From positions 10,534-74,533 of the forward strand of contig JBQLZQ010000016.1 of assembly GCA_052168355.1 (NCBI GenBank): a DNA stretch of 64,000 nucleotides, given 5' to 3'. The position numbers and the translations under genes were made by a program. This document shows, one piece after another, positions 1 to 64,000 of this stretch. A model generated the notes under the pieces. The model worked only from the letters and a program-made list of their open reading frames with translations. It made no database searches and had not been told where the DNA came from. Each line of letters begins with the position of its first letter. The first letter of the stretch is position 1. Origin of the DNA: Inquilinaceae bacterium. GTDB taxonomy: Bacteria; Pseudomonadota; Alphaproteobacteria; DSM-16000; Inquilinaceae.

Positions 1-683
1 GCGACCGGGTGTGGATCGAGGTTCTCGAAGGCCGCCGGCCGCAGCGGGCCGTGCCCGTCGTCGACATCTTCGAGACCTATATCGGCATGATGGCCTACAT
101 GAACCTGGACGCCCTGAACCAGCTGCTGGGCGACGGTCCGCGGGTGGAGCATATCAGCCTTCTGGTCGATGAGGCGCGCATGCCCGAGTTTTTCGCCGAA
201 CTCAAGGGGCTGCCACAGGTGGCCGCGGTGATGATCCGCCGCGCCGCCGTCGACACGTTCCGCGACACCATGGACGAAACCCTGCTGGTGTTCGTGTCCT
301 TCTTCATCGTCTTCTCCTCCACCCTGGCGTTCGGAACCGCCTACAACAGCGTGCGGATCGCGCTGTCGGAGCGCGGGCGGGAGCTGGCCACGCTGCGGGT
401 GCTGGGTTTCAGCCGGGGCGAGATCTCCTATATCCTGCTGGGCGAGGTCGGGCTGCTGATCCTGGCGGGCCTGCCGCTCGGCTGCGTGGCCGGCTACCTT
501 CTGACGCTGGGGATGGCTGCCAGCTTTGCCACGGAACTGTTCCGCGTGCCGATGGTGCTGCTGCCGGCGACCTACGCAACCGCCGCGTCCATATCCCTTG
601 CCGCGGCGATCGCGGCCGCCGCGGTCGTCCGTCGCCGGGTCGACCGGCTCGATCTGGTCGCGGTTCTCAAGACGCGGGAGTGA
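1..683 (+). CDS. ABC transporter permease, FtsX/MacB-like, C-terminal part (5' end lies outside the window)
   Basis: The frame is open from the window edge to TGA 681-683. The translation ends in an FtsX-type hydrophobic bundle (SERGRELATLRVLGFSRGEISYILLGEVGLLILAG...). An HlyD adaptor gene follows 4 nt later. Confidence 0.8.
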   Translation, partial: DRVWIEVLEGRRPQRAVPVVDIFETYIGMMAYMNLDALNQLLGDGPRVEHISLLVDEARMPEFFAELKGLPQVAAVMIRRAAVDTFRDTMDETLLVFVSFFIVFSSTLAFGTAYNSVRIALSERGRELATLRVLGFSRGEISYILLGEVGLLILAGLPLGCVAGYLLTLGMAASFATELFRVPMVLLPATYATAASISLAAAIAAAAVVRRRVDRLDLVAVLKTRE

Positions 684-687
684 CGCG

Positions 688-1896
688 ATGACAGCGGCGT
701 GGCGACGGGTGACGGTGTGGGGCGTTCTGGCCGCGGTTCTGGCGGCCGCGCTGGCCTACGGCTTTTGGCCGGGATCGCTGCCCGTCGATCTGGTAACGGT
801 CGGCCGCGGTCCCCTGGTGGTGACCATCGACGAGGAAGCCGAGACCCGGGTGCGCGACGTCTTTGTTCTGTCGGCGCCGGTCACCGGGCGGGCCCTGCGG
901 ATCGGGGTCGACCCGGGAGACCGGGTGGTGGCCGGGGAAACCATCGTTGCCCGCATCGAACCGATCGATCCGGCTTTCCTGGATGCCCGAACGGTGGCCC
1001 AGGCGCGGGCCGATGTCGACGCGGCCGAGGCGGCCATGACCCTGGCCGAGGCGGAACTGGGCGAAGCGCGCGCGGCGCTCAACTTCGCCACCCTGGAACT
1101 CGAACGGGCGCGGCGGCTGGTGCGCAGCGATACCATCGCCCAACGCGCGCTCGACCAGGCCGAGCTGGAGTTCGAGGTCCGCTCCGCCGCGGTCGCGACA
1201 GCCGAGGCATCTGTGAGGATGCGCCAGTCGGAACTGATCCGGGCCCAGGCCGAACTGGTATCGCCGGCCGAGACACGGTCGGATGGCGCTGCGTGCGACT
1301 GCGTGCCGATCCGCGCGCCGGTCAGCGGGTCGGTCCTGCGCGTGTTCCATGAAAGCGAGGGCGTGGTGGAGGCTGGCGAAACGCTGATCGAGATCGGCGA
1401 TCCACGGGATCTCGAGATCGTCGCCGATCTGCTGTCGTCCGACGCGGTGAAGGTGCAGCCCGGCCAGCGCGTCATGATCGAGGATTGGGGCGGGGACCGG
1501 ACGCTGGACGGACGGGTCCGGCTGGTCGAGCCGTACGGGTTCACGAAGGTCTCGGCGCTCGGCATCGAGGAGCAGCGGGTCAACGTCATCATGGATTTCA
1601 CCGAACCGCCCGACCGATGGCAGCGTCTGGGCCACGGATTCCGGGTGGAGATCCGGATCGTGCAGTGGGAGGGGGATGACGTTCTGACCGTGCCGCTGAC
1701 CGCCCTGTTCCGCGACGGGACCCGATGGGCGGTGTTCCTGATGCAGGACGGCCGCGCCATGTTTCGCCACGTCGAGGTCGGACAGCGGACCGGTTTCGAC
1801 GCCGAAATCCTGGACGGTCTGGCGGAGGGAGACCAGGTGGTGCTCTACCCCAGCGATCGGGTGGCGGACGGGGTGCGCATCGTCAGCCGCGACTGA
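688..1896 (+). CDS. HlyD-family efflux adaptor (periplasmic membrane-fusion protein)
   Basis: ATG at 688 lies just after the permease stop. The protein has an N-terminal TM segment, a biotinyl/lipoyl-like hairpin (VSAPVTGRAL..GDRVVAGETIARI), a long Ala/Glu/Arg coiled coil and a beta-barrel C-terminus. Confidence 0.85.
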   Translation: MTAAWRRVTVWGVLAAVLAAALAYGFWPGSLPVDLVTVGRGPLVVTIDEEAETRVRDVFVLSAPVTGRALRIGVDPGDRVVAGETIVARIEPIDPAFLDARTVAQARADVDAAEAAMTLAEAELGEARAALNFATLELERARRLVRSDTIAQRALDQAELEFEVRSAAVATAEASVRMRQSELIRAQAELVSPAETRSDGAACDCVPIRAPVSGSVLRVFHESEGVVEAGETLIEIGDPRDLEIVADLLSSDAVKVQPGQRVMIEDWGGDRTLDGRVRLVEPYGFTKVSALGIEEQRVNVIMDFTEPPDRWQRLGHGFRVEIRIVQWEGDDVLTVPLTALFRDGTRWAVFLMQDGRAMFRHVEVGQRTGFDAEILDGLAEGDQVVLYPSDRVADGVRIVSRD

Positions 1897-1915
1897 TCGG
1901 CGGCGGGCGGTCTGG

Positions 1916-3397
1916 TCAGGCTGCCGCCTTTTGCGATGCCCCGACCTTCTTGAGATCGAAGTTCGGCGGCGGCAGGCCGCGCATGCTGGTGTCGGCGGCC
2001 AGCGCCTCGATCTCGCCCAGCTTGGTCTTCAGATAGGCCGCGATCTGGGCCTGGACCGCCGTCACACCCGTCATCTGGATCTGGGCCGCCGCCTTGCCCA
2101 CCCGGCCGGACTTGACCGCCGCCATGATCTTGGCCCGCGCCCGGTCGGGCGCCGTCAGATCGATCGGCGCCAGCCCGCAGGCATTGGTGACGCGGGTGAG
2201 GATAGCGTGGATATCGTTGGACGGCAGGCCAACGAAGAACCCCTCCAGCGCCGACGCCTCGCCGGCCAGGATGGCGCGATGGAAGATGGTGTTGCCGTCG
2301 CTGTCATACTGCAGCAGCAGCGACAAGAGCGGGTTGGCCGGGGCCGGCGAGTCCCGGTCTATGATCACCGGCTGGCGGACGGGTTCGCCGCGGACCAGCT
2401 TTTTCACGGCCAGATCGTCGTTGATCATCAGCGCCGTCATCTTGCGCAGGTGGGCAACCTTGCCGGCCGCCAGACCCTTGAACAAGATCCCTTCCCGGCG
2501 GCAATCGCGGCGCAGCAGCTTGCGGCAGATATAGGCCTGACGGAACGCCTTGGCGGTCGCCGCGTCGGGCGGCGCCATGGCCTTGACCGCATCGTTGGCG
2601 TGGGCGATCAGCAGGCGCAGCAGATCCTCGAACATGCCGTGATTGGTGACCGTGATCAGCGTGAAAAACGCGGTCGCCCCGTCATCGGGGTCGCAATAGT
2701 CGAAGAACAGGCGGCAGGTGGCGGCGCGCAGCGTGGGGTCGGCATTCGGTGCCAGGGCCTGCTTGAGCACGTGCTGGGACAGGAGGCCGCGGTTGCCGTC
2801 CAGATCTTCGCGGAAGATCAGGCTCATCATCTGGTTGCGGGTTGCCTCGTCGCCGGCTTTCTCGGAAATGGCCGCTTCGATGTTCTCGATCGACAGGTGC
2901 TTGGTCTGCACCAGGGCGTTGAGCGACTGCCATTTGGGCGACGGCGTCAGCATCTTGCCCAGCGGGCTGACGCCGTGCTTGTTCCGGCGCGAGAAATCGA
3001 CGTCGAGCGACAAAAGGATGTGCGCCATCTTCAGGGTCTCGGCGCCCTCGTTCTGGCGCAGGCTGTCGGCCAGATAATGCCAGATCCCGTTGCCGTCCCC
3101 GTCCTCGTGGCTCAAAAGACCGTAAACCCGTTCCGGGGCGCCGGCTTCCCAATGGGCCTTGGCGACCTGCAGCACGGCCAGGGCCTCGCGCACGTCCTGG
3201 CGGGCCAGCCGGTACTGCAGGTAATTTTCGCCCTGACGCCCGATGGCCCGATACAGCCGGTCGGAATTGTCCTCGAACTTGATCCAGTCGGCCAAGAAGG
3301 ATGCGAACTTGCCCGTCCGCTTGGCGAACCGGTCGGCAATGTCGCGATCCACAAGCTCCAGCGGGATGGATTTGGGCGCGGTGGCGGTCTGGGGCAT
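1916..3397 (-). CDS. hypothetical protein with ankyrin-like repeat segments
   Basis: Long ORF with a protein-like composition. ATG at 3397 is preceded by GAAGGG, and the track start at 3403 is TTG. Segments such as DGNTIFHRAILAGEASALEGFF and DGNGIWHYLADSL...NKHGVSPLGKML resemble the ANK consensus. I did not recognise a family. Confidence 0.65.
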   Translation of the reverse strand: MPQTATAPKSIPLELVDRDIADRFAKRTGKFASFLADWIKFEDNSDRLYRAIGRQGENYLQYRLARQDVREALAVLQVAKAHWEAGAPERVYGLLSHEDGDGNGIWHYLADSLRQNEGAETLKMAHILLSLDVDFSRRNKHGVSPLGKMLTPSPKWQSLNALVQTKHLSIENIEAAISEKAGDEATRNQMMSLIFREDLDGNRGLLSQHVLKQALAPNADPTLRAATCRLFFDYCDPDDGATAFFTLITVTNHGMFEDLLRLLIAHANDAVKAMAPPDAATAKAFRQAYICRKLLRRDCRREGILFKGLAAGKVAHLRKMTALMINDDLAVKKLVRGEPVRQPVIIDRDSPAPANPLLSLLLQYDSDGNTIFHRAILAGEASALEGFFVGLPSNDIHAILTRVTNACGLAPIDLTAPDRARAKIMAAVKSGRVGKAAAQIQMTGVTAVQAQIAAYLKTKLGEIEALAADTSMRGLPPPNFDLKKVGASQKAAA

Positions 3398-3503
3398 CGG
3401 CAAAACCCTTCGGCCTTCATGGCGGGACGGCGCTGACCGCGCGGGGGTGGCGGAGCGCGTCGGTCTTACGCCTGGCGAGTAAAGAACTTCCTTAGAGATA
3501 TGG

Positions 3504-4844
3504 TTACCGCCGAAAGACGCCGACCAGCTCCAGATGCGGCGACCACAGGAACTGGTCGACGGGCGTCACCCGCTCCAGCCGGTACCCGCCATCGCACAGC
3601 AAGCGCGCGTCGCGGGCGAAGGACGCGGGCTGGCACGATACCGCCACCACCAGCGGCACGGCCGACGCTGCCAGGCTGGCCGCCTGGTCGCGCGCGCCGC
3701 TGCGCGGCGGATCGAACAGCACGGCGCCAAACCGGTTCAACTCGGCCGGCGTCAGGGGGACGGCCATCAGGTCCCGGGTCGCGGTTTCGACCGGCCGCGG
3801 GGGAGAGGCCCGGCGCGATGCGGCGGTCAGGGCGGCGACCGAAGCGCCGTCGCTGTCGACGGCGAAAACCCTCGCGCGCGACGACAGGGGCAGGGCGAAC
3901 GTGCCCGATCCGCAGAACAGGTCGGCGACCGGGCCGGCGTCGCCGACCGCCGCGGTCACCAGGCCGGTCAACGCCGCCGCCCCGGCCGCGGTGGGCTGCA
4001 GGAACCCACCGGGCGGTACGGTCACCGGCACCCCGCCGATATCCAGGGTTCCCGTGCGGCGATGGGCGATCGGTTCTGCCGGACCGGATCCCGACCGCCA
4101 GGACAGCCGGGCCAGGTCCGCGTCGGCGGCGAACCGGGCCAGCGCCTCGCGGCCCTTCAAGTCGGGTGCGGAGTCGCCGATCAGCAGAACGTCCAGACCG
4201 TCGTCGAGCAGGGTGACGGCCGCGTCCAGCCCGCCGCTCCGGTCCAGCACCGATGCCATGGCGGGGCGCAGGATCGGCAGCAGGGCCACGATCTCGGGCC
4301 GGAGAACCGCGCAGGTCTCCAGGTCGACGATGCGATGGCTCCGATGGGCATTGAATCCCAGAACCACGCCGTCGCGTCCGTGCCGGGCGGCAAAGGTGGC
4401 GCGTCGCCGGCTGCCCGGCTGCATGGCCATGACCGGTTCCACGACACCGGCAGCCAGCCCCGCCCGCTCCAGCGCCCGCGTGACCATCGCGCGTTTCCAC
4501 CGGCGGTTGGCGTCGGCCGACAGGTGCTGGGTCAGGCAGCCGCCGCACCTGCCGAAATGGGGGCAGGGCGGCACCACCCGGTCGGGACCGGGCTCCAGGA
4601 CGGTCACCAGGTGCGCGGCGATGCCGTCCCCCCTGGCGGCACCCAGCCGGCCCCGGATCCGGTCGCCGGGCGCCGTCAGGGGCACGAACACCGTTCGTCC
4701 CTCGTAAAGGCCGATCCCGTCGGCCCCGTCTCCCAACCGGTCGATGGCAAGCTCGATCTCGGGCCCACCCTGCCCCGGGGGGCGGGATCCGGGCCCGGCC
4801 GGGCGTCGTTTCCGGGGCCGCCGTCTGTGGCGCGGTCGCGTCAT
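3504..4844 (-). CDS. class I SAM-dependent RNA (uracil-5) methyltransferase, RlmD/RumA-like
   Basis: The translation has a TRAM-like N-terminus, the Cys cluster CPHFGRCGGC, the SAM motif FCGSGTFALPL, and LFDPPRSGA plus a C-terminal catalytic region. ATG at 4844 is the first Met before the conserved part. The track ORF extends to 4970. Confidence 0.85.
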   Translation of the reverse strand: MTRPRHRRRPRKRRPAGPGSRPPGQGGPEIELAIDRLGDGADGIGLYEGRTVFVPLTAPGDRIRGRLGAARGDGIAAHLVTVLEPGPDRVVPPCPHFGRCGGCLTQHLSADANRRWKRAMVTRALERAGLAAGVVEPVMAMQPGSRRRATFAARHGRDGVVLGFNAHRSHRIVDLETCAVLRPEIVALLPILRPAMASVLDRSGGLDAAVTLLDDGLDVLLIGDSAPDLKGREALARFAADADLARLSWRSGSGPAEPIAHRRTGTLDIGGVPVTVPPGGFLQPTAAGAAALTGLVTAAVGDAGPVADLFCGSGTFALPLSSRARVFAVDSDGASVAALTAASRRASPPRPVETATRDLMAVPLTPAELNRFGAVLFDPPRSGARDQAASLAASAVPLVVAVSCQPASFARDARLLCDGGYRLERVTPVDQFLWSPHLELVGVFRR

Positions 4845-4977
4845 GAACGGACAAGTGCCATGGTGGGCGATGCGGGGCAAGCACGGGCGGACTGGCGGGG
4901 CGTCGGGCGATTCCCTATCTTTATGGGGGTCGGCCGCGTGTGAGGCCGAAGCGCGCGGGATCGGGGACAAGCAACGT

Positions 4978-5571
4978 ATGGTCGATGTGACCGGCCTGGC
5001 CGGAAGAATTCAGGGCATGCTGGTGCGGCCGGACGCCACCCTGCTTGAACACGGCCGGCCGGTGCCCCCCTGGCCCGTGGTGGCGCGGGAACATGCGGCG
5101 CCGCTGATCATCGCCAGCGCCTCGGTGTCCTTCGTTCTCTATTGGATTTTCGGCATGCCCGCCGTGGGTGTCGTCGAAGCGCCCAGCCTGACCGAGGCGG
5201 TGTTGGGCTTTGTGCTGAGGGTCGTCGTCAACTTCGCCGGCCTGGCGCTGATGGCTCTGGTTGTGCGGGTGTTTTCCGCCATGTTCGGCGGGTCGCCGGA
5301 TTTCAATGCCAGCTATGTGCTGGTGGCTTTGGCCATGACCCCCTATTACGTCGGCGAGGCGGTGCTGCCGCTGCCTGTCGTCGGTGGGCTGCTGGCCTTT
5401 GGTGGGATGATCTTCTCGCTGATCATCCTGTACAAGGGGGTGCCGCCGCTGCTCCGCGTGCCGCAGGAAAACCGGTCGAAGCATTTCGCCCTGACCCTGG
5501 TGTCCCTGTTCCTGGCGACGATGGTCGCGGCCCTGATCCTGGGCCCGTTCCTGCTGATGGCGCCGACCTGA
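4978..5571 (+). CDS. Yip1-domain family membrane protein
   Basis: ATG at 4978. A soluble N-terminus is followed by about five hydrophobic helices, as in the Yip1/YIPF-type topology. The upstream part of the track ORF is Arg/Gly-rich junk. Confidence 0.7.
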   Translation: MVDVTGLAGRIQGMLVRPDATLLEHGRPVPPWPVVAREHAAPLIIASASVSFVLYWIFGMPAVGVVEAPSLTEAVLGFVLRVVVNFAGLALMALVVRVFSAMFGGSPDFNASYVLVALAMTPYYVGEAVLPLPVVGGLLAFGGMIFSLIILYKGVPPLLRVPQENRSKHFALTLVSLFLATMVAALILGPFLLMAPT

Positions 5572-5577
5572 AGGGCG

Positions 5578-6144
5578 TCATGCCATCAGCTTTAGTAGAG
5601 TCAGCAGTTTCCTGAGATCGTGGTCGTAAGCGGCCGCGCGGCTCAAGTCGTCCAGGGAGAACCGTCTCTCGAGATCTGCGGCGGGCGCGACCTTCGCGTA
5701 GTTGGGCCAAACCTTTTTCAGCTCTCTCTCCGCGATGTCCCTTGGAACCTCGCGCGTCGCCTGGCCCTCGTGGAGTCGGAGCAGAAGCCCTTCAAGACTG
5801 GGGCGCTGGCGGATGACGCTGAATGCCGAATTGTCCGTCAGCGCAAGCGCCGTCGTAACGCGGTTCGCCGACTCGCCATGCTGTCCGCTGAGCAGGTCAT
5901 CGTCGAAGAGGAGGATCGCGTGCTTATAGTCACCCTTCCTCGTCGCTTTGGTGTTTCGTAGTCTGATAGCATCCTCGACTCGCCGTAGGACGTCACCGCG
6001 GTGCAGAACATGGACGTCCAGATGAAATGGCAGGCTCTTCCCGTCAATCAGGCGCTGCAGCCATGCAGCAAAGGCTTGTTCGCCTTCTCCCTCGCAACCC
6101 ACGAAGATGCGCGCGCGTATAGGACGGATCGGTCGGCGCGTCAT
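5578..6144 (-). CDS. RloB-like / TOPRIM-type small protein, partner of the upstream ATPase
   Basis: The N-terminal motif RIFVGCEGEGEQAF (CEGEGE encoded at 6079-6096) matches the ...CEG..TE... head typical of RloB-like proteins. An acidic LLFDDDLL (DxD-like) motif lies downstream. ATG at 6144 is 20 nt after the ATPase stop, and an alternative GTG at 6186 would overlap that gene. Confidence 0.7.
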   Translation of the reverse strand: MTRRPIRPIRARIFVGCEGEGEQAFAAWLQRLIDGKSLPFHLDVHVLHRGDVLRRVEDAIRLRNTKATRKGDYKHAILLFDDDLLSGQHGESANRVTTALALTDNSAFSVIRQRPSLEGLLLRLHEGQATREVPRDIAERELKKVWPNYAKVAPAADLERRFSLDDLSRAAAYDHDLRKLLTLLKLMA

Positions 6145-6163
6145 CGTGAGATCGACGCAGGTC

Positions 6164-7378
6164 CTAGCCGATATGCGGCACGGCACCCAGCTCGCCGCCT
6201 AGATATTTCTTCATCAGGCTAGGCTCACGGCGGAGACCGAGGATGTCGCGTACGCCGAACACGGTGGTGGCACCGGTGCTGTCTTTGTTTGTCAGGAAGA
6301 TCTGTTCCTTTTCCAAATCGTCCAGAACACTCGGGTTGTGCGCCGTGAAGAAAAGCTGAGCGCCATGGGGGTTGCGATCCTCACTGTCGAACCATCTGAG
6401 CAGTTCGGGTATGACCAGAGAGTGCAAGTCGGCGTCCAACTCGTCGATCACCACGACGTGGCCCGATTGGAGAGCGTAGTGGATACGCATGAAGACTTCC
6501 AGAAACCGGATCGTCCCATGGCTTTCATCGGCAGGTTGGATCGGCCGATGAAGTCCGTCATGGATGAACTGCCCCCACGGGCCGGAAGGTCCTTCGACGA
6601 TCTGAAGCTCGTTCAAGCCGATGTCCAACCTCTGAAGTTCTCGGTTCAGGGCCAACAACGCGTCCGGGTTGTCGGCGTAGAATGAGAAAATCGCCCCGAG
6701 CTCGACAGCCTTTTTTTGGCCGACCAGATTTGTGCCGAGCCTCCGTACGTCTTCCCAGATCGTTACGGAAAGAGGGTGGTTTAACGTCGCCAAGGTGGCG
6801 ATGACGGAGGAGTTCGGCTTGATCGCCTTGAACCTGGGATCGCTTGAGGAAAGTTCGAACTCATCGCCTACCTGAACCGATTGTTCCTGACCGGCAACAC
6901 GCTTGAAAAGCCGCCGCAGCCTTTTCCCGGGCCTATAGGAAAGGGATTCGTAGCCAACGACCGCTCGGCGGTGATGTCCGCTGTCTCCATTTGCCCAACG
7001 GTATGCGATGGCAAGGTCGTATTGGAACCAGAAATCAGTATTTCCGATCCACCGGGCCTCGAACTCCATAGAGATCCGAGTAGGGTGCGAGGCACTGTTC
7101 TCGGTCATGAAGGGCGAAAAATGAGGGATCATCTCGTCAGGCTTGAGGGCAATGCTATTGGTGACGAAATCGATCACCGACGTGATCGCCCTGATGACCG
7201 TCGATTTCCCCGAGGCGTTCGGACCGTAGAAGGCTATCGTCGCCGGAATTAGCTCGCGCGCCCCCGAGCGCGAAAGCCGGAATGCAGGGCGTGACGGAGC
7301 GTTCTTTGGAACCCTGAACGTCAAATCCACCCGATCCCGAATGGAATAAAAGTTTTCGATTGAGAGCGACCGGATCAT
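6164..7378 (-). CDS. ABC/SMC-like AAA_21-type ATPase
   Basis: Walker A GPNASGKST is encoded at 7199-7225. A signature-like ESHGTIRFL, Walker B HVVVIDELDADLH and H-loop FFTAHNP are also present, with a C-terminal YLGGELGAVP tail. GAGGAA lies upstream of ATG 7378. G+C is visibly lower than in the flanks. Confidence 0.85.
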   Translation of the reverse strand: MIRSLSIENFYSIRDRVDLTFRVPKNAPSRPAFRLSRSGARELIPATIAFYGPNASGKSTVIRAITSVIDFVTNSIALKPDEMIPHFSPFMTENSASHPTRISMEFEARWIGNTDFWFQYDLAIAYRWANGDSGHHRRAVVGYESLSYRPGKRLRRLFKRVAGQEQSVQVGDEFELSSSDPRFKAIKPNSSVIATLATLNHPLSVTIWEDVRRLGTNLVGQKKAVELGAIFSFYADNPDALLALNRELQRLDIGLNELQIVEGPSGPWGQFIHDGLHRPIQPADESHGTIRFLEVFMRIHYALQSGHVVVIDELDADLHSLVIPELLRWFDSEDRNPHGAQLFFTAHNPSVLDDLEKEQIFLTNKDSTGATTVFGVRDILGLRREPSLMKKYLGGELGAVPHIG

Positions 7379-7411
7379 GAGTTCCTCGCCGGGTTGCAGA
7401 CGGCGACCCTA

Positions 7412-7424
7412 TCACAATATGTGA
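7412..7424. promoter_or_regulatory. inverted repeat TCACA-ATA-TGTGA in the AT-rich leader of the ATPase operon (possible operator)
   Basis: Arms of 5 bp with a 3-nt spacer lie 34-46 nt upstream of ATG 7378, in the most AT-rich stretch of the window. Confidence 0.2.
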
Positions 7425-7514
7425 ATTCAGCGCGCTGTTTAAACGACAAGTCGACGTTTTTTTGTCGAAATTCGGTTAATAAGTCTGCACTTACGCTCTT
7501 AAATCTCCCTTTCG

Positions 7515-8009
7515 TCAAAGAAACGCCGTCAGCCGTTCCTTCTGCCCGTCGGTCAGGGCCTTGCCGGTGCGGGCCTTGAGGTCGAACAGGACGCTCACCG
7601 TTTCGGCCGTGGAGATGCAGACATCGCCGTGGAAGATGGCCTGGCTGTAGGTGAAGGAACTGCCGCCCACCCGGACCAGGCGCGTGCCGATGTCCAGGGC
7701 CGCGGGGTGGGTCAGTTCCCGGTGAAAGTCGATGGTGAACCGCACCACCACCGTCGCCGTGTCGCGCATTCCGTCCAGCAACGCGGCGGCGTTGAAGAAC
7801 TCCAGCCGGCCGGTCTCGAAATAGACCCCGATGGCGTTGTTGTTGACGTGTCCCAAGGGATCCAGGTCGGCGAAACGCGTCTGCTCCCGGCACCAATGGG
7901 GATAGGGCGCCCGGGTCCGGGCGTTGGGGGCGGTTCTGGTGTCTGACACGGGCGGGCGGTCCTTGGCTGTCGTGCGCCTGGGCGCGGGGCAGGGCCACCC
8001 ATAGCCCAT
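7515..8009 (-). CDS. acyl-CoA thioesterase, 4HBT/YbgC-like hotdog fold
   Basis: FADLDPLGHVNNNAIGVYFETGRLEFF is the typical 4HBT catalytic region. The start is uncertain. GTG at 7949 would give about 145 aa, and the N-terminal 20 aa of the track ORF look non-native. Confidence 0.8.
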   Translation of the reverse strand: MGYGWPCPAPRRTTAKDRPPVSDTRTAPNARTRAPYPHWCREQTRFADLDPLGHVNNNAIGVYFETGRLEFFNAAALLDGMRDTATVVVRFTIDFHRELTHPAALDIGTRLVRVGGSSFTYSQAIFHGDVCISTAETVSVLFDLKARTGKALTDGQKERLTAFL

Positions 8010-8042
8010 CGGATGGGGCCGTGGAAGGGGGCGACGGAGGGA

Positions 8043-8990
<948 letters not shown>

Positions 8991-9009
8991 CTACTTCTCG
9001 AAAGGATTC

Positions 9010-10554
9010 TCAGGACCCGCTTTGCCAGAACGGCGAGGCGTCCGCGAACCTGTTCCAGTCCCGCAGCAATTCCGGTTCCGCGACGTTGAGCCGTTGGGCG
9101 TGCCAGCCGACCACCAGCCCCGCCGGGTAATCGATCGCGTCGCCGCCGGTCCGGCGCAATATGGCCATCAGCCGCTGCGCCGTGGCGATATCGTTGAGGT
9201 GACCCAGATCGTCCTGCAGCGCCGCCATCGCCTTGAGGTACGGCTTGGCCTTCTTCTTGGGATAGAGGGCGCTGAAGAACCCAGCCGCGTAGCGCATCTT
9301 CTTGAGCGCGATCCGCACCTGGTGCCGGCCGTCGGTATCCAGGGATGCGAACCGCCGGCCCAGCCGGGCGACCTTGCGCTGCCGCTTGGCCAACAGGTGC
9401 AGGGCGAGATCGGCGACCGGCCGGTCGTGCCACGCCGATGTCCGCGCCCGCCAGCCGCCGCTTTCCAGCCACAGCCCCAGGCGCAGCAGAAAGGTCGTGT
9501 ACCGGGGCGACTCGATGGCGGTGCGCGCCGCCTCATATCCAGCCGCCCGCGCGACCTCGGCGGCCTCGCGCAGCCGGACCAGGGCCGTATCCTCGATGCT
9601 CTGGGCTTGCAGCGGTGCCAGCGTTTCGGAAAGGAACACGTCCCAGTCGCGTGCCGCGCCCAGGCTGCCGGCGGCCCATTGCGCCTCCGCCTTGAAATAG
9701 GCCGCGTCCGCTTCGGGGATGACGCCACCGAAGATCGACAGGGCCGACCGGAAGCGCCGCAGGCCGACCCGCATCTGATGCACGCCTTCGGGGTGGCGTC
9801 CATCCAGGGCGGCCGCCTCGTTGGCGGTCCAGTGGGCCATGCAATGGCGCAAAATCGCGGCCATCGCCGTGTCGACCGTCAGCCTTGGCTTGAGTTTCAG
9901 CCGATCAGGCCCGTGCCAGTCCGGCGGGCCGCCGTCGGCCAGGGCGTAGCCCCGGTCGGATTTGCTGCGCCATTCTATCCGCAACGGCGCCTGCTCGTGG
10001 AGCGCCAGGGCCAGCCGGAAGATTGCGGCGGTCGATCCGCCCTTCAGTTCCAGCTCGATTTCCGACACCGGAATCCGGTCGCCCGCCGCGGCGATGGTCC
10101 CCTCATCGAAGGCCAGTTCGATATGGCTTGCCGACCCGTCGGGTTCGGACGACTCCAGAGTCCGGGTCTCGCGTTTGATGCTGCTGGAGAAAATCGGGCG
10201 CAGCGCCGTTTCGCTCAACGCAGTGATTTTGGCCAGGGCCGTGGTGTGCAGGAGAGCGTTGATGTCCGGATCGGCCGATCCCAGCGGCGTTTCCCATTCC
10301 GCCCGGTCGAACCCGTCGGCACCCACGCCGCCGGCTTTCACCGTTTGCACATATCGGCGCCCGGACTTGCGGACCCGGAACGCGATCTTGCGTTGGCGCA
10401 GATCCATGTCAACGGTGTCGTAGTAGGTGTTTTCCAGGCGCTTGGGCCGTCCGCGCGGCTGGCCCTCGCCGGCGATCATCGGCGCGGCGCGCACGGCTGC
10501 CAGGGATTCCGGCGATCCCACCAGCTTCAGTTCGATCTCCCGGTTGGCGGGCAT
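9010..10554 (-). CDS. CYTH and CHAD domain-containing protein (triphosphatase-like)
   Basis: The N-terminus has EIELKL...YYDT...FRVR (CYTH). The C-terminal half has HQMRVGLRRFRSAL and RIALKKMRYAAGFF (CHAD helices). ATG at 10554 is preceded by GAAGGGGG. The track ORF continues to 11823, but that part is antisense to pgk. Confidence 0.85.
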   Translation of the reverse strand: MPANREIELKLVGSPESLAAVRAAPMIAGEGQPRGRPKRLENTYYDTVDMDLRQRKIAFRVRKSGRRYVQTVKAGGVGADGFDRAEWETPLGSADPDINALLHTTALAKITALSETALRPIFSSSIKRETRTLESSEPDGSASHIELAFDEGTIAAAGDRIPVSEIELELKGGSTAAIFRLALALHEQAPLRIEWRSKSDRGYALADGGPPDWHGPDRLKLKPRLTVDTAMAAILRHCMAHWTANEAAALDGRHPEGVHQMRVGLRRFRSALSIFGGVIPEADAAYFKAEAQWAAGSLGAARDWDVFLSETLAPLQAQSIEDTALVRLREAAEVARAAGYEAARTAIESPRYTTFLLRLGLWLESGGWRARTSAWHDRPVADLALHLLAKRQRKVARLGRRFASLDTDGRHQVRIALKKMRYAAGFFSALYPKKKAKPYLKAMAALQDDLGHLNDIATAQRLMAILRRTGGDAIDYPAGLVVGWHAQRLNVAEPELLRDWNRFADASPFWQSGS

Positions 10555-10794
10555 CGCCCCCTTCTTTCGCTCGGCTGACTTGGTCATCACCGACAAATTG
10601 TTTTGTTTACTATGATTTTCCATGTCTTTTCGTCGATGGCGTTCGCCCTTGCGACCGCGCGTCGCAACGACCCACAGAAACAAACACGGCCGCAAGGGGT
10701 TTTCGCACCGGCGCGGCTCACCTATGTGTCGTCTGTGACGCGGCCGATGGTCTAAAACAAGCTTGGCCAAAACAAGAGGGAGCCCGATCAGCCC

Positions 10795-12006
10795 ATGTCC
10801 GCGCACGCATCCGACTTCAAAACCCTGGACGACATCGATGTGGCCGGCAAGACGGTGCTGGTCCGCGGCGATCTGAATGTTCCGATGAAGGACGGAGCGG
10901 TGACCGACGCAACGCGCCTGGAGCGTCTGGCGCCGACCCTGATCGAGCTGGCGGACAAGGGCGCGCGGGTCGTCGTCCTGTCCCATTTCGGTCGGCCGAA
11001 GGGAACCGCCGATCCCAAATACTCCCTGCGTTCCGTCGTGACCGCGCTGGAAAAGGCGGTGGGCGGCCGTTCGGTCGCGTTCGCGGAGGATTGTGTCGGC
11101 GCCAGGGCGGAAGCCGCCGTCGCGGCCGCCGCCGGCGGCGACATCGTGCTGCTGGAGAATTTGCGCTTTCACCCGGGCGAGGAGAGGAACGACAGCGACT
11201 TCGCCGCGCAACTGGCCGCGCTTGGCGACCTCTATGTCAACGATGCGTTTTCCGCCGCCCATCGCGCCCACGCCTCGACGGAAGCGATCGCGCGTCTGCT
11301 GCCGGCCGCGGCGGGCCGGCTGATGCAGGCCGAACTGCAGGCGCTGGGCCGGGCCCTCGACCGGCCCCAACGGCCGGTGGTGGCCATCGTCGGCGGCGCC
11401 AAGATCTCGACCAAGCTCACATTGCTGGAGAACATGGTGCGCCGGGTCGACGTGCTGGTCCTGGGCGGCGGCATGGCGAACACGTTTCTGCACGCGTCCG
11501 GTACCGATATGGGTGCCAGCCTGTGCGAAAAGGACATGGCCGACCAGGCCCGCCGGATTGCCGATACGGCCAAGGGGGCGGGGTGTGAGATCATGCTGCC
11601 CACGGACGGCGTGGTGGCCCGCGAGTTTGCCGAGAACGCGGCCAACGAGGTCGTCGCGGTCGATGCCATTCCGGCGGACGCCATGATGCTGGACATCGGG
11701 CCCGGCAGCGTCCGGCGGGTGGTGGACAAGCTTTCCGATTGCCGCACGATCGTATGGAACGGGCCGCTGGGTGCGTTCGAGATCGCCCCGTTCGACGCCG
11801 GCACCAACGATGTGGCCCGCCACGCCGCCACCCTGACCCAGTCCGGGCGGGTGCTGACGGTGGCGGGCGGCGGCGATACGGTGGCCGCCCTGGCCCGGGC
11901 CGGCGTTCTGGACAAATTCAGCTATGTATCGACCGCCGGCGGTGCTTTCCTGGAGTGGCTGGAAGGCAAGGACCTGCCGGGCGTGGCGGCGCTGAAGTCA
12001 GTTTGA
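10795..12006 (+). CDS. pgk: phosphoglycerate kinase
   Basis: Full-length PGK translation ([18 protein letters not shown], ...GGAKISTKL..., GGGDT). Confidence 0.97.
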
Positions 12007-12044
12007 ATTTATCCGTGCGTGTCGGACCCATCGGAGCCGTAGCC

Positions 12045-13301
12045 ATGACCCCTATACCGCCGATCCGCCTTGCCTTGGCCATGACGGCCGGCGCCTTGGC
12101 GCTTGTGACGGCCGGCATTGCCGGTGCGCAAAACCAGGTGCCGGGGACCCGCATTCATGTCACGCCGGCGGACATGCCCCCGCCCTTCGCCACGGACAGC
12201 GTCTCCAACGGCCCCGATATCATCGACCGGCCGGCCGATGCAACGCTGGCGGTGCCGCCCGGGTTCACCGCCTCCCTGTTCGCGGAGGGGCTGGAGCGTC
12301 CGAGGGAATTCGCCATCGCGCCCAACGGCGATGTGCTGGTGTCCCTGCCCCGGGTCGATCGGATCATGTTGCTCCGCGACGCGGATGGCGATGGGCGGGC
12401 CGAGACGGTCGGCACCTTCATCGACGATTTCGACCGGCCTTACGGTCTGGCGATCCTCGACGGCCATCTGTATGTCGCCGATGCCGACGGTCTGTGGCGG
12501 ATCCCATATGCCGCCGGTGACGAGACGGCCTCGGACAGGCCGGAGAGACTGACGGCGCGGTCCGCGCTGGGCAGCGCCAGGGGCCATTGGACCCGAAGCC
12601 TGGCCATCAGTCCCGACGGCACCCGGGCCTATATCGGGGTCGGATCCCGCGACAACATCGACGACGAAGACCCGCCACGGGCCACGATCCAGGAATTCGC
12701 CCTCGACGGCGGAGAGGGTGCCGCGCAGCAGAGCACGCTGGCCAGCGGCCTGCGCAACCCCGTCGGCATGGCCTTCGCGCCGGGCACGTCCGATCTGTAC
12801 ACCGTCGTCAACGAACGCGACGGGTTGGGCGACGGGCTGGTCCCCGATTTTCTCACCCGTGTGGAGCGGGGGGCGTTCTATGGCTGGCCCTACGCCTATA
12901 TCGGCCCGAACCCGCAGCCCGACTATGCCGAACGGCGGCCAGACCTGGTGGAGCAGACGGTGGTTCCCGATGTGCTGTTTGAGGCCCATTCGGCGCCCAT
13001 CGGGCTGGTCTTCTACGACGGCGACCTGTTTCCCCCGGACTATCGCGGCGACGCCTTTGTCGCCCTGCGCGGGTCGTGGAACCGGTCAGACCCGACCGGA
13101 TACAAAGTGGTGCGGGTGCCGTTTACCGATGGGCGGCCCGAAGGCTGGTATGAAACCTTCGCCAGCGGTTTCTGGACCGACGGGACCGATCAGGCGCGGG
13201 TCTGGGGGCGGCCAACGGGTCTGGCGGTCATGCCCGACGGTGCCTTGCTGATCGCCGATGAAATCGGCGGCACGATCTGGCGGGTAACCTACGGCCAATA
13301 G
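12045..13301 (+). CDS. PQQ-dependent sugar (sorbosone/glucose) dehydrogenase-family beta-propeller protein, secreted
   Basis: ATG at 12045 is followed by a signal peptide (ALAMTAGALALVTAGIAGAQ). The rest is propeller-like (...GLERPREFAIAPNGDVLV..., RNPVGMAF, FYGWPY). Confidence 0.85.
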   Translation: MTPIPPIRLALAMTAGALALVTAGIAGAQNQVPGTRIHVTPADMPPPFATDSVSNGPDIIDRPADATLAVPPGFTASLFAEGLERPREFAIAPNGDVLVSLPRVDRIMLLRDADGDGRAETVGTFIDDFDRPYGLAILDGHLYVADADGLWRIPYAAGDETASDRPERLTARSALGSARGHWTRSLAISPDGTRAYIGVGSRDNIDDEDPPRATIQEFALDGGEGAAQQSTLASGLRNPVGMAFAPGTSDLYTVVNERDGLGDGLVPDFLTRVERGAFYGWPYAYIGPNPQPDYAERRPDLVEQTVVPDVLFEAHSAPIGLVFYDGDLFPPDYRGDAFVALRGSWNRSDPTGYKVVRVPFTDGRPEGWYETFASGFWTDGTDQARVWGRPTGLAVMPDGALLIADEIGGTIWRVTYGQ

Positions 13302-13418
13302 GCCTCATGGCCTCGGATTTCGGCCGCATAACCTCTTGTTAACACCTGGCGGCCCATGATGCGGCCAGGGCGGATCCCAGGGACCCGCCCGTTCCTGTCA
13401 TGGACTCGAGGTCGTTCG

Positions 13419-13667
13419 ATGCAGGTTTCCCCGTCCGCCGGCGTTTTTCAGGCCCTTTCCGCGTTTTTTCAGCCCGGTCCGGTTCGCCCCCAGGGCGCCG
13501 GAGACACCGATGCGCCCGCCGTTTCGATGGCCGCCACGACATCCATGGCGCCGCCGCCGGCCGGCTCGACATCCGTGGCCAAGGCCGCGCCGGTCACCGA
13601 CACGTTCGACGGTCCCCCGCCCGAAGGGCCGGTGCGCCGCGGCAGCCTGGTCGACGTCGTCGCCTAG
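13419..13667 (+). CDS. hypothetical small Ala/Pro-rich protein (weak call)
   Basis: An 82-codon frame starts at MQVSPSAGVF... . It is low-complexity, I recognised no motif, and it sits just upstream of the hairpin repeat doublet. Confidence 0.3.
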   Translation: MQVSPSAGVFQALSAFFQPGPVRPQGAGDTDAPAVSMAATTSMAPPPAGSTSVAKAAPVTDTFDGPPPEGPVRRGSLVDVVA

Positions 13668-13672
13668 AGCAG

Positions 13673-13721
13673 GATCGCCTTGGGTGGAATCGCTTCGGCG
13701 ATCCCACCCAAGGCGTGAATC
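13673..13721 (-). repeat. REP-like hairpin element, copy A (minus orientation)
   Basis: On the minus strand it reads GATTCA-CGCCTTGGGTGGGATCGC-CGAA-GCGATTCCACCCAAGGCG-ATC. The stem is 18 bp, and its single G-T pair works only in this orientation. Confidence 0.6.
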
Positions 13722-13747
13722 CTACTCTATTCATAGAGTTAGAGAGC

Positions 13748-13794
13748 GATTCACGTCATTGGTGGAAGCGGGTCCGCTTCCACCAATGACGATC
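13748..13794 (+). repeat. REP-like hairpin element, copy B (plus orientation)
   Basis: It reads GATTCA-CGTCATTGGTGGAAGCGG-gt-CCGCTTCCACCAATGACG-ATC, with a perfect 18-bp stem. It lies back-to-back with copy A, separated by a 26-nt spacer. Confidence 0.6.
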
Positions 13795-13830
13795 GCGCTC
13801 TAAGGGTCTCGGGGCCGGCGCCTCACCTCC

Positions 13831-14769
13831 TCAGTGAATCCTGTTGCGATACCGGCTTGGCGGCATTCCGAAGTGCCGGTGGAACACTCTGCTCGCATGG
13901 GCCGGATCGTTGAAGCCCCAACGCAGGGCGATTTCCGTGATGGTCATCCGATCGAGGCGCGGATCGGTCAGATCGCGGCCGATGCGGGCCAGCCTCCTCG
14001 CGCGGATATGGGCGGCCAGAGTCCGCCCGCTGTCGGCGAACGCCATGTGGAGGTAGCGCGGCGTCACGCCAAAGCGCCTGGCGATGCTCGACGGTGACAG
14101 GTCGGGGTCGTCGAGATGACGTTCCACATGCCCAAGGACGCGTGTTGCGAGATCCCGTCCCGCGGTCGGCGTGTCACCCGGGCGCAACAGGCGTCCCAGC
14201 AGATCGATCATAAGGTCGGCCACCAGCAGCGCGTCGTTTGCCGGGATCTGATGGGCCAGCCGGTTCAGCGCCGTCATTTGACTGCACAGCAAGGCACCTA
14301 GGCCCGTCCGGCCGTCGAAAACATGCGTGCCCTTCAGATTGTCGATCAGACCGGCGCGCCGCACGTTCTCCTTGGGCAGGATCAGCGTCACTTTGTGCAG
14401 CCTTTCGTCAAACGCGAAGTCGAGCGGTGCGGCGCTGTCCCATAGGACAAGGTCGCCGGCCCGCAATCGCACCGATACCTCGCCCTGGCGGATCCGTTCG
14501 CTGCCGGCGAGCACCAGAAGCAATCCCATATGCTCCGCGTCGGTGCCGCGAATCTCCCGCCGCCGACGGAAGCCGGCAAGCGGCGCGCTGCGGCATTCGA
14601 CGAGCGTGCAGCCCCCAACGCCCTGCCAGCGCAGCCGACAATCGAACGTATCGCCGTCCCGCCTCATCAACGACCAGGGCAAGTGCACCTGGTTGAGCAT
14701 CGCGCGCATGGCCTCGCCGCGCAACGAAGGCGGCAGGCTGTCGGTTGACCACTGGCCGGCGACGGTCAT
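13831..14769 (-). CDS. AraC-family transcriptional regulator
   Basis: The C-terminal double HTH reads LSPSSIARRFGVTPRYLHMAF...ITEIALRWGFNDPAHASRVFHRHFGMPPSRYR. ATG at 14769 is favoured, and the ORF is open up to 14838. Confidence 0.85.
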   Translation of the reverse strand: MTVAGQWSTDSLPPSLRGEAMRAMLNQVHLPWSLMRRDGDTFDCRLRWQGVGGCTLVECRSAPLAGFRRRREIRGTDAEHMGLLLVLAGSERIRQGEVSVRLRAGDLVLWDSAAPLDFAFDERLHKVTLILPKENVRRAGLIDNLKGTHVFDGRTGLGALLCSQMTALNRLAHQIPANDALLVADLMIDLLGRLLRPGDTPTAGRDLATRVLGHVERHLDDPDLSPSSIARRFGVTPRYLHMAFADSGRTLAAHIRARRLARIGRDLTDPRLDRMTITEIALRWGFNDPAHASRVFHRHFGMPPSRYRNRIH

Positions 14770-14957
14770 CGCTTCGCTTCCCCGCTGCCCGCCACCTGTT
14801 TTCGCTCCGTGGGGCGGTTCAAGGGGCGACATTATCACATTCCAGCTTCGCTCTCGAACAAGCCTGTTCCCTGTGGTGCAAGCGGCGCTCCCGCGACCGC
14901 GCCCAGGCTGACGGCGGGAGAGATCGCTCCCGAGGGACGCGGCAAGGGAGAACGGGC

Positions 14958-15851
14958 ATGCGGCGGGATATCGAATTCAAGACCGAAGACGGGGTCACGC
15001 TGCGCGGCTGGCACTACCCGGCCAAGGGCGTCAGCGGGCCGGCGCCGACGGTGATCATGGCGCACGGCTTTTCGGCGACGCGTGAAATCTTCCTCGACGA
15101 CTTCGCCGAGGTGTTTTCGGAGGCGGGGATCGCGGCGATCGTCTATGACCACCGGAACATCGGCGCCAGCGATGGCGAGCCGCGCGGCCACATCGACCCC
15201 TGGGCCCAGATCAACGGCTACCGCGACGCCATCACCTGGGCGCAGGGTCAGCCGGATGTCGATCCGGCCCGGATCGGCGTTTGGGGGTCAAGCTATTCCG
15301 GGGGACATGTTCTGGTCGTCGCGGCCATCGACAAGCGAGTCAAATGCGTGGTCTCGCAGGTCCCTCTCACCTACGGGCTGGAGACCGCCCAACGTCTGAT
15401 CCGCGGCGACATGTGGGCGGGCCTGCGCGGCATGTTCGACGCCGACCGGGCGGCGCGCCTGCGCGGCGAGAAGGCGGGGACCATGCCGGTGACGGCGCCC
15501 GAGGGCCAGCCCTGCGCGCTGCCGACGGCCGACACTTACGAATTCTTCACCAGCTTCACCAAGACCCGCGAGACGAACTGGAAAAACGAGGTGACGCTGC
15601 ATTCGATCGAGATGTTCACCGAATACGAGCCGGCCGACTATATCGCCCGGATCGCACCGACGCCGCTGCTCATGATCGTCGCCCGCGGCGACCATCTGAC
15701 GCCCTTCGATATGACCGCCCGCGCCTATGAGCAGGCGCTGGAGCCAAAGAAACTGGTCGTGCTGCCGGGCGGACACTTCGAGGCCTATACCGGCGACGCG
15801 TTCGCGACCTCGTCCGCCGCACAGCGGGACTGGTTCCAAAGCCATCTCTAG
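14958..15851 (+). CDS. alpha/beta hydrolase
   Basis: GGGAGAA precedes ATG 14958. VIMAHGFSAT and a nucleophile-elbow region VWGSSYSGGH are present. It is divergent from the AraC regulator gene. Confidence 0.85.
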   Translation: MRRDIEFKTEDGVTLRGWHYPAKGVSGPAPTVIMAHGFSATREIFLDDFAEVFSEAGIAAIVYDHRNIGASDGEPRGHIDPWAQINGYRDAITWAQGQPDVDPARIGVWGSSYSGGHVLVVAAIDKRVKCVVSQVPLTYGLETAQRLIRGDMWAGLRGMFDADRAARLRGEKAGTMPVTAPEGQPCALPTADTYEFFTSFTKTRETNWKNEVTLHSIEMFTEYEPADYIARIAPTPLLMIVARGDHLTPFDMTARAYEQALEPKKLVVLPGGHFEAYTGDAFATSSAAQRDWFQSHL

Positions 15852-15855
15852 GCGT

Positions 15856-16482
15856 TCAGGTTTCGCCTTCCGGTTCGGGCAGCTGGTGACGCAGGATCAG
15901 CGGCACCTGCGCCAATCCGAACACCATGCTGAGCGGCATCAGGCCGAACACCTTGAAATTGACCCACGCGTCGGTCGAAAAGTTGCGCCACACGATCTCG
16001 TTCAGGATCGCCAGCACGACAAAGAAAACGGCCCAGCGCCAGGTCAGGCGGCGCCAGCCATCGTCGTCGATCTGCAGGACGCTTCCCATCACCAGTTTCA
16101 GGTAGCGGCGGCGCAGCGCCAGGCCGACGAACAGCACGGAGGCGAACAGCAAATTGACCACCGTCGGCTTGATCTTGATGAAAATGTCGTCGCGCAGGAA
16201 CAGGGTCAGCCCGCCGAAGGCCATGACGAACACGCACCCGACCAGGGGCATGATCGGCACCCGGCGTTCCAACCGGTAGGACACGGCCACGGAAATCGCC
16301 GTCGCGACCATGAAGACGGCCGTGCCGACCATGATGCCGTAGAACCGGTTGGCCAGGAAAAAGACCACCAAGGGGCCGGCTTCGATGGCCAGGCGAGCGA
16401 GCGGGTTCAGCGCCTCCGGCGTTCCGCCGTCCGTCTGCGCGTCCGCTGTGTCCGGCGTCTTGTTTTCGGTCTCGACGGTCAT
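15856..16482 (-). CDS. yciB: intracellular septation protein A (YciB/IspZ family)
   Basis: The ORF runs from ATG 16482. It is a five-TM protein with the typical ...FFLANRFYGI...IFIKIKPTVVNLLFA... pattern. The track ORF's upstream extension is Arg/Gly junk. Confidence 0.9.
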   Translation of the reverse strand: MTVETENKTPDTADAQTDGGTPEALNPLARLAIEAGPLVVFFLANRFYGIMVGTAVFMVATAISVAVSYRLERRVPIMPLVGCVFVMAFGGLTLFLRDDIFIKIKPTVVNLLFASVLFVGLALRRRYLKLVMGSVLQIDDDGWRRLTWRWAVFFVVLAILNEIVWRNFSTDAWVNFKVFGLMPLSMVFGLAQVPLILRHQLPEPEGET

Positions 16483-16505
16483 GATCCCCTCGGCCCGACA
16501 CCTTC

Positions 16506-17999
16506 CTACTGAAAACCGACTTCGGTAAAGCTGCGCAGCTTGCGGCTGTGCAGGCGTTCCAGCCCCAGTTCGCGGAGCATTTCCATGGCCCTTATGCCGA
16601 TGTCCAGGTGCTGGTTGACCTGAAGCTTGTAGAAGGCATTGGCCATTCCCGGCAGCTTGAGCTCGCCGTGCAGCGGCTTGTCGGAAACGCACAGCAAGGT
16701 GCCGTAGGGAACCCGGAAACGAAAGCCGTTGGCGGCGATGGTGGCGCTTTCCATGTCCAGGGCGACGGCGCGCGACTGGCTGAAGCGTTGCACCGGTTCG
16801 CGCTGGTCGCGCAGTTCCCAGTTGCGGTTGTCGATGGTGGCCACGGTGCCCGTCCGCATGACGCTTTTCAGCTCGTACCCCTTCAGCCCGGTGATCTCGC
16901 TGACCGCGCCTTCCAGCGCCTGCTGGACCTCGGCCAGGGGCGGCACCGGTATCCAGGTTGGAAGATCGGCGTCCAGCACGTGATCTTCGCGGACATAGCC
17001 GTGGGCCAGAACATAATCGCCCAACTTCTGCGTGTTGCGCAGCCCGGCGCAGTGTCCCAGCATCAGCCACGCATAGGGGCGCAGCACGGCGACATGATCG
17101 GTGATGGTCTTGGCGTTGGACGGCCCGACGCCGATGTTGATCATGGTGATGCCGGCATGGTCCTTGGCCTTGAGGTGATAGGCCGGCATCTGCGGCATGC
17201 GGTCCAGCACCGGCCGGTTGGGCCGTCCCGTTTCGTCCAGGCGGACATTGGGCGTGAACCGGTCGCCCGGCTCGACGAACGCCTCGTAGAACGGGTCGCC
17301 CTTTGCCATCCGGGTCTGCGCCAGCCGGGTGAATTCGTCGATATAGAACTGATAGTTGGTGAACAGCACGAAGTTCTGGAAATGCTCGCAGCTGGTGGCG
17401 GTGTAGTGTTTCAGCCGGTGGAGCGAGTAGTCGGTGCGCGGGGCGGTGAACAGGGCCAGCGGCTGGGGCGCGTCGGCCGGCGGCTTGTAGGTGCCGTTGA
17501 CGATGGTGTCGTCGGTCATCGTCAGGTCGGGCACATCGAACGCCTCGCGCAGTTGCGACAGCCGTCCAGGCGCCAGATCGCCCTCCACGTGCAAACCGGT
17601 GGGAAAGGCGAAATGGACCGGTATGGGAACGTCGCTGACCCCCACCTCGACAGGTACGGCGTGGTTGGTCGTCAACTGGCGCAGCTGTTCCAGAAGGTAG
17701 GACCCGAACATGTCGGGCCGCGTCAGCGTCGTCACGTACGTTCCCGGCCCCGACACAAAGCCGTAGCTGAGGCGGGTGTCGACACGCGCGAAGGTATCCG
17801 TCCGTATCTGTACGTAGGGATAGCAGGCACGCACCCGCTCGGCGACGGCGTCGCTGGTCGCGAAATGCTGAAAGCGGTCCCGCAGATAGCGGGTGTTGGC
17901 GTCGTAGATTGCAACGATCCGCCTGTATGCCTCATCGGGATCGTGGAACAGGGTCGGCGCGCCGATGTCCTGCGCATAGTCCTGCGTCTTCGTATCCAT
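16506..17999 (-). CDS. amn: AMP nucleosidase
   Basis: The 497-aa translation has the Amn N-domain and a nucleoside-phosphorylase core (INIGVGPSNAKTITDH...LMLGHCAGL). Confidence 0.93.
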   Translation of the reverse strand: MDTKTQDYAQDIGAPTLFHDPDEAYRRIVAIYDANTRYLRDRFQHFATSDAVAERVRACYPYVQIRTDTFARVDTRLSYGFVSGPGTYVTTLTRPDMFGSYLLEQLRQLTTNHAVPVEVGVSDVPIPVHFAFPTGLHVEGDLAPGRLSQLREAFDVPDLTMTDDTIVNGTYKPPADAPQPLALFTAPRTDYSLHRLKHYTATSCEHFQNFVLFTNYQFYIDEFTRLAQTRMAKGDPFYEAFVEPGDRFTPNVRLDETGRPNRPVLDRMPQMPAYHLKAKDHAGITMINIGVGPSNAKTITDHVAVLRPYAWLMLGHCAGLRNTQKLGDYVLAHGYVREDHVLDADLPTWIPVPPLAEVQQALEGAVSEITGLKGYELKSVMRTGTVATIDNRNWELRDQREPVQRFSQSRAVALDMESATIAANGFRFRVPYGTLLCVSDKPLHGELKLPGMANAFYKLQVNQHLDIGIRAMEMLRELGLERLHSRKLRSFTEVGFQ

Positions 18000-18018
18000 C
18001 GCCGTTCCCTAGCTCGTC

Positions 18019-18993
<975 letters not shown>

Positions 18994-19063
18994 GGCGCGT
19001 TTCTATACACGCTCCGGCGCTCAAGCTGAACGGTGGCGTTTCCGGTCTCGTGCTCCAGCCCCG

Positions 19064-20356
19064 TCACGCCAGCGCGCCGACCAGCCGACCGTCGTCGACC
19101 CCGGTGATGTGAACGGTGCGCAACTGGCCCGGTGCCACCGTGTGCGGCAACCGGACCTGGGCGAAGTGCGGCGTGCGGCCGGTATCGGGGACTTCCGTCA
19201 GGATTTCCGCTGAGCGGCCGATGTGGGGTTCCAGGAACCTGTGCAACGCGGCGTCGCCGGCCTGGCGCAGACGGGCGGCCCGCTCCCGGCGCGTCGGGAC
19301 CGGCACCTGGGGCATGCGCGCCGCCGGCGTTCCCGGCCGTTCCGAATAGGGGAACACATGAAGATAGGTCAGCCCGCACTCCTCGATTGTCTGGAGGGTG
19401 CGGGCGAACATGGCGTCGGTCTCGGTCGGAAAGCCGGCGATCAGGTCGGCGCCGAACACCATGTCGGGGCGCAACCGCCGCGCCCGGTTGCAGACGGCAA
19501 CCGCGTCGGCCCGCCGGTGGCGGCGTTTCATGCGGGTCAACACCATGTCGTCGCCGGCCTGCAGAGACAGGTGCAGATGGGGCATCAGCCGGGGTTCGTC
19601 GGCGAACAGGCGCCAAAGGTCCTCGTCGATCTCGACCGGATCCAGGGATGAAAGCCGCAGCCGGGCCAGCCCGGGAACCCGCGCCAGCACGCGTCGCACC
19701 ATCTGCCCCAGCGATGGGGCGCCCGGCAGGTCGGCGCCGTAGGAGGTCAGGTCGACGCCGCTCAAAACCGCCTCGCGATAGCCGCCTTCGACCAGGGTGG
19801 CGATCTGGGTGGCGATCCGGCCGATGGGGACCGACCGCGACGGGCCGCGGCCGAACGGGATCACGCAAAAGGTACAGCGATGGTCGCAACCATTCTGAAC
19901 CTGGACAAAGGCCCTGGCACGACCGTCGAAGCCATCGACCAGATGGGACGCCGTCTCCCGCGCCGCTCCGATATCGGCGACCTGGACGCGTGGCGCGGTG
20001 TCCTTGGCGGACCAGCTTGCGGCCCGCATCTTTTCGGCGTTGCCCAGGACCCGGTCGACCTCCGGCATGGCGGCAAAGCGATCCGGCGCGATCTGGGCGG
20101 CGCAGCCGGTGACGACGATCCGCGCGCCGGGCCGCCGCCGGCGTGTCTTGCGGATCGCCTGGCGGGCCTGACGTTCGGCCGCCACGGTCACCGCGCAGGT
20201 GTTGACGATGACCAGGTCGTCGGCACCGGCTTCGCGGGCATGCCGGCGCATGACCTCGCTTTCATAGGTGTTGAGGCGGCATCCGAAGCTCAGGACTTCG
20301 ACGTCATCGGTCCCGGCGCTCGCACCGATGCGCCGCTGGGACCGCGACGGGGTCAT
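19064..20356 (-). CDS. mtaB: tRNA methylthiotransferase, MiaB-like (MtaB)
   Basis: The translation has UPF0004-domain Cys residues, the radical-SAM motif CDHRCTFCVIP and a TRAM-like C-terminus. ATG at 20356 overlaps the dapF stop (ATGA). Confidence 0.9.
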   Translation of the reverse strand: MTPSRSQRRIGASAGTDDVEVLSFGCRLNTYESEVMRRHAREAGADDLVIVNTCAVTVAAERQARQAIRKTRRRRPGARIVVTGCAAQIAPDRFAAMPEVDRVLGNAEKMRAASWSAKDTAPRVQVADIGAARETASHLVDGFDGRARAFVQVQNGCDHRCTFCVIPFGRGPSRSVPIGRIATQIATLVEGGYREAVLSGVDLTSYGADLPGAPSLGQMVRRVLARVPGLARLRLSSLDPVEIDEDLWRLFADEPRLMPHLHLSLQAGDDMVLTRMKRRHRRADAVAVCNRARRLRPDMVFGADLIAGFPTETDAMFARTLQTIEECGLTYLHVFPYSERPGTPAARMPQVPVPTRRERAARLRQAGDAALHRFLEPHIGRSAEILTEVPDTGRTPHFAQVRLPHTVAPGQLRTVHITGVDDGRLVGALA

Positions 20357-21207
20357 TCCCCGGTCGCCGGACCGTCGGCGAGAAGGCTGGCGGCCACCTG
20401 GCCGGAATAGCTGATCGACGCGGGGCCCGTCATGGCCACGTGCCCATCCTCGCGCCACGCGATGGTCAGTTCACCCCCGTCGAGAACGACGGTCACGTGG
20501 CGGCCGCTCAGGCCGCGCCGATGGGCCGCCACAGCCGTGGCGCAGGCGCCGGTGCCGCAGGCGCGGGTGATGCCGACGCCCCGTTCCCAGACCCGCAGGC
20601 GGATCCGGTCCCGGGCGATTGGCGCCGCCACCTCGACATTGGTGCGCTCGGGGAAGAAGGGGTGATGCTCGATTTCCGGCCCGACCCGGTCCAGCGCCAC
20701 GGCCTCCGGATCGGCGACAAAGAATATGGCGTGCGGGTTGCCGACGCTCACCCCGACGGGATCGCGCAAGGGTCCCACTTCGACCGGAAGGTGCAGGGTG
20801 TCGCATTGTTCGGCGACGGGGATGTCCCGCCAGTCCAGCCCCGCCGGCCCCATATCGACCGTGATCGCCCCGTTCGGCCCGGCCGCGCAGCGCAGCAGGC
20901 CCGCACCGGTTCGGATCGTGGCGCTGTCGCGGGCGCCTTCGGTCATCAGCAGGCGGGCGACGCAGCGCGTGCCGTTGCCGCACGCATCCACCTCTCCGCC
21001 ATCGGCATTGAGGATGCGCATGAACAGGTCGGCGTCGCCGTCGGGGGCGGGCTCCATGACGATGATCTGGTCGCAGCCGACGCCGCGGCGGCGGTCGGCA
21101 AGGGCGCGTGCGCCCTCCGCCGATAGGGCAATCGGGCCGCCACGGGCGTCCAGGACGACAAAGTCGTTGCCCAGCCCGTGCATCTTGGTGAAGGGGATGT
21201 TGCTCAT
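20353..21207 (-). CDS. dapF: diaminopimelate epimerase
   Basis: FTKMHGLGNDFVV, the two catalytic Cys contexts (NADGGEVDACGNGTRC and ERGVGITRACGTGACA). Confidence 0.95.
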   Translation of the reverse strand: MSNIPFTKMHGLGNDFVVLDARGGPIALSAEGARALADRRRGVGCDQIIVMEPAPDGDADLFMRILNADGGEVDACGNGTRCVARLLMTEGARDSATIRTGAGLLRCAAGPNGAITVDMGPAGLDWRDIPVAEQCDTLHLPVEVGPLRDPVGVSVGNPHAIFFVADPEAVALDRVGPEIEHHPFFPERTNVEVAAPIARDRIRLRVWERGVGITRACGTGACATAVAAHRRGLSGRHVTVVLDGGELTIAWREDGHVAMTGPASISYSGQVAASLLADGPATGE

Positions 21208-21262
21208 GGCCCCGGTTATATGGCGGCCGCGGACACGAAGTCCATGGCCGGCGTGGCCGGGA

Positions 21263-22603
21263 TCAGCTCAGTCCAACCGCCTGCTTGGTCTCCGCGTCGG
21301 TCAGGTTGGTGTCGGTGAGCTGGGCGCCGGTCAGGTTGGCGGCAAACAGATTGGCGCCGCTCAGGTCGCAGCGCGTCAGGTCGGCGCCCTTCAGGTCGGT
21401 ATTTGGCATCTGGGCGCCGCTCAAATTGGCGCCGATCAGGGTCGCCCGGGCCAGGCGGGCGCGCAGCAGGTTGGTCCGCCACAGCACGGTGCTGGCGCTG
21501 GCGATCCGCAGAGGATCCAGCCGGGCCCCGTCCAGTCGGACATCGGTCAGCGACGCCCGTTGCAGGTTGGCGCCGCGCAGATCCGCCTCGCTCAGGTCGG
21601 CGCCGCGCAGGTCGGCAAGCGTCAGGTCGGCCATCGCCAAGGCGGTGCCGGCCAGGTTGGCGCCGCTCAGCCGGCAGCAGCGAAGGATCGCCGCGGACAG
21701 ATCCCGACCGCCGAGATCCTGGCCCGAAAGGTCCGTTTCCGACAGGTCGGCCCGCTCTCCCCGCTCACCCTTGGTGGCCACCCATTCGGCGTGCGCGTCC
21801 AGGATCGCGGGCAGGCCCTCCAGCATTTCGGCGGAGGGCCGTACCGATTTGGCATCCGAGAGGTTGGTCTTGGCGAAATCGGCCTTGTCGTAGATGGCGC
21901 CCAGCAGGTCGGCGCCCGTCAGGTCGGCGTTGTCGATCACGGCGCCGCTCATGTCGGCGCCCTGCAGGATGGCGCCTCGCAGGTCGGCATGGCTGAGATC
22001 GGCGCCTTCCAGGTCGCAACCGGTCAGGTTGGCACGGCTCAGATTGCTGTTGGACAGGTTGGTGAAACGCAGGATGGCGTCGGACAGGTCGGTCTGCATG
22101 ATGAAGGCGTTGGCCAGGCGGGCGCGGGTCAGGTCGGCGCCGTCCAGCTTGGCGCAGGTCAGTTCCGTGTTGTTGGCTTCGAAGGTAACAGGCGTCAACC
22201 CGCCCCCGATGCTGGGATTGACCAGGACGCCGTCGCGCATGTCGGCCTCGATCAGGATAGCCCCGGACATGATGGCGCCGCGCAGGCAGGCGCCGCGCAG
22301 ATCGCTGCGCGTCAGGTCGGCGTTGCGCAGATCGGTCATCCGAAGGTCGGCGCCGTACAGGTTGGAGAAATTCAGCCGCGTCCCTATCAGGCGGGCGCCT
22401 TGCAGAACCGCCCCGGTCAGGTCCGCCTCGCTCAGGTTGCGGCCGGACAGGTCGGCCTTGCCCAGGTCGCACATGCGCAGGATGGCCCGTTGTCCGCCCC
22501 GGCGCTCCAGGAACAGCTCGTGCTCCTTGACGATGGCCTCCAGCTCAGGACGCGTCAGGACACGTCGCTGGGACAGCCGCGTATCGACCTGGGTATCGGT
22601 CAT
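21263..22603 (-). CDS. pentapeptide-repeat protein (446 aa)
   Basis: Dozens of A(D/N)LxX pentads are present (ADLSGRNLSEADLTGAVLQGARL...), arranged in two repeat blocks. Confidence 0.9.
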   Translation of the reverse strand: MTDTQVDTRLSQRRVLTRPELEAIVKEHELFLERRGGQRAILRMCDLGKADLSGRNLSEADLTGAVLQGARLIGTRLNFSNLYGADLRMTDLRNADLTRSDLRGACLRGAIMSGAILIEADMRDGVLVNPSIGGGLTPVTFEANNTELTCAKLDGADLTRARLANAFIMQTDLSDAILRFTNLSNSNLSRANLTGCDLEGADLSHADLRGAILQGADMSGAVIDNADLTGADLLGAIYDKADFAKTNLSDAKSVRPSAEMLEGLPAILDAHAEWVATKGERGERADLSETDLSGQDLGGRDLSAAILRCCRLSGANLAGTALAMADLTLADLRGADLSEADLRGANLQRASLTDVRLDGARLDPLRIASASTVLWRTNLLRARLARATLIGANLSGAQMPNTDLKGADLTRCDLSGANLFAANLTGAQLTDTNLTDAETKQAVGLS

Positions 22604-22866
22604 GAATTCCTTAGGACTTAATGCGCGCCTTTAGATGACGTAGAATGCGTCGGACTACCCCAACAAATCGTTAACGATACCCGGTTGGGGGTGCCCTCCA
22701 TTGACAAACCCTCGCTCCAGGTCTAGGAAAAGACCGGTTAACAGCTTGTTTATCGACGCGCTTGCCCCGATTTGGGGTCTGCCAGTCCGCGAGGGTTCGC
22801 GCACTGGCATTTTTTGCGTGTCGCGGTTGAGCGGCGGTTGGAAGCGGTCTTGAGGTCGGTACGGCG

Positions 22867-24285
22867 ATGTTCGATGGTCTGACGGGGCGGTTTGGCGACA
22901 TTTTCGACCGGTTGCGTCGGCGGGGCAGCCTGTCCGAGGCGGATGTCGATGCGGCCATGCGCGAGGTGCGGATCGCCCTGCTGGAGGCTGATGTCGCCCT
23001 GCCGGTGGTCAAGGACTTTATCAACGGGGTCAAAGCCCGCGCCGTCGGGCAGGAGGTGCTGCGGTCGGTAACGCCCGGCCAGCAGGTGGTCAAGATCGTC
23101 CACGACCATCTGGTGGAGATGCTGGGCGGCAGCGTCGGCGCGGCGGAAACGCCCGGCCGGGCGGAGCCTGAGCTGAACCTCAATGTGGTTCCGCCGGCCG
23201 CCATCCTGATGCTGGGTCTGCAGGGGTCCGGCAAGACCACCACCAGCGCCAAGATCGCCCTGCGGCTGAAGACCCGACACAACAGGAAGGTGCTGATGGC
23301 GTCGCTGGACGTGCAGCGTCCGGCCGCGCAGGAGCAGCTCAAGATCCTGGGCGAACAGGCGGGCATCGCCACGCTGCCCATCGTCCCCGGCCAGCAGCCG
23401 GTGGCCATTGCCAAAAGGGCGATGGAGACCGGGCGCCTTGAAGGCTACGACGCCGTCATCCTCGACACCGCCGGCCGGCTGGCCATCGACGAGGCGCTGA
23501 TGGCCGAGGTGGCCTCCGTGCGCGACGCGGTGCGGCCGGCCGAATCCTTGCTGGTGGCCGACGCCATGACCGGCCAGGACGCGGTCGCCGTGGCCATGAG
23601 CTTCCGCGACAAGGTGGGTCTGACCGGGATCGTGCTGACCCGGGTCGACGGCGATGCCAGGGGCGGTGCGGCCCTGTCGATGCGGGCGGTCACCGGGCAG
23701 CCCATCAAACTGATCGGCGTCGGCGAAAAGCTCGACGCTTTGGAAGGGTTTCATCCCGATCGCATCGCCGGACGCATCCTGGGCATGGGCGACGTGGTCA
23801 GCCTGGTGGAGCGCGCGGCCGAGACCATCGACCAGGAAGACGCCGAAAAGCTGGCCGCCAAGGTCCAGAAAGGCACCTTTGACCTCGAGGACATGGCCAG
23901 CCAATTGCGCCAGATGCGCAAGATGGGCGGGTTGTCGGGGCTGATGGGCCTGTTGCCGGGGGTGGGCAAGATGAAGGCCCAGATCAAGGACGCCAAGCTG
24001 GACGACGGCCTTCTGAAGAAACAGGAGGCGATCATCTCGTCGATGACGCTGGCCGAGCGGCGCAACGCCAAGATCATCCACGCCTCGCGCAAGCGCCGGA
24101 TCGCCGCCGGGTCGGGCGTGACGGTGCAGGACGTCAACCGCCTGCTCAAGCAGTATCAGCAGATGACCGACATGATGAAGCGGGTCCGGAAGATGGGGAA
24201 GAAAGGCATGATGCGTGGCGGCATGGGCGGAATGCTGCCGCCCGGTATGCCGCCCATGCCGCCGGGCCGGTTCCCCGGCGGCTGA
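22867..24285 (+). CDS. ffh: signal recognition particle protein Ffh
   Basis: GLQGSGKTTTSAKIA, DTAGR and TRVDGDARGGAA are present, followed by a Met-rich M domain and C-terminal tail. Confidence 0.97.
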   Translation: MFDGLTGRFGDIFDRLRRRGSLSEADVDAAMREVRIALLEADVALPVVKDFINGVKARAVGQEVLRSVTPGQQVVKIVHDHLVEMLGGSVGAAETPGRAEPELNLNVVPPAAILMLGLQGSGKTTTSAKIALRLKTRHNRKVLMASLDVQRPAAQEQLKILGEQAGIATLPIVPGQQPVAIAKRAMETGRLEGYDAVILDTAGRLAIDEALMAEVASVRDAVRPAESLLVADAMTGQDAVAVAMSFRDKVGLTGIVLTRVDGDARGGAALSMRAVTGQPIKLIGVGEKLDALEGFHPDRIAGRILGMGDVVSLVERAAETIDQEDAEKLAAKVQKGTFDLEDMASQLRQMRKMGGLSGLMGLLPGVGKMKAQIKDAKLDDGLLKKQEAIISSMTLAERRNAKIIHASRKRRIAAGSGVTVQDVNRLLKQYQQMTDMMKRVRKMGKKGMMRGGMGGMLPPGMPPMPPGRFPGG

Positions 24286-24360
24286 GGCCCAACCGTCCAG
24301 TGGTTTCCCGTATCTTGTTGAAAACTTAGAAAATCTCTCAAAACCGAAAGAAAGCGAACA

Positions 24361-24852
24361 ATGTCCGTAAAGTTGCGTTTGTCCCGTGGCGGCTCGAAAA
24401 AGCGCCCTTTCTACAACATCGTCGCCGCCGACACGCGGACCCCGCGGGACGGAAGGTTTATCGAGAAGATCGGCACCTACAACCCGATGCTGCCCCGCGA
24501 CCATGACGACCGGGTGCGCCTGAAGGAGGAGAGGATCCGCTACTGGCTGTCGGTCGGCGCCCAGCCTTCCGACCGTGTGGCGCGACTGTTGGGCCAGGCC
24601 GAGATCGTGCCCATGCCGTCCTATCGCGAGACGCCGAACAAATCGGCGCCCAAGGCAAAGGCCCAGGAACGCGCGCGCGAAGCCGCGGAAGCCGCCGCGG
24701 CGGCCCAGGCCGCTCCCGAGCCGGAGCCCGCGGCCGAAGCCCCGGCGGAGGAGACGCCGGCCGCGGCTGAACCGGCCGCCGAAGCGCCGGCGGAAGACGC
24801 GCCTGCCGGCGACGCCGCCGGTCCCGCCGCCGAGGAGGACGCCAAGGGCTGA
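24361..24852 (+). CDS. rpsP: 30S ribosomal protein S16 with an Ala/Pro/Glu-rich C-terminal extension
   Basis: [24 protein letters not shown]... is canonical S16. The last 70 or so aa are low-complexity A/P/E. Confidence 0.95.
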
Positions 24853-24878
24853 CGGCTCTCAACCGCGGGGATCCGCCG

Positions 24879-25454
24879 GTGTCCGCGTCCCGGCCGGACA
24901 AGGTCTGCGTCGGCATGATCGCCGGCGTTCACGGGGTGCGCGGCCTGGTCAAGGTCAAGCCGTTCACCGCGGACCCGGAGGGGGTCACGGCCTATGGGCC
25001 GGTCACCGACGACCGCGACCGGCCCATTCGGTTGGATCTGCAATCCATGCTCAAGGGGCAGTGGCTGGCCCGGATCGACGGGATCGGCGATCGGACCGCG
25101 GCCCAGGCGCTGACAGGGACGCGGCTTTATGTCGATCGGTCGCGCCTGCCAGAGCCTGAGGAGGAAGAGTATTATCACGCGGATCTTCTGGGCCTGATGG
25201 CGGTGACGCCCGATGGCAAGGCGCTGGGCCGCGTGGGTGCGGTGCATGATTTCGGGGCCGGTGACGTGCTGGAGATCGTGCCCGACGCCGCGACCGCCGA
25301 GGCGGGGGCCGACACCATGCTGGTTCCGTTTACCCGCGCGGCCGTGCCCAGCGTCGATTTAGCGGCCGGCCGAGTGGTTGTCGATGTGCCGGACGAGGTC
25401 GTGGCCGGGCCGGAGGCGGCATCCGGCGCGCCGGCGGCGGGTCGGGCGCGATGA
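24879..25454 (+). CDS. rimM: ribosome maturation factor RimM
   Basis: The start is [21 protein letters not shown] matches the RimM N-terminal motif. The gene sits between rpsP and trmD. Confidence 0.9.
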
Positions 25455-26263
25455 CCGCCAACGCGCAGGCCCCGGCATGGTCGGTGCGGGTGGCGACCCT
25501 GTTTCCGGAGATGTTTCCGGGCCCCCTGGGGCTCAGCCTGGCCGGAAAGGCGCTGGATCGTGGGGATTGGGTGCTTGAAACGGTGGACATCCGGGCCTTT
25601 GCGCGCGATAAACACCGCTCCGTCGACGACACCCCGTTCGGGGGCGGCGCCGGCATGGTCATGCGCCCCGACGTTGTCGATGCCGCTTTGTGCGCCGCCC
25701 GTTGGGGGCAGGTGCCGAAGGGGACGGGGCGGTCGCCGGGGACGGTTTTGGAAGCCGGCCGGGTCGTGTATCTGACGCCGCGCGGCCGGGTCTTCGACCA
25801 GGCCATGGCGCGGTCCTTGCTACGGGACCGGACGGTTGTTTTGTTGTGCGGACGGTATGAAGGCGTCGATCAGCGCGTGCTCGACGCCCACGATGTTGAG
25901 GAAGTCAGCCTCGGAGACTTTGTCCTGTCGGGCGGGGAACCGGCCGCCTTATGTGTGATCGACGCGGTGGTGCGCCTTCTGCCCGGGGTGATGGGCAACG
26001 AAGACAGCGCCGGCGAAGAGAGTTTCGGGGAAGGTTCCGGCACCGGTTTACTGGAATATCCCCATTATACCCGCCCGGCCGTCTGGGCTGGTCATGACGG
26101 GGTGGAACGAACGGTGCCGGAGGTGCTGGTCTCGGGACATCACGCAAAGGTCGAAAGATGGCGTCGGGACCAGGCGGAACGCGCGACGCGCGATCGCCGG
26201 CCCGATCTTTGGGCCCGACGCGCCGCTCACGGCGCGGGGGGCTCGGGCCAAGGGCGGATCTGA
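25451..26263 (+). CDS. trmD: tRNA (guanine37-N1)-methyltransferase TrmD
   Basis: ATGA overlap with rim[14 protein letters not shown] and [14 protein letters not shown] are TrmD motifs. Confidence 0.95.
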
Positions 26264-26336
26264 AGGATGCGGGCGGGCGCCTGTCTCGGGCGCTCCCTAT
26301 ATGTTTTTTGAGTTGGGCGACGAAAGGTTTGGGACC

Positions 26337-26738
26337 ATGAACATCATCGAGAAAATCCAACACGAGCAGATCGACACGCTGACCAGCCAGCGCCCGGTCC
26401 CAAACTTTGGTCCCGGCGATACGGTGCGGGTCAACGTCAAGGTGGTCGAGGGGACGCGGGAGCGGGTCCAGGCCTATGAGGGCGTGTGCATCGCGCGCAA
26501 GAATTCCGGGATCAACAGCGCCTTTACGGTCCGCAAGATCTCCTATGGCGAGGGGGTGGAGCGGGTGTTTCCCCTTTACAGCCCGCGCATCGATTCGATC
26601 GAGGTCGTGCGCCGGGGCGATGTGCGCCGGGCCAAGCTGTACTATCTGCGCGAACGGCGCGGAAAGTCGGCCCGTATCGCGGAAAAGCGCGACATGCGGC
26701 CGCGCAAGGGGGCCACGGACAGCGTCGCGGAAAGCTGA
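26337..26738 (+). CDS. rplS: 50S ribosomal protein L19
   Basis: [12 protein letters not shown]...[33 protein letters not shown]... is canonical L19. Confidence 0.95.
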
Positions 26739-26909
26739 TCGGCCGCCGGCGCCATCCCGCCACACTCTCGACCCGGCGTCTTGTTCGCCGGCGGGGGTGA
26801 CAATTTTGCAACAAAGCAGGCTTTTCCAGACCTTGCCGGCGGCGTAGTGTCCTGTTCCCCGGGCCGTGCCCGGTGAGCTTGCCCCGTTTCGCCTTCAAGG
26901 ATGTCCATC

Positions 26910-28331
26910 ATGGCCGCGCCGCGTACGCTTTTCGACAAGATCTGGGACAGCCACGTCGTTGACCGGCAGGACGGCGACACGGCGCTTCTCTACATCGACC
27001 GGCACCTGGTTCACGAGGTCACCAGCCCCCAGGCGTTCGAGGGGCTGAGGCTTGCCGGGCGCCGGGTGCGGCGGCCCGACGCGACGCTGGCCGTGCCCGA
27101 CCACAACGTCCCGACCTCCGATCGGTCGCAGGGCATCGCCGATCCCGAAAGCCGCCTCCAGGTCGAGACCCTGATGGAGAATTGCCGGGATTTCGGCATC
27201 CCGGTCTTTGCCATGGACGATGTGCGTCAGGGCATCGTGCATATCATCGGGCCGGAGCAGGGCATGACCCAGCCGGGCATGACCATCGTCTGCGGCGACA
27301 GCCACACCGCCACGCATGGGGCCTTTGGCGCGCTTGCCTTTGGGATCGGCACGTCGGAGGTGGAGCATGTGCTGGCCACCCAGACCCTGATCCAGCGGCG
27401 CGCCAAGAATATGCGCATCACCGTCGACGGCGCGCTGCCGGCGGGGGTCACCGCCAAGGACCTGATCCTGGCCATCATCGGCGCCATCGGAACCGCTGGC
27501 GGTACCGGTTACGTGATCGAATATGCCGGGGAAGCGGTACGCGACCTGTCGATGGAAGGCCGCATGACGGTCTGCAACATGTCGATCGAGGCGGGGGCTC
27601 GGGCCGGCCTGATCGCGCCGGACGAAACCACGTTCGCCTATCTGAAAGGGCGGCCGATGGCGCCCCAGGGCGAGGACTGGCCGGCGGCGCTGAACTATTG
27701 GCGCACATTGCCGTCCGATCCCGGCGCCGTCTATGACAAGGAAATCGTGTTGGACGCCGCCGATATCGCCCCCGGCGTCACCTGGGGCACCAGCCCCCAG
27801 GACGTGGTGCCGATCACCGGGGCGGTGCCGCGGCCCGAGGACATCGCCGATCCGGCGCGCCGTCGCGCCGTGGAACGGGCGCTGGACTATATGGGGCTGA
27901 CCGGCGGCACGCCGATGGCCGACATCGCCGTCGACAAGGTCTTCATCGGGTCATGCACCAACGGCCGCATCGAGGATCTGCGGGCGGCGGCCGAGATCGC
28001 GCGCGGCCGCAAGGTCGCGGCCGGCGTCTACGCCATGGTCGTGCCGGGATCGGGGCTGGTCAAGGCGCAGGCCGAACGGGAAGGGCTCGACGCGGTTTTC
28101 CGGGACGCCGGTTTCGATTGGCGCGAACCGGGATGTTCGATGTGTCTGGCGATGAACGCGGACAAGCTGTCGCCGGGGGAACGCTGCGCCTCCACGTCCA
28201 ACCGGAACTTCGAGGGGCGCCAGGGCCGGGGCGGACGCACCCATCTGGTCAGCCCAAGCATGGCGGCGGCGGCGGCGGTCACCGGCCGCCTTGCCGACGT
28301 CCGCGCGCTAACCTCCGCCGTCGAGGGGTAG
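26910..28331 (+). CDS. leuC: 3-isopropylmalate dehydratase large subunit
   Basis: The aconitase-family motifs are present ([32 protein letters not shown]). ATG at 26910 lies 8 nt after AAGGA, and an in-frame ATG also exists at 26901. Confidence 0.96.
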
Positions 28332-28393
28332 CCGCCTGACCGACCGCGAAGGTCCGGAAATGCGTCTGTAGGGCCGCCGCCCGGACCGTACGG

Positions 28394-29557
28394 TCAGCGC
28401 ACGTAGAGGTGCACTTCGTTGCCCTGAACGTCGGTCGCGGTGGCCGCCAAGGTGATGCGGCGGGCCGGCAGGCCCATGTCGACCAGCGTACGCAGGACGT
28501 CCTCGGCATGGTCGCGCGCCCGGTTGGACGAGATGGCGACATCGCTGGCCGATCCGGCGCCTGGGCTGACCGCGACCAGATCGAACTGGGCTTCGGGCCG
28601 GCGTTCCAGGGCACGGCTGACGGCCTGATAGACGGCCTGCTGATACTCCACGTCCGGCCGGTCGAAGCGGATCACCACCAACGGGCGCTGCCCGCTTTCC
28701 GGCCCGATGGTTTCCGGCCGCGGCGGCAGGGAGGCCTGGGGCGCGGTGCTGATGAACGTCCGGTTGGCCAGGCTGGAGCCGTAAAGCTCGCCATTGGTGA
28801 TGGCCAGCCGCAGGGTCTGCAGGTTGGCCCGCTCGGAATTGAGGTAGATGGTCTGGCGGGTCACGTCGTCCGACAGTTCGTTGAGCAGCCGGTCGATCAG
28901 CACGACGGTGCGGCTGACCTCATCCTCCAGCGCCGCCAACTGCAGGTGATCCTGCTCCACCGCGCCGGCAAGGCCGTAGGTGGCGCGCACGGATTCCAGC
29001 AGGAAGGCGGCCAGGGAGTTGTCGGCGGCCACCTGGGTCGCCAGATTGTTCATGCGGGCGATGTCGTTGGTGATCTGGTCCAGCTCGACCTGCGCCTCGG
29101 TCCACTGGGACACCAGGATCGGGTTGCCCGGCGTGGTGCCGACCTGCAGCCGCGCGCTGATGGCGGCGACCAGCGCGTAGTAGCCCTGGGCGTCCTCGAT
29201 GGCGCTGGCGCGGACTTCCTGAAGCTGCTCGCTGTGCGTGCCGACACCGTTCTGCAGGTCCCGCAGCTCGGCCTGAAGCTGGTTTACCCGGCGGCCGACC
29301 GCTGTCCCCGTCTCGGGGCCCGGCGTCAGGATCGACGGCGTGAACGCCGCGTCGCCCAGGGGCAGGCCGCCAAGCCCGGTGCCTTGGTCCTCACGAACGG
29401 CGCCGGTTGCCGTGGTCTTGGCGGCAACGGGCTGCGCGCGGTCCACGGCCAAGGCGGACCAAGGTGTGCTCGAACCACCCTCGCATGCGGCGACGGCCAG
29501 CACCGATCCTATGAGCAGCGATCGGCAGAGGGCCGGACAGGTCGCGATATTGAACAT
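28394..29557 (-). CDS. hypothetical lipoprotein with a central coiled-coil region
   Basis: A signal peptide and lipobox are present (LIGSVLAVAAC). The central part is rich in Q/E/L heptads. The C-terminal 90 or so aa are loosely OmpA-C-like. AAAGGA lies upstream of ATG 29557. Confidence 0.7.
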   Translation of the reverse strand: MFNIATCPALCRSLLIGSVLAVAACEGGSSTPWSALAVDRAQPVAAKTTATGAVREDQGTGLGGLPLGDAAFTPSILTPGPETGTAVGRRVNQLQAELRDLQNGVGTHSEQLQEVRASAIEDAQGYYALVAAISARLQVGTTPGNPILVSQWTEAQVELDQITNDIARMNNLATQVAADNSLAAFLLESVRATYGLAGAVEQDHLQLAALEDEVSRTVVLIDRLLNELSDDVTRQTIYLNSERANLQTLRLAITNGELYGSSLANRTFISTAPQASLPPRPETIGPESGQRPLVVIRFDRPDVEYQQAVYQAVSRALERRPEAQFDLVAVSPGAGSASDVAISSNRARDHAEDVLRTLVDMGLPARRITLAATATDVQGNEVHLYVR

Positions 29558-29940
29558 CGGCGCCAGCTATCCTTTGGTTAACGAGTATCTACCGTATAGC
29601 ATGGATTTCATAACAAAAGCTTACGGATAAAGCTGCGTTTCCGAAGATCCGCGCACCGGTTTGGATGGTAATGGGCCCGGAGTCGCGAAACAAGGAAGTT
29701 GGCGGTGAGCGGCCGCTGAGCCCTGTAATCGGGGCGGGTCCGCACGAGAAGAGCGCTTCGGACCCCCGGCGATATGCCAGTAATATTCGACCGTTATTCC
29801 ATAAGGCGCGGATGGCAGGCCCTTGCGGGGCCAATGGCCATTTGCTAGACAACCCAACCGCTGGGTGGTGATCGACGCGCACGGTCCACCGACCGGGCGG
29901 CGCACAGGCGATTCCAATTCGTCGAATCGTCGGCCCTTGG

Positions 29941-30017
29941 GCACCCGTAGCTCAATTGGATAGAGCACCTGACTACGAATCAGGAGGTTGGAGGTTCAAG
30001 TCCTTCCGGGTGTGCCA
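29941..30017 (+). tRNA. tRNA-Arg (anticodon ACG)
   Basis: GCACCCG/CGGGTGT acceptor stem, D arm GCTC..GAGC, anticodon loop CTACGAA, T arm GGAGG-TTCAAGT-CCTTC, and an encoded CCA. It closely resembles E. coli tRNA-Arg(ACG). Confidence 0.95.
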
Positions 30018-30250
30018 ATATTGGCCGGGCTTACCATTCCGGCCATGGCGTCGTGGGCCGCCTGGCCCCTGCCGTCACGCGATACCCTCCCGTCGGCGGC
30101 CGATTGGATGCCGCCAAAAAGGAAAGCCCGCCAAAAGACGGACTTTCCGGGAGGAGAGCATCATCATGGAGAACCGGTCGGAGTTTCCCATGGATTGGTT
30201 AATTTTTCCTTTACGACCGGTGGTTCGATTGGTTCCCGCGCACCGCAATC

Positions 30251-30694
30251 ATGGATAGCCGGCCTTTCTGGCAGACCAAGACGCTGGTCCAGATGACGGC
30301 GGTGGAGTGGGAGTCCCTGTGCGACGGGTGCGGCAAATGCTGCCTTCTCAAGGGCGAGGACGAGGATGGCGGCGGCTATATCTATACCGATGTGGCCTGC
30401 CGCCTGCTCGACCTTGGGACGTGCCGCTGCGGCAACTACGCAGAGCGCACCCGCCATGTGCCCGATTGCGTGGTGCTGACGCCCGACAGCGTCGCCACCC
30501 TCGGCTGGATGCCGTCCACCTGCGCCTACCGGCTTTTGGCCGAGGGAAGGGACCTGCCGTGGTGGCACCCGCTGGTGTCCGGGGACCCCGAGACGGTGTA
30601 TCTGGCCGGCGTGTCGGTCCGCCACCGTATCGTGTCCGAGACGGAGGTCGACGACGACGATCTGGCCGACCATATCGTCGACTGGCCCGCCTGA
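30251..30694 (+). CDS. ycgN: YcgN-family cysteine-cluster protein (UPF0260)
   Basis: [27 protein letters not shown]...[14 protein letters not shown] is the characteristic YcgN pattern. Confidence 0.85.
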
Positions 30695-30717
30695 CACTGT
30701 CTGCGTGTCTTGAGACT

Positions 30718-30870
30718 CTAGCGCCTGTCGCTGGGATCCCGGTCCCGGCTTTTGAGCACCAGGTACATCAGCCCGCCATTGACCACCGCCACACCGACGA
30801 TCCCGACCGCCAGGGCGATCCAGCCATGCATGCTGAGGTTCATGTCGGTGAGGTTTCGCAACGCATCCAT
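30718..30870 (-). CDS. possible 50-aa single-TM peptide (below the ORF-track size cutoff)
   Basis: My own translation is MDALRNLTDMNLSMHGWIALAVGIVGVAVVNGGLMYLVLKSRDRDPSDRR. GGGAAAG lies upstream. It starts 43 nt downstream of the Rieske gene on the same strand. Confidence 0.3.
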   Translation of the reverse strand: MDALRNLTDMNLSMHGWIALAVGIVGVAVVNGGLMYLVLKSRDRDPSDRR

Positions 30871-30913
30871 GTGAAATCTTTCCCGAGGTCGGGTCGGCGG
30901 GGCGTCGGCCGGG

Positions 30914-32023
30914 TCAGCTCCGCCAGCGCAGTTCCCTCTCTCGTAGCGGGTTGCGGAAGGGTCTTTTATCCCGTTGGCACAGCTGCCATTCCCGCTTGAG
31001 GCGATAGTACCATTTCGCCTGGGTATCGGAGTCGTTGATCAGCATCAGCGTGGGATTGTGCCGCAGCCCATCCTGCTGCATGGCGACCATCCGCCGATCC
31101 TGACCCAGGAAAGCCCGGGCAAAGGCCCGCACCAGCGGTCGTGCCGGTGTCAACCATGGCTGGGTCCAGGACACGGTCACCTGGACTTCCGTCTCGGCGT
31201 CGCTGACGGGCGTGGCCGTGGTGACGGTGCTCAGGCTGTGCCGGCCGGCGGTGACGTGTTCGATGCGGATACCGGGCAGCCGGAACGCGATCTCGGTGGT
31301 GACCGCGCCGCCCAACAGCTTGTAGCCGAAGGAATTGGACGATGGCGGGTGCCGGGCCATGGTGAACCCCAGCGGCGACGGGACAAAACGCTTGGTCTTT
31401 GCGTGGATCGAGCGGCCCGACCGCCACCACCACGCCCGATGGACGAACGGCCCATGGGCCGGATCCATCAGACCCACGACCGCATGGTCGACACCGCAGG
31501 GAAAGGTCATGGTTTCCGAAACCCGGTAGGCGTCACCCAGGCTTGGCACCTGCGGCGGCGCCGGGCGGTTCGCCGGGTCGTCATGGGCGACGTCGCCGAT
31601 AAAGACCCAGACCAGACCCTGGTCCTCATGGCAGGGATAGGTCGGGACGCGGATGCGGCCGATATCGAACGCCCGGTCGTCCACCAGTGAGGGAATGGCG
31701 GTGCAGCGGCCAACGCCATCGAAGCGCCATCCATGGTAGGGACACTCGACCGTCGCCCCGTCGAACCGACCGTAGGTGAGCGGGACCCCGCGATGCGGGC
31801 AGATATCGCGCATGGCGAATGGCATGCCATCCCGACCGCGCGCCACCAGGATGGGTTCTCCCAGGACCAGGCGATGGACCATGGCGCCGGTCTTCAAACG
31901 GTCGCTGGGCAGGGCCACATACCACATGTTGCGCAGCGGTGCGTCGCGCCCGGTCGCACCCTCGTCGGCCCGCGGCGGCGGCCGGGGGGTATCGGGTTCG
32001 AACGGTGTGGGATGGAGGCTCAT
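30914..32023 (-). CDS. Rieske [2Fe-2S] non-haem-iron oxygenase, PaO/Tic55/VanA-like
   Basis: The Rieske motif CPHRGVPL...CPYHGWRF is followed by a mononuclear-iron region (VDHAVVGLMDPAHGPFVH). Confidence 0.85.
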   Translation of the reverse strand: MSLHPTPFEPDTPRPPPRADEGATGRDAPLRNMWYVALPSDRLKTGAMVHRLVLGEPILVARGRDGMPFAMRDICPHRGVPLTYGRFDGATVECPYHGWRFDGVGRCTAIPSLVDDRAFDIGRIRVPTYPCHEDQGLVWVFIGDVAHDDPANRPAPPQVPSLGDAYRVSETMTFPCGVDHAVVGLMDPAHGPFVHRAWWWRSGRSIHAKTKRFVPSPLGFTMARHPPSSNSFGYKLLGGAVTTEIAFRLPGIRIEHVTAGRHSLSTVTTATPVSDAETEVQVTVSWTQPWLTPARPLVRAFARAFLGQDRRMVAMQQDGLRHNPTLMLINDSDTQAKWYYRLKREWQLCQRDKRPFRNPLRERELRWRS

Positions 32024-32125
32024 GGGCGCCGGAAATGTTGACCGCCACGACCGAAAACCATGGAATGACCCGGTGGCGGTACGCTATCGTGAGACCCGTT
32101 CCAACAGTGCCCCGACGAGGCGTCC

Positions 32126-32533
32126 ATGACAAGTCTTGAGCAACGGTGTGTCGATGCCGGCCTGAAGATGACGGGACAGCGGCGTCTCATCCTGCAGGTG
32201 CTTGACAGTTCCGATGATCATCCGTCGGTGGAGACCGTCTATCAGCGGGCCCGTGACGCGGACTCGTCGATCAGCATCGCCACCGTCTACCGGACACTGC
32301 ATCTGCTGGACGAGATGAATCTGGTGCAGCGGCACGACTTCAACGAGAGCTATTCGCGCTTCGAGGCGAATACGGAGCACCACCACCATCTGATCGACCT
32401 GGACACGGGTGAGGTCATTGAATTCAGCAGCGCCGAGCTGGAGGCGCTCAAGGTCCGCCTTGCCGCCTCCCTCGGCTACGACTTGATCGATCACAATCTT
32501 GAGTTCTATGGCCGGCGTAAAAAAAAGCCCTGA
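32126..32533 (+). CDS. irr: Fur-family regulator, Irr-type (iron response regulator)
   Basis: A Fur winged helix is present (GQRRLILQVL...SIATVYRTLHLLDEMNLV) together with a His cluster (TEHHHHLID). No C-terminal CxxC pairs are present, which is the pattern I associate with Irr. Confidence 0.8.
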   Translation: MTSLEQRCVDAGLKMTGQRRLILQVLDSSDDHPSVETVYQRARDADSSISIATVYRTLHLLDEMNLVQRHDFNESYSRFEANTEHHHHLIDLDTGEVIEFSSAELEALKVRLAASLGYDLIDHNLEFYGRRKKKP

Positions 32534-32765
32534 ACGGCGCGATAGCGACGAGCTGCATTGCGGGTTCGACAGTCAGGACGAGGCGGCCTGTCGATGCCGG
32601 GCCGTGGTGCGCCGGGCCCATGCGGAACTGTTGGCCGATAATGTGCCAGGACCGACCGCGCTGCGCGCCGCCGTCAGGATCTATCGCCACTACCATCCCG
32701 AATGCCCGCCCAATCGGGCCGCGGATGTGGTGCAGTGCTGGGTGTTCAAGGGCCGCGTGAACTGA
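32508..32765 (+). CDS. hypothetical small Cys-rich protein (weak call)
   Basis: An 85-codon frame has host-like third-position G+C and five Cys residues. It overlaps the irr 3' end by about 26 nt. I recognised no family. Confidence 0.3.
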   Translation: MAGVKKSPERRDSDELHCGFDSQDEAACRCRAVVRRAHAELLADNVPGPTALRAAVRIYRHYHPECPPNRAADVVQCWVFKGRVN

Positions 32766-32907
32766 CGGTTCGCGCGGATCGGCGGCGGCGGCCGTCGGCG
32801 GCATGGTTCCCACGCAATCGTGATGACCATCGGCAGGCGCAACGCCCCAGGTAACCGGGGACAAGCGAGCCCGTCCCGGTACCGCCCTTCCTGACGAAAG
32901 ACCCACT

Positions 32908-33423
32908 ATGACCGCCATCCTTCCCCGCACACCCGCGCCGGCGCTCGAGGTGGAAACGCTTGATCACGGAAGCTGGCGCCTGTCCGAGCGCACACCGGAA
33001 ACCTTCACCCTGGTCGTGGTCTATCGCGGGCTGCACTGCCCGATCTGCAAGAGTTATCTGAAGGCCCTGGACGGAAAGCTGAAAGACTTGGCCGAGGCCG
33101 GCGTCGATACACTGGCGGTCAGCAGCGACGGGCGGGACCGCGCGGAGACGGCGAGGCGGGACTGGGGTTTGGAGTCCTTGACCGTCGGATACGGTCTTTC
33201 CGTCGACGCCGCGCGCCGGTGGGGCCTGTTCGTGTCCAACGCCATCAAGGATGCCGAACCTGACCAGTTCGTCGAACCCGGTCTGTTCTTGATCGATCCG
33301 AAGGGCATGCTGTTCGCGGCGTCCATCCAAACCATGCCCTTTGCCCGGCCGTCCTTCGACGATGTGCTGGGTGCCGTCAGGTATGTGGTCAAGAACAACT
33401 ATCCCGCGCGCGGCGAGGCGTGA
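32908..33423 (+). CDS. peroxiredoxin-like (AhpC/TSA family) protein
   Basis: A thioredoxin-fold pattern is present, with VVVYRGLHCPICKSYL and GLFLIDPKGMLF. Confidence 0.85.
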   Translation: MTAILPRTPAPALEVETLDHGSWRLSERTPETFTLVVVYRGLHCPICKSYLKALDGKLKDLAEAGVDTLAVSSDGRDRAETARRDWGLESLTVGYGLSVDAARRWGLFVSNAIKDAEPDQFVEPGLFLIDPKGMLFAASIQTMPFARPSFDDVLGAVRYVVKNNYPARGEA

Positions 33424-33432
33424 GAGTTATGC

Positions 33433-34440
33433 CTATGATCGGGCGAGGAACCGTTCGGCCAGGGCGACACCGCTGAGGTAGGCCGATTCCACCCGGTCGC
33501 CCAGGCACCAATCGCCGCAGGCCCCCAGACCAAGATCCCTGTCGAACAGGAAGCCGGTGTCCAGGGGGCGGACCGCCCTGGCGAATCGCCAGCGGTGCGC
33601 GGTCAGGTGGCTTGGCTGTGCCGGTTTGAGACCGGTGGATCGCCAGAACGCCGCCAGCAGGAGCGCGGCAACGCGTTCCGCCGGCTCCTCCAGATGGGCC
33701 GCGGACCATGTCGCGTCGGCGTGCAGCACCCAACACTCCTCGTTGGTCCGGCCGGGCTTGCTGCCGTTTCGCGCGACCCACGACAGGGGGCCGCCGCCTT
33801 CGATAAAGGCCCCGGCGAAGTCGGCGGCGAGAGCCGTGGGGAATGCCGCCATCACCGTCCAACAGGAGGCCATGCGGACCGTGCCCGTGGCGTCGGCCAT
33901 GGCCGGCGAGGCCGTAAGAAACGGGATCGCCTGGGGGGCCGGAACCGCCACCGCGACGCCGTCGAAGATCATGGGCTCCGTGGCGTTCTCGGCGTGGACG
34001 CGCCATCCCTCGACCCCGCGATCGATCGTCTCGATCCTGGTACCGCAATGAACGTCCAGAGAGCCCGCCAAATGTCGGGCCACCGCGTTCATCGACGGCA
34101 GGGCCGTGAGCCGTTGGCGAGGTGCGGCCTTCGATGCCTGGCCGTCCGCGATCGACAGAACCGGGCCGGCCCAAGTCGCAACGACCCCCAACGACGTCCA
34201 GTGTCGTACGGCCTTGGCGAAAACCGGGCTGGTGACGGTGAAGTACTGAGCGCCATGATCGAACCGCAACGACCCCGTCCGGCGGGTGGCCATGCGCCCG
34301 CCTGGCTCCCGACCCTTGTCGAACACCGTCACGCGAATGCCCTCTTCGGCCAGCCGGGTGGCGCAGGTCAGGCCGGCCAGCCCCGCGCCGATCACGGCGA
34401 CCTTGAATGCCGAACCGGCGCCTGCCAGGGGCTCATTCAT
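33433..34440 (-). CDS. NAD(P)/FAD-dependent oxidoreductase (amine-oxidase/renalase-like)
   Basis: The dinucleotide fold reads KVAVIGAGLAGLTCATRLAEEGIRVTVFDKGREPGGR. ATG is at 34440, and the ORF-track start at 34452 is TTG. Confidence 0.85.
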   Translation of the reverse strand: MNEPLAGAGSAFKVAVIGAGLAGLTCATRLAEEGIRVTVFDKGREPGGRMATRRTGSLRFDHGAQYFTVTSPVFAKAVRHWTSLGVVATWAGPVLSIADGQASKAAPRQRLTALPSMNAVARHLAGSLDVHCGTRIETIDRGVEGWRVHAENATEPMIFDGVAVAVPAPQAIPFLTASPAMADATGTVRMASCWTVMAAFPTALAADFAGAFIEGGGPLSWVARNGSKPGRTNEECWVLHADATWSAAHLEEPAERVAALLLAAFWRSTGLKPAQPSHLTAHRWRFARAVRPLDTGFLFDRDLGLGACGDWCLGDRVESAYLSGVALAERFLARS

Positions 34441-34480
34441 GCGGACAGCCAATCATCGTGAAATTTGGTGTAAGTCGCTC

Positions 34481-34512
34481 AAAACATAGACCGAAAAGAG
34501 AGGGGGTCTATG
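34481..34512 (-). terminator. probable intrinsic terminator after the SBP-kinase operon
   Basis: On the minus strand it reads CATAGACC-(12-nt loop)-GGTCTATG followed by TTTT. It lies 20 nt downstream of the kinase stop. Confidence 0.5.
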
Positions 34513-34531
34513 GCACCGATCCAACGAAGAC

Positions 34532-36481
<1,950 letters not shown>

Positions 36482-36486
36482 GGAGC

Positions 36487-37398
36487 TTAGAGCTGGTCCT
36501 TTGCCAGCTCGTAGAGAGCGCGCGCCGAACGCATATCGGCGTCGACATCGCCAATCGGGTCGTAGCGCGTAACCGAATAGTACGTGTCCAGAATGTCCTT
36601 CGCCGCCGGATCGTCGTGCACGCCACTCAACAGGTCCGAGATCGCGGAGGCCAGCGCCGGGTCCAGGCCGGCGCGGGACAGAAGCACGGAGCGGAGGATC
36701 GGGGCGCTGGTGTGGAATGTTCGCAGGTTGGCCTTCAGCGCCTCGGGAGCGCGGGTCGTATCCTCCCAGTCAAGGTCGCTGAAGGCGCCGGCGTCGGCCA
36801 TGCTCCGCGCCACCCAGACCGCGATATTGATCTCCCCATCGGTAAAAATGTAGCCCACCTCGTCGGCCGCGGGACGCTGTTCCGGCGAAGAGAGTTCGAC
36901 CGCGGTTAGGCCGGCCTCGCGCAGCATGGCCAAGGGCGCTAGAAATCCGCTGGTCGATCCCCGGTCCTCGAAGGCGACGACGCGGCCGCGAAGATCTTCC
37001 AATGAGTCGATCCCGCTGTCGATGCCGGCGATAAAAACGCTGCGATAGCTCGGGACGCCCTTTTTCCACTCCCGCATCAGTATGGTGGCGGCGGCCGCTT
37101 CCTCGAACCGAAGCGCGGAAAGGACCGTTTCCGACACCAAATCGACCCGACCGTCGCGCAGCATGTGAATCATCTCGGCGTTGCTGTTGGCAACCACGGC
37201 GCCACCTGACTCGATACCCAAGGCGCCAAGGCGCGCGGCCATGAAGTCGGCCATGGCTTGCAGTCGGGGCAAAGTCTTGATCGGATCTCCCGAAACGCGG
37301 CCGACGATCAGTGTTGCCTCTCGCGACGATTGCTCCTGGGCCACGCTGGGAAAAGCCAGAAAACACAATAGAAATAAGTGAAATATCGTCCGTATCAT
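36487..37398 (-). CDS. PhnD-like periplasmic substrate-binding protein
   Basis: A signal peptide is present ([14 protein letters not shown]). The fold is PhnD/ABC phosphonate-type ([39 protein letters not shown]). Its stop is 5 nt before the kinase ATG. Confidence 0.85.
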
Positions 37399-37627
37399 TC
37401 TCGGACCCTTTCTTGCGGAGTGGTGGCCGGTTCGCGGAAGCTTGCTATCGACGCTTTAGGGGCTGGGCATCTCGGCCGCCATCCTGTCCGCATTTTATCT
37501 AATATTGGGTTAAGGGCTGGTGCCTCGGGCGTGGTTCGCGCCGGGTGCCGTGGCCTGTTATCATCGCCGCCCGCCTGTTAATTTGGGCGGAGGGACGCCC
37601 ACGCTGGTCAGGGAATGGAGAAGGCGG

Positions 37628-39328
37628 TTGAACTTAGTCAATCGGCTGCGACTGGGCAGCGGTCTCGTGATGTTCTCCTATGTCCTTTGCCACCTCGTTA
37701 ACCATGTTTTGGGCCTGTTTTCGGTCGAGATCATGCAAGCGGGCCTGCGCGTGTCCTTCGCGATCTGGGGCTCGCTTCCGGTCACGGTGCTGCTCTACGG
37801 CGCGCTGCTGGTCCATGTCTTCATCGCGCTCAGATCGATCTGGCGGCGACGCAGCCTTAGGATGAACCAGTGGGAGGCCATGCAGCTTCTGCTCGGCCTC
37901 GCCATTCCGATCCTGTTGGCAGAGCATGTCACCGCCACCAGAGCCGCGCAGATCCTGTTCGGAGTGGAGGCGGGATACAGCAGTGTCCTCTATGTCTTTT
38001 GGGTGGCGTCGCCCCTGCGCGGTTTGATCCAGGCCTTCGCCCTGATTGTGGTCTGGATGCATGGTTGTATCGGCCTGCATTACTGGCTTCGGCTCAAGCC
38101 CTGGTATCCGGCCGCGCTTCCAACCTTGCGATCCGTCGCGTTATTGGTTCCCGCACTCTCCCTGGCCGGCTTTGTCGCGGCCGGATGGGAGGTGCGCGGT
38201 CTGGCCTTGGAACCCGGATGGGTCGCGGCTGTGACTGCCCCGGTCGCCACCCGGCCCGAGGTCGGGGCCTTCATCGCCGAGCGGTCGGGGCAGGTTCAGG
38301 TCGGATTCGTGTTTCTGGTCGCCGGGGTCTTTGCGGCGCGGGGCATGCGGCTGGTTCTGGGCAAGCGCCGGAGTGCCCCCCGGTTGACCTATCCCGGCGG
38401 ACGGGTCGCCATCGTACCGCCGGGTGGTACCGTGCTGGACACCAGCCGGGCGGCGGGCATAGCCCACGCCTCGGTCTGCGGTGGGCGGGGGCGATGCTCG
38501 ACATGCCGGGTGCATGTGGACAAGGGCCTGGAAACGCTGCCGCAGGTTTCGGCGGAGGAACGCCGGGTGCTCACCCGTATCGGCGCCCGCGACGGTATCC
38601 GGCTCGCCTGTCAGCTGCGGCCCACCGCCGATCTGACGATCACGCCGCAGCTGTCGCCCCAGACCGCGGTCCGGGAGAACACCAATCGGCCCGATTTTCT
38701 GCAGGGGGACGAACGCGAGATCGCCGTGCTGTTCGCCGACATGCGTGGTTTTACCGCCCTCTCCCACGACCGGCTGCCATTCGACGTCGTCTTTCTCCTC
38801 AACCGCTATTTCGCGGCGATGGGCGATGCGGTCGAGCAGTCCCAGGGGCGGCTCGACAAGTTCATCGGCGATGGCGTCATGGCCCTGTTCGGAGTCCGGG
38901 CGGGGCCGGAAGAAGGGTGCCGGCGGGCGCTTCTCGCGGCGCGGGCGATGGCCCGCAACCTGTCCGCGCTCAACCACGACCTGTCATCGGAACTGCCGGC
39001 GCCCCTGCGCATCGGGATCGGCATCCATGTCGGGCCGGCGATCGTTGGCGAGATGGGGTTCGGATCGGTCAAATCGCTCACCGCCATCGGCGACGCGGTC
39101 AACATCGCCAGCCGGCTGGAAGGCCTGACCAAGGCGTTCCAGGCGGAACTGGTGGTCTCCGAACGGGTGGCGCGTCGGGCGGGCGTGGACCTTTCGGCGT
39201 TCGAACTCCGCCGCACCATCATTCGCGGCCGGCCCCGTCCCTTGGCCGTCCGCGTCGTGCCGATGGCCGGCGATCTGACGATACCGGATCGTGTGCCGGA
39301 GGCGCGCGGATCCGCCGATCAGCGGTAG
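37628..39328 (+). CDS. membrane-anchored 2Fe-2S ferredoxin-domain adenylate/guanylate cyclase
   Basis: TTG at 37628 lies 5 nt after GGAGAAGG, and the ORF is open from 37520. About 230 aa form a His-rich multi-TM domain. The 2Fe-2S motif is C-x5-C-x2-C...C (CGGRGRCSTC...LACQ). A class III cyclase domain follows (IAVLFADMRGFTAL...KFIGDGVMALFG). Confidence 0.88.
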   Translation: MNLVNRLRLGSGLVMFSYVLCHLVNHVLGLFSVEIMQAGLRVSFAIWGSLPVTVLLYGALLVHVFIALRSIWRRRSLRMNQWEAMQLLLGLAIPILLAEHVTATRAAQILFGVEAGYSSVLYVFWVASPLRGLIQAFALIVVWMHGCIGLHYWLRLKPWYPAALPTLRSVALLVPALSLAGFVAAGWEVRGLALEPGWVAAVTAPVATRPEVGAFIAERSGQVQVGFVFLVAGVFAARGMRLVLGKRRSAPRLTYPGGRVAIVPPGGTVLDTSRAAGIAHASVCGGRGRCSTCRVHVDKGLETLPQVSAEERRVLTRIGARDGIRLACQLRPTADLTITPQLSPQTAVRENTNRPDFLQGDEREIAVLFADMRGFTALSHDRLPFDVVFLLNRYFAAMGDAVEQSQGRLDKFIGDGVMALFGVRAGPEEGCRRALLAARAMARNLSALNHDLSSELPAPLRIGIGIHVGPAIVGEMGFGSVKSLTAIGDAVNIASRLEGLTKAFQAELVVSERVARRAGVDLSAFELRRTIIRGRPRPLAVRVVPMAGDLTIPDRVPEARGSADQR

Positions 39329-39999
39329 CGTTCCTCCCGCCACGGGTCGGCTTCGTTGTGATAGCCGCGGACCTCCCAAAAGCCGGGTTCGTCCTCGGCC
39401 GCGAACTCGATCCGTTGGATCCATTTCGCGCTCTTCCAGAAATAGACCTTGGGCACGACGACGCGCACCGGGCCGCCATGCTCGCGCGCGATCGGTCGGC
39501 CGTCATGCTTGACCGCAAGCAGCACGTCGTCGTCGTCGAACACATCCAGCGCCAGATTGGTGGTGTAGCCGTCATAGGCATGGAACAGGACGTGCCGCGC
39601 ATCGGCCCGCGGCCGAACCACCGACAGAAGATGACGGGCGCTGACGCCTTCCCATGCGTTGTCGAACCGCGACCAGGCGGTGACGCAGTGGATATCAGAC
39701 ACGTCGTTAAAGGTCGGCTGCGCCAGCAGCGTGGCCCAGTCCCAGTCGACCGGGTTGTCGACCAGCCCGTCCACGGTCAGCCGCCAATCCTCTGGCGCGA
39801 TGTCCGGCTGTATGCCGATATCCAGGACCGGCCAGGTCTCCACTCGCCGCTGCCCCGGGGGCAGGGCCGACGGCGCCGGCCGGGCGGTCCGGCCGGTCAG
39901 CAGACGTCCATCGCGGGCCCAGGCCCGCTTGGAATCGATCAATTTGGCGTTGACGCCCTTGGGCGGCTGGTCCGCGTCCCGGTCCACGGTGCCCGTCAT
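39319..39999 (-). CDS. sulfite-oxidase-like molybdopterin-binding oxidoreductase (small, no signal peptide)
   Basis: The SUOX-fold core has the conserved Cys context DIHCVTAWSRF and the motif GGPVRVVVPKVYFWKSAKW. Its 3' end overlaps the cyclase 3' end by 10 nt. Confidence 0.85.
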   Translation of the reverse strand: MTGTVDRDADQPPKGVNAKLIDSKRAWARDGRLLTGRTARPAPSALPPGQRRVETWPVLDIGIQPDIAPEDWRLTVDGLVDNPVDWDWATLLAQPTFNDVSDIHCVTAWSRFDNAWEGVSARHLLSVVRPRADARHVLFHAYDGYTTNLALDVFDDDDVLLAVKHDGRPIAREHGGPVRVVVPKVYFWKSAKWIQRIEFAAEDEPGFWEVRGYHNEADPWREERYR

Positions 40000-40103
40000 C
40001 CTTCCTGTTTCCGCAGTGCTCTATGTGGGAAGCGGTGCTGGCCGCCAAACAGGGCGCACGATATAGTGATCGGCCGCCGTCCCGTAAGAGCCCCGACCCC
40101 ATC

Positions 40104-41045
40104 ATGGCAGACCCGAAACGCATCGTCAGCCTTCTGCCTGGCGCCACGGAAACGGTGTTCGCGCTGGGGGCGGGTGCCCGGCTGGTGGGACGCAGCCACG
40201 AATGCGACCGCCCGCCTCGGGCCGGCGCGGTACCCGCCGTCACACGATCGCTGCTCCGCGACGACGCGCCCTCGGGGACCTTGAACCGGGAGATCCAGGA
40301 CCGGCTGCGCCGGGCGCTCGCCCTGTTCGATGTCGATCTGGAGGCGCTGCGCCGGGCCGCCCCGGACCTGATCGTCACCCAGACCCAGTGCGCCGTCTGC
40401 GCCGTGGATCTTCCCGCCGTGGAGGCGGCGCTCGAAGGCTGGATCGGGCATCGGCCCGACCTTCTGTCCGTGGCGCCGTCGGGGCTGGACGGCGTGCTCG
40501 ACGATATCTTGCGGATCGGCGCGGCGCTGGGCCGTGCCGACCGGGCCAGGGCGCTCGTCGCGCGGCTGCGCCGTCAGATGGCCGCCGTCGCCGACCGCAC
40601 GTCGGGGACGACCGCGCGGCCGACGCTGGTTTGTCTGGATTGGATCGACCCGCCGATGACCGCCGGCAACTGGTTGCCGGAGCTGATTGCGCTGGCCGGT
40701 GGCACCAGTCTGTTCGGGACGGCCGGGGAACACTCTGCGTGGTTGGCGTGGGACGATCTTCGCGCCGCCGACCCGGACATTGTGATCGTCGCGCCGTGCG
40801 GCTTCGATCTCCGCCGCGCGCGGGCGGAGGCGGCGTCCCTGGCTCGCTTGCCGGGGTGGTCCGGACTGCGCGCGGTGCGGACCGGACGGGTCTTTGTCGC
40901 CGACGGCAATTGCGATTTCAACCGGCCGGGCCCTCGGGTGATCGACACCCTCGAAATCCTCGCCGAGATATTGCACCCGACGATGTTCGCGCCACGCCAT
41001 CGCGGCCATTGCTGGTGTCGGTTGGACGTCAGAGAGACCGTTTGA
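40104..41045 (+). CDS. BtuF-like (class 8 periplasmic-binding-protein fold) cobalamin/siderophore-binding protein, no obvious signal peptide
   Basis: RIVSLLPGATETVFALGAGARLVGRSHECD and PDLIVTQ...DPDIVIVAPCGF are typical of the BtuF/FecB fold. ATG at 40104 is the first Met before the conserved part. Confidence 0.8.
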   Translation: MADPKRIVSLLPGATETVFALGAGARLVGRSHECDRPPRAGAVPAVTRSLLRDDAPSGTLNREIQDRLRRALALFDVDLEALRRAAPDLIVTQTQCAVCAVDLPAVEAALEGWIGHRPDLLSVAPSGLDGVLDDILRIGAALGRADRARALVARLRRQMAAVADRTSGTTARPTLVCLDWIDPPMTAGNWLPELIALAGGTSLFGTAGEHSAWLAWDDLRAADPDIVIVAPCGFDLRRARAEAASLARLPGWSGLRAVRTGRVFVADGNCDFNRPGPRVIDTLEILAEILHPTMFAPRHRGHCWCRLDVRETV

Positions 41046-41096
41046 GAATGGGCCAAATACTGTTCACACAAGGTCCCTAAACTGTTGTTTAAGATT

Positions 41097-41144
41097 GATT
41101 CACGACCGAGATGGAAGCGCTCGGCGCTTCCATCTCGGTCGATC
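41097..41144 (+). repeat. REP-like hairpin element, copy C
   Basis: It reads GATTCA-CGACCGAGATGGAAGCGC-tcg-GCGCTTCCATCTCGGTCG-ATC, with a perfect 18-bp stem and the same flanks as copies A and B at 13673-13794. Confidence 0.6.
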
Positions 41145-41188
41145 AGGCTCTAGGGTGCCGACTTTCCGCAACAACCGCTCAACCTTTC

Positions 41189-43558
41189 ATGCATTCGATG
41201 TCCTCCTCCGCCACTTGGCGCCGGTTGTTGCCGATTATCGTGGCCCTGTTCTGGACCGTTGGGGACGGTGCCATGGCGCAGGTCCCTCAAGCGGCCATGC
41301 CCGAACAGACGGGAGAGTCCGCGGCAGCGTCCGAGACAACGCCGCAGCAGGACATCCGCGATCTGATCGATACCCTGGAGGATGAGGGACGGCGGGCGGA
41401 ACTGATCGAGCAGCTTACCCTGCTGCTCGATGCCCAGGCCGAGGCGGCGCCCGACCAGGCCGACGGGTTGACGGTGTCCAGCTTCGGCACCCGGACGCTG
41501 GACTACCTTTCGAACCGAATCAGCATGATCGGCGATGATTTGGCCAAGGTCGGCGAGGCGGTGGCCGATCTGCCACGTGTCGTGACCTGGGTACGGCATC
41601 AGATCGATAACCCGGTCGCCCGTGACCGCTGGATCGAAGTCGGGATCGGTCTCGTCGTCATCCTGGGCGCCGGTCTGGCGGCGCGCTGGATCGTCGCGGG
41701 TCTTCTTGCCAGACCGCATCGCGCCGTCGAGGGGCAGGGCAACGGGCACCGCCTGGCCCGATTGCCGCTGGTGCTCGGGCGGTTGGCGCTGGAATTGGCG
41801 CCTGTCGCCGCGTTCGGCATCGCCGCCTACGGCGCGCTGACGTTTCTCGACGCCAGTCGTCTTGTGCATCTCGTCTCGCTGACGGTGATCAACGCCGCCA
41901 TGATCACGGGCGTAACCGCGGTCCTCGGCCGGGCCATCCTGGCGCCGGGCAAGCCGGGCTTGCGTGTTCTTCCGCTCAAGGACGAGACCGCCAGCTATAT
42001 CTATGTCTGGATCCGCCGACTGGTTTTCACCGGCATCTACGGTTTTTTCCTGGTCGAGGCCGCCGCGCTGATCGGCCTGCCGGCGGCCGCGCGCCACTTC
42101 CTGTTCCATCTGGTCGGCTTCCTTTTGATCGGCCTGATGATCGTGCTGGTGCTCCAGAACCGTCGCGACGTGGCGGCCGCCATCCGCGGCCGGGCGCAGG
42201 CGTCGGGACCGATCGCCGCGTTCGGGCGACGTCTGGCGGACATCTGGCACATCGTCGCAATCCTGTATCTGCTGGTCGGTTACGGCATATGGGCCTTCGA
42301 CGTGGAAGGCGGGTTCTCGTTTCTTGTCCGCGCCACGGCGCTGACAGCGATTATCGTGATCGCGGCAAAACTGGCGTCGATGATCGCGAAATGGGGCCTG
42401 AGACGCCTGTTCTCCATTACCCCGGAGCTCAGCCAGCGCTATCCGGGTCTGGACGCCCGCGCCAACCGGTATCTGCCGGCGTTCGAGAAAGGCGTGCGGA
42501 TCATCATCTACCTGCTGGCCGGGCTGGCCATTCTGGATGTCTGGAATCTTGGCGGGCTGCAGTGGCTGAGCGGCGGCTTCGGCCGTCAGGTGACCGAGGC
42601 GGTCATTACCCTTTTCGTCGTGCTGCTCGTGGCCGTCGTGATCTGGGAGGTCGTCAACGGCGCCATCGAGCGGCGTCTCAACCGGACGGATTCGGACGGC
42701 GTGCTGCTGGAGCAGAACCCTCGGGTGCGCACGCTGCTGCCGTTGCTGCGTAACGCCTTCATGGTTGTCCTCGTGGTCATTGTATCGCTGATCGCGTTGG
42801 CGGAGCTGGGCATCAATATCGCCCCGCTGCTGGCCGGCGCCGGCGTCATCGGCCTGGCCATCGGTTTCGGATCCCAGGCGTTGGTCAAGGACGTCATCAC
42901 CGGTTTGTTCATCCTGTTCGAGGACACGATGTCCGTCGGCGACGTGGTCAATCTGGGCGGCACGGCCGGGTTGGTCGAGGGCATGAGCATCCGCACCGTG
43001 CGCCTGCGGGACCTGTCGGGCACGGTCCACACCATCCCCTTCGGTGAGGTGGCGTCCGTGTCCAACCTGACCAAGGAATTTTCGTTCTATGTGATGGACA
43101 TAGGCGTCGCCTATCGGGAGGACGTGGACCAGGTCATTCAGGTCATCAAGGATCTGGGAGCGGAGCTGGAAGCCGATCCCGAGTACGGCCGCGAGATGCT
43201 GGCGCCGATCGAAATCATGGGTGTCGATGCCTTCGCCGACAGCGCGGTGGTGATCAAGGCCCGGCTGAAAACCCGCCCGATCAAGCAATGGTTCGTCGGC
43301 CGCGAATTCAACCGTCGCATGAAGAACCGGTTCGACGAGTTGGGCATCGAGATCCCGTTCCCGCACATGACCGTCTATTTCGGCGAGGACAAGGAAGGCA
43401 AGGCGCCCCCGGCCCACCTCAACGTCGAATCGCAGACGATTGCCGAAGCGTTGCTGACCGAACGGTCAGGCGGGCGATCCAGGGCGGATCCCGCGCCCGA
43501 TTTCAAGACCCCCGACGCGCTTGGCGACGACGCCCCCGAAAGCACTCCAGGGAACTAA
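41189..43558 (+). CDS. mechanosensitive ion channel family protein (large MscK/MscM-like)
   Basis: ATG at 41189 is followed by a signal-like segment, a periplasmic region, many TM helices and the MscS core (ALVKDVITGLFILFEDTMSVGDVV...VHTIPFGEV). Confidence 0.9.
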   Translation: MHSMSSSATWRRLLPIIVALFWTVGDGAMAQVPQAAMPEQTGESAAASETTPQQDIRDLIDTLEDEGRRAELIEQLTLLLDAQAEAAPDQADGLTVSSFGTRTLDYLSNRISMIGDDLAKVGEAVADLPRVVTWVRHQIDNPVARDRWIEVGIGLVVILGAGLAARWIVAGLLARPHRAVEGQGNGHRLARLPLVLGRLALELAPVAAFGIAAYGALTFLDASRLVHLVSLTVINAAMITGVTAVLGRAILAPGKPGLRVLPLKDETASYIYVWIRRLVFTGIYGFFLVEAAALIGLPAAARHFLFHLVGFLLIGLMIVLVLQNRRDVAAAIRGRAQASGPIAAFGRRLADIWHIVAILYLLVGYGIWAFDVEGGFSFLVRATALTAIIVIAAKLASMIAKWGLRRLFSITPELSQRYPGLDARANRYLPAFEKGVRIIIYLLAGLAILDVWNLGGLQWLSGGFGRQVTEAVITLFVVLLVAVVIWEVVNGAIERRLNRTDSDGVLLEQNPRVRTLLPLLRNAFMVVLVVIVSLIALAELGINIAPLLAGAGVIGLAIGFGSQALVKDVITGLFILFEDTMSVGDVVNLGGTAGLVEGMSIRTVRLRDLSGTVHTIPFGEVASVSNLTKEFSFYVMDIGVAYREDVDQVIQVIKDLGAELEADPEYGREMLAPIEIMGVDAFADSAVVIKARLKTRPIKQWFVGREFNRRMKNRFDELGIEIPFPHMTVYFGEDKEGKAPPAHLNVESQTIAEALLTERSGGRSRADPAPDFKTPDALGDDAPESTPGN

Positions 43559-44139
43559 ACCTGTCCTTCGGCCAGTTCCGCCTCCAGCGCCTCGGGCGAG
43601 GCGGCGTCGATGACCCGCCGGGCGACGGCAAAGGAAAACCCGCCCCTGGCCAGGGCGGCCAGATCCCGGTCGCGGCGCTCGGCGCGGGCGGCGGCGTCGC
43701 GGTAGGGTCCCAGCCGACGGCGGCGGGCCAGCGCCATGGCGGCGGCTAGGTCCGGGTCGCCCTGCTCCTCGGCCAGGGCCGCCAGCGCGTCGTCGATCAG
43801 TCCGGCGGCCACGCCCTTGTCGGTCAGCGTCGCCCGGATGAGTCGGGACGATCGGCCGCGCCGGGCCAGGCTCGCCGTCTGGGCCTGGGCATAGCGCGCA
43901 TCGTCCAGAAGACCGCTGGCGGTGAACCGGCGCACGATGTCGGCAACGGCCGCCGCCCCTTCATCCCGGTCGGTGTCGTGGATTCGTGCGGAGGCCTCGA
44001 CCCGGCGCATCAGAACCTGGCGCAGGTTTTCCGCCGACGATGCATAGCGCTGGAGATAGAACAGGGCGACGTTGCGCAGCGAGTCCGGTGTGACGCGGCG
44101 CGGGCCGCGCCGGTCGCGTTTGGATTTGGAGGCGGTCAT
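43555..44139 (-). CDS. recX: RecA regulator RecX
   Basis: The pattern LRNVALFYLQRYASSAENLRQVL... with a three-fold helical repeat (GLLDDARYA...) is typical of RecX. Its stop overlaps the channel-gene stop on the other strand (CTAA). Confidence 0.85.
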   Translation of the reverse strand: MTASKSKRDRRGPRRVTPDSLRNVALFYLQRYASSAENLRQVLMRRVEASARIHDTDRDEGAAAVADIVRRFTASGLLDDARYAQAQTASLARRGRSSRLIRATLTDKGVAAGLIDDALAALAEEQGDPDLAAAMALARRRRLGPYRDAAARAERRDRDLAALARGGFSFAVARRVIDAASPEALEAELAEGQV

Positions 44140-44215
44140 GGCAGCCGTGCGCGGTTTGCCAAACGGCCATCCCCGGCGCTATGGTCCGGCCCCCATTTCC
44201 TTCTTGAACGCGTCC

Positions 44216-45019
44216 ATGAAATCATCTCTTTCCCCTTCGTTGCGCGACATCGGCCGGGTCAATTGGATCGGCCTTGGCACGCTGTACCGCAAGGAAGTCT
44301 CCCGGTTCCTCAAGGTATTCACGCAGACGGTGGCCGCGCCGGTCGTCACCACGCTGCTGTTCTACACCATCTTCGCCCTGGCGCTGGGCGGCGTGGTGCG
44401 GATGGCCGGCAGCGTGCCGTTCCTGGAATTTCTGGCCCCCGGCCTGGTCATGATGTCCATGGTCCAGAACGCCTTTGCCAACACCTCCTCGTCGGTGATG
44501 ATCGCCAAGATCCAGGGCAACATCGTCGATGTGCTGCTGCCGCCGCTGTCGCCGTCGGAACTGCTGGTCGGGTATGTCGCCGGCGGCGTGACGCGGGGTC
44601 TTCTGGTCGGGCTGGTGACGTTTATCGCCATCCGGCTGTTCGTGCCGGTCGGTATCCACAACCCGGCCTTTATCCTGTTCCACGGCGTCGCCGCGTCGAT
44701 GCTGCTGGCGCTGGTCGGGGTGATCGGCGGCATCTGGTCCGACAAATTCGACCATATCGCCGCCGTCACAAACTTCGTGGTGACCCCGCTGGCGTTTCTG
44801 TCGGGCACCTTCTACACCATCGACCGGCTTCCCGAAGGGTGGCAGATCGTGGCCCATCTCAACCCGTTCTTCTACATGATCGACGGGTTTCGCTACGGTT
44901 TCATCGGCCAAAGCGATGGCACGCTGATCGCGGGATTGGCGGTCATGACCGCCATCAATGTGGCGCTGTGGCTGCTGGCCCACCGGATGCTCGCCACCGG
45001 CTACAAGCTCAAGGCGTGA
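44216..45019 (+). CDS. ABC-2 type transporter permease
   Basis: Six-TM ABC-2 pattern (LYRKEVSRFLKVFTQT...LPPLSPSELLVGY...NPFFYMIDGFRYG). Confidence 0.85.
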   Translation: MKSSLSPSLRDIGRVNWIGLGTLYRKEVSRFLKVFTQTVAAPVVTTLLFYTIFALALGGVVRMAGSVPFLEFLAPGLVMMSMVQNAFANTSSSVMIAKIQGNIVDVLLPPLSPSELLVGYVAGGVTRGLLVGLVTFIAIRLFVPVGIHNPAFILFHGVAASMLLALVGVIGGIWSDKFDHIAAVTNFVVTPLAFLSGTFYTIDRLPEGWQIVAHLNPFFYMIDGFRYGFIGQSDGTLIAGLAVMTAINVALWLLAHRMLATGYKLKA

Positions 45020-45840
45020 GAGGCGGTCCGGCCGTGGATGGGGCGACGGGGTACCGGCCGCCCCGGCATATCGGCGCCGTTCATTGGATGGGCGTGCGCA
45101 CCCTGTATGTGCGTGAGCTGAGGCGCTATCTGAAGGAGTGGCTGGAGACCATCGCCGCGTCGGCCTTTGCCACGATCATGTACCTGGCCATTTTCCTGTT
45201 CGCCCTGGGTCCGGCACGGGAAACGGTCGAGGGGGCGGCGGTGATCGGTTACATCCTGCCGGGGCTGGTGCTGTTCTCGATCCTGACCCGGGCGGCCGAG
45301 ACGACGGTGTTCAGCATCGCCTTCGACAAGATGGAAGGCGCCATCGGCGATGTGCTGTCCAGCCCGATCACCCCGTCGGAAACGGCGGCCGCCTATGCCC
45401 TGGCCGGGGCGACCAGCGGCCTGATCACCGGCCTGCCGGTGGTCGTCGTAGCCTTCCTGGTGTTCGACATGCCCGCTTCTCAGCCCTGGCTGCTGGTGGC
45501 CTTTGCCCTGGGTGGGGCGCTGATGCTGTCCCTGACCGGCATGGCGGTCGGCATCTGGGCCGACAAATGGGACCATGTCTCGGCGTTTTTCGGGTTCTTT
45601 CTAATCCCGCTCACCTTTCTGTCGGGGCTGTTCGCGCCCATCGACCGACTGCCCCAGCCCCTGGCCGTGCTCGTCCAGGCCAATCCGATCTTCTACGTCA
45701 TAGACGGGTTCCGGGCCGGCGCCATCGACGTGCATACCGCGCCGGTCTGGCTCAGCCTGTCCGTGGTCGCGGTCTCGGTCGCAGCCCTTTGGGTGTTGTG
45801 CGATCGGCTGCTGGCCAGCGGATGGAAGCTGAAACCGTAG
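45016..45840 (+). CDS. ABC-2 type transporter permease, tandem paralogue
   Basis: It aligns by eye with the upstream gene ([14 protein letters not shown]...[13 protein letters not shown]...[13 protein letters not shown]). The proposed GTG at 45016 overlaps the upstream stop (GTGA). ATG at 45088 is an alternative start. Confidence 0.8.
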
Positions 45841-46004
45841 CGATTCGGGGAAACCGGACACCGTTCGGCGGCTCCCGGATCGTTGACAGACAGGGTGTTC
45901 CGGCGTTTATTCGCACTCCAAGGCCGGTTTGGCGCGGAAGGAGACCGCGCCTTTTTTCGTTTCATGCCGACCGGATCGACCGCCAAACGGTGGAGGGAAA
46001 GCCG

Positions 46005-47195
46005 ATGATCAGCGCCGTCATGCCGACCTATGCCCGGCCGGACATCGCCTTCGAGCGGGGCGATGGGGCCTATCTGTTCGACACCAAGGGACGACGCTAT
46101 CTCGATTTTTCCTCGGGCATCGCGGTCACCTGCCTCGGCCATTCCCACCCCCATCTGGTGCGGGCCCTGTGCGAACAGGCGGAAAAGGTGTGGCACGTCT
46201 CCAACCTGGTGCGCATTCCGGGGCAGGAACGCCTGGCCGAACGGCTGGTCGCCGCCACCTTCGCCGACACGGTGTTCTTCAGCAATTCCGGCGCCGAGGC
46301 CTGGGAAGGCGGCATCAAGCTGTGCCGCAAACATATGAGCGCCACCGGGCGGCCCGAACGCTGGCGGGTGATCACCGTCGGCGGCGCCTTTCACGGCCGG
46401 ACCCTGGCGGCGATTTCGGCTGTCCGCACGGCCAAGCTTGTCGACGGCTTCGGCCCCCTGGTCGACGGGTTCGATCAGGTCGCCTTCGGCAATCTGAACG
46501 AACTGCGCATGGCCATCACCGATCAGACGGCCGCCATCTGCGTGGAACCGGTGCAGGGCGAGGGCGGCATTCGCGCCGCGTCGCTGGATTATCTGCGCGG
46601 CCTGCGCGCCGTTGCCGACGAATTCGGCCTGCTGCTCTTTTTTGACGAAATCCAGTCTGGCTATGGCCGGACTGGCAAGTTCTTCGCCCATGAATGGGCC
46701 GGCATCACGCCGGACGTGATGTGCGTCGCCAAGGGTATCGGCGGCGGCTTTCCTTTCGGGGCGGTCCTGGCGACCGAGAAGGCGGCCGTCGGCATGACGC
46801 CGGGCACCCACGGCACCACGTTCGGCGGCAATCCGCTGGCCATGGCGGCGGGCAACGCCGTGCTCGACGTGATGCTCCAGGACGGGTTTTTCGAACGCGT
46901 CGACCGGATTGCCCGTGTGCTCTGGCAACGGCTCATCGATCTCCAGTCCCGCCATCCCTCGGTGATCGAGGAGGTGCGGGGCGCCGGTCTGATGCTCGGC
47001 CTCAAGTTGCGGCCGCCGGTGGCCGACATGGTTCCGGCCCTTCGCCAGGCCGGGCTGCTGACCGTGCCGGCGGCCGAAAACGTGGCGCGGCTGCTGCCGC
47101 CGCTGATCATCGGGGAGGAGCATGTGGACCAGGCGATCCAATGCCTGGATGCCGTATTCGCGGACGCATCGGTGTCGGCGGCGGAGACGTCATGA
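46005..47195 (+). CDS. argD: acetylornithine aminotransferase
   Basis: GGAGGG lies upstream of the [31 protein letters not shown], a class III aminotransferase core and the PLP Lys context ([14 protein letters not shown]) are present. Confidence 0.93.
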
Positions 47196-48103
47196 CCGAA
47201 CCGCGGCATTTCCTCGATCTGCATTTGATCGAACCGACGCGTCTGCGCGCCATCGTCGACGACGCGGCGGCGATGAAGCGCGACGATCCGTCCGGCGCGC
47301 GGACAAAGCCCCTGGCCGGCCGGACTTTGGCCATGATCTTCGAAAAGCCGTCGACCCGCACGCGGGTTTCGTTCGAGGTGGGGATGCGCCAGCTTGGCGG
47401 CGAGACGATCATGCTGACAGGCGCCGAGTTGCAGCTTGGCCAGGGCGAAACCATCGCCGACACCGCGCGCGTCCTGTCGCGCTATGTCGACGCCATCATG
47501 ATGCGCACCTATGGCGAGGACCGGCTGACCGAGATGGCGGCCCACGCCACGGTGCCGGTGATCAACGGGCTGACCGACGAAACCCATCCGTGCCAGCTCA
47601 TGGCCGATGTCATGACGTTCGAGGAGCGCAAGGGGCCCATTGCCGGGCGCACGGTGGCGTGGTCGGGCGACGGCAACAACGTCGCCCGGTCATGGATCCG
47701 CGCGGCGGTGCAGTTCGGGTTCGAGTTGCGCCTGGCTTGTCCGGACTCGCTCATGCCGCCGGCCGATCTTCTGGATTGGGCGCAGTCGAACGGCGGCCGG
47801 GTGATCGTCGGGACGGAACCGGATGCGGCGGTGCGCGGGGCCGACTGCGTGGTGACCGACACCTGGATCTCGATGGGCGATACGGACGGGCCCCGGCGCC
47901 ACAATCTGCTGCGGCCCTACCAGGTGGACGAGCGGTTGATGGCCAAGGCCGCGCCGGACGCGCTGTTCATGCACTGCCTGCCGGCCCACCGTGGCGAGGA
48001 GGTCACGGATGGCGTCCTCGACGGACCCCATTCCGTGGTGTTCGACGAGGCCGAGAACCGCCTTCACGCCCAAAAAGGGATCCTGATGTGGTGTCTTGGA
48101 TGA
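47192..48103 (+). CDS. argF: ornithine carbamoyltransferase
   Basis: ATGA overlap with argD. The motifs STRTR, HPCQ and HCLPA are present. Confidence 0.95.
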
Positions 48104-48167
48104 CGGCGAACCGAGAGGTTCGTGCCCGCATTGACCGGCGAGCGCCAGGCCCCACCTAAACCTCACA

Positions 48168-49091
48168 ATGGCCCAATCCTCACCCACTCCTTCCACGGCC
48201 GATCCCATCACGTCCGCCGCCGACATGGTGCAACCGTTCCAGATCGAACGGTCGGGTCTGCGCGGCCGCATGGTGCGGCTGGGACCGGCGTTGGATCGGA
48301 TCCTCGCCCAGCACGATTACCCCGAGGCGGTGTCCATCCTGTTGGCGGAAACGGCCGCCCTGGGCGTTCTTCTGGCCAGCGCGCTGAAATACGACGGGGT
48401 CTTCACCTTGCAGGCCAGCGGTGACGGCCCGGTGTCGATCCTGGTGGCGGATGTCACGACCGATGGCGCCCTGCGGGCCTATGCCAAGTTCGATGCCGAC
48501 GCCGTACCGAAGCGGGGCGTGCTTGGCGATCTGATCGGCAAGGGCCATCTGGCATTTACGGTCGACCAGGGGGAGTTCACCGACCGGTATCAGGGCATCG
48601 TGGCGCTGACCGGCGATACTCTGGCCGAATGCGTCCAGCACTATTTCCGGCAGTCGGAGCAGATCGATGCTGGCATCGCCCTGGCGGTGCGGCGAACAGA
48701 CGGGTCCTGGTGCGCCGGTGGGCTGTCGATCCAGCGGCTGCCCGATGCCGAGCGAGAGGTTCCGGCCAGCGACCGGGAGGATGACTGGCGCCGCGCGATG
48801 ATCCTGATGAACAGCGCCACCGATGCGGAACTGCTGGACCCGGCGTTGGCGCCCAACGCGCTGCTCTATCGTCTTTTCCACGAGGACGGTGTCCGCGTGT
48901 ACGACCCGGCGCCGATCCGGGCCGCGTGCCGGTGCGCGCGCGAACGGGTCGAACGGATGCTGGCAGCCCTGCCGCGGGACGAGGTGACCGATCTGAAGGA
49001 GGACGGTGCGGTCCGGGTCACATGCGAATTCTGCAACACCGAATACACGTTCGACGATGCCGCCTTGGCCCTGCTGTATGGCGAGCCGTGA
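48168..49091 (+). CDS. hslO: Hsp33-family redox-regulated chaperone
   Basis: The C-terminal zinc centre CRCARERV...CEFCNTEY and an Hsp33 core are present. It follows argF, as in many alphaproteobacteria. Confidence 0.9.
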   Translation: MAQSSPTPSTADPITSAADMVQPFQIERSGLRGRMVRLGPALDRILAQHDYPEAVSILLAETAALGVLLASALKYDGVFTLQASGDGPVSILVADVTTDGALRAYAKFDADAVPKRGVLGDLIGKGHLAFTVDQGEFTDRYQGIVALTGDTLAECVQHYFRQSEQIDAGIALAVRRTDGSWCAGGLSIQRLPDAEREVPASDREDDWRRAMILMNSATDAELLDPALAPNALLYRLFHEDGVRVYDPAPIRAACRCARERVERMLAALPRDEVTDLKEDGAVRVTCEFCNTEYTFDDAALALLYGEP

Positions 49092-49178
49092 TCGTTGAGG
49101 GCATGGGAAGGCCTTGATCTGGCCGCAGTCGCCGCCGCATATGACACTGTCCCCGCACCAGCCATCCGCGTGGTATCG

Positions 49179-49766
49179 ATGCCGCTTCCTTTGACCCGCC
49201 GCACCTTCGTGATCTCCGCCCTTGCCGTCGCCGCCTGCAAGCCGCCGCCGCCGCGCACGGTGCCGGAAATAACCTTTGCCCACCTCCAGCCGATCGCGCT
49301 GGATGTCGCACGGGTCGAGGTCGTCCAGACCTATGCCCCGGCAATGGAGCCGCCGTTTGTCGACCATCTGTTTCCCCAGCCGCCTGCGGAGGTGCTGCGG
49401 GGCTGGGCCCAGCAGCGCCTGCGCGCCGTCGGGTCCACCGGGTCGGCGATACTGACGATCCAGAACGCCAGTGTGCGCCAGGAACTTCTGGCGCGCACCG
49501 GGGGGCTGCGGTCGATCTTCACGGTCGATCAGTCGGAACGCTACACCGCCGATTTCGCGGTCCGGCTCGATGCCGTCAGCCCGGCCGTGGGGGTCGGCGC
49601 CAACACCGTGGCGACGGCCCAACGCACCATCACCGTGCCGGAGAACGCCACCCTGGCCCGGCGGGAGGAAACATGGTTCGCGCTTACGGAAAACACCGTG
49701 CGCGACCTGGAAGTCGCGCTGGAGGCCAACGTCCGCCGCCACATGGGGCCTTTGATTCGCGGGTAG
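49179..49766 (+). CDS. hypothetical lipoprotein
   Basis: ATG at 49179 is followed by a signal peptide and lipobox (FVISALAVAAC). I recognised no family. Confidence 0.6.
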   Translation: MPLPLTRRTFVISALAVAACKPPPPRTVPEITFAHLQPIALDVARVEVVQTYAPAMEPPFVDHLFPQPPAEVLRGWAQQRLRAVGSTGSAILTIQNASVRQELLARTGGLRSIFTVDQSERYTADFAVRLDAVSPAVGVGANTVATAQRTITVPENATLARREETWFALTENTVRDLEVALEANVRRHMGPLIRG

Positions 49767-49776
49767 GGCCCGACTT

Positions 49777-50937
49777 TCAGCCCGTTGCCCAGTCCGCCAC
49801 GCGGTCGAGAAACGCCTGGCCCTGCGCCAACTGGTCCAGGGTGAGGAATTCGTTGGGCTGATGGGCCTGGGCGATATCGCCCGGTCCGATGATGATCGTG
49901 GGCAATCCGGCCCGCTGGAACAGTCCGGCCTCCGTCGCGAACGCCACCGTTGTCGCGCGGTTGGCGCCGGTCAGCTGTCGGGCGAACAGTTCCGCCGGCC
50001 CGTCCGGGTCGGGGGTCAGCGGCGGCACCGAGGCCAGAGTTTCGGTCTCGATAAGCCCGTCGGGCGTTTCGGCCCGCAGCCGGGGCAGCGCGTCCTCCGC
50101 GATGAACCCGGCATAGCGGTTGGCGATCGCTTGCGGATCGTCGCCCGGCACGGCCCGAAACTCCCATGAGAAGGCACAGCGGCGCGGAACGATGTTCAGC
50201 GCGGTGCCGCCCTCGATCAGGCCGACATTGAAGGTGGTCCACGGCGGATCGAAACCCTCGGCCATCGGCCGGCCACGGTGTTCCCGGGCCATCCGGTCGA
50301 TAAAGCCGATCAGCGCGGCGGCGTGCAGGATGGCGCTGGCGCCGTCGCCGGGCGCGCTGGAATGGGCGTCCTTGCCGGTCACCACGGTCCGAAATCCGTG
50401 CAGCCCCTTGTGGGCATTGACAGGGGCCATGGAGGTCGGTTCCCCCACCACGCACAGGCGCGGCCGGGGCAGATGGTCCTTCAGGTGGCGGATCAGGTGA
50501 GGCACGCCCAGGCACCCAATTTCCTCATCGTAGGAAAACGCCAGATGGATCGGCACGGAGAGGCGGCGGTTGAGCAGGTCGGGCACCAGGGCGAGCGTCA
50601 GCGCGACAAAGCCTTTCATGTCCGCGGTGCCGCGGCCGCACAGACGGTTGCCCCGGCGGGTCAGGACGAACGGGTCGCTGTCCCAGGACTGATCGGCGAC
50701 CGGCACCACGTCGGTATGGCCCGACAGCACGACGCCACCGGCCACCGGCGGCCCGATGGTCGCCAGCAGGTTGGCCTTGCCGCCGCCGGCGTCGGGCAGG
50801 ATCACCGGCTCCAGCCCGTGACCGCGCAGATAGGCGGCCACCCAGTCGATGAGCGCCCGATTCGGCCCGGCCGACACCGTATCGAAGGCAATCAGCCGTT
50901 CCAGGATCGCCAGGGCCTCGCCGGTGTCACGAGTCAC
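49777..50937 (-). CDS. argE: acetylornithine deacetylase (M20 peptidase family)
   Basis: The start is GTG. LSGHTDVVP, GRGTADMKG and SYDEEIG are M20/ArgE metal-binding motifs. Confidence 0.88.
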   Translation of the reverse strand: MTRDTGEALAILERLIAFDTVSAGPNRALIDWVAAYLRGHGLEPVILPDAGGGKANLLATIGPPVAGGVVLSGHTDVVPVADQSWDSDPFVLTRRGNRLCGRGTADMKGFVALTLALVPDLLNRRLSVPIHLAFSYDEEIGCLGVPHLIRHLKDHLPRPRLCVVGEPTSMAPVNAHKGLHGFRTVVTGKDAHSSAPGDGASAILHAAALIGFIDRMAREHRGRPMAEGFDPPWTTFNVGLIEGGTALNIVPRRCAFSWEFRAVPGDDPQAIANRYAGFIAEDALPRLRAETPDGLIETETLASVPPLTPDPDGPAELFARQLTGANRATTVAFATEAGLFQRAGLPTIIIGPGDIAQAHQPNEFLTLDQLAQGQAFLDRVADWATG

Positions 50938-50943
50938 TTGAGA

Positions 50944-52419
50944 TTACCGCTGCCAGAAGGCGGGGGTCAGCAGGATCAGCACGGTGAACAGCTCCAGGCG
51001 TCCCAGCAGCATGCCGAACGACAACAGCCACTTCGCGGTGTCGGGCAGGGGGGCGAAGGTGCCGGCCGGACCGATAATCGGGCCCAGACCCGGCCCGACA
51101 TTGGAGATGGCGGTCGCCGCTCCCGACACCGCGGTCAGGAAATCCAGCCCGATCAGGCCCAGGGCGAGGGCCAGAAATGCGAAGCAGACCATGTACATAA
51201 AGAAGAAGCTCATCACCGACTCGGAAATCGCGTCGGGGATCGGCTTACGGTTGTAGTAGGGAATGAAGACCCCGTGGGGGTGCAGCAGCTTGGCAAGCTG
51301 GGTCTTGGACGTGCTGTACAGCACCTGGAACCGGAATATCTTGATGCCGCAGGTGGTGGACCCGGCGCAGCCGCCGATGAACATCAAGAAAAAGAAGATG
51401 CCCAAGGCAAAGTTTCCCCATAGGCCGAAATCGTCGGTGGAGTAGCCGGTTCCCGTGATCACGGAGACGACATTGAAGGCGCTCAGGCGCAGGGCCGTGG
51501 TCAGAGACACGCCGCTGACCGTGGCCATGAGATACGCCGTCATGGTCAGGACGGCGGTGGCGATCACCGCCAGAAACCATCGCACCTGGGTGTCCTGAAA
51601 CACCGCCTGGGGCGTGCCGCGGACGGCGCGGAGGTAAAGCACGAACGGCAGGCCGCCCATGATCATGAAGCCGGTGGCGACATATTCCACCGCCGCGCTG
51701 TTGAACAATCCCACGGAACTGTCCGAGGTCGAGAATCCGCCGGTGGCGATCGTGGTCATGGCATGGGCGATGCCGTCGAACCAGGTCATGCCGGCTATGA
51801 CGTAGAAGATGGCGCACAGGATCGTCAGGATCAAATAGATCACGCCGATCGAACTGGCGATCTGAGCCGCGCGCGGCAGGACCTTTTCCGACGTGTCGGA
51901 GCTTTCCATGCGAAAAAGCTGCATGCCGCCGACCCGCAGCAGCGGCATGATCGACAGGGCCATGACGATGATGCCGATCCCGCCCAGCCACTGCAGCAGG
52001 GCCCGCCACAACAGCAGACCCGGCGCCATCAGGTCCAGTCCGGTCAGCACCGTCGATCCGGTGGTGGTAACGCCCGACATGCTTTCGAAAAACGCATCGG
52101 TGTAGGACAGGCCAAGGGTGGACAGGGCGAATGGCAGGGCGCCGAACGCCGCGATCACCACCCAGCTCAGCACCGTCAGCAGAAACGCCTGACGCGGCTT
52201 TAGATCGAACGTATTGCCCCGGCTTGTCAGATGCAGGGTGACGCCGATAAACAGGGTCACCGACGCCGACGTGACGAAGACCTGCCAGTCGGGGTTGCCG
52301 TTGGCCAGATCGACGATGGCCGGGATCATCATGGCCGCGGCCAGGATCGTCAGCAGGACACCGAGAACGAAGGCTATGGGGCGAAAATCCAGCACGTCCT
52401 GAAGCGGCGTTGCGGGCAA
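50944..52419 (-). CDS. trkH: TrkH-family potassium uptake protein
   Basis: Polytopic membrane protein with repeated pore-loop GxG-type motifs (VTTTGST, IATGGFS, ITGTGYS, ISNVGPG). The apparent start codon is TTG. Confidence 0.93.
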   Translation of the reverse strand: MPATPLQDVLDFRPIAFVLGVLLTILAAAMMIPAIVDLANGNPDWQVFVTSASVTLFIGVTLHLTSRGNTFDLKPRQAFLLTVLSWVVIAAFGALPFALSTLGLSYTDAFFESMSGVTTTGSTVLTGLDLMAPGLLLWRALLQWLGGIGIIVMALSIMPLLRVGGMQLFRMESSDTSEKVLPRAAQIASSIGVIYLILTILCAIFYVIAGMTWFDGIAHAMTTIATGGFSTSDSSVGLFNSAAVEYVATGFMIMGGLPFVLYLRAVRGTPQAVFQDTQVRWFLAVIATAVLTMTAYLMATVSGVSLTTALRLSAFNVVSVITGTGYSTDDFGLWGNFALGIFFFLMFIGGCAGSTTCGIKIFRFQVLYSTSKTQLAKLLHPHGVFIPYYNRKPIPDAISESVMSFFFMYMVCFAFLALALGLIGLDFLTAVSGAATAISNVGPGLGPIIGPAGTFAPLPDTAKWLLSFGMLLGRLELFTVLILLTPAFWQR

Positions 52420-52487
52420 GGAAAGGCGGCGATCATCGGCGCTAAGACCGCCCCGTGTCCAGCCCGCTGGTGGCCCGATTCAGACCA

Positions 52488-53162
52488 TTAGGGCCGGATA
52501 CCGGCCATTGCCTGGAACTCGCGGCGCAAGTCGATGTTCTTCTGGAATTCGCCGGTGACGCGGCTGGTGACCATCGACGCGCCGGGCTTGTGAACCCCGC
52601 GGGTCGTCATGCAGTGATGCTCCGACTCGAGAATCACCGCAACCCCGCGTGGCTGGAGCACCTGGTCTATGGTGTTGGCGATCTGCGCGGTCAGGCGCTC
52701 CTGAATCTGCAGCCGCCGTGCGAACGTTTCGATGACCCGCACCAGTTTGCTGATGCCGACGACGCGGTGGTTTGGAAGGTAGCCGACATGGGCCTTGCCG
52801 ATAATGGGCACCATATGGTGCTCGCAGTGCGACTCGAACCGGATGTCCCTCAGCACCACCATTTCGTCGTAGCCCTCGACCTCTTCAAAGGTGCGCTTCA
52901 AGATTTCGTCCGGATCCGCCTCGTATCCTGAAAAGAATTCCTCATAGGCCCGGGCAACGCGAGACGGCGTGGCGCGCAGGCCCTCGCGGTCGGGGTCCTC
53001 TCCCGCCCAGCGGATCAGCGTCCGCACCGCCGCCTCAGCCTCTTCCCGGCTGGGTTTGGACGGGATGCCCCCTCCACTGCCGGCTTGCGCCCCTGCCTTC
53101 GCCTTTGTCGAAACGGGGGTCACCACCGTGCCACGGTGAACCATCCGACCATCCTCTTTCAT
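52488..53162 (-). CDS. folE: GTP cyclohydrolase I
   Basis: [22 protein letters not shown] and [12 protein letters not shown] are FolE active-site motifs. The alternative ATG at 53144 has the better Shine-Dalgarno (AAGAGGA). Confidence 0.95.
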
Positions 53163-53294
53163 GTCTTCACAGACTTTTCAGTATGGGGACACCGTCCCTA
53201 ACCCGCCTAACGAAAGGCCAGAGTTGGCCCGCGGCGCGCCAAAATCAAGCGCCGTCACACCCGAACGGGTGTTGCCATGGGCGCCAATTTGACG

Positions 53295-53756
53295 TCAGTG
53301 GAGTTGAATTGCCTGGTGTGGGCTGTCGAGCGAAAAGGCCGGCACGGCGACGGAAAACCGCTCACCCTGAGCGGTTTCCATCTCATAGCTGCCGACCATG
53401 ATCCCTGAGGGCGTCGCCAGGGGCGTGCCGCTGGTATATTCGAAGCTCTCCCCGGGGTTGAGAACGGGTTCTACCCCCACCACTCCGGCACCACGAACTT
53501 CGTGTATCCGGCCGGAGCCATCGGTGATCTGCCAATGCCGGTTGCGGAGCTGAACGGTATCAAGACCGTTGTTTTGGATGCGCACATGGTACGCCCAAAC
53601 ATAATGACCCTCCGTCGGAGAGGATTCCTCCTCGAGATACATCGGTTCCACCGAGACCATGATGGCCCGGGTTTCTTCCGAATAAGGGGCTGCCGCGGCG
53701 GAAACGTGACTGGTGCCTTGGCGTGCAGACCCGGCTTTCGTGCTCATGAATTTCAT
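53295..53756 (-). CDS. apaG: ApaG protein
   Basis: YVWAYHVRIQNNGLDTVQLRNRHWQITDGSG...GVVGVEPVLNPGESFEYTS is canonical ApaG. The start is chosen at ATG 53756, and the ORF is open to TTG 53768. Confidence 0.9.
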   Translation of the reverse strand: MKFMSTKAGSARQGTSHVSAAAAPYSEETRAIMVSVEPMYLEEESSPTEGHYVWAYHVRIQNNGLDTVQLRNRHWQITDGSGRIHEVRGAGVVGVEPVLNPGESFEYTSGTPLATPSGIMVGSYEMETAQGERFSVAVPAFSLDSPHQAIQLH

Positions 53757-53885
53757 CAGCCTCACCAACTGTCCTTAGCCTTAGTATAGGTCACCGGCCA
53801 ATGGTATCCAGTCCGGCTGAATGGCAATCGGGGCCGGGTGCATGTTCCGCACCCGGCCCCTTTGCCGTTCCGTCAGGTGACCCGC

Positions 53886-54710
53886 TTACTGGAAGCGGAT
53901 CTCGGCCCGGCGGTTGGAGGGCTCACGCACGCCATCCGGGGTTTCAACCAGCGGCTGGCGTTCACCAACGGCGTCGGTCTCAATCCGCGAGGCTTCGATG
54001 CCACCGGCAATCAGCGCCTGCTCGACCGCCGCGGCGCGCCGTGCCGACAGGGCCAGGTTGTAGCTGTCCGGGCCCGAAAGATCGGTGTGGCCGACGACAG
54101 CGATGGTCGCACCCGCCATGTCGCGATAATCGGCAATAACCGTATCGATGATCTGCTGCCCGGCGGCGGTGATGACGGCGCGGTCGAAGTCGAAGAACAC
54201 GAAATAGACGGCTGCCGCGTCGCCCAGGGGCTCGGCCTGCATCCGGTCCATGGCGGCAAAGAACTCATCACGGCAGGCCGCGATGTGGTCCGGCTGAATG
54301 TTTTCTTCCTGCTGCTCGACCCAGCAATCGAACTTGCTCTGGGCGATGGCCGCATCAACCGCTTGTTCCTGGCGGGCTCCACCGTCGAGCGCCGATACCA
54401 AGCTGGCGCGGGCCGCGCTGAGCTCGGCCACGGAGAAATCGGGAAGATTCCAGTCGGCCAGTGTAGCGGGTGCCACCGCTTCGCCACGGGAAGCCGCAAG
54501 GCCCTTCTGGGCGAAGTATTCGGCATCGGCCCAATCGGCCATCTGATTGGCCTCGAAATTGGCCAGGTCACGGTATTCCATGGCGAGCTGCTGGTCGAAC
54601 TGGCTGCCAGCGAAATCGCCAGTGTTGTTCAACCGCTGCACGTCCGTGCCGACGCAGCCGGATAGCACTGCTGCTCCAACGGCAAGGCCCAGAAAACTCT
54701 TCGTATTCAT
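53886..54710 (-). CDS. OmpA-family lipoprotein
   Basis: AAGGAGA Shine-Dalgarno and the lipobox LSGC are present. The C-terminal OmpA-like domain reads VVGHTDLSGPDSYNLALSARRAAAV...NRRAEIRF. Confidence 0.88.
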   Translation of the reverse strand: MNTKSFLGLAVGAAVLSGCVGTDVQRLNNTGDFAGSQFDQQLAMEYRDLANFEANQMADWADAEYFAQKGLAASRGEAVAPATLADWNLPDFSVAELSAARASLVSALDGGARQEQAVDAAIAQSKFDCWVEQQEENIQPDHIAACRDEFFAAMDRMQAEPLGDAAAVYFVFFDFDRAVITAAGQQIIDTVIADYRDMAGATIAVVGHTDLSGPDSYNLALSARRAAAVEQALIAGGIEASRIETDAVGERQPLVETPDGVREPSNRRAEIRFQ

Positions 54711-55121
54711 TACGTCATTCTCCTTCAGATTCCCTTGGAGTCAAAACTCCACGGCGTGCTTTCGTTGCTGCGATATGCAGGACCCCATCGACCCCAACCG
54801 GGCGAGGATAAGTCTTCTCCAAGGCGTCCTCTATACGTAGCCCCGGTCACTTATACCAGACCCAACGTCGAATTGAAGGTCTCGTTCCGAAAACAACAAT
54901 GAGGCGGCAAGAGAATATGATTTAATAGGCCGCATCGAAAGCTCCTCCAGGACAGGGAATAGCGGCTATCCCCTTGACTTGCAAGATAATTACTTGTCCC
55001 GTTCGTTGATTGTTCTCAGGTGAGTCGACGGGGCGTGGAGAGTGCAGAAATTAGGCGCGGTGCCGACGATAATGGCGTTTTGCCGCAATAACCACGCGAT
55101 CGGCTGCCGATTCGGTGGTGC

Positions 55122-56624
55122 ATGCTGAGGCTGCGCTATCTCCTTTCCATGCTCAGCGTGATGGTCGTCGATGTGGTCATTACGCTGGCCTATGCCCTGT
55201 TGTCGGGCCATCCCGAGGTGATTCCGGTGGCCGCGGTGGCCAATGTCGCGATCCTGGGTGGCGTCAACGCGATCGGCGCCGTGGTGCTGTTTCGGCGGAT
55301 CGGTGCGTATCTCGACGGCAAGGCGCCGATCGCCTCGTGCCAGGACGACATCCTCTCGCTGCCCCGACGATCGACGGTCTGGACATTGATCGTGGCCCTT
55401 CTTTATGGGGGGCTCGTTTTCTCATTGGGTGTGTTCGCCCCGGCCGGGATCGCCGATTCGACGTCTCCCTTGATCCTAGGCTTCATGGTGGTGTGGTTCA
55501 TCTTCGTCTACGCCACCTATATGTGTTTCGTCGTCTACTTCGCCGTCACGGACCTGACCGCCGACCTGCGGGCCGAGGTGTTCCTGCGGGACGGGCAGAT
55601 GCTCAAGCGCAGGCCGGGCCGATTGCGCACCCGGTTGATCATCGTGTTTTCCGTGGTCACCGTCCTGCCCGTCCTTCTGGTTTATTTCGACATCGCGGTG
55701 TTTCTGGAGGTGCGTCTGCAACAAGGGCTGTCGGTGGAAAAGGTCGTCATGCTCGATCTTTTCGGGGCTCTGTTCGCCGCCGCCCTGTCCCTGATCTTCG
55801 TCACCCGCGGCGTGGCGCGCCCGATCGCCCGGCTGGTCGCCGCCGTTAGACGGCTGCAGGTGGGGGACCTGCAGGCCCGTGTTCCCATCACCACCGACGA
55901 CGAACTCGGCGTGCTTTCGGCCAGCTACAACCGCATGGTGGTCGGGCTCGAGGAACGCGAACTGGTGCGTGAGGCATTTGGTAAATATGTCAGCGCCGAC
56001 GTCGCGGAGGTGATCCTGGCCGGCCGCCGCAGCGGCCGCTTGGATGGCCAGGTCCGCGTCGCAACCGTCCTGTTCACGGATATCGAAAACTTTTCCGAAC
56101 TGGCGCGCCGGATGGCGCCGGCCGCCGTTCTGGAATTGATGAACGACTATCTGACCCTGATCGCCGGTCCCATTCAGGCCAATGGCGGCGTCATCAACAA
56201 CTTTATCGGCGATTCGGTGCTGGCCACCTTCAACGTGCCGCTGGACGACCCCGACCATGCGCCGGCCGCGCTGCGCAGCGCGCTGGCCATTCAGGATCTC
56301 CTGGAGCGGACGACATTCGCCGACGGGTTGAAGCTCAGAACGCGTATCGGCATCAATACCGGGGAAATCGTGTCCGGATCGGTCGGTCCGCCAAACCGGC
56401 TTGCCTTTACCGTCATCGGGGCGAACGTCAACCTGGCATCGCGCATCGAGGGGCTGAACAAGCACTATGGGACGCGAATCCTGGTGGGGGCGGCGACCCG
56501 AGAGGCGTGCCTCGGGTCCTTTGCGTTCCGGTCGATCGGCCGGGTCGACGTCAAGGGAGAACGATCGGCGGTCGAGATCTACGAGCTTCTTGGAGAGGTC
56601 GAACCACCCGCCGGCTGCGCTTGA
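55122..56624 (+). CDS. membrane-bound adenylate/guanylate cyclase with HAMP domain
   Basis: A multi-TM N-terminus and a HAMP domain are present (PIARLVAAVRRLQVGDLQARV...DELGVLSASYNRM). A class III cyclase domain follows (ATVLFTDIENFSEL...NFIGDSVLATFN). Confidence 0.9.
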   Translation: MLRLRYLLSMLSVMVVDVVITLAYALLSGHPEVIPVAAVANVAILGGVNAIGAVVLFRRIGAYLDGKAPIASCQDDILSLPRRSTVWTLIVALLYGGLVFSLGVFAPAGIADSTSPLILGFMVVWFIFVYATYMCFVVYFAVTDLTADLRAEVFLRDGQMLKRRPGRLRTRLIIVFSVVTVLPVLLVYFDIAVFLEVRLQQGLSVEKVVMLDLFGALFAAALSLIFVTRGVARPIARLVAAVRRLQVGDLQARVPITTDDELGVLSASYNRMVVGLEERELVREAFGKYVSADVAEVILAGRRSGRLDGQVRVATVLFTDIENFSELARRMAPAAVLELMNDYLTLIAGPIQANGGVINNFIGDSVLATFNVPLDDPDHAPAALRSALAIQDLLERTTFADGLKLRTRIGINTGEIVSGSVGPPNRLAFTVIGANVNLASRIEGLNKHYGTRILVGAATREACLGSFAFRSIGRVDVKGERSAVEIYELLGEVEPPAGCA

Positions 56625-56662
56625 ACGGGGTGGGGACCGGCCCTATAAAGAGCGTGGCCTAA

Positions 56663-56736
56663 GCGGGCGTAGCTCAATGGTAGAGCAGAAGCTTCCCAAG
56701 CTTACGACGAGGGTTCGATTCCCTTCGCCCGCTCCA
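56663..56736 (+). tRNA. tRNA-Gly (anticodon CCC)
   Basis: GCGGGCG/CGCCCGC acceptor stem, anticodon loop TTCCCAA, T arm GAGGG-TTCGATT-CCCTT, and an encoded CCA followed by a T8 run. It is near-identical in outline to E. coli glyU. Confidence 0.95.
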
Positions 56737-56782
56737 TCCCCATTTTTTTTGAGGTAAACGCCGCCACGGCGCAGGCGGGGCC

Positions 56783-57790
56783 TCACCCTTCGAGGTTTTG
56801 ACAATAGTCGGCCAGCGGTTGGCTGGCGCCCGCGGGCGATAGGGTCCCGGTCCCGGGATCCGCCATCCACGTGTCCAAGGTCCGCCACACCGGCTCCCGT
56901 TCCGTCCAATGCAGGAGGAGATGAGGCCCGCCGCGATAGACCCGGCCGGTCGCGGTCCCGGAAAATCGCTCCCCCAGGGCGCAGATCGATACCGGCGCTA
57001 TGGTGCCGTCGTCGGAGCCGAACAGCAGCAGGGTGGGGGTTTCGACGGCATCCGGCGCCGCCGAGGCCCGGTCGGCAAGGCGGATCAACCCCCAATAGGT
57101 GTCCACCCGTACCTTGCGCACGACCAAAGGATCGGTGGCCAGACGGTCCGCCGTCTGGCGGGACAGGTCTGGGTGGTGGTCCCGGTCCAGCGTGCGGCTG
57201 GCCCAGGGAACGGTGTGGGCCCCGGTCCACAGCAGCACGTCCCACCCCGCGCGGAAGGGGACATCCTCGCGGACGCCCGGGGCCGCCAGGATCAATCCGT
57301 CGGCCGCCGGTGGGTTCGGGCCGGCCATGGCCGCCAGAATGACCGCGCCGCCCATGCTTTCCCCCAGCAGGAACAGGGGGAGGCCGCTGTTGTCGGGATC
57401 GGCCCGAACCGCCTGGACGGCATCGCCGAGATCGCCGACCAGCGTATCGGCGCCGGCCCAAAGGCCTGGATGGGGGGCCGCGCCAAAGCCACGCTGGTCA
57501 TAGGCGTAAACGGCCACGCCGCGGTCGGCGAGCCAGGGCCCAAGCTGTCCGAAAGACCGGTGAAAGTCGCCAAAACTGTGAAGCGCGACCATGGTCGCGC
57601 GCCGCGGCCCTTCCGGCACCCAGCGCGCGGCGGGCAGGCTTGCGCCGTCTCGGGCAACCAGGCGATCGCCGGAGAAGATGGGCGCCTGGACGGCTGGGCC
57701 CGCCGGTTTCACGGTCGGCGCGCATCCGGCCATGACCAACGTCAGTCCAGCCAAGGCAGCCATGCGCACCGTTCTCACCATGTCGACCAT
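56783..57790 (-). CDS. alpha/beta hydrolase, lysophospholipase/monoglyceride-lipase-like, lipoprotein signal
   Basis: The signal peptide and lipobox read LTLVMAGC. ALHSFGD and the GxSxG elbow LLGESMGGAV are present. Confidence 0.85.
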   Translation of the reverse strand: MVDMVRTVRMAALAGLTLVMAGCAPTVKPAGPAVQAPIFSGDRLVARDGASLPAARWVPEGPRRATMVALHSFGDFHRSFGQLGPWLADRGVAVYAYDQRGFGAAPHPGLWAGADTLVGDLGDAVQAVRADPDNSGLPLFLLGESMGGAVILAAMAGPNPPAADGLILAAPGVREDVPFRAGWDVLLWTGAHTVPWASRTLDRDHHPDLSRQTADRLATDPLVVRKVRVDTYWGLIRLADRASAAPDAVETPTLLLFGSDDGTIAPVSICALGERFSGTATGRVYRGGPHLLLHWTEREPVWRTLDTWMADPGTGTLSPAGASQPLADYCQNLEG

Positions 57791-57975
57791 GCTTCACCCG
57801 TCTACGTCGAAAGCAAGTTGTTAGACCTAACTCGGCGCCGGCATTTGGAAAGCGCCCGAACCTTGGTGAATCGTGTCCACGCATGATCGTGATCGTGGTG
57901 AGCCGGATGCCGACCGTTCCAAACCCACCGCGCAACCGCTGCGACACGGCGCGTCGTCCGGGCCGATTTGGGCGA

Positions 57976-58179
57976 ATGCCGGTTGACTTTAACCTCTTAA
58001 AACGCCACCTATTCGTCACCCGGAAAGAAATCCGAGGCTGGTGCGACACGCACCTTGATGGCCGGCGCGGATCTGCGCGACTGGTCTCTCATATCGCGTA
58101 TGCAGAACGAACGGCTCGTGCGATCGGGCCGGTGGATTGGTTTGGTCTGATCGCGGAGCTTGAAACGAAGGGCCGTTAG
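57976..58179 (+). CDS. possible small hypothetical protein (weak call)
   Basis: A 67-codon frame (MPVDFNLLKRHLFVTRKEIRGW...) lies in a compositionally atypical 450-nt gap. Rare codons for this genome (tta, cta, tct, ctt) are used. No Shine-Dalgarno is visible. Confidence 0.25.
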   Translation: MPVDFNLLKRHLFVTRKEIRGWCDTHLDGRRGSARLVSHIAYAERTARAIGPVDWFGLIAELETKGR

Positions 58180-58238
58180 CCTGTGCCAAAGGCCGGCCGC
58201 GATCGACGACGCCGCAATTGCGGACAACAGTAAGGAGA

Positions 58239-58814
58239 ATGGACTTGGACGAAAACAGCCTCGCCGGACAGAATATCGCCATCCTTGTTGCCAATGGTTT
58301 CGAAGAAATCGAGATGACGGAGCCGCAGCGCGCGTTGATCGCCGCGGGCGCCACCGTCAAGATCGTGTCGGCGGAACAGGCCTTAGTAAATGGTTGGCAC
58401 GGCGATGGCTGGGGCCATTACTTCCCGGTCGACGTGCCGCTGTCGAACGCCTTGGCGGCGGATTTCGACGCCCTTCTGGTTCCCGGCGGCCGGCGCAGCA
58501 TCGAGAAAATGGCGGGGTTGCCCCACGCCCATCGCATCATCAAGGGATTTGTGGACGCCGACAAGCCGGTGGCCTTGTTGAGCGAGGCGCCGACCCTGCT
58601 TATCGCGGCGGATCGCGCCAGCGGCCGGACGGTCGCCGTTTCCCAGGATCTCAGCCCGTTGCTGACCCAGGCCGGAGCGATCGTCGGCGAAGAGCCGGTG
58701 GCGATCGACGGCCGTCTGCTGACCGTGTCCGCCGACGCCAGCGACGGTGTCGTCCGCAACGCCGTCCTCAAGCTGTTCTCCGGCAACGCCGCCGACCTGG
58801 CCGCCGCCGCCTGA
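58239..58814 (+). CDS. DJ-1/PfpI-family protein (type 1 glutamine-amidotransferase-like fold)
   Basis: NIAILVANGFEEIEMTEP...FDALLVPGG...KPVALLSEAPTLL is the DJ-1/PfpI pattern. ATG at 58239 follows AAGGAG very closely. TTG at 58218 is an alternative start. Confidence 0.8.
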   Translation: MDLDENSLAGQNIAILVANGFEEIEMTEPQRALIAAGATVKIVSAEQALVNGWHGDGWGHYFPVDVPLSNALAADFDALLVPGGRRSIEKMAGLPHAHRIIKGFVDADKPVALLSEAPTLLIAADRASGRTVAVSQDLSPLLTQAGAIVGEEPVAIDGRLLTVSADASDGVVRNAVLKLFSGNAADLAAAA

Positions 58815-58834
58815 TCGGCACGGCTGGAACCATC

Positions 58835-58867
58835 AAAAGCCGGCCTCGTTTTTGAGGCCGGCTTTTT
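58835..58867. terminator. bidirectional intrinsic terminator
   Basis: AAAA-GCCGGCCTC-gttttt-GAGGCCGGC-TTTTT has a perfect 9-bp GC-rich stem flanked by an A-tract and a T-tract. It lies between two convergent genes. Confidence 0.75.
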
Positions 58868-58877
58868 GACGCCCGTC

Positions 58878-59456
58878 TCAAGGGGCGGGAATGTGGCACC
58901 GGGGTACCGTTTCGGCGCCAGGGGTGCCAAGGATGCTGACACCGACCACGCTACAGATGCGATCGGCGGAACAATCGCCTGTCCCGAGAACCGGACCGAC
59001 ATCGGCAAAGGCGCACGAATTCGCCGTTTCGACGCTAAATGACCGAACGGGACTTTCCGCGACCCCTCCGGCCTCTCCATATTCGATAAACCACTGATAG
59101 AAAACCGTATCCCCGACAGAGAGGACGGGTTGCCCGGCCTCGATGGCCGTTGGGGCCACGACCCCGGAGCAGGACCTCACCGAGCCTTGAGCCGTGCATG
59201 TCGGTTCGATATCCACGGCGTCCGGGGAGCGCAACTCACCCTCGGAAGATGCCCGCCGCAGGGAGATCCGGGCGTCCGGAAAGACCGTAACATTGGCGCT
59301 GGCGGCGGTTCCCTTGAAGTCGAGGTCGTTTTTCGAGCCCGTTGGGCCGTCGACGGCCGTGAAGGACGGCTCCGCCTCGCTAAGAAGCTCGGCCGCCTCG
59401 CACCCGATGAGAACCGGAAGTAAAGCCAAGAATATTGGAAAATATCGGTGAGTCAT
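58878..59456 (-). CDS. hypothetical Cys-rich lipoprotein
   Basis: ATG at 59456 is followed by a signal peptide and lipobox (LALLPVLIGC). Seven further Cys residues occur in the mature part. I recognised no family. Confidence 0.6.
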   Translation of the reverse strand: MTHRYFPIFLALLPVLIGCEAAELLSEAEPSFTAVDGPTGSKNDLDFKGTAASANVTVFPDARISLRRASSEGELRSPDAVDIEPTCTAQGSVRSCSGVVAPTAIEAGQPVLSVGDTVFYQWFIEYGEAGGVAESPVRSFSVETANSCAFADVGPVLGTGDCSADRICSVVGVSILGTPGAETVPRCHIPAP

Positions 59457-59686
59457 TATGTCGTTCCCTCCATTTTTTGGGTTGAGTAACGCCAAAAAGA
59501 GGGCGGATCGGCAGATCCGGTAGGGTGGGTCCTGTCCCGTTTACAAGGGCCATCCCCTTTACGCGGCGATCTGGTCCGCATCTTCCGGCTGGACCGCCGA
59601 TCCACCTTGCAGTGATTTAGGATAACCTGATTTCGTCGGCCGTAGAAAGCCCGCTGCCGTGGATGCTTCCGCGCAATCGCGTGCGG

Positions 59687-60700
59687 CTACGACGTCGCGG
59701 GCATCCCCTGGTCCCAGAAGTGGCAGGCGGTTTGATGGCCGGGTCCCACCTGGGTCAGCGCCGGTTCCTGCTGGGCGCAGAGCGCTTGGGCCTTTGGGCA
59801 GCGGGTACGGAAGGTGCAACCGCTGGGCGGGTCCAGAGGCGAGGGCAGGTCGCCGGTCAAAACGATCCGCGGTTTGGCCCGCTCGGCGTCGGGGTCGGGC
59901 AGCGGTACGGCCGAAATCAGCGCCTGGGTGTAGGGATGGCGGGGCGCTCCGTAGAGCGCATCGCGATCCGCGATCTCCACCAGCTTGCCCAGATACAGCA
60001 CCAGGATCCGGTGGCTGATGTGGCGGACGACGCTCAGATCGTGGCTGATGAAGATCAGCGACAGCCCGAAGTCCCGCTGCAACTGCATCAACAGGTTGAC
60101 GATCTGGCTCTGAATCGAGACGTCCAGCGCCGACACGGGTTCGTCGCAGATCACCAGCTTGGGATTGAGGATCATGGCCCGGGCAATGCCGATCCGCTGG
60201 CACTGGCCGCCGGAGAATTCATGCGGGTAGCGGTTGATCATCTGGGGCACCAGGCCGACCTGGGCCATCATTTCCTCGACCCGCGCCCTCACGTCGGCCC
60301 TTCTCAAGCCCGGCTCGAAGGTTTTCAAGGGTTCGGCGATGATATCGCCGACCGTCATGCGGGGGTCGAGCGAGGCCAGCGGATCCTGGAAGATGATCTG
60401 CATGTCGCGGCGCCGGGCCCGCACTTCGTCCGGCGTCGCGGCCAGAAGGTCTTCGCCCAGCCACGCGACCCTTCCGTCCGTCGGCGGGATCAGCTGTAGA
60501 ATGGCGCGGCCCAGGGTCGACTTGCCGCAGCCGCTCTCGCCCACCACCCCAAGGGTTTCGCCGGGCGCAAGGTCGAAGCTGACCCCGTCCACGGCCTTCA
60601 GATAATCCACATGACGCGACCACAGACGCTTTTTGGGCATCGCGAAATGGACCTTAAGGTCCCGGACGGACAGGGCGGGCGGGGCGCCGGCGCGGGTCAT
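59687..60700 (-). CDS. peptide ABC transporter ATP-binding protein (OppF/DppF-like)
   Basis: Walker A GESGCGKST, the signature FSGGQCQRIGIARA, Walker B LVICDEPVSALD and an oligopeptide C-terminal domain are present. Confidence 0.92.
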   Translation of the reverse strand: MTRAGAPPALSVRDLKVHFAMPKKRLWSRHVDYLKAVDGVSFDLAPGETLGVVGESGCGKSTLGRAILQLIPPTDGRVAWLGEDLLAATPDEVRARRRDMQIIFQDPLASLDPRMTVGDIIAEPLKTFEPGLRRADVRARVEEMMAQVGLVPQMINRYPHEFSGGQCQRIGIARAMILNPKLVICDEPVSALDVSIQSQIVNLLMQLQRDFGLSLIFISHDLSVVRHISHRILVLYLGKLVEIADRDALYGAPRHPYTQALISAVPLPDPDAERAKPRIVLTGDLPSPLDPPSGCTFRTRCPKAQALCAQQEPALTQVGPGHQTACHFWDQGMPATS

Positions 60701-61716
60701 CGGCCGCCCCCCAGTCCCGGCAGGAAACAGGCCTTGGCCCGGTCGTTGCCCAGTGGCTCAAGCGGCGGCGGGGCCGCCAGGCAGCGGTCGAAGACATAGG
60801 GGCAGCGCGGCGCGAAGCTGCAGCCGGGCGGCAGATGCTGAAGGTTGGGGGGCTGCCCGGCGATGGTCGGCAGCTCGCCCAGCGGGCTGTCCAGCCGCGG
60901 CATGCTTTTCAGCAAGCCCTCCGCATAGGGATGCTGGGGCGTGTAAAAGATGTCCCGCGCCGCGCCCGTTTCGACGATGCTGCCGGCATACATCACCATC
61001 ACCCGGTCCGACAGCCCCGCGATGACCCCCAGATCGTGGGTGATCAGCACGATGGCCGTCCCCGTCTCGCGTTTCAGGTCGCGCATCAGGTCCAGGATCT
61101 GGGCCTGGACGGTCACGTCCAGCGCCGTCGTCGGCTCGTCGGCGATCAGCAGCTCGGGCTGGCACAGCAGCGCCATGGCGATCATCACCCGCTGGCGCAT
61201 GCCGCCGGAGAATTCGTGGGGATACATGGCGATGCGGCGCCGCGCCTCGGGAATACGGACCAGGTCCAGCATCTCCACCGCCCGGATCAGGGCGTCGTGG
61301 TGGCTGACGCCCTTGTGCTGGACCAGCACCTCCGTCATCTGCGTCGAGATCTTCAGGAACGGGTTGAGCGATGTCATCGGATCCTGAAAGATCATCGACA
61401 TCTTGTGGCCGCGGATGCGGTTGAGCCGCGGCGCGGGCAGGCCCAGGATCTCCTCGCCCCGATACTTCACACTGCCACGGGCCCGGCCGTTGGTCGCCAG
61501 CAGCCCCATCACGGACATGAAGATCTGGCTTTTGCCGGAGCCGCTTTCGCCGACGATGCCCACCGTCTCGCCGGGCGCCACGGTGAAGCTGACGCCGTTG
61601 ACCGCCCGGACCTCTCCCTCCGGTGTCGCGAAACGGGTGTCCAGCCCCTCGACCGCCAGGACCGGGACGGCGGTCGCCGGATCGGGCGGCGGCGTCGACA
61701 GGGCGATCTGACTCAT
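60697..61716 (-). CDS. peptide ABC transporter ATP-binding protein (OppD/DppD-like)
   Basis: GESGSGKS, FSGGMRQRVMIAMAL and LLIADEPTTALD are present. ATG at 61716 lies 6 nt after GGAGGA. The track start at 61737 is a GTG inside the tandem repeat. The stop overlaps the next gene's start (ATGA). Confidence 0.92.
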   Translation of the reverse strand: MSQIALSTPPPDPATAVPVLAVEGLDTRFATPEGEVRAVNGVSFTVAPGETVGIVGESGSGKSQIFMSVMGLLATNGRARGSVKYRGEEILGLPAPRLNRIRGHKMSMIFQDPMTSLNPFLKISTQMTEVLVQHKGVSHHDALIRAVEMLDLVRIPEARRRIAMYPHEFSGGMRQRVMIAMALLCQPELLIADEPTTALDVTVQAQILDLMRDLKRETGTAIVLITHDLGVIAGLSDRVMVMYAGSIVETGAARDIFYTPQHPYAEGLLKSMPRLDSPLGELPTIAGQPPNLQHLPPGCSFAPRCPYVFDRCLAAPPPLEPLGNDRAKACFLPGLGGGR

Positions 61717-61799
61717 CACCGATCCTCCGGCCGTCACATCATCGATCCTTCGGCCGTCACATCATCGATCCTTCGGCCATCACATCATCGATCCTTCGG
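61708..61799 (-). repeat. 23-bp tandem repeat (three near-identical copies plus one diverged copy) across the permease/ATPase gene junction
   Basis: The minus-strand unit is CCGAAGGATCGATGATGTGA(T/C)GG at 61799-61777, 61776-61754 and 61753-61731. A copy with 18/23 identity at 61730-61708 carries the real ATG. Confidence 0.9.
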
Positions 61800-62693
61800 A
61801 TCGAGCGCGTCGCGGATGCCGTCGCCCACGAAATTCATGCAGAACAGCGTGATCGCCAGTACGGCGGCCGGGTAGATCAGCATCCACGGCGCGTTTTCCA
61901 TGTTGGCCGCGCCTTCGGAGATCAGCACCCCCCAGCTCGTCATCGGTTCCTGAACGCCCAGGCCCAGGAAGCTGAGAAAGCTTTCCAGCAGGATCACCTT
62001 GGGCACGGTCAGGGTCATGTAGACGACCACGGGCCCCAAGCTGTTGGGAATGATGTGGCGGCGGATGATGTTGAGGTTGCTGACGCCGCAGGCACGGGCC
62101 GCCTCGATGAACTCCTTGCGCTTCAGGCTCAGCGTCTGGCCGCGCACGATCCTGGCCATGTCCAGCCATTCCACGGCACCGATGGCGATGAAGATCAGCA
62201 CGATGTTGCGGCCGAAAAAGACCATCAGCAGGATCACGAAGAACATGAAGGGCAGCGAGTAGAGGATGTCGACGAACCGCATCATCAGATTGTCGGTGCG
62301 GCCGCCGAGAAAACCGGCGGTGGCGCCGTAGACGACGCCGATCAACAGGCTGACTCCCGTCGCGATCAGCCCCACCATCAGCGACACGCGGCCGCCGTAA
62401 AGGATCCGGACCAGCATGTCCCGTCCGTTGGCGTCGGTCCCCAGCCAATGTTCCGCCGACGGCGGGGCCATGATCGAATCCCAGAAGATTTCCGACAGCC
62501 CGTAGGTCAGGATCCACGGGCCGACGATGCAGGCGGCCGCGACGACCGACAGCAGGATGAGGGACGCGACCGCCGCCCGGTTACGCAGCAGCCGCCGCAT
62601 CGCGTCGGCCCACAGGCTGCGCCCCTTGACCGGCGTTTCGATGTCGCCGGGGATCGGCTGGTTGGGGTGGGTCGCGGACAGGTCCGTGGGCAT
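61785..62693 (-). CDS. peptide ABC transporter permease (OppC/DppC-like)
   Basis: A BPD-transporter core with the EAA-like loop (EFIEAARACGVSNLNIIRRHIIPN) and the C-terminal GIRDALDPKDR are present. Confidence 0.92.
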   Translation of the reverse strand: MPTDLSATHPNQPIPGDIETPVKGRSLWADAMRRLLRNRAAVASLILLSVVAAACIVGPWILTYGLSEIFWDSIMAPPSAEHWLGTDANGRDMLVRILYGGRVSLMVGLIATGVSLLIGVVYGATAGFLGGRTDNLMMRFVDILYSLPFMFFVILLMVFFGRNIVLIFIAIGAVEWLDMARIVRGQTLSLKRKEFIEAARACGVSNLNIIRRHIIPNSLGPVVVYMTLTVPKVILLESFLSFLGLGVQEPMTSWGVLISEGAANMENAPWMLIYPAAVLAITLFCMNFVGDGIRDALDPKDR

Positions 62694-62694
62694 A

Positions 62695-63618
62695 TCAGTC
62701 GTACCGCACGCGCGGATCGATCAGCCCGTAAAGGATGTCGACCAGCAGGTTGAAGGCGATGATCAGCACGCCGTAGAAGATGACGACGCCCAGGACCAGC
62801 GTGTAATCGCGGTTCAACGCCGCCTGGACGAAATAGCGACCGATGCCCGGAATCCCGAAGATCTGCTCGATGACCACCGATCCGGTGATGATGCCGGCGG
62901 TGGCCGGCCCCAGATAGCTGACCACCGGCAGCAGGGCGGCGCGCATGGTGTGGCGCATGATGGTGACCCGCTCTGGCAGGCCCTTGGCCCGCGCCGTCCG
63001 CACGAAATTCGAGCGCATCACCTCGATCATGCTGGCCCGGGTCATCCGCGCCACATAGGCGATCTGCGGCAGCGCCAGGGCGACCACCGGCAGGATCATA
63101 TGGGTGAAGCTTCCGCCACCCCAGCCGCCCACGGGCAACAGCCCCAGATAGACTCCCAGCACCAGCGTCAGCAGCGGCGCCATGACGAAGTTGGGGACCG
63201 TGATGCCGGTCATGGCCAGGGTCATCACGCCATAGTCGGCGGCGGTGTTCTGGCGCAGGGCGGCCAGCGTGCCCAGGACGGTGCCCACCAGCACCGCCAG
63301 CAGAATGGCGATGCCGCCCAGTTGCAGGGAAACGCCGAAACCGCCCCAGATCAGCTCGGTAACCGTGAAGTCCTTGTATTTGAACGAGGGGCCGAAATCG
63401 CCCTGCAACACGTCGCCCAGATATTTAACGAACTGCAGCGCCAAAGGGTCGTCCAAATTGTACTTGGCGCGCAGGTTTGCCTCGATCTCCGCCGGCAGCC
63501 GCCGCTCCGACGAGAACGGCCCGCCCGGCGCCATCCGCACCATGAAGAAGGCGATCGTGATGATCAGCAGCAGGGTCGGGATGGCGCCCAGCAGGCGCCG
63601 CACCGTAAAGTTCAGCAT
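62695..63618 (-). CDS. peptide ABC transporter permease (OppB/DppB-like)
   Basis: The N-terminus MLNFTVRRLLGAIPTLLLIITIAFFMVR, FVRTARAKGLPERVTIMRHTMR and the C-terminal DILYGLIDPRVRY are present. ATG is at 63618. Confidence 0.92.
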   Translation of the reverse strand: MLNFTVRRLLGAIPTLLLIITIAFFMVRMAPGGPFSSERRLPAEIEANLRAKYNLDDPLALQFVKYLGDVLQGDFGPSFKYKDFTVTELIWGGFGVSLQLGGIAILLAVLVGTVLGTLAALRQNTAADYGVMTLAMTGITVPNFVMAPLLTLVLGVYLGLLPVGGWGGGSFTHMILPVVALALPQIAYVARMTRASMIEVMRSNFVRTARAKGLPERVTIMRHTMRAALLPVVSYLGPATAGIITGSVVIEQIFGIPGIGRYFVQAALNRDYTLVLGVVIFYGVLIIAFNLLVDILYGLIDPRVRYD

Positions 63619-63726
63619 GCCGGCGACTCCGATTTCGCGGATCGGCCGAACGCCGCACGGCACCCTTTCCCGCCACGGGCGGAAAAGGGGCCGGCGTCCG
63701 CCCCACGGGGGCGCATCGGATGGAAC

Positions 63727-64000
63727 CTACCTGTCGATGGAGACGTAGCGCGACAGGTGCCAATCCATGATGTTGTCCTCCCACCCCGACACGTGGGGCG
63801 CCACCATGTGCTGGGTGGTGTAGAAATAGATCGGCATGATCGGCAGGTCCTCAAGCAGGACGGCTTCCGCCTGCTCCATCAGGTCCATGCGCGCGTTCGG
63901 GTCGGTTTCCGTGACCGACTGGATGACCAGCTGGTTGTATTCATCGCTGTCATATCCGGCGGGGTTCTGCACGCCGATATCGCCGCGCAGATAGCCGATG
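63727..64000 (-). CDS. peptide ABC transporter substrate-binding protein (family 5), C-terminal part; the gene continues beyond the window
   Basis: The frame is open to the window edge. The translation ...DPNARMDLMEQAEAVLLEDLPIMPIYFYTTQHMVAPHVSGWEDN... is a typical SBP_bac_5 C-terminus. Confidence 0.85.
   Translation of the reverse strand, partial: IGYLRGDIGVQNPAGYDSDEYNQLVIQSVTETDPNARMDLMEQAEAVLLEDLPIMPIYFYTTQHMVAPHVSGWEDNIMDWHLSRYVSIDR

Follow-up and report, generated by a model that had tools for sequence, protein, structure and literature searches.

Background

AbiL and RloB have already been placed among the systems that combine an ABC ATPase with a Toprim protein (PMC11464382, PMC10440598, PMC12065111, PMC13064643). 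AbiL, the founding member, was isolated through its phage-resistance phenotype, the lactococcal system acts after phage transcription, and AbiLii is a predicted Toprim/OLD-like nuclease (PMC13064643). AbiLii from F. nucleatum was shown to be toxic in E. coli and, in one published test, an AbiLi provided in trans failed to relieve the toxicity of its AbiLii (PMC3985639); the RloB-node toxin of C. algidicarnis is neutralised by its own AAA ATPase (PMC10440598). RloB and DUF4276 have been described as Toprim superfamily members with a Glu and a DxD (PMC12065111), and HHpred connects RloB to OLD_TOPRIM (PMC10440598). For more distant systems, AriB of PARIS is a tRNase that acts on tRNA anticodon loops (PMC11464382, PMC12409363), and a 2026 preprint describes the same for P2 Old (bioRxiv 10.64898/2026.07.10.737580). 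AbiL/RloAB pairs are catalogued as defence systems (PMC13064643).

Here, we analysed a two-gene islet lying in a 64-kb window, which is the whole stretch of DNA under study. An initial annotation had pointed to lactococcal AbiL and proposed the pair as a possible member or variant of the ABC-ATPase + TOPRIM anti-phage theme. The profile searches that it had called for were all favourable to it, and both proposals are supported by our results, namely an AbiLi match at 1e-62 for the ATPase and family-wide RloB and AbiLii matches for the small protein, together with the published placement of AbiL/RloB.

Results

Anatomy and composition of the islet

The two genes (Table 1) are separate, co-directional ORFs of the minus strand and were found where the initial annotation had placed them; the close spacing that it described also stands, with the correction that 19 nt (6145-6163), and not 20, separate the ATPase stop from the ATG at 6144. 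This ATG is preferred over the GTG at 6186 because both the N-terminal consensus of the family (MxRRxxxxxRxxIFxGxEG) and the NCBI annotation (P0001, 188 aa) agree with it. Note that the source metagenome-assembled genome (MAG) labels the small protein 'hypothetical protein'. The motifs quoted beforehand (GPNASGKST at 7199-7225, ESHGTIRFL, VVVIDELDADLH, TAHNP, IFVGCEGEGEQ and LLFDDDLL) all occur in the translations, except that the range given for IFVGCEGEGEQ (6079-6096) spans only CEGEGE.

The atypical composition suspected from four hand counts (34, 34, 23 and 45 G+C of 60, all exact) was found again over the full islet, whose G+C content is 0.570 vs 0.661 for the window. This value is the minimum among all 1937-bp windows of the 64 kb and lies ~3.5 SD under the mean, and the GC3 of the cassette is 0.70 vs 0.83-0.88 in six neighbouring genes. 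This anomaly exceeds chance and is real, and the two-gene islet, foreign in composition, most likely marks a small horizontal acquisition between yip1 and the thioesterase gene of the source genome.

Table 1 Coordinates of the islet, its genes, protein motifs and boundary features in the 64-kb window
Feature	Position	Strand	Description
Islet	5578-7514	(-)	Two genes and a 136-nt A+T-rich leader
ATPase gene	6164-7378	(-)	404 aa, ATG start
Small-protein gene	5578-6144	(-)	188 aa from ATG; alternative 5578-6186, 202 aa from GTG
Leader of cassette	7379..7514	(-)	136 nt, A+T-rich, G+C 0.46; read from sequence
Weak terminator-like hairpin and T-tract	7451..7468	(-)	Inside leader, downstream of thioesterase stop; 5-pair stem
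Walker A / P-loop GPNASGKST	7199..7225	(-)	G52-T60, Lys58
ABC signature-like ESHGT	6512..6526	(-)	E285-T289; E285, S286, G288 and T289 invariant in 69/69
Walker B and D-loop VVVIDELD	6434..6457	(-)	V308-D315; D312 in 68/69, E313 and D315 in 69/69
H-loop TAHN	6335..6346	(-)	T345-N348; H347 and N348 invariant in 69/69
C-terminal tail GLRREPSLMKKYLGGELGAVPHIG	6167..6238	(-)	G381-G404; strongly conserved, beyond Pfam AAA_21 match
Toprim-like motif 1, C-E18-G19-E-G-E22	6079..6096	(-)	C-terminal end of predicted strand 1
Toprim-like motif 2, D81-D-D83 (DxD)	5896..5904	(-)	C-terminal end of predicted strand 3 (73-81)
P115-S-L-E118-G-L-L-L-R123 motif	5776..5802	(-)	After predicted strand 4; further invariant acidic residue
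Left copy of 11/12 direct repeat, CCGTTCCTGCTG	5545..5556	(+)	In 3' end of yip1
Right copy of bracketing repeat, CCGTTCCTTCTG	7533..7544	(+)	In 3' end of thioesterase gene

Boundaries and neighbourhood

The leader presumably holds the promoter; it gave no match to a strict sigma-70 consensus and no Rfam family, and a Shine-Dalgarno sequence (GAGGA, 7383-7387) lies 4 nt ahead of the ATPase ATG. The hairpin within the leader may end the thioesterase transcript, and it is not significant by itself because only 2 terminator-like sites were observed in the region vs 3.3 expected. At the opposite end, the islet stops 6 nt (5572-5577) from the Yip1 stop and this gap contains no terminator-like site, in keeping with the first description. 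As for the direct repeat bracketing the islet, shuffling the two boundary windows gave 11/12 in 5 of 500 cases in a post hoc test, and it is uncertain whether its two copies are part of the cassette.

The islet is wedged between core genes, as had been claimed, since its flanks encode housekeeping functions: FtsX/HlyD efflux, an RNA U5-methyltransferase, Yip1, a 4HBT thioesterase, Ldh and CYTH-CHAD proteins, Pgk, AraC, a hydrolase, AMP nucleosidase and FtsY. The only PADLOC match among the neighbours was a weak, generic methyltransferase match of the RNA U5-methyltransferase (mad2, 1.8e-7), and the module is considered solitary because none of them gives a specific PADLOC defence match. Neither defence island, integrase nor restriction-modification (R-M) genes were found near the islet, in agreement with the initial annotation; hsd and other R-M genes were absent within ~10 kb on either side, and there was no helicase among the neighbours.

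The first gene encodes a complete ABC ATPase

The prediction of an ABC/AAA_21-type ATPase was borne out by Pfam AAA_21 (85.7 bits for a cut-off of 27, 7.6e-24, profile positions 3-304 of 304) and by the PADLOC AbiLi model PDLC02335 (1e-62), which scored ~40 orders of magnitude ahead of any other defence model. The protein has at least 918 homologues, is conserved across phyla (46-50% identity, mean column identity of 69%), and residues G52, N54, A55, S56, G57, K58 and T60 of its Walker A are invariant in 69/69 homologues. While a search of the PDB with the sequence only gave no match, the AF2 model (pLDDT 88.2, falling at the extreme C-terminal end) gave 109 Foldseek PDB matches at E <= 1e-3, with PtuA (8EEA, 1.6e-11), retron PtuA and Rad50 at the top and Rad50 and SMC heads at E ~1e-10. 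No long coiled coil was found and NCBIfam recF was matched at E 0.11 only. The protein belongs to the AAA_15/AAA_21 class as a complete, AbiLi-like ABC/SMC-head ATPase. In addition, the AAA_21 match stops at residue 353, and the C-terminal tail, in which 12 residues are invariant in 69/69 homologues, is a possible docking or latch element.

The second gene encodes a divergent RloB/AbiLii-like protein

An RloB-type partner had been proposed for the ATPase, and this assignment stands for the family more clearly than for the protein itself. RloB is its only Pfam match (25.2-25.5 bits, E ~2e-5, profile positions 1-147 of 195), below the gathering threshold of 31.5 bits for PF13707, and AbiLii is its only PADLOC match, weak and partial (E 7e-5 to 1.5e-4, ~20-21 bits, positions 22/23-66, i.e., 45 of 170). 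Among its 84 relatives, 54 match RloB (best E 1.2e-11), 58 match AbiLii (best E 2.4e-12), and one matches the MADS mad4 model. Moreover, plasmid proteins of Mesorhizobium and Asticcacaulis matched by tblastn (1e-18 and 9e-15) reach 40.1 and 35.8 bits on Pfam RloB, above the threshold, with tblastn matches to other plasmid copies up to 2e-17; plasmid homologues found with BLAST share 35-37% identity and carry the label 'RloB family protein' or 'RloB domain-containing protein'. The family profile also aligned with an annotated phage RloB (hhalign, probability 95.9%, E 5.5e-9). Structure prediction, a check put forward with the initial annotation, gave an AF2 model of high confidence (pLDDT 95.6) whose only significant Foldseek match in BFVD is a phage 'RloB-like protein' (A0A8S5LTA7, E 6.4e-5, TM 0.58). 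The small protein is a divergent member of the RloB/AbiLii-like family, tied firmly by BLAST and profile comparison to proteins that pass the threshold, in a clade of 745 representative clusters at E <= 1e-3.

The conserved Glu followed by a DxD, pointed out beforehand, proved to be nearly universal in the family. Indeed, E18 and G19 are invariant in 84/84 homologues and position 22 is always acidic (E in 67, D in 17), D81 is found in 84/84 and D83 in 83/84; P115 and E118 are found in 84/84 and R123 in 83/84, with PCLEGLLL as the counterpart of the third motif in phage RloB. In the AF2 model, E18 directly follows the predicted strand 11-17, and the order of elements along the chain (beta-alpha-beta-alpha-beta-alpha-beta) fits that of the Toprim fold, a three-layer alpha/beta structure with sheet order 2-1-3-4. 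Unsupervised profile alignment brought the Glu and the DxD into register with their catalytic counterparts in P2 Old and GajA: in hhalign, motif 1 aligned with LLVEGKTE of P2 Old, the equivalent of LLIEGPSE of GajA in a phmmer alignment, and motif 2 with ILADCD of P2 Old.

The motif register of the proposed TOPRIM-like site held, whereas significant similarity to solved Toprim structures did not follow. In the PDB, Foldseek gave no match at E <= 1e-3 for the small-protein model and no Toprim or OLD structure among the best 50, the best matches being generic alpha/beta folds (TM ~0.4); hhalign of the family profile gave no match to P2 Old alone and a non-significant one, in the right register, to a small OLD/GajA alignment (E 0.08). 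Neither DUF4435 nor OLD-like_TOPRIM was matched by the small protein, and none of its 84 relatives matched a Toprim Pfam family. The Toprim assignment rests on motif register and published analyses, because direct tests against the solved OLD and Gabija Toprim domains were not significant.

The pair is conserved and occurs on mobile elements

In 10/10 other loci examined, the ATPase gene is followed by an RloB-like gene in the same order. These loci include a Stenotrophomonas phage, in which the pair forms a moron-like insert, and conjugative plasmids, where it lies beside an integrase or among toxin-antitoxin (TA) and antirestriction genes; the pair is usually solitary, and its G+C content is below that of its flanks here and in 9/10 of these loci. 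None has hsd genes beside the pair, and the MT-A70 gene carried by the phage is the only methyltransferase observed. Two relatives combine a broken copy of the presumed toxin gene with an intact presumed antitoxin. An apparent ATPase-nuclease fusion (P0241) was rejected as a frameshift read-through.

Discussion

Our results suggest, with a probability of roughly 0.7, that the islet represents an operon of the AbiL / RloA-RloB type gained by horizontal transfer, in which an ABC ATPase would restrain a small RloB protein with a Toprim-style acidic site acting as a nuclease. The anatomy of the cassette is operon-like and the catalytic motifs are intact in both proteins. The pair belongs to an already known, catalogued AbiL/RloAB system type and is, in this respect, a fairly ordinary find. 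By analogy, we propose the ATPase as sensor and antitoxin and the small protein as a Toprim-type nuclease effector and toxin, and a role in phage defence or abortive infection appears the most likely for the cassette. According to this model, the RloB-family alpha/beta core would carry an acidic metal site in the style of Toprim proteins (Glu18, Glu22, Asp81-x-Asp83 and Glu118), and the ATPase oligomer, as suggested by published relatives, would bind the nuclease, hold it inactive and act as its antitoxin. The same relatives suggest that the ATPase may sense a phage-infection cue and, via ATP binding or hydrolysis, free or activate the nuclease, which would then cut a nucleic acid required by both cell and phage, so that growth stops and the infection is aborted. 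The least certain step is the substrate, for which RNA of the translation apparatus, and in particular the anticodon loops of tRNA as for PARIS AriB and P2 Old, may be guessed by analogy, DNA being less likely.

A related but unlikely reading is that the cassette represents a separate clade of ABC-ATPase + mini-Toprim systems that has not yet been named, because the ATPase is unusually conserved across phyla and its invariant C-terminal tail of 24 residues lies beyond the known domain, and because its 21-kDa partner is so divergent that it mostly escapes the standard models for RloB and AbiLii. The trigger and substrate of such a clade could be its own and not simply those of AbiL or PARIS, e.g., the tail could latch the nuclease and the target could be tRNA or rRNA. 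Since the small protein is labelled as hypothetical and stays below threshold for Pfam RloB and PADLOC AbiLii, members of the clade are probably under-counted by automatic defence-system finders. With its compact size (404 + 188 aa), deep alignments and high-confidence models, the clade might provide a convenient model system to find out if tRNase activity held back by the ATPase is a general property of ABC-ATPase + Toprim systems.

The properties that support the AbiL/RloAB-type operon could also be read differently. The presence of homologous pairs on conjugative plasmids among MazF/PemK TA genes, as well as the solitary position of the cassette outside any defence island, would fit a selfish addiction module, kept since its loss kills the cell and having no role against phages; in the NetFlax study, AAA-ATPase + RloB/Toprim pairs are classed as type II TA systems, and one of those pairs did not protect E. 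coli against phages (PMC10440598). We nevertheless hold this to be quite unlikely, given that the founding AbiL came from a phage-resistance phenotype (PMC13064643), that a phage genome carries the pair as a moron-like insert, as is known for PARIS and Old, and that an ATPase of ~400 aa would be a costly antitoxin unless it were also a sensor. The two relatives with a broken toxin and an intact antitoxin fit the decay of either kind of module, and the addiction and defence readings are compatible and not mutually exclusive. A cassette that has become a relic of an old transfer, with intact-looking ORFs no longer expressed or active, is very unlikely: the leader yielded no promoter consensus, the partner gene is decayed in relatives and the source is a metagenome-assembled genome, but both ORFs are full length and keep every residue invariant across 69 and 84 homologues, catalytic motifs included, behind a good ribosome-binding site for the ATPase.

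The structural matches of the ATPase to Rad50 and SMC heads, and the ABC ATPase + Toprim theme shared with RecF/RecR, would rather evoke a housekeeping system of nucleic-acid repair or maintenance, similar to RecF + RecR (Toprim) or Rad50/SbcC + nuclease. This is highly improbable in view of the foreign composition (GC3), the patchy distribution across phyla with plasmids and phage included, the dispensability of the partner gene in some relatives, the lack of a long coiled coil, and the contrast between recF (E 0.11) and AbiLi (1e-62). No more probable is an orphaned accessory of type I R-M, comparable to Campylobacter RloA/RloB and dependent on hsd genes located elsewhere or lost; although the Pfam family is named for the RloB of hsd loci (PMC10440598, PMC12065111) and one relative matches mad4, no hsd or other R-M genes were found within ~10 kb on each side here, and no hsd genes beside the pair in the other loci (0/10), where the phage MT-A70 gene was the only methyltransferase.

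The solved structures nearest to the ATPase model (E ~1e-11 to 1e-10) are those of Septu and retron PtuA (8EEA, 8EE4, 8SUX and 9L7P), which belong to the same AAA_15/21 defence ATPase class with a TM of 0.4-0.5 and 12-16% identity, but whose partner is the HNH nuclease PtuB and not an RloB/Toprim-like protein. Class 1 OLD (phage P2 Old) and Gabija GajA also couple an ABC ATPase to a Toprim nuclease, and the EGxxE and DxD of the small protein align with LLVEGKTE / ILADCD of P2 Old and LLIEGPSE / KTDND of GajA in a similarity that is not statistically significant; in both, ATPase and nuclease are fused in one polypeptide, and Gabija requires the helicase GajB in addition, whereas two ORFs and no helicase neighbour are found here. 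RloA/RloB pairs (Pfam RloB PF13707, DUF4276) have the Glu, DxD and PxLEGLLL motifs in common with the small protein, but the Campylobacter rlo loci contain type I R-M genes, which are not found near the pair, and the partner is sub-threshold for RloB.

AbiL from Lactococcus lactis, compared through the family-derived models of PADLOC and DefenseFinder, is likewise a two-gene operon in which the ATPase gene precedes that of a small RloB-type protein. In the present pair, the ATPase matches AbiLi at 1e-62 and its partner, a candidate AbiLii-type protein, is encoded immediately downstream in the same orientation, with only a weak and partial match to AbiLii; the host here is a high-G+C alphaproteobacterium (Inquilinaceae MAG) in which the pair is chromosomal, whereas AbiL is borne by a low-G+C plasmid. 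In PARIS (AriA + AriB, class 4 OLD-like), the AAA_15/21 ABC ATPase and the Toprim-type effector are likewise two separate proteins. The PADLOC AriA model (PDLC02980) does match the ATPase (1.7e-23, residues 49-353, model 3-304 of 304), apparently in a generic way because the range equals that of Pfam AAA_21, and AriB is a DUF4435/OLD-Toprim protein of ~35 kDa, whereas the partner here is an RloB-type protein of 21 kDa (188 aa) without DUF4435 or OLD-like_TOPRIM match. The toxin-antitoxin-like logic of PARIS is, for the pair, the best mechanistic model available (PMC11464382, PMC12409363).

Organization and composition of the islet

The two minus-strand genes proposed in the initial annotation are indeed present where they were placed, all of the quoted peptide motifs were found in their products, and they form an operon-like pair that shares one leader, which carries a good ribosome-binding site. 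Two details had to be adjusted: the spacer between the ATPase gene and the ATG of the small gene is short as claimed, but measures 19 nt rather than 20, and the motif IFVGCEGEGEQ exists, but the range given for it (6079-6096) spans CEGEGE only. For the small gene, the ATG at 6144 is a likelier start than the GTG alternative, since the protein then begins with the N-terminal consensus of its family, MxRRxxxxxRxxIFxGxEG, and the public annotation starts there too. The description of the islet as low in G+C also holds, and the four hand-made counts given with it were exact. Indeed, islet G+C is 0.570 compared to 0.661 for the window, the minimum of all 1937-bp stretches across the 64 kb (~3.5 SD under the mean), and GC3 is 0.70 in both islet genes versus 0.83-0.88 in six neighbours.

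As had been stated, no restriction-modification, integrase or other defence gene is adjacent: none lies within ~10 kb, and the flanks are housekeeping genes. Exact protein matches assign the window to a metagenome-assembled 'Inquilinaceae bacterium' genome. The window holds no additional copy of either gene and there is no tRNA gene near the islet, the closest ones being at 29.9 and 56.7 kb, while the leader gave no Rfam match at E <= 1 and no strict sigma-70 promoter match. Regarding mobile-element hallmarks at the islet, no integrase was found and the sole repeat is a bracketing pair of 12-nt direct repeats that match at 11/12 positions, a level reached in only 5 of 500 cases when the 80-nt windows at the two boundaries were shuffled in a post hoc test, with both copies inside coding sequence. 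For these two reasons, the repeat is simply noted here, and it may represent recombination microhomology or chance.

Among the neighbouring ORFs, one of 495 aa with coding-like composition (GC3 0.88) adjoins an RNA methyltransferase gene and has no Pfam match at 1e-5 and no PADLOC match. In addition, the Yip1 ORF in its long form, which starts at 4744, overlaps with the divergent methyltransferase ORF; the Pfam Yip1 match begins only at residue 117, and the internal ATG at 4978 (MVDVTG...) is a more plausible start.

Features of the islet, its surroundings and the related loci (positions in the window unless a locus is named)
Feature	Position	Sequence	Remark
Islet	5578-7514		both genes and leader
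ATPase ORF	6164-7378 (-)		404 aa, ATG start
Small ORF	5578-6144 (-)		188 aa, ATG start; 5578-6186 with GTG start
Direct repeat, left copy	5545-5556	CCGTTCCTGCTG	3' end of flanking gene
Direct repeat, right copy	7533-7544	CCGTTCCTTCTG	3' end of flanking gene
Walker A		GPNASGKST	essentially invariant (69-sequence alignment)
Signature-like motif		ESxGT	essentially invariant (69-sequence alignment)
Walker B and D-loop		IDELD	essentially invariant (69-sequence alignment)
H-loop		AHN	essentially invariant (69-sequence alignment)
ATPase C-terminal tail	6167-6238	GLRREPSLMKKYLGGELGAVPHIG	residues 381-404; outside Pfam AAA_21 match
495-aa ORF	1916-3403 (-)
Long Yip1 ORF, before internal ATG	4744-4977
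Methyltransferase ORF	3504-4970
Mesorhizobium plasmid			pair adjoins tyrosine recombinase
Conjugative Asticcacaulis plasmid			pair among MazF toxins and antirestriction gene
L167, Stenotrophomonas phage vB_SmeS_BUCT708	2748-4399		opposite strand, between phage early genes
Candidatus Sulfotelmatobacter MAG contig			pair adjoins integrase fragment
L002 partner	5192-5449		internal deletion, 85-aa remnant without Glu...DxD core
L179 partner	6222-6341 and 6362-6748		frame break, gene split over two frames

The ATPase

The assignment of the larger protein to the ABC/AAA_21 ATPases is borne out by a Pfam AAA_21 match over the full profile (85.7 bits versus a cut-off of 27). Within defence models, PADLOC AbiLi matches it at 1e-62, ~40 orders of magnitude ahead of any other; the PADLOC 'AriA' match spans the ranges already covered by Pfam AAA_21 and appears generic. 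More than 900 homologues were found at E < 1e-10, mostly with 46-50% identity, and the few with organism labels belong to Verrucomicrobiota, Gamma- and Alphaproteobacteria, and Candidatus Sulfotelmatobacter. For the AlphaFold model (pLDDT 88.2), 109 chains of the PDB matched at E <= 1e-3, led by PtuA (Septu, retron Ec78/Eco7 complexes) and Rad50/SMC heads (best E 1.6e-11). The protein has the standard ABC head of defence-type ATPases, with a short helical insert in place of a long coiled coil. The C-terminal tail, likewise essentially invariant, has the consensus GLRREPSLMKKYLxGELGAVPxIG, with 12 residues invariant in 69 homologues, and may serve in docking the partner or in regulation.

The small protein

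While a single-sequence search with the small protein returned 3 relatives, a profile built from those returned 153, and an exhaustive profile search reached 745 representative clusters at E <= 1e-3. Its sole Pfam match is RloB, at 25.2 bits and thus under the 31.5-bit gathering score, its sole PADLOC match is a partial one to AbiLii (E 7e-5), and neither NCBIfam nor PHROGs returned a match. For the family as a whole, the proposed RloB-like identity is firm: among 84 relatives, 54 match RloB (best 1.2e-11), 58 match AbiLii (best 2.4e-12) and 16 match DUF4276. Homologues on plasmids (35-37% identity) carry RloB annotations, and two of these proteins exceed the Pfam threshold (40.1 and 35.8 bits); the family profile aligns with an annotated phage RloB at 95.9% probability. 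The AlphaFold model (pLDDT 95.6, pTM 0.89) has a beta-alpha-beta-alpha-beta-alpha-beta core and a C-terminal part made of helices, and its single significant fold match in two libraries is a protein labelled 'RloB-like protein' from an uncultured myovirus (E 6.4e-5, TM 0.58). E18, G19, D81, P115, E118 and W146 are invariant (84/84), D83 is nearly so (83/84) and position 22 is acidic in all; in the predicted model, E18 ends strand 1 and D81-x-D83 ends strand 3.

Whether this family is of Toprim type, as was also claimed, was approached from several sides. Foldseek of the model against PDB found generic alpha/beta folds only (TM ~0.4), with no Toprim in the top 50, and nothing was obtained from a profile search of PDB sequences, from hhalign of the family against P2 Old, or from a tblastn search of plasmids with the C-terminal region of P2 Old; a viral-contig scan for Old returned only 9 relatives, all close. 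From phmmer of P2 Old against PDB, the Old/GajA motifs read LLVEGKTE / LLIEGPSE and ILADCD / KTDND, and by the numbering of that alignment the GajA motif Glu is residue 379, which we take to be the catalytic Glu of GajA. In an unsupervised hhalign comparison of the family profile with a small OLD/GajA alignment, VGCEGEGE fell on LLVEGKTE and LLFDDDLL on ILADCDFL, which is the expected register, although the score is not significant (E 0.08); the P2 Old stretch concerned is the part under Pfam OLD-like_TOPRIM. Motif, predicted topology and literature therefore agree with the claim, while the direct fold and profile tests fell short of significance, so that we regard membership of the RloB family as demonstrated, and a Toprim-type metal-dependent nuclease as well supported and not independently proven.

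Linkage and mobility of the pair

Each of the ten other loci examined has the ATPase gene first and the RloB-like gene behind it in the same orientation, with spacings from a 4-nt overlap to ~30 nt, and pair G+C lies below that of the flanks in nine. Several of these loci are mobile or adjoin mobility genes (table), the remaining pairs standing solitary among housekeeping genes as in the window, and small-protein homologues occur on 16 plasmids, 11 of them conjugative. As an example, the phage pair of L167 (an ATP-binding protein and RloB) adjoins an MT-A70 methyltransferase and has a G+C of 0.34 in the ATPase match region versus 0.51 in flanking phage sequence; it is a moron-like defence insert. 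In two loci (L002 and L179), the partner is damaged and the ATPase intact, which could be effector decay or assembly error. Within the same loci (L001, L004 and L178-L181 compared to window 5578-7378), the ATPase shows 46-50% identity and the partner 35-40%; this markedly stronger ATPase conservation is the opposite of what might be expected if the ATPase were the fast-evolving phage sensor.

A candidate natural ATPase-RloB fusion from the representative search (P0241, 584 aa) has its conserved ATPase C-terminus replaced by out-of-frame, unrelated residues before the RloB part; it was therefore considered a frameshift read-through and rejected as fusion evidence. Relatives of the yip1-thioesterase interval were sought with Yip1, which found none in genome or metagenome contig collections. 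A Pgk scan gave 80 alphaproteobacterial loci (best: an Inquilinaceae MAG at 72% and Inquilinus sp. at 71%), with synteny limited to the CHAD gene, and an Ldh scan of metagenomes reached 66% identity at most.

Possible mechanism and alternative explanations

For lactococcal AbiL, both genes are needed, and the phage is stopped at a step after transcription (PMC13064643). AbiLii of F. nucleatum is toxic in E. coli and is not neutralised in trans by its AbiLi (PMC3985639), and a C. algidicarnis RloB-node toxin with an AAA ATPase shows toxin/antitoxin behaviour (PMC10440598). In PARIS, the Toprim tRNase AriB is sequestered by AriA and becomes free once a phage protein provides the trigger (PMC11464382, PMC12409363), and P2 Old is an abortive tRNase too, according to a 2026 preprint (10.64898/2026.07.10.737580). 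In the present pair, the ATPase retains all of its catalytic motifs, and the partner has an RloB fold that bears a cluster of conserved acidic residues. By analogy, the RloB nuclease would be kept inactive by an ATPase oligomer until a cue from infection, working via the ATPase, releases it, and cleavage would lead to growth arrest and aborted infection. The target would most likely be tRNA or another translation RNA, because AbiL blocks after transcription and two tRNase precedents exist.

A purely selfish toxin-antitoxin module is compatible with most of this evidence and does not exclude defence. A RecF/RecR-like repair role, in contrast, is contradicted by the foreign composition, by the patchy and mobile distribution and by the profile scores, and a restriction-modification accessory role lacks any hsd neighbour in the window or in the relatives examined. 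That the pair is a dead relic is unlikely, since every invariant residue is retained. The interpretation given in the initial annotation is judged correct.

Comparison with known systems

The architecture is already catalogued and its anatomy holds no surprises. Functionally, the cassette would act like the ABC-ATPase and Toprim defence systems (OLD class 1, Gabija, PARIS, AbiL and MADS). It is not PARIS because the DUF4435 effector is absent, and it is neither class 1 OLD nor Gabija because its proteins are unfused and the helicase of Gabija is missing. Its remaining value lies in offering a compact model for the AbiL mechanism and in showing a detection gap in how defence systems are annotated. 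Sequence relationships place the cassette with AbiL/RloAB, in a divergent clade whose partner falls under the curated thresholds, and for this reason the source annotation reads 'hypothetical'.
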